Origin: Amphiscolops sp. MND2022 | Lineage: Eukaryota | Assembly (NCBI GenBank): GCA_964187785.1 | Contig: OZ076412.1 | Span: forward strand, 37,138,001-37,202,000 | Direction of reading: 5' to 3' | DNA length: 64,000 nucleotides | Part shown: piece by piece, positions 1 through 64,000 of the stretch | Layout: every line of letters starts with the position of its first letter | Position numbering within the stretch: the stretch's first letter is position 1 | Notes under the pieces: model-generated | What the model was told of the DNA's origin: nothing | The model's database searches: none | The model's input: only the letters and a program-made list of their open reading frames with translations | Position numbers and translations under genes: made by a program

Positions 1-410
1 ACGGTGTTCGAATTTTGAACAAACCGCTGTAAGTATAAAACGTACCTCCGATATTTCCCAAATTCATCTACTGCCCCGCGGCACCTTGACGCCGCTTATG
101 CTCCCATCTTGCTAAGCGAGGTCGAACAGGAGCAAAGACCTAGCGGGAACGGAAATCGCGAAGCGTTCGTAGTGGGAGCTGGTCTTTGTGACGGTGAAGG
201 CGAGCGTGCATACACCGGATTTGCCTCACATTAGAAAGGAAAAGTGTTGAAAATTTTCTGAGACATTTACGAAAGGTAATATTTTATTCTTGACACACCG
301 GAAATGCTCGATTTGAAAATTCGAACTTGGTGTTTCGAAACTATTCCTATTCGAACTTATTCCACTAGTTCACATTCGAACTTAGTAAATCGAACTTTTT
401 GCCCGAAACC
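1..410. mobile_element. Mutator-like (MULE) MITE, left end outside the window
   Basis: Right terminus reads GGTTTCGGGC on the - strand, with repeated TTCGAA subterminal motifs. It breaks the CRE-like ORF at GKQL and shares a ~180-bp core (about 51-230) with the 611-1127 element. Confidence 0.6.
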
Positions 411-1670
411 CAGCTGCTTACCCATTTCCCAAGGAATTATGGTAACACCGTCTGGGCGTTTGCCATCAGTTCGGTACAGTCCACGCGGTTCGAGCACTGA
501 GGGCAAGTCGAGAGATCCCAACGTCTGCTTTATGAGAGAATTGAGAGTAGCATGACGTGAGAAGCGACCAGGACTCTTGGTGCAAGAAAGACCGTGTAAA
601 CCGTCCCGTTGGGAAATGGTCATTTCGCCTAATGCCATTTCGCCTAAAGTCATTTCGCCTAACGTGTTTGGTCACTTCGCCTATTTTTTTTAGGCGAAAC
701 GTCTTTTACTTTGGTCACTTCGCCTAATTTTTTTTCAGAAACGTGAAAAACACATGAAATTGGAAAACAAATAGTGGAAAACAAATAGAAAACGTGCCTC
801 GGATATGTCCCATTCCTTCTAGTGCCCCGCGGCCCCTTGGGGCCGCTTATGTTCCATCTTGCTAAGCGAGGTCGAACAGGAGCAAAGACCTAGCGGGAAC
901 GGAGATCGCGAAGCGATCGTAGTGGGAGCTGGTCTTTGCGACGGTGAGGGCGAGTGTGCATACACCGCATATGCCCCACATTTTGATATTTTCGCTTTCA
1001 GAAAGCCTTTTTCGAAACATGATTATTTAGACGTTATTCCCGTTTGGTCATTTCGCCTAATTTTCTTAGGCGAAATGACTCAACTAAATTTTTAGGCGAA
1101 ATGGCATTAGGCGAAATGACCTGCATTCGTCCCGTTCAACTCTTTTACAGATGTTGGCTCCGAGACGCAATTCAATTGAAATCCGATCTGTTGATCATCA
1201 AGTTTCAGGCCTAGGTTCTTGCAAGGAACGACGTTGAGCCATTGAGACTCGAACTTGCGCTGATGTGTTAAAAACTTTCGAAAGTTTGTCATCCATTCTA
1301 GAATTCAACTCTTGGCGGTTTTGACGTTGACAGCTTGTGTCCAATTTTTCTGAGTTCCATCGAGAGGACTTTCCTGTTCATTCGTCAAACTCAACCATTT
1401 CTCAAGCGCTTTCGTAAACGAAACGTCTTCCGATGTTTCTGAGAAAATCGTGAAAACATGGGTAGGAATTAGCAGAGACTTGTAGATGTTTACTTTTGAA
1501 TTAATATTCACACCGAAGGTAGTGTTACGCCGAATCATTTGGAAAACTGTAATTGTTGTACAATCGAAACCGACCGTGAAGTTGCCAGAAAAAACTCTAT
1601 GGAAAGTATTGATAATAGTTGATGAAAGTATGAGTAGTTCCCACGGTTTTTATCAGCCGATCAATTGACC
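411..1670 (-). mobile_element. Relic of a CRE/NeSL-type non-LTR retrotransposon (C-terminal zinc knuckle and restriction-like endonuclease), interrupted by the MITE at 611-1127
   Basis: After removing the MITE the - strand reads ...[60 protein letters not shown]...[28 protein letters not shown], the R..PD-type RLE motif of RLE-clade LINEs. Confidence 0.8.
611..1127. mobile_element. MULE-type MITE
   Basis: TIRs GGTCATTTCGCCTAATGCCATTTCGCCTAAA at 618 and its inverse ending at 1121. 9-bp TSD CGTCCCGTT at 602-610 and 1128-1136. Confidence 0.9.
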
Positions 1671-1821
1671 AGAACGTTTAGCTTTTTAATTTTTCAGAGT
1701 TATGTAAGGGAAATATCTCACTTACTTTCGTGCCTATGTATCAATCTTATTTATTACTTCCGACACCTTGAAGCTGAGCAGCTGCGGGAATCAAAAAATT
1801 CAGAAAGTTATCACTATTGTC

Positions 1822-26386
<24,565 letters not shown>

Positions 26387-27273
26387 TTGTGTCCCCTCCC
26401 TTGTCCCAGGGTTGGGTTGTTAATTCGTAATCACTCACCCAAAGAATCTAATCTTGTGACTTCTCTCCTGATTTGTAAGTCACCTTGACTCTTCATCTCT
26501 TTTTTTTTCGCGTTCTAATATCTCCACCCGCAATATTGTCTTGTAGTCTTCAGTACAGTCAACTCCGGTTATAACGAAATCGGTTATAGCGAAATGAGAA
26601 CTTCCGATGAATTTGATCTTCAAATTCGGAAAAGATCATTTCTAATGAGAAGATGGATTGTCTCTTGACTTCATGTCAATGGATGTTTGAGTCACCCTAA
26701 TGTTTAATTGACCTGTTGCTCCTCTTTTAACTGTCATTCTCCTTGCCCTGTTTTTTCTCTCCAAATCTTTCAACAGTAGAATTGTACCGAGAGATGACGT
26801 TTTATTATACTTTTGAAAACGATAATTTTCCTGTTTCGAAGTGACCGGTCAATTGAACACAGGAAATTATTTCCCTAAAGTTGTTTGCCCACACGATTAA
26901 AGTACCATTTTTTTTTCATTTGAGCCTTCTCGGTTGTTATCATGAGCAGCAAAAGTTTATTTCTCTCTTATTTTCGAAGTGGGAAAACATTCATCTTTTA
27001 CTGAAAGTTTACCAATATTGACGTGTCTCTAGCTTGGGACCTACTTTTGGTAATCATTTAAATAATCCATGAAATAATATTTTCACTTAGCGTGTTGTTT
27101 TCACTTGGGAACAGTCAGTCTGTTGCTGGCTACGATTGAACATTTCCTTTCATTACGCTTGAGTGAAATTCACAAACTTTCTGTATCATTTGTACTGTCC
27201 GGTTACGAATGTTACTCGTTTTTGACATGCTTGGTTTCATCTATCTGGCTTCGGTATTTGACTTTCTGTTAGC

Positions 27274-27728
27274 AATAAACAGATTAAAATGTTGGGATCC
27301 GCACAAAATTCTTTGAATAGTAAAATTTACGGTTTCAATTTTTTGAATTGACAGCTCGGTGTAACCCCTATTCTAACGAAAAAAATGATATTTCTGTAAT
27401 ATGAACCGAAATAACATGTATGGTACGTTTCTACGAGGAAAGGAAATGTTGAATTTTTGAATTGGTTGTATGCGTGTGTATTCATTCACACGCCTACACG
27501 CTGATAAACATGCCAGGAACTCACCCATGCCCTGTTCAGGTAGCAGTGATGAATTTTGCAATATATAATTTTGATTATGCGCTCACATTCAAACAACAGT
27601 TGTCGGGGGCCAGAGTTGGGTATGAAGGGAGACAGGCGTGGTTGTCACCTTCGCGTCACCTCTCGCACTCGGTTAACTGCGACCCCACCCACCGAGTAGT
27701 CATGGATTTATTTCTTGTAGATAATAAA
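27274..27728 (+). promoter_or_regulatory. Candidate polyadenylation signals of the Src-like gene
   Basis: AATAAA at 27274-27279 and 27723-27728, within a TE-poor stretch downstream of the stop codon. Confidence 0.4.
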
Positions 27729-28148
27729 CATTAAACTCCTTTTATTCTATTATTGCTCATATTTTTTCACTTCATTCGTCCAATCATACCCAGAGTAGTG
27801 AACAGTCGTTAACTTAAGATTGGATGATGGTAGAAATGAATGGACGACAACTAATAACAGCGCATCCTTCATCATTATACGTTCAAATTTATTTTATTCT
27901 CTCCAATGACAAAATCGACCATTTTCAGACATTGTACTGACTGACAGGTAATTTTTGTCCTGGTGATAGCGGCAGTTTTGCTCAAGATCAATATAGGTGG
28001 TATGCAAATAGGCTATATTGGATTGTGACTGGAAATCTCGAAAAAATCAGGATTTAATTATAATCATAAACTTTTGACGTCCTGGCATCTGACTTCGTTC
28101 TAAATGTAACAGGTGTTTTGACTGTTTAGTATTGCTCAGTATACAGTA

Positions 28149-29480
28149 CAGTAGTGATATTTCTAAAAGCAACAAAAGGCAAATTTCAAAATCGAGTATC
28201 TCTAAAACAACAGCGATTTTTGGAAAACGATAAAAGTGAAAGTTTCTTAGATTTTTATCTAGTTTGCAAATATGTTTATTTGAAGATTATGCGATGAAAA
28301 TTGTAGAAGTTACGATATGCTATTTTTAGCTAAATTTAGGTCAAAATTGAGATTTTTCTCACTTTTGGTCTACTTTTGCTCAAAGTGTTTGAAATATTTT
28401 TTGTTCAATTGACTTCCCTGATTTAACTGAAGCCCCTGATATGTTTTGATTTAGAAAACATCTTAAAATCGTAGAAGAAATGCGCTGTAAAATTAGAATT
28501 TTTCGAAAATACATGTATTAAAATATGATTTTGAAGTTTACAACTAAAAACAAGCCCATACTAATGCAATTTATAATATTTTCGAGAAAAAAATTATATT
28601 GTCACATTCGAATTGTTCAGGAGAATTTTTCATCTAAATTATTTTGAAATCAAAAAATAGTAAGTGCGTCAAAAACTCAAAAAACTAAAAAATGATGTTT
28701 TGGAAATCGCTCTCGACCAATGAAATGAGCGCGTGAGACCTTGATCGGCCAATGAGATTTGTTTATTTGCTTTCGTTCCGCGTGCTATATTGCTTCTTCT
28801 AGAATCACTACTTTAGTGATTCTATTTAGAAGAAGCAACATAGCACGCGGAAAGAAAGCAAATAAACAAATCTAATTGGCTAATAAAGGTCTCACGCCCT
28901 CATTTCATTGGTCGAGAGCGATTTCCAAAACATCATTTTTTAGTTTTTTGAATTTTTGACCCACTTACAGTTTTTTGATTTCAAAATAATTTTGACAGAA
29001 AAGTTCCCCCAAACATTTCGAATCTGACAAAATAATTTTTTCTCGGAAATATTCTGAATTGCATTAGTATGAGCTTGTTTTAAGTTGTTAAACTTCGAAA
29101 TCGTATCTTAATACATGTATTTTCAAAAAAGTCTAATTTGACTGCGTATTTTTTCGACCATTTTAGGACGATTTCTAAATCAAAACATATCCAGGGCTTC
29201 AGTTAAATCAAATGAGTCGATTGCACATAAAATTCATCTAAGGTTTCAAGCAAAAGTTGACTAAAAGTGAGAAAATCCTCAATTTTGATCTAAATTTGGT
29301 TTAAAATGGCCTATCCTAACTTCTAAAATTTTCATCGCATAACCTTCAAATAAACATATTTGTAAACTAGATAAAAATCTAAGAAACTTTCACTTTTATC
29401 ATTTTTCAAAAATCGCTGCTGTTTTAGAGATATTCGATTTTGAGATTTGCCTTTTGTTGTTTTTAGAAATATCACTACTG
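28149..29480. mobile_element. 1332-bp palindromic (foldback) Tc1/mariner-type non-autonomous element
   Basis: Termini CAGTAGTGATATTTC / GAAATATCACTACTG flanked by TA (28147-28148 and 29481-29482). The ~660-bp arms are inverse complements up to a 3-nt loop at 28811-28813. Confidence 0.92.
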
Positions 29481-29499
29481 TAGCTTCAACTAGAAGGCG

Positions 29500-30900
29500 G
29501 GTCATTTACAGCTAGCTATTGGGGGAGTTTTATGTTTGTATAAGTGCATTTTCTGAGAATAGCTCACTTTCAACAGACTGAGTTCGAAATTAAATGGGTC
29601 AATCTGAAGTTCTGATTTGGGTTAAAGTTTTTACACAATATACTCGCGGCTAATTTCAAGAAGCTTTGTTTAAAGTAGCATAAGTCTGTCTTTAATAAGC
29701 ACAGATACATATCGGGAACAGACTTTGCGTCAACAATATTGTCTGTAACACCGTGGATTGGATCTTGACTACTGTACATCGAAAGAACGATGATAGATCA
29801 GATTTCCTCATGTGTTGTGCAGAATTCTTCGACCATCTTTTCTATCATCGCTCGTCACATGTTCAAACTACAAACGCATTGTCTTTGTGTTGAGCTTGGT
29901 GTTTTCAGTATGTCAACTATCAGGGGGGGGGGTGTTTCACTTATGATGAAGTCTGCTGTTTTTTTTTTCCACGTGGAATTGGAATGCTGTGATTAGTTGT
30001 CGGGAGAAATGTTTAGTTGAAAAGACAAATAGATATCAGAATAAATGTTAACTTGTTATTTCATTCGCACCCGAAATATTCGATGAATCTAATTTTATGG
30101 CGTTTGCAAAGATCTGAAGATTTTCTACTTCTATGCAGATTTTGTGCTATTGATTCACAATATGATATAGTGCTCAACTTTGCTCCTGTAATGGTTTTGA
30201 AACCAGATTTTGAATCCAGCTTTGATTTTCAAATAACTTGGGAGTGATGTTGTGTTGTTTAATCATCAATCACTATTGAAGTTTGTTATTTTTTTGCTTC
30301 TTCTTTTCATGATTTGATTTTTGTACTTTTGCCATCATTGCTTGATAAACGTAAAGTTTAATTAATTAATTCTATTCAAATAAATCTGTCTTGCATCTTC
30401 ATTAGTTGTTTCCCGTTTGGGTTGAAGTTGCAGTGGTAAAAAGGAAGTGAATAGTAATGATTAAGTTATGGACTAATTACATGGAAGCAAGCTTCAATGA
30501 AAAAATTTTGACGGTTCAAGAATGCTGGAATTTTTAGGAGTGCCTTTATAGAAATCCGCTTTATAATTTTGATTAGCATTCTGCGCAACTTTGAAATTGG
30601 AGTATTACTGAAATTGCTCGGGTGCACTTTTTTAGGGGATACTGCCGTCGAGCCATTTCTCAAGACTTTTTTCACATGAACACGCCTTTAAGGCAGCTAA
30701 TGATGTTCTTTCAAGCCGTTAAGAAAAGCGCAGTGCCCTTTGACCTAGACTAGCTTTGCAAATGTTTTCAAATTTCTCGATTGGCTCGGGATTCCAACGC
30801 AACGGTATTTGCCTAATTTGCTAAGCATTGTAAATATATAAGTGAAATTATTTGTAGACTGGAGGCTACTGGGTAATTTGGTATATCACGATAAGCCTTC
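29500..30900 (-). mobile_element. Highly degenerate APE-type LINE relic (endonuclease and RT fragments)
   Basis: Fragmentary - strand translations resemble LINE motifs (..SKLGKYRCVG near 30800; ..PRCYRQY..KV.SRY.SVLIKDRL near 29700), with many stops and frameshifts. Confidence 0.4.
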
Positions 30901-31323
30901 AGTGCTGTTCAGTTTGAACAGCTGAAAATGTCCATTTCTGTCAAATCCAAATTCCCAGAAGTATGATTTTCAAAAAGTATGATGATAGAAACTAAATGGA
31001 TTCAAATTACTGCAAATTAAAAAAAACTGTTGAATGTCGAATGTTCCTGAAAAACACCCGGTGAACAACACTATGATCTTAATGCGCCGTGCTCGTAGTT
31101 GAAAAACTTCAGTTGATTTATCAAGATTGTCTTTATCTTCCTATCAAAAACTTTCTACGGAAAATGACTCGAAGCTTTGGACTGTTAACGTGTCAATGTA
31201 CTAGATTGGAATCATAAGTAATAAACGGACCCTTGTCCCTTAAGGCATTTTTTGCCATTAAGGTTTTGTATACTGTTGATACAATTTGACGTTGTTGACC
31301 TCTTAGCAATTGAAGAGGCGTTT

Positions 31324-31937
31324 TTAGTCGGCGCCTTTTCCTTTAAGGAAAAAAGCCCGACTATTACAGTGGCTAGTTTTTTTTTCGTCAGACCACAGAG
31401 CTCATCGCGTATGTACCACTTTTTACAGAAACTGATAAGTTCACTCAGGCCAAGTTCGACCAATGCAAACTTACTGCAAAGGGTCCCCCCTTTCGTTTTT
31501 ACCTTTTTTACGTAACCTACAAAACAGGAAGACTCCAAAGGGTCCCCCCTTTCATTTTTTTTTCGGCACTGCGAATTTTTTTTTTGAAAATTTTCATGTC
31601 TCAAAAGAGTTCCCCCCTTCGGATTTTTTGATATTTTGCAACAGAAAGTATGTTAATGAATCCAAAAGATCCCCCCTTTTCATTTTTCGGCACTATGCGA
31701 CGTTTTCGAAGTTTTTTCCAAAAAAAAAAAATTTCAAAAAAATATTCAAAATTTTCTTGTTTCCAGTCGGGAAAAGTGGAAAAGTGATTTTCTAGTCATA
31801 TCGAGCATGAAAGGCACACTTTGCGTGTCTCGAAAGTGTTTTCAAAGCTTTTCATGAATACATCCTGGGCATATTTAGAAAACTCTGCGTTTTTTGAGCC
31901 TTAGATATAGCGCCGACTTTAGACGTTCCCGTCTTGT
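31324..31937 (+). mobile_element. HINE-like family A copy
   Basis: AGTCGGCGCCTTTTCCTTTAAGGAAAAAAGCCCGACT at 31326; GCGCCGACTTTAGACGTTCCCGTCTTGT ending near 31937. Confidence 0.7.
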
Positions 31938-32011
31938 TGTATTTATTGTCACCAGAAATATCAATTACTTCGGATATAACGTCAAAATTCAGATATTGCG
32001 TGATTTTTTTA

Positions 32012-34283
32012 TTTTCCGCCGATATTTCATTGGTTTTTTTTTACAAAAGTTGCCAAGCACGAAAATTATGTTCACCTTGAAGGGCGTTACCCATAGAATT
32101 CAACTCACGTAAATTTAGCGATATGTATTTGCAGAGATTTTTGGACTTTTTTGGTAATGACAAAAATGACTCCGAAAATGACAAAAAGTCCAAAATTTCC
32201 CAATTTTCAACATTATACAATTTTTGTCCTTTTTTCGATAAACACCGTGGATTAGAATGCTGAAAACGTTCAACGAGGCACGAATTCGTTGTCCAATAGT
32301 ATTCAATGAAGATATAAATGCTGTTTTTTATATGAAAAAGACCTCAAATTGACATTGAAAATGACAAAAAACCAAAAATGTCCCGATTTCTAACGTTTTT
32401 ATGGGATTTTTGATAAATTTTTGATGGACTTTGCAGATTCGAATGTCGACAACGCTCCACAGGGCACGAATTCGTTGTCCAGTAGGCTTTTCCGAAGAGA
32501 TAATTGCTGTTTTCTAATTGAAAAATATATCAAATTGAAACCGAAAAACACAAAAACCCAAAAATTTCCAATTTTTAAAGTTTTTATGCAGTTTTTGTCA
32601 AATTTATGACACACTTCGTGGATTGGAAAGTTAAAAAGGGTCAACAAGGAACACATTTGTTGTCCAGTAGGCTTTTCCGAAGAGTTAATTGCTGTTTCAA
32701 GTTGAAAAGTCTCAAATTGGCACCGAATTTGACAAAAAACCCAAAATATTACAATTTTCAAAGCTTTTATGCAAATTTTGTCGAAATTTCGAAAGACTTC
32801 GCGGATTGGAATGTTGAAAACGGTCATCAAAGTAACAATTTGTGTGCAGTAGTCTTTTGTGAACAGATATTTGCGGTTTTCAAGTTAAAAAAATCTCAAA
32901 TTGGCAACGAAGTAGACCAAAAACCCAAAATTTTCAAGCTTTTAAAAATTTTATGCAAATGTCGAAATTTCGACAGACTTCGCGGATTGGAATGTTGAAA
33001 ACGGTCATCAAGGTAAAAATTTGTCGTGCAGTAGTGTTTTATTAGGAGATGATTGCGGTTTTCATGTTGGAAAATTTCTCAAATTGGCACTGAAATAGAC
33101 AAAAAACCCAAAATTTTCAAACTTTCAAAGTTTTCATGCAGTTTTTGTCAAATATATGGCAGACTTCGTGGAATGGAATGTGTAAAAGGGTCAACATGAA
33201 GAGTTTGTTGTCTAGGAGTCTTTTATGAAGAGATAATTGCAGTTTTTTAAATGAAAATTATCTCAAATTGACATCCAAAAAGAGAAAAAACCCAAAATTT
33301 TCAAATTTTCAAGGTTTATATGCAGGTTTTATAAATTATCGATACACTTCGTGTACTAGAATGTAAAAAACCCTAAGCAATGGAAGGGCTCCTCGTTTCA
33401 ATGAGCTTTCGCTGAGAGATAAATACAATTTGTAATAGAAATTGCCCCAAACTGACTCAGAAAGTGTCGATAATTTTAAAGTTTGTTGTTTTGATGCATT
33501 TTCTGTACAATTCCCGAGAGCTTTCGTTGTAAGTTCTAACACAGTCAAAACGAAAGCTATGCAATACATTATTTGAAGAGTACGTTGCAGCGTTTCGCTC
33601 CAAAAACACTCCAGAATGACTCCAAATGATTCGAAAAATCCAAAACGTTCAACATCTCGTTTTTATGCAACTCAAAATGTACTTTTTGAATCGTTTTGGA
33701 GTCAGAATGTTGGCAAACGTTCAACAATGATTGAACTCATAATGCAGTAGGCTCTTGAGGAAAAGTTTGAAGACTTCGGTTGGAAAATGGTCAAAATTGG
33801 CCGCAAAAAACTTTTCCAGTGAATTTTTATTTGAGACTAGAAAATTTTGACATAGGATCATAATGAGGATATAAGCTTCCAAAAGCTGAGGATGATAAAA
33901 TTAGCTCCGCAGCACGTTTTGTGAAAAGAAATTTGCATATTTTATGGCAGAACGTTTCCTCAGAATGACCCAAATAATGCAAAAACAGAATTTTCAATTT
34001 TTAAAACGTTCTATGCACTTTTTTGGTTAACTTTTTTAAGATACTTCCTTGCATAAAGAGGTTTAAAAAACTCCGTAATGACTAATCCCGGTAGGCATTT
34101 TTGAAGATATAACTGCAATGTTTTTGGAATTGGCCTCAAAAACACCCCAAAATCAAACAAACGACAAAAAGCACGTTTTTTGACAAATCAATCCAAATTT
34201 TTGTTCAAACCACGAAAGGTTTCTGGATTAGAAATTCCATTTACCTGAACGTTGAAACACAAATGTATTCAAAACGCAGTTTG
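32012..34283 (+). repeat. Interspersed repeat family B, copy with an internal ~184-bp tandem array (about 7 units, roughly 32240-33400)
   Basis: Unit anchor GACTTCG(C/T)GGATTGGAATG and variants at about 32241, 32426, 32611, 32794, 32975, 33161 and 33344. Confidence 0.8.
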
Positions 34284-34354
34284 GTCCACCTCACACTGAT
34301 CGGTCCACTTTTCAGAAACAATCCTGAAACCACCTAAGGCGCCAAGTCCGGCCA

Positions 34355-34708
34355 AGCGGCCAAGGCAAACTTAGTGCAAAGGGTCCCCCCTTTCGTATTT
34401 ACTTTTTCAAGGTAACCTACAAAACCGGACGGGACTAAAAAGTCCCCCCTTTCAATTTTTTCGGCACTGTGCGACTTTTTCGAAAATTTTTCAATGTCCC
34501 AAAGAGCCCCCCACTCTTAGTTTTTGCTTTTTTTTGCAACAGAATGCATGCTTATAAATCAAAAAGGGTCCCCCTTTTTTATTTTTCGGCTCTGTGCGAC
34601 ATTTTCCGAAACAGAAAAATTTTCGGAAATTTCAAGTTTTTTTCCAAAAAATGTTTTGCGCTTTTTGAGCCTTAAATATAGCGCCGACTTTAGACGTTCT
34701 CGTCTTGT
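34355..34708 (+). mobile_element. HINE-like family A copy, 5'-truncated
   Basis: Internal GGGTCCCCC motifs and 3' end GCGCCGACTTTAGACGTTCTCGTCTTGT. Confidence 0.6.
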
Positions 34709-35419
34709 TTTGTTTTGTTCCTTGTAATCAGCATTTGAAAAAGTAAGCAACTGTGTTCTGTCAACGTTTCAGTTAGAAATCGCAGACTATAGCAGTGGTT
34801 GAGAGATTCGAACTGAAAGCTTCTATATTAAATCTACTACTTCCTCCTCAGTTGTCCGCCACTTCTGTAGTTGCTTGGCCTAGAGGTTGGCGTAGGTTTC
34901 TAAGTGTTGTGAGTGAAGTAAGGAAACACGTGAACCTGGGTTCTGAACTGGTAGTAGACCAACTTTTTTAAGTTTACAAATCTAGATTAAGTCAATGGGT
35001 TCCCGCTTTCGGTTTTTAAGACCTTAGACGACTATTCTATTTTTGCGAAATGCTTTTTCAGGTTTTCATGCAATGAACTTCGTTTTTCGAGTCCCAAAGG
35101 TTCTTCGGCGTGATATGACTTCTCACAAAACTAAAATTTAAAAATGTTTTCAAATTTAAAAAAGCATTTTGCAAGTCTCAGGCAAGTATTTTATATCCTG
35201 TGATGTTGATCAGAGTTTCCAAGAAATGACCTGCAAATGTATTTGCAGCCAAGTTCAAATCGGAAGTTACGCAGAAAGTTATGCCTCTCTACATCAAATC
35301 GAAATTGTCATACAAATCGCCACCTCTCTGAAACGTTTTGCTTTCCTTGAATACGTTGCCTGGTTGTCGGGGTATTTACGTGACTATTTGACAATGACAG
35401 CCAATTCCAACCCTATCTT

Positions 35420-36150
35420 TTCAAATTGTTAACACAGTTGGAGTGATTCTGTTTTAAGACATCATTGATGCGCGTAACTTGAAAACTTGCAGTTAGTTTT
35501 TTGCAACTACCAGTTTCAAGTGCAAGCTATAGCTCCCGCTAGTTATCGGAAAAGTTGTCACTATAGTAGCTCTCAAATGAGAGACACAGTCCCAGTCGAA
35601 TGAGAATGAGTCACATATTGCTATCACTAATTCTGTTGCTGTTTTGCTTTCTGACGTTACAAGCCTATCTGTAGAAATGTTGGATCGTTGAGTGAACTTG
35701 ATTGACTTCCTGAATTACACTTGGCCGACATTTTACCTGGTTTTTGACTCGTTCCAAAAACTATCGTATAAATGATTGTGATTATTTTTTATCACAATCT
35801 TTCTACGGGGATGCTACTTTGACAGTCTTTTGCAAAAACCACCGACGAAATTCTGTGTTGTGTACATGTCCTAAGAATTAAACACATATGTGCTAAAAAA
35901 AGTTCTAGTTTTCACTGATCGACATCCTGTTTTCTTACTGTTTGCAATCTAAACCTAGATTAGCGTTCAACGTTGTTTCGAAAGTAATTTCGAGTTTGAC
36001 GTTATTGTACTCTAACCTCATTTTCCGTTCAAAGAGAAACGCTAGCAGATCAGGAACTTTCTTTAGTCAGTTAGTCAACTCTGCTGCTTTGTTCGTAGAT
36101 GCGACCTACCCATTACATTTTGGAAACATTCGGTATTTTCCTTCGATGTT
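35420..36150 (-). mobile_element. Penelope-like element relic, 3' part (RT thumb and GIY-YIG-like region)
   Basis: The reading frame continues across the Gypsy TSD (TTLVSNI|EGKYRM), then ELTN.LKK....FLLNG, SFSFDWD and LKTESLQ resemble PLE C-terminal motifs. Confidence 0.5.
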
Positions 36151-36330
36151 TGAAGAATAGTTTAATCGAGAACTGTTGATAAACAACTGTTGCCATTTTT
36201 AGTTCGTATTTACAAACAAACATTGAGTTCTATATCTGAAACTTGATCTCATTACGATACACTTTGAGCTAGAAAAAGCATTGTTATTTTACAAACGTTT
36301 TCAATTGAGATAATCTCGTAGAAAACAATA
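36151..36330 (+). repeat. 5' LTR of the Gypsy element
   Basis: 175/180 identical to 41981-42160. Confidence 0.93.
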
Positions 36331-36340
36331 TGGCGCAGTC
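36331..36340 (+). promoter_or_regulatory. Primer binding site, probably tRNA-Ser
   Basis: TGGCGCAGTC directly after the 5' LTR, matching the tRNA-Ser-type PBS of 17.6/297-like Gypsy elements. Confidence 0.7.
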
Positions 36341-36374
36341 AACATTCTGAACTATCAGAAAAAACTTCGCTAAA

Positions 36375-39300
36375 ATGGAAGACGAACCAAAAAACTCCAT
36401 GGGAGAAACGAGCAGCCGCTCACTACCAAACAAAATCACCACACGATCGGTTGAACGGACGACCACCCAGAAGTTACCCATACCGATCCTGGAGAAAAAT
36501 GACCACACCAGTGCAAAGCTCTGGTGGAGAAAATTCGCCCAATACAATGAGATGACTCGAGAGTTGGACCTATCAAAGAGGACAATTTCCAAAGAAGTAT
36601 TGCGACAAAACAAGGACCAACTAGAAGAGGAAATAAAAGACGTCTTTATCTGGGCAATCGGACAGTCAGCATTAACAGAAATGACGAAGACGGTAAGAGA
36701 AAGAGAACCAACCTCTTTACCATTGTACAGTCTATACGCACTGTTTAGACTACATTTTGTCCCTGAACGGAATAAACATCATAGCAGAGCCGATTTCTTC
36801 AACCTGAAAAGAGAACCGGGAGAATCGGCAGCCGAAACTTGAAAACGAATTCTGGAAATAGAAAAAACTGCGAATTCGAAGAAATAACAGCAGCAGAATT
36901 ATTAGCCTCAAAATTCCTTTCAGTCATTGGAAAAACAACTGGAGACAACGATCTCAAAAAGAAAACCAAAAAAGGAAAAATGTCGGTAGAAGCTATAACC
37001 GACACAATCCACGAATACATGTACGAAAAAAAATGAACGAATCACGAGATTCGGAAGAAGAAACAAAAATAAAACACGTGGATAGAAAACGAAACTACCA
37101 AAACCGGAAAAAGATAAACCAAATAAATTCAGAAAAGTCGACTGTATCAGATGCGGAGCACCAAACTGGAGCAAGCTTCACGATTGTCCGGCAAAAGCAA
37201 AGAAATGCTTAAACTGTGGAAAAATCGGTCACTACGCAAAATTGTGTAGAACTAAACAAAAAATAGACCGAAGAATAAAACACATCCACCCCGAATCGGA
37301 AGCTTCAAGTGCAGAAAAAGACGAATGGTCACCAAACAGAATACATCTTATCACTAGAATGGTCCATTCAACAAAACAGAACACCAAAGACGGACAACCA
37401 TTCTTCACTACCACGGCATTGGTCAATAACCGACCAATCAAATTCATAATTGATAGTGGATCACCGGTCACACTGGTGCCAAAACACCTATTCAACCATA
37501 CAACAGCTATACACCCCCTACACACGGTACACACGGAGTATAAGGATGTCAACAACAACAAAATAAAGTTCGAAGGAAAAACAACGGCAAAAGTAGAAAT
37601 TAACAGAGAAACAAAATATTTGGAACTACTAATAACAAACAAAAAGAACAAATCCACTGCTTGGACAGGACTGGATGAATCAATTGGGAATCAAACTGGA
37701 TACAGAAAAATCTAACCTGAAGAAACAAAATATCCAAGAAAATCCGGACGTAACAGCTGAAAAGAAAGTTTACCAAACTGTTTCACGAAAATAAAACGGC
37801 AAATGGAATAGAGGTAGACATTCAGCTAAAACCGGATGCAAAAGTGATACAACAGGAAGGCCGACCGATACCGATACATTTACAACCAGCAGTCGGTAAT
37901 GAAATAGAAAAGTTGAAAAAAGGGCATATAGAAAGAACAACCAACATAGACGAAAATTGCTTTCTAAGCCCAGCAGTAATCACCGTTAAGGAAGATAAAA
38001 CGGTTAAATCCGCTTTAGACTCACGGAAATTAAACGAAATAAAAAGAACATGAAAAAAAACATGAAAAGAAAAGCACAAATGCCGAACATGGAGGAATTG
38101 ATATCCCGAATATCAAGAAAAATAGCAGACGGAGAGACCGACCTGGAGAAATCTGGAAATCGAAACTGTATCTGGATTATGCATACGGTCAAATGCAACT
38201 ATCAAAACACGCAAAAGACCTGTGCATATTCGCAATAACCGGAGGCACCTTCACCGGATACTACAGGTTCTTAAAGAGAATTTTTGGACTGGCGGACATC
38301 CCGACCATTTTTCAAGAAAAGATTGACCAAACACTGGAGAACAAACACCCGGCGTGGTTAGACGACATACTAATCGTCACAAAAGAGACAAAAGAACAAC
38401 ACAAACGTGAGTTAACCGAGGTATAACTAAACTAGAAAACGCAGGTTACAGACATAGCGAAAATAAATCAGAATTTTTCAAGTCCGAAATAGAATGTGTG
38501 GGTCACAAAATTGACCAAAACGGTATCAGACCGTTACAAGACAAATTGAGAGCAATACAAGAACTGGAAGAACCAAAAAACCAAAAGGAACTTAAATCCT
38601 TCTTAGGTGCAATTCAGTATTTGTCAAAACATATCGAAAATTTGTCAGCACAAACGGACCTATTGAGACAGTTGTTAAAAAAGAAAAATAAATGGAACTG
38701 GACAACGGAACACTCCGAAGCATTTAACCGAATAAAACGCAAAATCACGGAAATACCGTGCCTTGCACACTATAGCTCCATTCGACCGAACACCATAACA
38801 ACAGATGCCAGTACAAAATGATTAGGCGCAACTCTCTGGCAAGAACAAGACAATGGGGATTTAAAACCGACAGCATTTGTAAGCAGATGTATATCCGACA
38901 CAGAAAAAAAATACGCAGTAAACGAGTTGGAATTAATAGCGGTTGTTTGCGGTTTAGAACACTTTCGTCTGTACATCTACGGAAACCCCCGTCAAACTTT
39001 GGACGGACTACCAAGCTCTCGAACCGCTGATAAAACGCAACCGCTCCAACAAAACATACAGCGCACGCTTAACGCGCTGGTTAGATCGATTAGCAGATTT
39101 TACAAGAAACGTAAACCATATCGCCGGAAAACATCTAGCGCTTACTGATTACTTGAGTAGAAATCCAATCGCACCGGCGCAAAACGATGACGTATACGAA
39201 GAAGGATATGTCATTAACAGCATAGCACCGCACTACAGATTCGTTTCAAAATTTGGTTGCCTTAGCAACCATTCTAACCAATCACAATCAACGAACGGAA

Positions 39301-41790
39301 CAGGAAACTCGACAAAAGCAAACAAATACCGGTCATCGGACAACACGCGTGAACAAAACGCCATTCATAGCCTTACTCGCACTCCAAACAGTGACGTTAA
39401 TTTATTGACAATGGACGCCAAAATTTTTGACAGAGAGCCAAAATTATTCATCTCAAGAGACAGCCAATTTAATTGAACGATGGCGAAACATCGTAAAGTC
39501 GAGAATCTACCGACTATCAAACGGTAATTGGAAGAAATACCATGAGCCGAAATTCCTCCGCGGAGAGAGGAAAATATTCGAAGAAAAACTGGCCGAAATC
39601 ATAAAACGATTGGAAAGCCCTGCCGTAAAAATTAGAAACCGGCAAAATCAAGCCAACTACTTCCCGGACTGGCAGTTCAAAGAAACCGGAAATTTCCAAG
39701 GTGGATTTGTCCCTCAGGATAATCAAGGCACATCCCAAACACGTCCGACTACAATTTACACACCGGACGAGACACCGATGGAGGAAGGAGAGATATCCAG
39801 TGACTCGGAATTGGCACCGTCGGTACTGGAGGTACCCACAATCAATTGGGCGAACTACCTCGGAGTAAAAAGCGTCCGATACATTAAAATGGGACACGCC
39901 CGGTGGATCCAAACACCAGAACCAAATGACTGGGACCATGAAAACACCGTCAGAGAGACCGGAAAAGAATTTGCCACAGTACTCCAATTATTAATGACGG
40001 AGACAACAAACGATCCAAAACTGCTGAAAACCTTCGTTTGTCTGGAAAGAAAACAGTACGACAACATCCCAGAAGAATACAACCAGTACAAACGGAAGCT
40101 ATCCACAAGGTACGGATTAGTATTCTTCGAAGAAAAAATTGTCGTTCCCACAAATTTACGAACAACCGTCATCACACTACTACACAAGGGCCACCGTGCA
40201 ATAAACAAGATGACAATGGCGGCAAAACACTTCTGGTGGCCGAAACTATCTGAAGCAAAACAAAGAAAATGCGACAGCTGCATACCGTGCAAACTTTCCG
40301 GTAAGAATCTTAACTTAAAAAATATACCTGAAACTTCAAGTATAACTTGAAACAAACCAAATATACCTAAAACGGAACAAAATCGGTTACCACCATTAAG
40401 CGCACCAAACGAAAAAATCCAATTGGATTTCATCGGACCAATCACGGAAGAGAACCGTAGATTTTACATTTTACTCTCCATGGACCGGTTTAGCAAATGG
40501 CCGGCAGCCAGTCTATGCAAATCAACGGACGGTAAAATGGCGGCTAATTTTCTTCAACAACACATCCAACTGAACGGCATACCAAAAACGATTAGAACCA
40601 ATAAAGCATCAGCGTTTACGGGTCACCACTTTAGAGAAATCTGTAAAAAGAATTTTATCTCCCTGATATACGGGACACTGTATATACATACCCCCACCGG
40701 CTTAGTAGAACGGGGGGTCAGAACACTAAACGAAAACTTACTTACTAATATAAAAGCGGGTAAACCATTTGGAAAAGCGCTCGACTTAGCATTAGGAGTA
40801 ATGCGAACAACCCCACTCACTAGACTGAAAAAATCGGCATTGGAATTACCTTTCGGTAGAGAACCAAACACGGAGCTGAGTAAAATGCTAAAATTAAGAG
40901 AAATCAAAAAATTAACCAATAACCATTCCGTTGCAGCAAAATCAGAAACCCTACAGGTTTTTACATTCAGTGGAGAAGGCGGTAGTTCCGACCATCTACC
41001 TATGAAACAAAAGAGAAAGCCAACCAAGACGGTTAGTAAATAACCGTTTCAGTTCTTCGAACGAAAAAATACAAAATCAAAATTCGAAAGTCCTTACTAC
41101 GAGAATTACAAACAGCGGTGAAGGGAACTAACCAAACCGTAACTACAGCTGAAAATGAAACTATTCACCGTAAACTAATCAGTAAACCAATTACACCATT
41201 TGAACAGGAAACTTCCAACAGAGGAACCGGACCAAGAGGACCGGACGGAAGATTCGCCCGCAAAGAAGACAAGTCACTAGCCACTCCCGAGCCATCCCAA
41301 TCACAAGACGAGCAATTGGACACCAGCCCAGAAACACCAAACAACCGGAAATGTGGAAAATTTGGTAGGGGAAAACCCAGACTCATAAGGAACCGGAAGA
41401 AATCAGCCTCACCAGAGAAACAACCGGGAACAAACAAAAAAAACAAAGGGGCCCCTAACAATCAACGCAGAACAAATGTCGGAAGCCGACATAGAACAGG
41501 CCATTAATGACACTCAAAAGTCAGGACAAGACCTCCACATTAAAGACACAAACGGAAAGGTATCTAATACTATTGATTCAGACCTAGAATTAGCAAGTAA
41601 CCTTAGTTCCAGCACCGAAATCGATAAAGATTTAGAAACCGCACAAGAAACTAACCTACGCCGGTCAAAACGGCTAACGAAAACAAATCCAGTCATTAGA
41701 TTAAATAATCCAGTTAACCAATCTGATTACAGGAAACACCGCAAAACGCCTAAACTTGTCACCACTACTGGAGACTACAGAAGAAATGCC
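36375..41790 (+). pseudogene. Gypsy gag-pol polyprotein with frameshifts and stops
   Basis: Two CCHC-like knuckles (CIRCG..HDC and CLNCGKIGHYAKLC, about 37143-37250), protease IDSGS (about 37447), RT WLDD (about 38357), RNase H TDAS (about 38800), integrase HHCC (about 40180-40290) and core MDFIGP (40423-41043). Confidence 0.9.
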
Positions 41791-41980
41791 GGAGCAGGAA
41801 AGCGAAGACAACCAGTAATCCGCTCACAACTTCAAAAGTTCCAGTCAATGGAAAACAACAACGCCGATCACGGACACCCGGATACTACACCAAGACGTGG
41901 ACGGCATACCGACCACAGCATTAACCTGGACGGCAACGGAAGTCAATTGGATACCTCTCATCCAATCACAAAGGGGGAAA

Positions 41981-42160
41981 AGAAGAATAGTTTATTCGAG
42001 AACTGTTGATAAGCAACTGTTGCCATTTTTAGTTCGTATTTACAAACAAACATTGAGTTCTATATCTGAAACTTGATCTCATTACGATACACTTTGAGCT
42101 AGAAAAAGCATTGTTATTTTACGAACGTTTTCAATTGAGATAATCTCGTAGAATACAATA
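41981..42160 (+). repeat. 3' LTR of the Gypsy element
   Basis: Follows the PPT AAGGGGGAAA (41971-41980); direct repeat of 36151-36330. Confidence 0.93.
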
Positions 42161-42950
42161 ATGTTACTAACTAAGGTAGTGTTTTGTGATTTTGAATATT
42201 TTCGAAATATTGTCTCTTCCAAGTTAAGTTTTTCCAAGCGATCGATGACTTGTATTAAACGTTTGTTTTCAATATCGTTGACTTGTCTGACTTTTTTGAC
42301 ATTAAAAATTGGAAACTTTCTTCAGATCCAAAGCTGGATGTTTAGCCGTCGTAGGATTATTGATAGTATGATAGTACGTTTACTTGTTTGTAGAACTGCT
42401 CATTACCTTTGCTATAAACAAGTGTAATGGGAAAGTGCAGGTGCGTGTTTCCGCGCGACCACTCTCGTGCTTCAGGCGGCAAGTCGCACAGGTCAGGTGT
42501 TCATGGTTAAGTAATAGGATAGTTGCTTTTCGAGCCAGAGCTTTTGTGTTCGAACCGGTGCGAATGTGGAAACTTTGTTACAAGCTGCGCTGATTCCAAG
42601 CTGTATATATAGCTTCGAGTGAGTGATATAGGATGTGTTTCATGAGGATGCTAGCAAGGACTTTATTTATGCGGTTTGCGATGGCCATTTCCATACAACC
42701 GTCAGCGTTTTTGTAGGTGAACTTAACGACTAGGTCCAATTTGCCAAACTTATTAGACAACCCAACAACGACCACAAGCAAATCTGCTCATTGGGTGAGA
42801 GACTATCCGAGACACCACTACATTTATGATCACAGAGGGAACAGTTATTACACTCGATTGAATTTCAGCGTACACCCTCCCCAGACAATGAGCAAATGTC
42901 GATTGCTGCAACCACTTTCACAAATTTACTAGAACTTTATCAAGATTACA
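42161..42950 (-). mobile_element. Penelope-like element relic, RT part
   Basis: YKNADGCMEM....KVLASILMKH resembles the PLE YKQ.DG..MG..SPVLANIFM.H motif; LKTNV.YKSS resembles F.T.VYRKPT. Interrupted by a repeat at about 42421-42590. Confidence 0.5.
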
Positions 42951-44424
42951 ATGCTTTTATCTACCACCTTTGAAAATCGTTTTTTGAAACTTTTTCTACC
43001 ACCATCAGACCAATTTTGCCATTTGTTTTTACTCGGCGATTCCGATTCTTACAGTGGCTAGTGTTTTTCGTCAGTTCCACGCGATCCGTCACCTTTTTGG
43101 GCACTGTGCAATTTTAGCATAAGTACTTAGTACTTGTTTGTGAACGCCTCGAAGACCTCTAACATTAACTACAAAACCATTCCAACGAAGAAGGTCTACT
43201 TTCAACTTTTTTGGCAGTATTAGGCCCCCCTTTTTCTGGCTCCATAGGAGATTTTTCAAAAATTTTGCCAGAATTTCTCTGCTGAAAACTTGCAACAAAA
43301 AGGATGGTAAAAAAATTCAAAGGGTCCCTCCTTTCATATTTTTCGGCACTGTTCAAAATTCCCACTTTTTGTCTGATATTAGGTTTTCTCAATACATATC
43401 TTCCAATAATTTCTTTCAAAACTGTCTAAATATTTTCAGACCAGTACTATGCATTTGTAGAGTTTGTTTTTAACTTAGCCCCCTCAATTTCTTTTTAAAA
43501 CCGAAGGTTTTTCGCCAGCATAGAGTGACCCACCGGAGACATTTTTTTGGAAAACAATTTCCAAAAAAATGAAAATTTTCCGAATTCGTTTTTTCGTTCT
43601 AGAGATTTTTTCGTTGAGCAAGATGGGTTTTTTGCTGTTTCTAGTTGAAGAAAAGTAGTTTTCCCATCTTATGCATATCCCTTCGACAAAACTTTACTTT
43701 TCTGAAACCTGAGCGGGGCGCCGACTCGTGAAGGTTTATTCGTATGTACCTATTGCATCTGTAAAGCTCAGAACAATGTTTTACAGTCGATTTCCAATTT
43801 TTAGTTTGAACAAAGTGTAGTTATTTGAGTTTTCGCACTTTCGAGTTGTTGTTTTCGCTTCTCTTGATTTTTCACTAGCATCTTTTTTGTAGAAAAAGTT
43901 TTTCATGTTTATTGCATACATCAATCCAGGACTTGAATGCTTCGTGTGGACTGCTTTACCGCATTTGAACTTATCAATCAATAGTTGATTCATTTGAGTT
44001 TTGAGTAACATCAATTTTACGTAACATGTTTGAAGCAAAGAAGTTTCTCAAATATTGAGATTTCTCTTTTTCCTTTCCATACTTCTAATTGGATAGTTGC
44101 AAACCACACAAGTGACTGCGGAAAATATTCTTGATGAAAACAAAAGTTTTCCAGTTCAGTGAGATGTCTTCGTACAAATTTTGCAAAAATTTTTCAAGAT
44201 GCTTTCTACCTTGAAAGAATCTTGCAATATGATCAGCGTTTTGCAAAATTATAGCAAGACTTTTTCGAGACGAAAATAAACTTGTAAGAATCGTACAGGA
44301 TGATAAAAGTTTTGCAAGAGTAATTCAAGAAATTTGTCAGGTTATGTTGCGAATACTACAAGAATATCAGCAGGCTTCTTGCAAAATGTTTTTTTTTCAC
44401 TACATCACAACACATGACTTCAAT

Positions 44425-44811
44425 TTAGCTTCTTTGGGAAGTTAGCAGTGTCGTAACTAATGTGTTGCGGTCTTTCATGTACGTCGTCCATTTTATGGGT
44501 AATTCCCAATGATGACCCTTCACCGGGAGATATTTCTCTGTTTGAGTTACAAAGTTCCGAGTTTGAGTTAGTTTGTTGCCAACCTTCGATGACAGGTTTT
44601 CGATCAATATCAGTTCTTCTCGTTGCCCTAGTTCAGTACCTTTAAGTCTTTTGGACACTTTACTTTCTATTTTGTTGGTTATTTTCATCGTAACGCTGAC
44701 TACTAAATTCGGTCTCGTCTCCTCCCTCATCGGCGAGTCTCTTCTCCGTCTTCTTTTGCTAGATTTCTCCGGTCTTTTGACTACGGAAAAATGATGTGAG
44801 CGAAGTAACAA
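44425..44811 (-). mobile_element. Probable relic of a retroelement 5'/gag-like ORF
   Basis: Coiled-coil-like KIESKVSKRLKGTELGQRE..IENLSSKV. A similar charged relic lies at about 51300-51570 on the + strand. No catalytic motif is visible. Confidence 0.3.
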
Positions 44812-47627
44812 TTCAATTAATGTCTGATTTCCCTTTTTGGATATTCTGATGGGTCCTAAATTTTCACCCGAAGTCTCTTTCAGGGAAGTAATATGGTAAA
44901 ATTATAGAAAGTTAGAACAATGAAACAGGAATTAGACGAATAAAACAAATGCAAAATCAAAGATCATTGAAGATCAACTGAAATATTCTGAAACAAATCG
45001 TTGATCAAGATTATTACAAAGTACCACAGGATTACTCGAAGGCAAATTTCAATTAGGTGACTCTGAACCGACGTCAGGTATGACTACTTTTCGCTAGGCA
45101 AGTGGGATAAATCCCATGTGTGAACTCATACCTCGTTCAGCTCGGCGTTTTTCGGAAGCGAGATATTCCAATCAATTACGCTTCTCCAGGATTAAGCTTT
45201 CGGTTTCATCTCATTTTTAAGGAAAAGTTAATCAACTTCCTGCAGAAGCTCAATTCCGCGTCACTTCTTACTCTTTTCACTGCCTATTCGTGACGCCGAA
45301 ACTGAAGTTGGCAATAAAAACCCATTGACCTAGCTACTGACACGGGAATAAAATAGAATTTGTCACTGAAGAAAGCCGGGAATTTCAACAATTTCAAGAA
45401 GCGAATTGCCTTAAACAACTAGCACCTTTCTCAATTGCGAAAATGATACCTGTTATCACCAATTTGTATTTATGACTAAAATTACAGATTTAAAATTCTG
45501 GTAGCACTCCGAGTAACTAGTTGGTCTCAGAACAACTAAACAGTTGACCAGATCGTTGACTCAGGTCGTAAAAAAAGGAAAGCTTCACCTAACCGAAATA
45601 ATAGGTATTAAAGGCAACAAACATGACTAAATAATGTACTAGCAACAAATATTTTACGTGTATACTGGAAAATTTCACTCTGACTCAGTAGATTTATCAT
45701 CACTTTGTCCGATTAATTTGAGTAAGCAGTCTTGGCAGAGGACTCAGACAACTATAGTATTACGTCGCCTGGAATGTTGACTCAGATTTCAGAAATACTC
45801 AAGTTCTAAACTTCAGCAAGACGGCATCAGTACTTTTCTGCATTTCATACTTTTTTTAAAGGGGCTTCTTTTAAGCGCTGGACTAGATTAAATAGCACTA
45901 AAGATTAGTTTAAATATTATTAAATGTTTGAGCGCGCTAGATGGTTGACTGAGCGGTTGACTCAGTTCAACTCAACTGGTAGGCTGCATGGGTCTGCTAC
46001 TCAGTTGAGTGAAATGCATTTCCGCTTAAGTGTGGTTGGCTGAATTATTTAGCCACTTTTGCTTGCTTGCATTAGCTGTCGTTGTTGCGGCAGCACACCA
46101 GTCAGCGCGCTTACTGAATTAGATTCAGTCAACGCACTGGTTGTTTGACTACAAATAAATACTCCACTCGTTACTCTTAAGTATTTACATATGTATGTTC
46201 TTCAGGTACTGCGCGATAGTATTTTTATTAATCGGACCATTATGTACATATTTAAATGCTGCAATTGATATTTTGTGGGGTATTTCATTCAAGGTCTGTT
46301 GATGTGCTGTCTTCCATCATTCGTCCTTTCCGGCGCTTCCGTTAACTTTTCTTCCTCACAACGCTGACGGGGTTGTGACAATCACCAACATCCGCTGTTT
46401 GTAGAAGTGACGCGCTTCCGCTGTTATCGCTATGGACCTGCAATGCAGTAATTAGTAATTCCAAACGTGAAGTAGCAATCTCAAATTTTGAACTTCTAAT
46501 TAAATGCAGATCCATGGCTATAACCGCGGTTTGCATTCTTCTCGGTGTCAGTAAATACCGCCATTTCATTGCTGTTTTGAGTTTTCTTTCGATATTTTAC
46601 TTGATAGCAAAAATTTTTCATAGTAATGTTTTTGCTGGTACTGGTAGCCAGCTATACGGCACCATCCATTTGTGCAATGTTCTGTTTTTAAGTAATCAGG
46701 TTCTCAACATCTAATTTTCTAGGCTACAACCGCAGTAAGTACTAAAATTGAACCAATTCATCGGTTTGTCAACCCTCGTTTGACCTGTTGAGAGTGATAT
46801 CTGTGTTACGTACTTCTTTGATATCTGTGTTACGTACCATATTTTGGTTAACGCTGTAGAGCCTCGCTACCGAAGACTGTCTCTTACAAGGTTAACAAGA
46901 AGTTTAAGTCAGACGAATTGCTACATTCCACCGCGGAGTCCAATGAGTCAGCGATGTTATTTAGAATACCACAGCAGTACGATGGTAAGTATAATAGAGT
47001 GTCTAAGATGCTTGGCACTGCAGTGTAGACTCTATTATAGAATATCTTTCTTACTATTTGAAGCTATTCGTTTGTACTAATCAATCTCATGGTCTGTAAA
47101 ATTTTGTTATTACGTCGAACGTTTGAAGCTCTTCATCTGAACTATTATTGCAGTAGATTCACTCATTCTTCATTGCAGAAAAACTGGGTGCTACTTTCAT
47201 TTGATTGAAGTCTTATGAACCAAATATTCACAAGTTTCTCCTCCATGATGGAGAATTGTTCACCGTTTTTTACCCTTTGGTAAAGATTAACAATAATTAG
47301 ATAATCTCATTAATGTTATACTCAGTTACGTGGCCAAATCAAATTTGTTTGGACATAAAACTTCATCAGAAAACCTTTTCTTGCTTAACTTGGATTGTTT
47401 GTCATATGAATTACCCGATCTAACAACCAACGACATATCAACAGCCTTACTTGTGACAACTTTCGAGTGGATCATCGTTGAATTGATCTTTTCTTCAGTT
47501 TCCTACTTTTGGATATCGGGAACTTGGGAGTATTGTAGCTGATGATTCAAATGGCTCTTCCATAATTCAAACTTCAAAGATTTTTCTAAAAACTTCCGTA
47601 ACTCAATTCAACTGAAATCAGCACTCA

Positions 47628-47927
47628 ATGGCAAACAAATGTTTCCACGGTCTTATCAAGGACTGGAAAAGTGTTTTGACCAACGATGGTGATTACCTGA
47701 TCCGACAGGATCCCAAATTTGGCAACCAATACATTTTAACTGTGAAAATAGGAGAGAAGTATTTGAACATTTTGATGCTGAACCAAGAGGGAGAGGTCGT
47801 GATGGGCGAAAAACGATTTCGAAGCATTGAGGAGTTCTTACATATTCATTCAAGCAATGGAGCTAAACTCAAATTGCGTGATCAAAGTTTTGTGGAGTTA
47901 AGGAGACCAGTTACTTTAGAGTTGTAA
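47628..47927 (+). CDS. Divergent SH2 domain (SHC-like), 99-aa ORF; stand-alone gene, terminal exon or pseudo-exon
   Basis: FHG...GDYLIRQD...QYILTV...LMLNQEGEV...RFRSIEEFL..H...LRRPV aligns by eye with the SHC SH2 (WFHG..GDFLVRES..QYVLT..LLVDPEGVV..RFESVSHLI.YH..LQQPV). The betaB Arg is retained. ATTAAA lies downstream near 48086. Confidence 0.8.
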   Translation: MANKCFHGLIKDWKSVLTNDGDYLIRQDPKFGNQYILTVKIGEKYLNILMLNQEGEVVMGEKRFRSIEEFLHIHSSNGAKLKLRDQSFVELRRPVTLEL

Positions 47928-48882
47928 ATGAAACTTTCGACCAACGGACGCATCCGAAGTTTGACTTGAACTAGCAAGGAAGTATTTCGCGAACAGAATG
48001 TAACGAATAGAAACTTGAATTGGCTCTTTACTATTGTGCTTAGGTAAAAACTTTTTTGTAATATTGTATCTTATAGGGCATTGAATTAAATGAGCTCTAA
48101 TTTATAGTTTTATCTCTACGTGTTTTGTCCGCGTCGATCATCAGCAACCCTATCCAGTATTTTTAATTTTGAAAATGTAACGACAAGCTTCCGTTAGCTT
48201 GCCTTTGCGATCCTGGAGAAATCTAAAGGGGAAGGGTTTTCATGCACGCGGCCGTCTCCCGTCTACTAAAAGACACCTTTTGCCCCTAATATCCCGCTAG
48301 AGGGGGCTTCATTGCTCATGGATGTCTTCCAATTCATCCTGTAACTTGTAAAGATAATGGACGTTTTCTCTGACCAGGTTAACCGTTACACTAGTGTTAA
48401 AAACGGGGCCTAGAAAAAGGGCTTCAATTCTTTTGTGTATAGTTAGTAATACAAGTAGTAATACAAGTTACAAGAAGTAGATCACGAGCTCGACAATCAC
48501 GACCCAGCCACGCATTCCGCCAACTGGGGCTCCCTCGACGGCCCGCAAAGTGGTAACTACGCAAATTGACTCATGCTTCCAGTATTCATTACATGAGTAC
48601 CGTCTTGCGAATTGTCGCAGGCTATTTTTATCAAATTCCTGCTGACGGCGACAATGCTAACCCCCCGCCAGGTACCTGGCGAATTCAAGAAACTCATGTA
48701 CCTCAAGTCATTATGGCCCCGGTAAAACTTATTTTTAGTTTCAATTTATACTGTTCTGTTACTTAATAATTAGTTCAGTGCCTCTTCTGTCTTGCTAATG
48801 GATTGCTGTTAGATAACTTTGATAAACAAAACAACACAATTAACGTAGAAACCTAAATAGTGATACTAGTCGTATGAATAGC

Positions 48883-50708
48883 GGTGTCAGGACATTTCGT
48901 CCTATGCAAATTTAACCGCTGCCAATTCAACCGTTCACAATTTCAACCGCTTGCAATTTCATCCGTTTACACTTTCAACCTTTTGCAATTTCAACCTACG
49001 GCAATTTCAACCTATCACACTTCCACCTAATTGCTCTCAAACCGTGCTAATTATGAAAGCCTTTATGGTAATTAGTAAAACTATAATTAGAGTCCAGCAA
49101 CTAACAATAATCTTTCCCACTATGAAATGTGATAATTACTTGCAACGTTTTAGTAGTATAAATAGCGAAGTCAACTGAATTGCAACTAGTCCACACAACA
49201 AGTCCAATAATTTTGAATCTCAAAGCTCAAAGTGTTAATTCAAATCATAAAATCAAATAGAGGGGGCAATATTGCAGTACACAACGGTTACTGTTACAAT
49301 CAAAAACAAGTCACTTCAAGTTGCATTCATTGGAGATGCACAAAATTCTATTCAATTGAATGCCCTGCCGTTTTGAAGACAAACCAGAACGTGGTCATTA
49401 GTTTGAAAGACTGTCACACTCATGAAAGCGACCCTTCCGAGTGTAAAGCGAAAGAAGTTGCCAGAGACATTGACACCAACGGTGGCCATAGCAAGTGAAA
49501 TTTCAGTAATCTCCGACGATTATGCAATCCAGCTTTCATTGCCGAAAAGTGGACGAACTTGCACTCTATTTAAAAAAAATTTCTATAGAGGGCCCACAGT
49601 CACGAAAAAGGCACCTTTTCCAATAGAATTATGGAACCAGTTCGAGGCCGCTGGCGAAGGAGTGGCAAGGACAACTAACAGCGTAGAAGGATAGCATTAT
49701 GGACGTCAAGCTTATTTCACTGGCTCCCAACCAAACGTATGGTTGCTTCTACGGAATTTGGAGAAAGATTCGAAAATGCAGGAACTCAAATACCTTCAAG
49801 AGACGACTGGAATTGTTTGTTCCAAGCGCCCACGTTTTGAAAAAATCAAAAAACAAATGCAAGTCATACAAAATGGCTACACTTTCGAGAACGTCTTGCC
49901 TCATTTGCGAGCAGTCGCCAACTTTAGATGAAAACAATGAACTTTTTTGCTGCATTGATTTGTTACTTTTTTGATAGGATTCATTTTTGTGAGTATGTAT
50001 TTGGAATTCGCGTTTTGCTCAATTCAATTCTGACAATGGGAATAATTTTTAATCAGTTACAATTAACTGGTACCCGGTTGCGTCCTCCCCCGGGTACCCA
50101 AGTTTGGCGCACTACTTCCCATAACTGCTCTTTGATGTAGCCACATTCGAACTATGCCGGTGAAACCACAAGAGCGTGACAGAGAATCAGACCAACCTTT
50201 TAAAGGAGTAGCACATGTCTAAGTTGTTAATTGTAACTAAACGTTTTTAAAAAATGAGGAATTTTAATAGCGTTTAACCAAAAACTTTTTTATCACAATT
50301 GTTCAGTCACTCCACTTTCACACTTTCAAATAGACGTCATCGATGATAAGTTTTTGATCGCGAATAGCAAGTTGTTAACTGCTTTTTCAAATTGTGTCAC
50401 ACCATTACATCTTTCTGTGTTTCCGTACATTGCAAATTTCAGTGCAACGGAAGTTTTCAATGCGCTCAATTTTATGCGTCCTGACAGTTTGTGTGCTTTT
50501 ATTTTGCCGCGCTTCGATAATGTTCAATTAGTTTTAGGACGTTCGCAAAGAACGCAACGACCTTGAACTAATTAAAATAGGTTGAAATGGAAAGCGGTTG
50601 AAATTGCAAGCGGTTGAAATTGCAAGCGTTTGAAAGTGTAATAGGTTGAAATGACAGCGGTTGAAATTGCATAGGTTGAAATTGCATAGGACGAAATGAC
50701 ATGTAACC
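48883..50708 (+). mobile_element. Internally deleted Mutator-like element (MULE) with FLYWCH zinc finger
   Basis: TIRs GGTGTCAGGACATTTCGTCCTATGC / GCATAGGACGAAATGACATGTAACC; 9-bp TSD ATGAATAGC (48874-48882 and 50709-50717). FLYWCH ORF at 49232-49498 (GYCY...WRC..CPA..HTH); C-terminal FP..WN..RTTNSVEG.H at about 49600-49700. Confidence 0.93.
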
Positions 50709-53700
50709 ATGAATAGCATGTTATTGTACAGTAGAAGGAAACGCGTTCAAATGATCTACTCCAATTGGCCAATGCACGCCCTGTGCAATCCTTTAATAGG
50801 CAATAGGATTGCATTTTGTTAAAGTATACTTGCTCCATACGGAAGGACCTAATGTCCACATGACCTACGAGGTTCACCGCCCCATACCCCATGTCTCCAT
50901 CTTCACTCCTTGATGCTATCTTAAGAATTCACATGACATAATTTTGACGTCACTTCAAAGGAACTACTTTGGAGATGCTCAGGTATTATTTTCAATAACA
51001 TGAGAAACGCAATTATGATTGTCATGCCACGTTCTATATAGCTCAAACAGCGGGACCCGACTGATAGGGGATCTCAAAAACTGAACGAAAATTTTGATGC
51101 CACTAGAATGTGAAGCTGTTTCAATCAAGTCACGCCCTGATTCTAATTCTTTTAACTTTTTGTTCCTCGCTCTACCGGATAAGATTTTCACTATTGGATG
51201 AAACCTAGTTTAATATTATAGTTTTCATAGAGCTAATCTTCCTTTGAATGCCTTCAACAAAAGAAGAGAAAGCCAAAGAAAGGCGCTCTAGGCAGTCAGA
51301 CGTGATGTGTGCTTAGGAAATTTGAATGTAATGTTAGGAGTTTGTTCAAGGAATGGAGTACAAAGTAATCGGGATGAAAGAGATGTAGAAGTGGACATTG
51401 AGTCTAAAGGGCCACAACGGAATACTGATCCGAGTAGTGAAGATTTTAGAATAATACAAAACACGAACAGGGAAAATAGTGAAATCACAACAGAAACCGC
51501 CAGTTTCATTAACTGTGAGGTTAGTAGCCAAGTTGCAAAGAAATTACATGAGATCAAATGGACCTGAATCCCCAGATTTTAGAAACAATCAACTCAGCAA
51601 TTGCCAACACGCTCCTCCCCTCTATTCATAACATTCTTGGAACACAGGAGAGGGGAGTCAGTACAAATGTGGTCTGAAGGCGTAGTGGGCTACATCTACA
51701 TAGGATCTTCCAAGCTGAAAATAGTAGTAAAACTTAGGGTAATTGTCAAACTGTCCGAAAACAAATACAAGACCATGTAATCAAAATTCAGATTATCAGG
51801 GAGGATTCTATAAGGTCCCAGGAGTGCGCAACTGATCAAGACACTAATACACATCAAACATTTCATTATCGAATTCACGGTGTGTTTACTTCGAGTCCTT
51901 TTCGAATTTTTCAACGTGGTTCTCTTAGTTCCTCCTTTCCTGTTTCACCAATGATTAGGCTACTAATACTGTTACGGGCGGCATTCGCTGAGTTGGTTTG
52001 ATTCTGTTTCTTCAGTTTCGTTTTCCTCATTTCATGGTTTGAGTAGTTTTAACAACTCTTTCTGGATTATGCTAATATCCTTTTTATTTCAGAACTTTTT
52101 TCCTCCTTCAGAGATTCTTTCAACCTCTCCAGTTAGTTCCTTTCAACCCTTGGACATTTCGCGCTAGAGGGTCCCGCTCTCATCACGCCGTGGTCACCTG
52201 AACCTATTATCTCAAACGAAATTGGGGAATTAGGCTTTATTACTTTTTCGGTTCTTCCCCAAAGACTGTTTTGTCATATTTTCGTCAATTTCCATAGTGC
52301 TTTCATTGTCAGCTGATATTAGTCATAGCCGGGAATCATAATACTTTATTCCGCCGCCGTTTTCATTTATCCAAGTGGGAAGTCGATTTCTCTGCATCTT
52401 GACAAATCGCGAATACTTCCCAGTTTTTCCTCGAACGTTCCTGCTTTTTTCTTGGGTTTGCGGGAAAATGCGACGCGGAACAAAAAACATTCAATTTAAA
52501 GGATGGACGTTTGAATTATGCTAGGAGGGGGACAATTAGCAATTTTGGCAAAAGGTTACATAATTCGATCCAAATTTGCAATAAATTGCATATTAGCTGA
52601 CGACGTGGCAACGTCAAGTCATTCAAAAACGCAAAAGCAACTTTAATTAGCAACTCAAACAAAACACTTTACAAATTGAATAACCAGTTATGAATGAGAC
52701 AATGCATATCTAAAACTTGTTTTTAACGGTTTTAGTTGGTAATATTCATCAGTGAAATAATAGTATCAAACGTACATGAAGTAGTGTAAAATGCTATTAG
52801 CAAAAATAAAGGAAGTGATGACGTCAAACCTTGTAGAGGACTCCATAGATAAACCACATAGTTGACAATTTTTATTCAAACATTCATAAGAACGTTTTCA
52901 ACGCAGATCACACACCTCGTTTTTGTTTAGTCCGCACATCAAATGATTGGTATATATTACATTATACCTCCAAATTCATTTCAAATTATTCAGCACAATC
53001 ACAAACCGTGACTTCCTCATTTGAGATTCAAAATCATTTTTGTCTCAAATTAAACCATTAGAAATTGGCTTAAAAAACTTCTTTTGACCCGATCCATGTT
53101 CAACCAACGTAAGTCCAGACGTAAAACCATGATTCCTTTAGATTTTGATCACTAGCTAATGCAGCGGTGACGAAAAATAAAACACAAGTATAAGAGCCCA
53201 ATTCTCATGAATTTGCGACGTGGCCTTGATGTGAATTCGAGATCAGGCTAAACTACTTGCTTCTACTGACTTAGATTTGACTTGAACTCCGAGTGATCCT
53301 TTGCTAGATTCTTTTTTGTGACGCAGCGGCGGCGTATGTTAGAGTACCCTTAGTACGCTTTGACACGCTGTAATCTCTGAAATATTCTACGCGGCTTTGA
53401 CGTCACGCATATAGTAACATCAGCCGCTGCTACTATAATTGTTTCCTCACGACTTTTCATCGTCCTAAATCTCTCTTTAAATTCCCTTCAATTTTCTCAG
53501 AGAAACATTTAGTGGAAGTAAAACCTGAAAAAGTAACTCCTTTTTTCAAGATATTTTTTCAATTTCTTTCCTTCTGCCATGATGGCTCAAAAACAAAAAA
53601 TTGAATGCTAAGAATGGAACAGCTTGAGAATTTATTATGCATATTTAATCCACATGAGAAAAATTACTCAGCCTAGTAGTTTCTCAAAATTTCCAATGAT

Positions 53701-54327
53701 CCCATAGTATACTAAAACTGAGATTAGTCAACAGAATTCAACTGATCTGATGTGTGGTTGGTAGCATATGTTTTTCATGAGATTTTCGAAGTTCGCGGAA
53801 GAACAGACAAAACTTTAACAGCATGTCTGATTTTGGAGAAATTAGAGTAATTACAAAATTATCCGCTAATGAAGTGGACTGGTGGTTTTCATTTTCAATG
53901 TTCAAAGAGTCAAAAACCTGATTTTAAGGAAGTAATGACCTTCATCTTTGGTCATGTTTAAAGGTCTTCTCGACCGAAAGGTCGACGGGATGTTTTCTAT
54001 GTCGCTTATCCCAGTGTTTCGTTCTATTTCGTTCACTGTCTTTCCCGTCAATGAGTTAATTTTTCAAGACAAACTCCCTATCAGCTTCAGAATCTCTCTT
54101 GATTAGTCTCGGTTTTCTACTGAGCTTCCTAGTGAATCTTTTCTAGCTTTTCTCTTCGACACTTGTTCGAGAATTTCGCCAGTGATTTCAAAGTTGTGCT
54201 TTCAAGGAATTTTTATAGAAAAACTCCTTGAGCAATGCTCTTTTCTTGAGGAATAAGACAAGGCAGTTTCAACTTTTAGTGATTTTCAAATTTTTCAGTC
54301 CGGCGTCCCTCGAATGCAGAGAAAGCG

Positions 54328-57300
54328 GCAGCTCTGTTCCACCTTCCCGAACTCAGACTCTTACTTTGTTTATGCTTCTCGAGCAAAGCAAGCGTCCACT
54401 TTGTGTCTGACTTGCGACTTCCCTCCGCCCCCAATTCCCGCCTTTAAAAACGCCGCAACTGAGCGTGGCCGAGAAATAATATGGATGATTCAAAATGCGC
54501 TTTGGCGAAGCAAAATTAAATCAAATCCTGACAATCATTTTTTACGGAAAAAAAAACTTTAAAATAAGTCACAAAGCTTGAAACGTGTGTGTGTATTTCA
54601 ATAGATCAATAGGATATTGAGGATGAGAGTTTGAAACAACCCAAATTGCGGTGTCAGGCCACGGTCTGGGACGCATGAACAACTGATTATTATTTTCACG
54701 TGAATATAGTTAGAAACTGCACACAATCGATGATATAGTCTCAGGACTAGTCAACAGCTAATGTAATTTTGCTAAAAACACAACAAAAATTAACAAAAAC
54801 ACAGTATTTCATTGCTACAATGAATTCAATATTTTTCTTCTCCTGGGGCACTTCCTGGACCCTACTACACAAAGGTATTTCCCACAAAAAATATTGTGAT
54901 ATTTATAACATTTACATGTTCAGCATCGTTTTCAAAATAGTTTTTTTGCAAAAATTAAGTTTACATGTACTCATTTGTTCCAACAATAACATATTAGTGG
55001 TTCAATTCCAATACAACGCAAATTTCAAGTTGAGGCTGCTTGCCAGGCCCGCGTCCCAATTGTTATTTTTGAGGCCGCTTGCTACGCCGCGTGACTGCCG
55101 CTTCGAATCTCAGGCCATTCGCCAGGCCGCGCTTACCAGTTATTGTTAATTGCATAGCATCGTTTTATTATTTACTATAGCTCCGTGCTTGTTGCTGTCA
55201 ATCTGTAAACTGTAAATAAAATGCACTCGGTAACTAGTTGTTATTATTAAGTACATGAATGTTTAGCTCCGTTGTTTCAACGTTGACAGGTTAAATTAGT
55301 TGTTACATTCTTCAGGTGTTGTCACCTTCCTATCATCCTTTCCTTCAATTTCTTTTTTTCTTCTCCGTCGACTGAGCTCGTTTCGTGAAAAACATTACAG
55401 CTCAGCTGGACTTTGACAGTTGATTTTTTTGAACTTTTTAAAGTGTTCGAAAACCAACCAAAGACAGACTAACTAGCTATTCTGCACACTTTGACAAGAC
55501 GTCTTTTCCACAGATCAATGTTCCTTCTGCAAAGTACTGTAAAAACAAAAGCAGCCAGGAACTTTGAGAAGAACTGTAAAAACAGCTCTAGGTCGAGCAT
55601 ATTCCATTCAATTGCGCCGATTAAAAAATAACAAGTTCCAGCGTTTCACTTCCGCGGAAAACGCATTAGGTTTATTCCATTCCTAGCCCAGCAGATTAAA
55701 TATTATTTTAAGACACTCAAAAAGAGTGATGAAAACCACAAACGCAAGGCAAAATAAAGGGTTTCTGATCCTTTCACACCATTTCACATCAGCATTAGCG
55801 TTGCAACCTGATCGAAAACATTTTCAACAATACGCATTGGACATTTTCCAGGTTTAATATAGGGTCCCAAAGTACATAACACGAAACTTGACTCGAAAGG
55901 CCTTACAATACACTGGATATATTTCCCGCGCTCCGGACAAATTTCACAACTAAAATAGTCCTTTTTCGAATAAAACATCTGTACTGGATTGGATGGACAA
56001 GTTATCAACAGTGACGAAGGGAAAAATGTTGTTTGATTTCTTGAAGACCAAGCTCTGGTATACATCTTTGTGTGAATCTTCCAGCAGCTAAACGCAATGG
56101 TGTAATGATGTAATGGTGCTCTGCGTTTTTCCATCTTCCAACGTAAACCCGATAACTCTTTTTGATTTGATATCGTTTCTCTTCACCTGTCGCAAAGTGA
56201 TCCGTCGCACCTAGCGGTGCTCATGATCCCTGACTTCGCCGTAACCCAGAATGTTTGAATTGAAGCTGTTAGAAGCTAAAAGCGTTTTTACTCGAGAGAA
56301 CAGAGAATTATCTGGACCGACTGGCAGGAGTAATCACTCAAACAAATCTGAACTAGATATGAAATCTATTCAAACAGGAAGTCAACTTTAAGTTTTCATG
56401 ACTTTGTTCAAAACATTATGTCAATGACATAGTTCATTTTTGAGCAATTAGGGTTGTCCTTTATGTAGCCCCCACTTTAACAGCTTTCAAAAGTTTTTCA
56501 GATGACGAGTGAATAGTTTCTGAGAGAAGTGCGGTATCGCTACATAATCCTTCCTCAAAAGAAAAGATAAGTTTTGTGCCTGCTGTTGCTGAATTCGAGT
56601 GACTGCCAGAGGGGGCTGAAGAAGATCTCCGAAGACTTATAGAAGAGAGCTTAAAAATCACCCTCCAAAGCCCAAAAACAGAACAGAGCTCCTCGAAAGC
56701 AATGGCTTCACTATTGTGCCAAGAGGATTGACAGGAAGCGCGATGGGAAGGGTGACTGGCAGACTACCCAAGCTGCGAAGAAGAGAAGGGTTCAGGAGCA
56801 GCTCTGTTCCACCTTCCCGAACTCAGACTCTTACTTTGTTTATGCTTCTCGAGCAAAGCAAGCGTCCACTTTGTGTCTGACTTGCGACTTCCCTCCGCCC
56901 CCAATTCCCGCCTTTAAAAACGCCGCAACTGAGCGTGGCCGAGAAATAATATGGATGATTCAAAATGCGCTTTGGCGAAGCAAAATTAAATCAAATCCTG
57001 ACAATCATTTTTTACGGAAAAAAAAACTTTAAAATAAGTCACAAAGCTTGAAACGTGTGTGTGTATTTCAATAGATCAATAGGATATTGAGGATGAGAGT
57101 TTGAAACAACCCAAATTGCGGTGTCAGGCCACGGTCTGGGACGCATGAACAACTGATTATTATTTTCACGTGAATATAGTTAGAAACTGCACACAATCGA
57201 TGATATAGTCTCAGGACTAGTCAACAGCTAATGTAATTTTGCTAAAAACACAACAAAAATTAACAAAAACACAGTATTTCATTGCTACAATGAATTCAAT

Positions 57301-59272
57301 ATTTTTCTTCTCCTGGGGCACTTCCTGGACCCTACTACACAAAGGTATTTCCCACAAAAAATATTGTGATATTTATAACATTTACATGTTCAGCATCGTT
57401 TTCAAAATAGTTTTTTTGCAAAAATTAAGTTTACATGTACTCATTTGTTCCAACAATAACATATTAGTGGTTCAATTCCAATACAACGCAAATTTCAAGT
57501 TGAGGCTGCTTGCCAGGCCCGCGTCCCAATTGTTATTTTTGAGGCCGCTTGCTACGCCGCGTGACTGCCGCTTCGAATCTCAGGCCATTCGCCAGGCCGC
57601 GCTTACCAGTTATTGTTAATTGCATAGCATCGTTTTATTATTTACTATAGCTCCGTGCTTGTTGCTGTCAATCTGTAAACTGTAAATAAAATGCACTCGG
57701 TAACTAGTTGTTATTATTAAGTACATGAATGTTTAGCTCCGTTGTTTCAACGTTGACAGGTTAAATTAGTTGTTACATTCTTCAGGTGTTGTCACCTTCC
57801 TATCATCCTTTCCTTCAATTTCTTTTTTTCTTCTCCGTCGACTGAGCTCGTTTCGTGAAAAACATTACAGCTCAGCTGGACTTTGACAGTTGATTTTTTT
57901 GAACTTTTTAAAGTGTTCGAAAACCAACCAAAGACAGACTAACTAGCTATTCTGCACACTTTGACAAGACGTCTTTTCCACAGATCAATGTTCCTTCTGC
58001 AAAGTACTGTAAAAACAAAAGCAGCCAGGAACTTTGAGAAGAACTGTAAAAACAGCTCTAGGTCGAGCATATTCCATTCAATTGCGCCGATTAAAAAATA
58101 ACAAGTTCCAGCGTTTCACTTCCGCGGAAAACGCATTAGGTTTATTCCATTCCTAGCCCAGCAGATTAAATATTATTTTAAGACACTCAAAAAGAGTGAT
58201 GAAAACCACAAACGCAAGGCAAAATAAAGGGTTTCTGATCCTTTCACACCATTTCACATCAGCATTAGCGTTGCAACCTGATCGAAAACATTTTCAACAA
58301 TACGCATTGGACATTTTCCAGGTTTAATATAGGGTCCCAAAGTACATAACACGAAACTTGACTCGAAAGGCCTTACAATACACTGGATATATTTCCCGCG
58401 CTCCGGACAAATTTCACAACTAAAATAGTCCTTTTTCGAATAAAACATCTGTACTGGATTGGATGGACAAGTTATCAACAGTGACGAAGGGAAAAATGTT
58501 GTTTGATTTCTTGAAGACCAAGCTCTGGTATACATCTTTGTGTGAATCTTCCAGCAGCTAAACGCAATGGTGTAATGATGTAATGGTGCTCTGCGTTTTT
58601 CCATCTTCCAACGTAAACCCGATAACTCTTTTTGATTTGATATCGTTTCTCTTCACCTGTCGCAAAGTGATCCGTCGCACCTAGCGGTGCTCATGATCCC
58701 TGACTTCGCCGTAACCCAGAATGTTTGAATTGAAGCTGTTAGAAGCTAAAAGCGTTTTTACTCGAGAGAACAGAGAATTATCTGGACCGACTGGCAGGAG
58801 TAATCACTCAAACAAATCTGAACTAGATATGAAATCTATTCAAACAGGAAGTCAACTTTAAGTTTTCATGACTTTGTTCAAAACATTATGTCAATGACAT
58901 AGTTCATTTTTGAGCAATTAGGGTTGTCCTTTATGTAGCCCCCACTTTAACAGCTTTCAAAAGTTTTTCAGATGACGAGTGAATAGTTTCTGAGAGAAGT
59001 GCGGTATCGCTACATAATCCTTCCTCAAAAGAAAAGATAAGTTTTGTGCCTGCTGTTGCTGAATTCGAGTGACTGCCAGAGGGGGCTGAAGAAGATCTCC
59101 GAAGACTTATAGAAGAGAGCTTAAAAATCACCCTCCAAAGCCCAAAAACAGAACAGAGCTCCTCGAAAGCAATGGCTTCACTATTGTGCCAAGAGGATTG
59201 ACAGGAAGCGCGATGGGAAGGGTGACTGGCAGACTACCCAAGCTGCGAAGAAGAGAAGGGTTCAGGAGCAGC
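54328..59272. repeat. Direct tandem duplication, 2 x 2470 bp
   Basis: Three ORF pairs are identical at an offset of exactly 2470 (54769/57239, 55784/58254, 56461/58931). GCAGC occurs at all three boundaries (54328, 56798, 59268). Confidence 0.95.
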
Positions 59273-59289
59273 GGGGTCAAGAAGAGGAG

Positions 59290-62200
59290 GCATTCGTCGT
59301 TGGAGACGCATTTGAGGGTTGAGGTTGGTTCTTTTTGATAGGTAGTTCGCGTGGCTTTGTAATAGCTTTAATGACAGATTTGTTCTCTGATGCTTTGACT
59401 TTGGCTACACGTACTAGGTTGTCATTTTCAGTATATGCATTTTCAATCACTCCAATAGGCCAGTGTAGGGGAGGTAGGTTGTCCTCTGTTATAAAAACTA
59501 AATCGCCACCAAAAAGGTCAGGATGTTCCGTTTTGTTTTTTGGTCTGATTATCAGCGTTGTTAAGTATTTTTTTGACCACTGTTTTCAAAAATCAGTAAT
59601 GTGCTTGCTGACGTATTTGAAGCGTTTTTCAAAGCATTCTTCAATAATGATACATCTCACAGGTTCAACTACTAGAGGTAGTTGTGAGATATTTCAATCC
59701 ATTGACAAACATAGCGGGTGTAAGTGGCGGGGAATCTTTCGGAATATCAGAAAATTATGTGAATGGCAAGAATTCAAAGTTCAGCCAATCTGGCAAATAG
59801 TTGTATATGAATCAATGGAAGAAACTTCTTCGAGAAAAGAATGCAGCTTCTTTGCCTGATGTGGATGTTCAAATCCTATGTGCCCAGTATCAAATCCATG
59901 AAAATAGTATTGAGGAAAACAATTGGCAATTCAACAAGCCGCAAGATCCACCTTGAGACTTGTTGATTTGCCAATTGTTTTCCTCAATACTATTTTCATG
60001 GATTTGATACTGAATTCCCTAATACCACCCAAATTCTGGGACTGGGAGCTCGTGTAGGGATCGTTACCCAGTTCACACCAAGGTTGAGAACAGCATCAGG
60101 CAAAGAAGCTGCATACTTTTCTTGAAGAGAATTCTTCCATTGAATACATAATTCTATGAACCAATAAAGTGTTTTCCGTTGTCTGAATAGATTTGTTTCG
60201 GGTATCCTCTTCTCGAAATGAATCGTATGATCGCACGATGTTCAAGTGTATCGCTTTCGTTACGAAGCAAGCAAATAGAATCACGTAGCGTTTCAATTGA
60301 GGTTTCTGCTCTTTGAACAAAATTGAACCAGTAAGATCAATTCCAACGTGTGAGATTGGTGGAGATTGGGGATGGTGTAAGTCTTACTTTCGGCAACTAT
60401 CCCTTCGACTGTTTGGTAGCTCTACATTTAAACCGGAAGCCAGTTATACATTGGGCTATCACTTGACGTGTCATTGATCTGGCACCAATTATCCAAGACT
60501 TGAGCTCGTAGTGTCTGTGCTGTATCATTAGAAAAGACAAAGGATGTTTATTCGTCAAAATTGAAGGCTAATTGACTTCATCTGGCTATTCGGAACTTGC
60601 TAAACGTCCCCCACCGTTAAGTATTCCCTTCTCATCGATGAATGGAGATAATTGTGAAATTTTCGAAACTTTGGCTACTAAATTGGTATTTTTCAAGCTC
60701 TGGATATCGTCCGAAGTTGCTGACTTTTTAACTTGACGAACCAAGAAATTGAGTGCTTCTTTACGTGCTGCATTATGCTCATGAATTTGCCTGCTGAGTT
60801 TTATGACGTTTTTCCAAACCCACGTCATCGTGTTGATAAGTTTTTGGAGACCACTGAATCGTGCTATATCAATGATTGGCAATTTTTGGTCATTTTCACT
60901 AGTAGACTGTGGATCAGTGTCCACTGCTATAGCTGCCATGTTTAGTTTTCCCGCACCGTTGCTGGTGTCCTTTGATTTGTAACCGAAATTGAGTTTGATT
61001 TCTTGATTTCAATTGTTCGATCAAGAGCTTCGGGTTGATCAGGGCGTACTAAGGACACAGGAGAATTCAGCCAATCGGGCCATTCCACCATAGGGACATG
61101 TCTAAAAGAAGTTTAGAACCGATGGGGTGGGTAGCCAAACCAGCAGGATTCTGCATTGTTGGAACTTGATACCAAAGTTCAGGTGATGAAATTTGTTGTA
61201 TTGTGACCACTCCGTTTGTAACAAAGTTTTGGAAGCGATATGGTTGTGACTTGACCCAAGATAGTGCAATCGTAGAATCACTGTAGGCATAGAGTCGTGG
61301 ATATAGCCTCAACTTCCAAGAACTTCTAGAATGACTTTTGTTGTTTGTGACGCAATATTCATAGCAGACAGCTCCAATCTCGGAAGGGTTTCTAGTTTTT
61401 ATTCGGTGCAGGTTGGGATTTTGCTGTGAGCAAAGAGGAGGCTCTTTTGGTTGCTGATGGCGTACGGGCAAATAAACTGAAGCAAGAGGCACTTTCACTG
61501 GCATCACAAAAGATGTGAAGCTCGAGTTTTTACTTGTCAAATTTGACCAAAATGTCATCTTTTTTGGTCTTCTGTCGAGGTATCTCCAGGATATCCAGAT
61601 GCTTTAATGAAGGCAACCAATGGTGAAAAAGCTTCCCATTGGGTGCCTCAACGTCGTCGTCTCAACCAAAAAACAGTTCCCAAGTCATTTGGAAATGTAT
61701 ATTTGGCGGATTTGTCACTGGCGTGACCAGTCCGAGGGGATCAAACGATCGTCCCAAGTTCGAAGAAATGATTCTGCGGGTCTTCAAAGTGCTAGGAAAC
61801 TCACGGGGCACCTCAAAGTATTACTACATTGAAACCTCTTTGACTGAGCTCGGTGCACTGGAAGACTGTTTTTTGTTGCGAAGTTGACCACAATATGATG
61901 AATTCTGACATAGGTCAATTTTCGAAATTTCTTGAATCTGTCCAAAAGTTTCTGAAATCGATTGGGGCACGGATGTTGAGTATGCAGATACCAAATTTGG
62001 TTGATTTGAAGCACTAGAAGTTGCTTTTTCAGAACTCCAAAGTTGACCGAACTCGACCTTCGAGGGTTTTTTCGGCTATTTTTTCCGACTGCTCATTTGC
62101 TTTGGAAGATCCAAAATTGTGCTCAACATATTCGGGCAAGTATATGGAGACTATTCATCGAAATTGTTGCAGTTCTGCGGCCGTTCTTCTTGAAGATTTT

Positions 62201-64000
62201 CGACACCAACGTTGACCACAGAGGTAGTCTGAGAGGAAGGATGCAAAATTGAAGTTTCTGGACAATCATTTTCTACATCTTCAAACGTGCTGGAAATTAA
62301 CTGGGACACTAGCAGGATTGTCTGCAAATCGATTCTCGATCAAAACTTTCAACGAAAAGAGTCTTTTTCAGGTGTTCAAAGTGGACCAAGAGTCTTGAGA
62401 TTTTGATCAACTTCGTAAAGGAAAATTTTTTCGCGTAGTTCGCGCAGAATGACTACCATTACCGCTTTACTGCAACTTGCCCACTTCCGAATCTGCAGTC
62501 CTACCGATGCCAACGTGGTGCTTGTAACAACTTTCTGTAATTTCAGGATGTCATCTCCAGATGCAGCTCCGTCAACGTAGTCATCAACATGAAAAGACTC
62601 CAATATGGAGTCTTTGCAAATCTGGCTTTTGCCAATCACAATTGTGTCTCTCAGGGCTGTTACTGCATGATAGAGCCGGAAGAACCCAATATATGACCCT
62701 GTTGAGTCGCCACGTTTCAATGGGTTTTGACAGGTCGGACCTCCCTTAAACTTGATGGAAATTTCCATCTTTTTCGTTTAGGATTACTTGACGAGCCCTT
62801 ATTGTGATATCTCCGGTCAGAGCAACATTGAAGAATCGGAGACAAAGAAGAATCGAATACAAGTTCGGTTGCTGTTTCGTACCAAAGAGAAGACAGTGGT
62901 TGAGACTAATCCCATTCGACGTTTTGGCAGACGAGTTGAAAACAGCTCGGCACTTCGTTGTTGTCGAATTTTTGAACACTGCATGGTGTAGAAGCACATA
63001 GTAATAACCCTTGGGTAGAAATTTTTCGTTGTCTGGCACCCTCTCTATCAGTTCTTGAAAAAAATTCGACATATTGCTGTCGTGCGCTGTCATTAGTGGC
63101 AAGTTTTCTTTCTTTGTGAAGCAATTGACCTAAAGCATTTCGAGCAGAATGCCCAATGTCGGGCAAATCTTCTTGATTACTGGGATCAATGAAAGTCTTT
63201 GTTTTGTCTGAGGAAAGTCGCACATTTGGCCTAATATCTGGACCAAAAACTGTAGTGTAGTAGTGATGAACACATCCGAATTTTTCGGGCCATTACTTTG
63301 CTCTAGGGTAAGTTGGTGATTCTTAAATGTGCCAAAATCTTTCTTTGTTTCTTGTCCATTTGTGTCAGAAATGCCGGTTTGACAGCTGCCTTTTATGCTG
63401 AAATCGGCACAATGCCTCAAATTGTCCACGCCAGAGTAGTTTTTGTCATTCAAATACTCTGTTTTTTCCGAATCGAGGAACCAACTAATTCTGTGTAGAT
63501 TTCCTGGCCCAGCCGAAGATCCACTTTTCCAGTGCTTCATCGAACTTTGGATCGGCCAAATCAGGTTGTTGCGCAAGATTGCTCCGTGGGAGATTTGCTT
63601 CTGGAATCGAACAAGTGCTGATAGTAGGGTCCCAAAATACACAGTGTAACGTGAGAGGCTTTCCTTCCTTTGTATACATAGTGGTTTGGCTTTCACCATT
63701 GACCGACATCGAAGATCGCTGATTGACTCCTATAATTCGTTCTGATGACTCGGTTACCTTCGAGCCAAGTTTTTGCTACGCATTGGTTGTGATAACATTC
63801 ATGCGAGAACATGTGTTTATCAGTGCTTGAAGTTTCACTCTTCGACCACTTGATGCTAGAACGTTTACTTCAGCAGTTGGCTAGAACAAATTGGCTTGGC
63901 GATCACCTTTCAGTCCTTGTTGAGTCTTTTCCGTCTCATGAAGTGAAGTATGATCCTTGCCCTCACATTGGCTACACCTTGACTTTGAAGAACATTCGTT
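59290..64000 (-). mobile_element. Decayed BEL/Pao LTR retrotransposon pol (gag end-PR-RT-RH-IN), 5' end outside the window
   Basis: DLADPKF (protease region), YY..HHAVFKNSTTTKCRAVFNSSAK.SNG.SLN and FHVDD (RT), SDSTIALSW..NPA..A..SLWWNGP (RNase H), SPFIDEKGIL..GGRL (integrase linker), ending VRVAKVK..IKAITK.RELP. Many frameshifts. Confidence 0.92.

What the first reader, a model, noticed from the sequence alone, without database searches (positions are those of the whole stretch)
46510..47927. Candidate small spliced, possibly membrane-anchored, SH2 adaptor gene
Upstream of the SHC-like SH2 ORF are exon-like segments with canonical splice sites: 46510/46514-46550 (donor GTAAAT), a 12-nt microexon at 46723-46734 (ctaat..tttctAG / GTAAGT), and 46860-46984 (donor GTAAGT). 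Joined in phases 1, 1 and 0 to an acceptor at 47620-47621, they give an uninterrupted 159-aa ORF from the ATG at 46514: MAITAVCILLGV-SYNRKPRYRR-LSLTR...YIPPRSP...-SH2. That is a short hydrophobic segment, a basic patch, a Ser/Tyr-rich linker and a C-terminal SH2. Membrane-anchored or SH2-only adaptors are uncommon in animals (established knowledge); the joined model is inference. Alternatively this is a decaying gene: a stronger acceptor at 47497-47498 is in frame except for one TGA (47613), a candidate exon at 47179-47279 has one TGA, and a +1 shift would restore an SHC-like LNGKQ(W)FHG start.
Basis: partly seen in the sequence, partly recalled or inferred. Interest (0 to 1): 0.7.

Follow-up and report, generated by a model that had tools for sequence, protein, structure and literature searches.

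The report
Small conserved SH2-only protein gene

Summary
The ORF at 47628-47927 (+) is a genuine but divergent SH2 domain. It scores 25.1 bits against Pfam SH2 (cut-off 21). The AlphaFold model has pLDDT 86 and TM 0.84 to the SHC SH2 structure 1mil, over the whole 99 residues.

Two other animal contigs from ENA assemblies carry orthologues, at 64% and about 47% identity. Between these loci only the SH2 coding segment can be aligned. Synonymous sites are saturated (pS 0.80) and dN is 0.22, so the ORF is under purifying selection and is not decaying. In all three loci:
- an in-frame stop lies 4-5 codons upstream of an ATG;
- that ATG sits 4-7 codons before the CFHG motif;
- the stop codon position is conserved.

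The upstream "exons" exist as sequence motifs, and the 159-aa joined ORF reproduces from the assembly. They are not supported as coding:
- they are not conserved;
- the proposed ATG (46514) reads ATA in the other haplotype;
- a CT insertion inside the 12-nt microexon, present in all read-derived contigs, breaks the frame;
- the 12-residue hydrophobic stretch is too short to span a membrane.

The window holds no PTB domain. No RNA data were available, so expression and the 5' UTR structure remain untested.

Verdict: a lineage-restricted, SHC-derived SH2-only miniprotein gene, which is a new member of a known kind.

The parts
47628..47927 (+). Coding sequence of a 99-aa SH2-only protein (MANKCFHG...RRPVTLEL, stop TAA 47925-47927).
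   Evidence: Pfam SH2 25.1 bits. AF2 pLDDT 86.2 and Foldseek TM 0.84 to SHC SH2 1mil over 99 columns. Orthologues at 64% and about 47% identity with the same stop position. pS 0.80 against dN 0.22, and differences by codon position of 27/16/49.
47613..47615 (+). In-frame TGA five codons upstream of the ATG. It marks the sequence upstream of 47628 as untranslated leader.
   Evidence: Confirmed by read contigs and by the second haplotype. The L003 and L004 orthologous loci have an in-frame TAG at the equivalent place, 5-6 codons upstream of their ATG.
47619..47621 (+). cAG, acceptor-like, 6 nt upstream of the ATG. It may be the end of a 5'-UTR intron (inference only).
   Evidence: An AG lies 6-15 nt upstream of the ATG in all three loci. 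AG dinucleotides are common, and no RNA data exist to test it.
48085..48090 (+). ATTAAA, a poly(A)-signal-like hexamer 158 nt after the stop.
   Evidence: L004 has AATAAA 100 nt after its stop; L003 has none within 500 nt. This is weak evidence.
46514..46550 (+). Not supported as coding.
   Evidence: 46516 G>A turns the ATG into ATA in haplotype L005 and in read contigs X2-X4. It is not conserved in L003 or L004.
46723..46734 (+). Not supported.
   Evidence: A CT insertion after 46730 is present in all four read-derived contig sets and in L005, which makes the segment 14 nt and breaks the frame.
46860..46984 (+). Not supported as coding; it could still be a non-coding leader exon.
Evidence: There is no conservation with the orthologous loci; the best tblastx match has E 5.1.

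Best explanation
Window 47628-47927 (+) is the complete coding sequence of a lineage-restricted gene for a 99-residue protein that is one SH2 domain and nothing else. Translation starts at the conserved ATG 47628. Everything upstream is leader, which may or may not be spliced.

The domain descends from the SHC-type SH2 lineage, by an old partial duplication that kept only the SH2 part. By inference, the free module binds phosphotyrosine motifs through its retained FLVR arginine (R26). It would then act as a competitor or adaptor in tyrosine-kinase signalling, as the vertebrate SH2-only proteins SAP and EAT-2 do.

The phosphate pocket is atypical:
- a two-residue deletion in helix alpha-A removes the alpha-A2 arginine;
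- Asp replaces the usual Ser at beta-B7 (RQD instead of RES) in all three species;
- the beta-D4 histidine is not kept.

Shown: the gene is real, selected, SH2-only in its conserved part, and independent of a PTB gene. Inferred: the start codon, expression and ligand binding.
For: Domain and fold: Pfam SH2 is above its cut-off. The best solved relatives are SHC SH2 structures. The AF2 model has pLDDT 86.2 and TM 0.84 to 1mil across all 99 residues, so the ORF from the ATG contains a whole domain with nothing missing.

Selection: a search of 1.84 billion representatives found only two close relatives, P0001 (64% identity, 98 aa) and P0003. Their contigs L003 and L004 share nothing with the window except the SH2 coding segment, at both DNA and translated level. 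This holds over 19.5 kb upstream in the L003 species. pS is 0.80 (saturated), dN is 0.22, and third-position changes dominate.

Start and stop: all three loci have an in-frame stop 4-5 codons before an ATG that lies 4-7 codons before CFHG, and all end at ...LRxPxxxL-stop.

Pocket: the alignment with SHC-type SH2s shows R26 retained, the alpha-A deletion and RQD.

Origin: within the genome the nearest relative is another divergent SHC-like SH2 (35% identity, E 1.6e-15), then the canonical SHC SH2 (27%). The Src-type SH2 in the same window shows no significant similarity.
Against: - No RNA evidence. The only public runs holding the stretch look like genomic DNA of one sample. Transcription, the 5' end and splicing are therefore unverified.
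- A phase-0 acceptor-like AG exists between the upstream stop and the ATG in every locus, so fast-evolving upstream coding exons cannot be excluded from sequence alone.
- The third orthologue (L004) is interrupted after FLIRQ by 2.6 kb with only a GC-AG boundary available. It could be an intron or a disabling insertion.
- The degenerate phosphate pocket makes phosphotyrosine binding uncertain.
- The lack of polymorphism in the ORF between haplotypes is not exon-specific. It is part of a low-heterozygosity block starting at 47212.
Confidence: 0.68

Rival explanations
1. The SH2 exon is the last exon of a larger gene. Its upstream coding exons evolve too fast, are too short, or lie too far away to be seen by comparison. 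They would be spliced at the AG just upstream of the ATG, in phase 0.
For: A phase-0 AG is available between the upstream stop and the ATG in all three loci. In L003 it has a good pyrimidine tract (ttttgtag|CAG). Two GTAAGT donors lie within 900 nt upstream in the window.
Against: - No upstream segment is conserved in 10-19.5 kb of the orthologous loci, while the SH2 part keeps 47-64% identity.
- An ATG is kept just upstream of the domain in all three species, each preceded by a stop.
- The domain is complete from that ATG.
Confidence: 0.17
2. One reading: a 159-aa, four-exon protein with an N-terminal hydrophobic anchor, a basic patch, a Ser/Tyr linker and the SH2.
For: The splice-like motifs are present and the assembly sequence gives an uninterrupted 159-aa ORF. 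Strict-donor paths are uncommon in shuffles, 17 of 300.
Against: - The CT insertion in the 12-nt microexon, seen in all read contigs and in the second haplotype, shifts the frame into TAA.
- The start codon is lost (ATA) in the second haplotype.
- The segments are not conserved.
- All haplotype differences in segment 3 are nonsynonymous.
- With donors relaxed to GTRA, 87% of shuffles yield such a path.
- A 12-residue hydrophobic run is too short for a transmembrane helix (established knowledge).
Confidence: 0.03
3. A decaying duplicate (pseudogene) of the SHC terminal exon, whose SH2 part happens to remain open.
For: There is an in-frame TGA at 47613 just upstream. The domain has a low Pfam score, an atypical W-to-C change at the domain start and an alpha-A deletion. 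No expression evidence exists.
Against: - The ORF is open in three species that are saturated at synonymous sites, with dN 0.22.
- The start region and the stop position are conserved.
- Flanks are unalignable while the ORF aligns at 70.5% DNA identity.
- Similarity to the SHC paralogues is only 27-35% and confined to the SH2, so the duplication is old. An unconstrained copy of that age would not stay open.
Confidence: 0.05

Closest known systems
SHC adaptor proteins (PTB-CH1-SH2), SH2 domain (PDB 1mil, 1tce)
   Same: This is the best sequence and fold match for the domain: E about 1e-5 and TM 0.84. The nearest paralogues in the same genome are SHC-like: L002 with a YYN-containing linker, and the canonical SHC at C3:9.67 Mb. 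The SH2 is C-terminal and ends the protein soon after the domain.
   Different: There is no PTB domain in the window and no CH1 linker with YxN sites. Identity is only 27-35%. W is replaced by C at the start of the domain (CFHG). A two-residue deletion removes the alpha-A2 arginine, and the motif reads RQD instead of RES.
SAP/SH2D1A and EAT-2/SH2D1B (vertebrate SH2-only adaptors)
   Same: The architecture is the same: one free SH2 domain of about 100-130 residues with essentially no other module. From this comes the inferred mode of action, competition or adaptor function at phosphotyrosine motifs.
   Different: There is no specific sequence kinship; the SH2D1B cluster scores only 0.83 in the Atlas feature search, below the lead threshold. 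This protein lacks even the short C-terminal tail that carries the tyrosines of EAT-2. Its origin is independent, from an SHC-type SH2. The function is untested.
Small SH2-only predicted proteins of nematodes (ESM Atlas clusters of 78-84 aa)
   Same: These are the nearest clusters by language-model features, scoring 0.90. They are short predicted proteins consisting of an SH2 domain.
   Different: This is a feature-space resemblance only, with no alignment support. The HMMER search of all representatives did not return them as close relatives, and many such entries may be fragments.

Membership tests
SH2 domain (Pfam PF00017) | Profile score above the curated gathering threshold | tested here: met
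   25.1 bits against a cut-off of 21, E 1.8e-5. Only profile positions 14-77 align.
SH2 domain (Pfam PF00017) | SH2 fold: a central beta-sheet flanked by two helices | tested here: met
   The AF2 model has pLDDT 86.2. Foldseek gives 400 or more PDB SH2 hits at E<=0.001, the best being 1mil at TM 0.84. Helix alpha-A is shortened to one turn.
SH2 domain (Pfam PF00017) | Invariant FLVR arginine (beta-B5) that binds the phosphate | tested here: met
   R26 in YLIRQ aligns with FLVRE of the SHC-type domains. It is kept in L003 (YLVRQ) and L004 (FLIRQ).
SH2 domain (Pfam PF00017) | Secondary phosphate ligands: Arg alpha-A2, Ser/Thr beta-B7, His beta-D4 | tested here: not met
   A two-residue deletion falls where alpha-A2 lies. 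Beta-B7 is Asp in all three species. Beta-D4 is N, S or H in the three species. These residues are typical of the family, not obligatory.
SH2 domain (Pfam PF00017) | Phosphotyrosine-dependent peptide binding | not testable with these tools
   This needs recombinant protein and phosphopeptide binding assays.
SHC adaptor family | N-terminal PTB (PID) domain in the same gene | tested here: not met
   The whole-genome PF00640 search gives no hit on the window. The canonical PTB-then-SH2 gene is at C3:9.66-9.67 Mb.
SHC adaptor family | CH1 linker with Grb2-binding YxN tyrosines upstream of the SH2 | tested here: not met
   A stop lies 5 codons upstream of the ATG. There is no similarity to the L002 linker outside the SH2.
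SH2-only adaptors (SAP/EAT-2 type architecture) | Protein consists of a single SH2 domain with no other module | tested here: inconclusive
   The conserved ORF with its conserved ATG and upstream stop gives 98-101 aa in the three species, and the fold covers all of it. No transcript evidence confirms the start.
SH2-only adaptors (SAP/EAT-2 type architecture) | Sequence kinship with SH2D1A/SH2D1B | tested here: not met
   The best relatives are SHC, chimaerin, Vav and Grb2 SH2s. SH2D1B appears only as a weak feature-space neighbour at 0.83.
   The hydrophobic run is 12 residues. Its ATG and its frame fail in reads and in the second haplotype. It is not conserved. The ORF's own N-terminus, MANK, has no Gly2 for myristoylation (read from the sequence).

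The most novel reading that the evidence does not exclude
It would have been carved out of an SHC-type SH2, with a remodelled phosphate pocket: no Arg alpha-A2, a conserved Asp at beta-B7, and Cys in place of the domain's first Trp. Such a pocket could recognise something other than a canonical phosphotyrosine motif. The protein would then be a minimal natural SH2 'decoy', showing convergent evolution of SH2-only signalling modulators outside vertebrates.
Probability: 0.25. Interest if true: 0.5.

Novelty: new member of a known kind. Interest (0 to 1): 0.3.

Why it matters
If the 99-residue product is made, it is one of the smallest natural SH2 proteins, and an SH2-only regulator that arose independently of the vertebrate SAP/EAT-2 family. 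It would be a compact test case in two ways. First, for how a free SH2 module modulates tyrosine-kinase signalling. Second, for which pocket residues are dispensable, since Arg beta-B5 is kept while Arg alpha-A2, Ser beta-B7 and His beta-D4 are lost.

For annotation, the lesson is practical. The gene should be modelled from ATG 47628, not with the spliced N-terminus, and the assembly appears to lack a CT dinucleotide after 46730. Beyond that, it is an ordinary lineage-specific domain duplicate.

Tried and rejected
Laying them gave no joints, so splicing could not be tested.
- Word-indexed protein searches, with the single ORF and with the three-sequence profile, returned only the three family members and no annotated or longer relatives.
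- DNA alignment of the 240 nt upstream of the ATG in the three loci showed no conserved promoter or acceptor block.
- Synteny walk: 19.5 kb upstream of the L003 orthologue holds no Src-type kinase and nothing else shared with the window. The Src-family kinase gene 21 kb upstream in the window is therefore not a conserved neighbour.
- Polymorphism as a test of constraint was rejected. The ORF shows no haplotype differences, but neither does its surrounding stretch from 47212 to 48153. This is a regional low-heterozygosity block.
- TE-borne gene was rejected. 46383-48174 is single-copy in the genome.
The apparent similarity in that frame is the out-of-frame reading of conserved DNA, and that frame has a stop in L003.
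- The L004 intervening 2.6 kb has no terminal inverted or direct repeats at its ends, so 'intron or insertion' stays open.
- A literature search for SH2-only proteins in invertebrates found nothing relevant.
- No tRNA lies in 45800-48800.

Full report
**Setting**

The window is part of chromosome-scale piece C4 of a 1.07-Gb animal genome. On the + strand the window holds:
- a Src-family kinase gene: SH3 near 10.1 kb, a strong SH2 at 14345-14596, and kinase exons from 17.0 to 26.4 kb;
- a retroelement with an integrase at 39.4-41.0 kb;
- the target SH2 ORF at 47.6-47.9 kb;
- a FLYWCH zinc-finger ORF at 49.2 kb.

**The observation**

The ORF 47628-47927 (open from 47616) is an SH2 domain.
- Pfam SH2 gives 25.1 bits against a cut-off of 21, with only profile positions 14-77 aligned.
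- The best solved relatives are the SHC SH2 structures 1tce and 1mil, E about 1e-5.
- An AlphaFold2 model built on a 13-sequence alignment has mean pLDDT 86.2. It superposes on 1mil at TM 0.84 over 99 alignment columns. The 99 residues from the ATG therefore contain the entire domain.

Joining the four segments reproduces the 159-aa ORF from the assembly.

**The upstream model fails several tests**

1. Reads. The four public runs that hold the stretch are DNA-like and come from one sample. Their contigs all carry a CT insertion after 46730, inside the 12-nt microexon. Three of the four read A instead of G at 46516, which turns the proposed ATG into ATA.
2. Second haplotype. The protein look-up returned two contigs of the same species. 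L006 is identical to the window. L005 is the other haplotype, at 97.8% identity. L005 has the same CT insertion and the same ATG-to-ATA change, plus three SNPs in the 125-nt segment. With the CT insertion, the joined frame ends at a TAA in the third segment.
3. Chance. With GTRA donors, 262 of 300 do.
4. Conservation: none (see below).
5. Length. A 12-residue hydrophobic run is too short for a membrane span (established knowledge).

**Comparative evidence**

An exhaustive HMMER search of 1.84 billion representatives gave only two close relatives.
- P0001 is 98 aa at 64% identity. It lies on a 410-kb contig of ENA assembly ERZ26859043 (L003).
- P0003 lies on a 155-kb contig of ERZ25071359 (L004).

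In L004 the domain is in two pieces. MNNISGSCFHG...FLIRQ is at 7339-7428, and DRNF...MKL-stop begins 2.6 kb downstream. The only boundary that fits is GC-AG, in phase 0. Joined that way, the product is 101 aa and about 47% identical to the window's protein. The intervening DNA has no terminal repeats. I cannot tell an intron from an insertion.

Between the window and L003, blastn aligns only 47624-47874, at 70.5% identity. tblastx of the whole 64-kb window against L003, L004 and a further 19.5 kb upstream of the L003 gene (L010) finds nothing else above noise. Nei-Gojobori counts for window against L003 give pS 0.80 (saturated) and dN 0.22. Differences by codon position are 27, 16 and 49. That is purifying selection on this frame, so the 'decaying gene' alternative is rejected.

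**Where translation starts**

The in-frame context upstream of the domain is:

| Locus | In-frame context |
|---|---|
| Window | stop-N-Q-H-S-M-A-N-K-CFHG |
| L003 | stop-Q-L-N-S-L-M-A-N-K-CFHG |
| L004 | stop-T-I-D-E-Q-M-N-N-I-S-G-S-CFHG |

In each species a stop lies 4-5 codons before an ATG, and that ATG lies 4-7 codons before the first structural residue. Similarity between loci begins at the ATG. The C-terminus ends at the same position in all three (...LRxPxxxL-stop). The simplest reading is a 98-101-aa SH2-only protein.

It is matched by a TAG in the other two loci. It is therefore a normal feature of an untranslated leader.

An AG lies 6-15 nt before the ATG in each locus. A 5'-UTR intron, or a phase-0 coding junction, cannot be excluded without RNA. 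I give that rival 0.17.

**Origin**

In the same genome the closest relative is the SH2 at C3:41672563 (L002), at 35% identity and E 1.6e-15. L002 sits in a 224-codon terminal exon with a YYNLPE-containing linker. Next comes the canonical SHC SH2 at C3:9.67 Mb, at 27% identity. It reads WFHGPISR...FLVRE and is preceded by PTB hits at 9.66 Mb. The Src-type SH2 of the window shows no significant similarity.

Similarity to both SHC-like genes is confined to the SH2. The gene is thus an old partial duplicate of an SHC-type SH2. It is single-copy and not TE-borne.

**Likely function (inference)**

A free SH2 module can only act by occupying ligands. It may compete with other SH2 proteins, or bridge through a second surface, as SAP and EAT-2 do (established knowledge).

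The key FLVR arginine (R26) is invariant in the three species. Three other pocket features are atypical:
- The alpha-A2 arginine is lost to a two-residue deletion.
- Beta-B7 is a conserved Asp.
- Beta-D4 varies (N, S or H).

The domain's first Trp is also Cys in all three. Phosphotyrosine binding is therefore plausible but not assured.

**Limits**

- There is no RNA or protein evidence.
- There are only three species, with saturated synonymous divergence.
- The taxon is not verified.
- The lack of haplotype differences in the ORF is uninformative. It belongs to a low-heterozygosity block from 47212 onward.

**Verdict**

This is a real, selected, lineage-restricted SH2-only miniprotein gene, and a new member of a known kind. 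The membrane-anchored spliced model is not supported.

Noticed in passing
window 46730: The assembly lacks a CT dinucleotide that is present in all four read-derived contig sets, including the one that otherwise matches the reference haplotype exactly, and in the alternative haplotype contig L005. This is probably a 2-bp assembly error.
   Followed up: partly
window 9700-26400 (+): A Src-family kinase gene: SH3 near 10.1 kb, SH2 at 14345-14596 (83 bits), and kinase exons at 17028-17381 and 26024-26386. It is not a conserved neighbour of the SH2-only gene in the L003 species.
   Followed up: partly
window 36000-42370 (+): An A-rich retroelement with gag-like CCHC, Integrase_H2C2 and rve ORFs. 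The other haplotype (L005) stops aligning with the window upstream of 42370. The two haplotypes therefore differ structurally here, possibly by a polymorphic insertion.
   Followed up: partly
window 46308-46382: A dispersed repeat of about 75 nt, with at least 16 copies at 75-90% identity on many chromosomes. It is not a tRNA by ARAGORN, and its nature is unknown.
   Followed up: partly
window 49232-49498 (+): An ORF with a FLYWCH zinc-finger domain (39.5 bits), 1.3 kb downstream of the SH2 gene. It is absent from the orthologous L003 locus and may be transposon-derived.
   Followed up: no
window 54300-59300: A tandem duplication with a period of about 2470 bp. ORF pairs 54769/57239 and 55784/58254 repeat, and the L006 self-matches show the same repeat.
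   Followed up: no
L002 = G000:C3:41671063-41674344 (exon 1196-1812): A second divergent SHC-like SH2 (IFHG, YLLRLD) at the end of a 224-codon exon, with a YYNLPE motif that resembles the SHC CH1 tyrosines. A PTB hit lies 5.3 kb downstream on the same strand, not upstream, so the gene structure is unclear.
   Followed up: partly
L004 7429-10045: In the most distant orthologue the SH2 is split after FLIRQ by 2.6 kb. Only a GC-AG boundary is available, and CAG stands on both sides. It could be intron gain or an insertion with a 3-bp duplication.
   Followed up: partly
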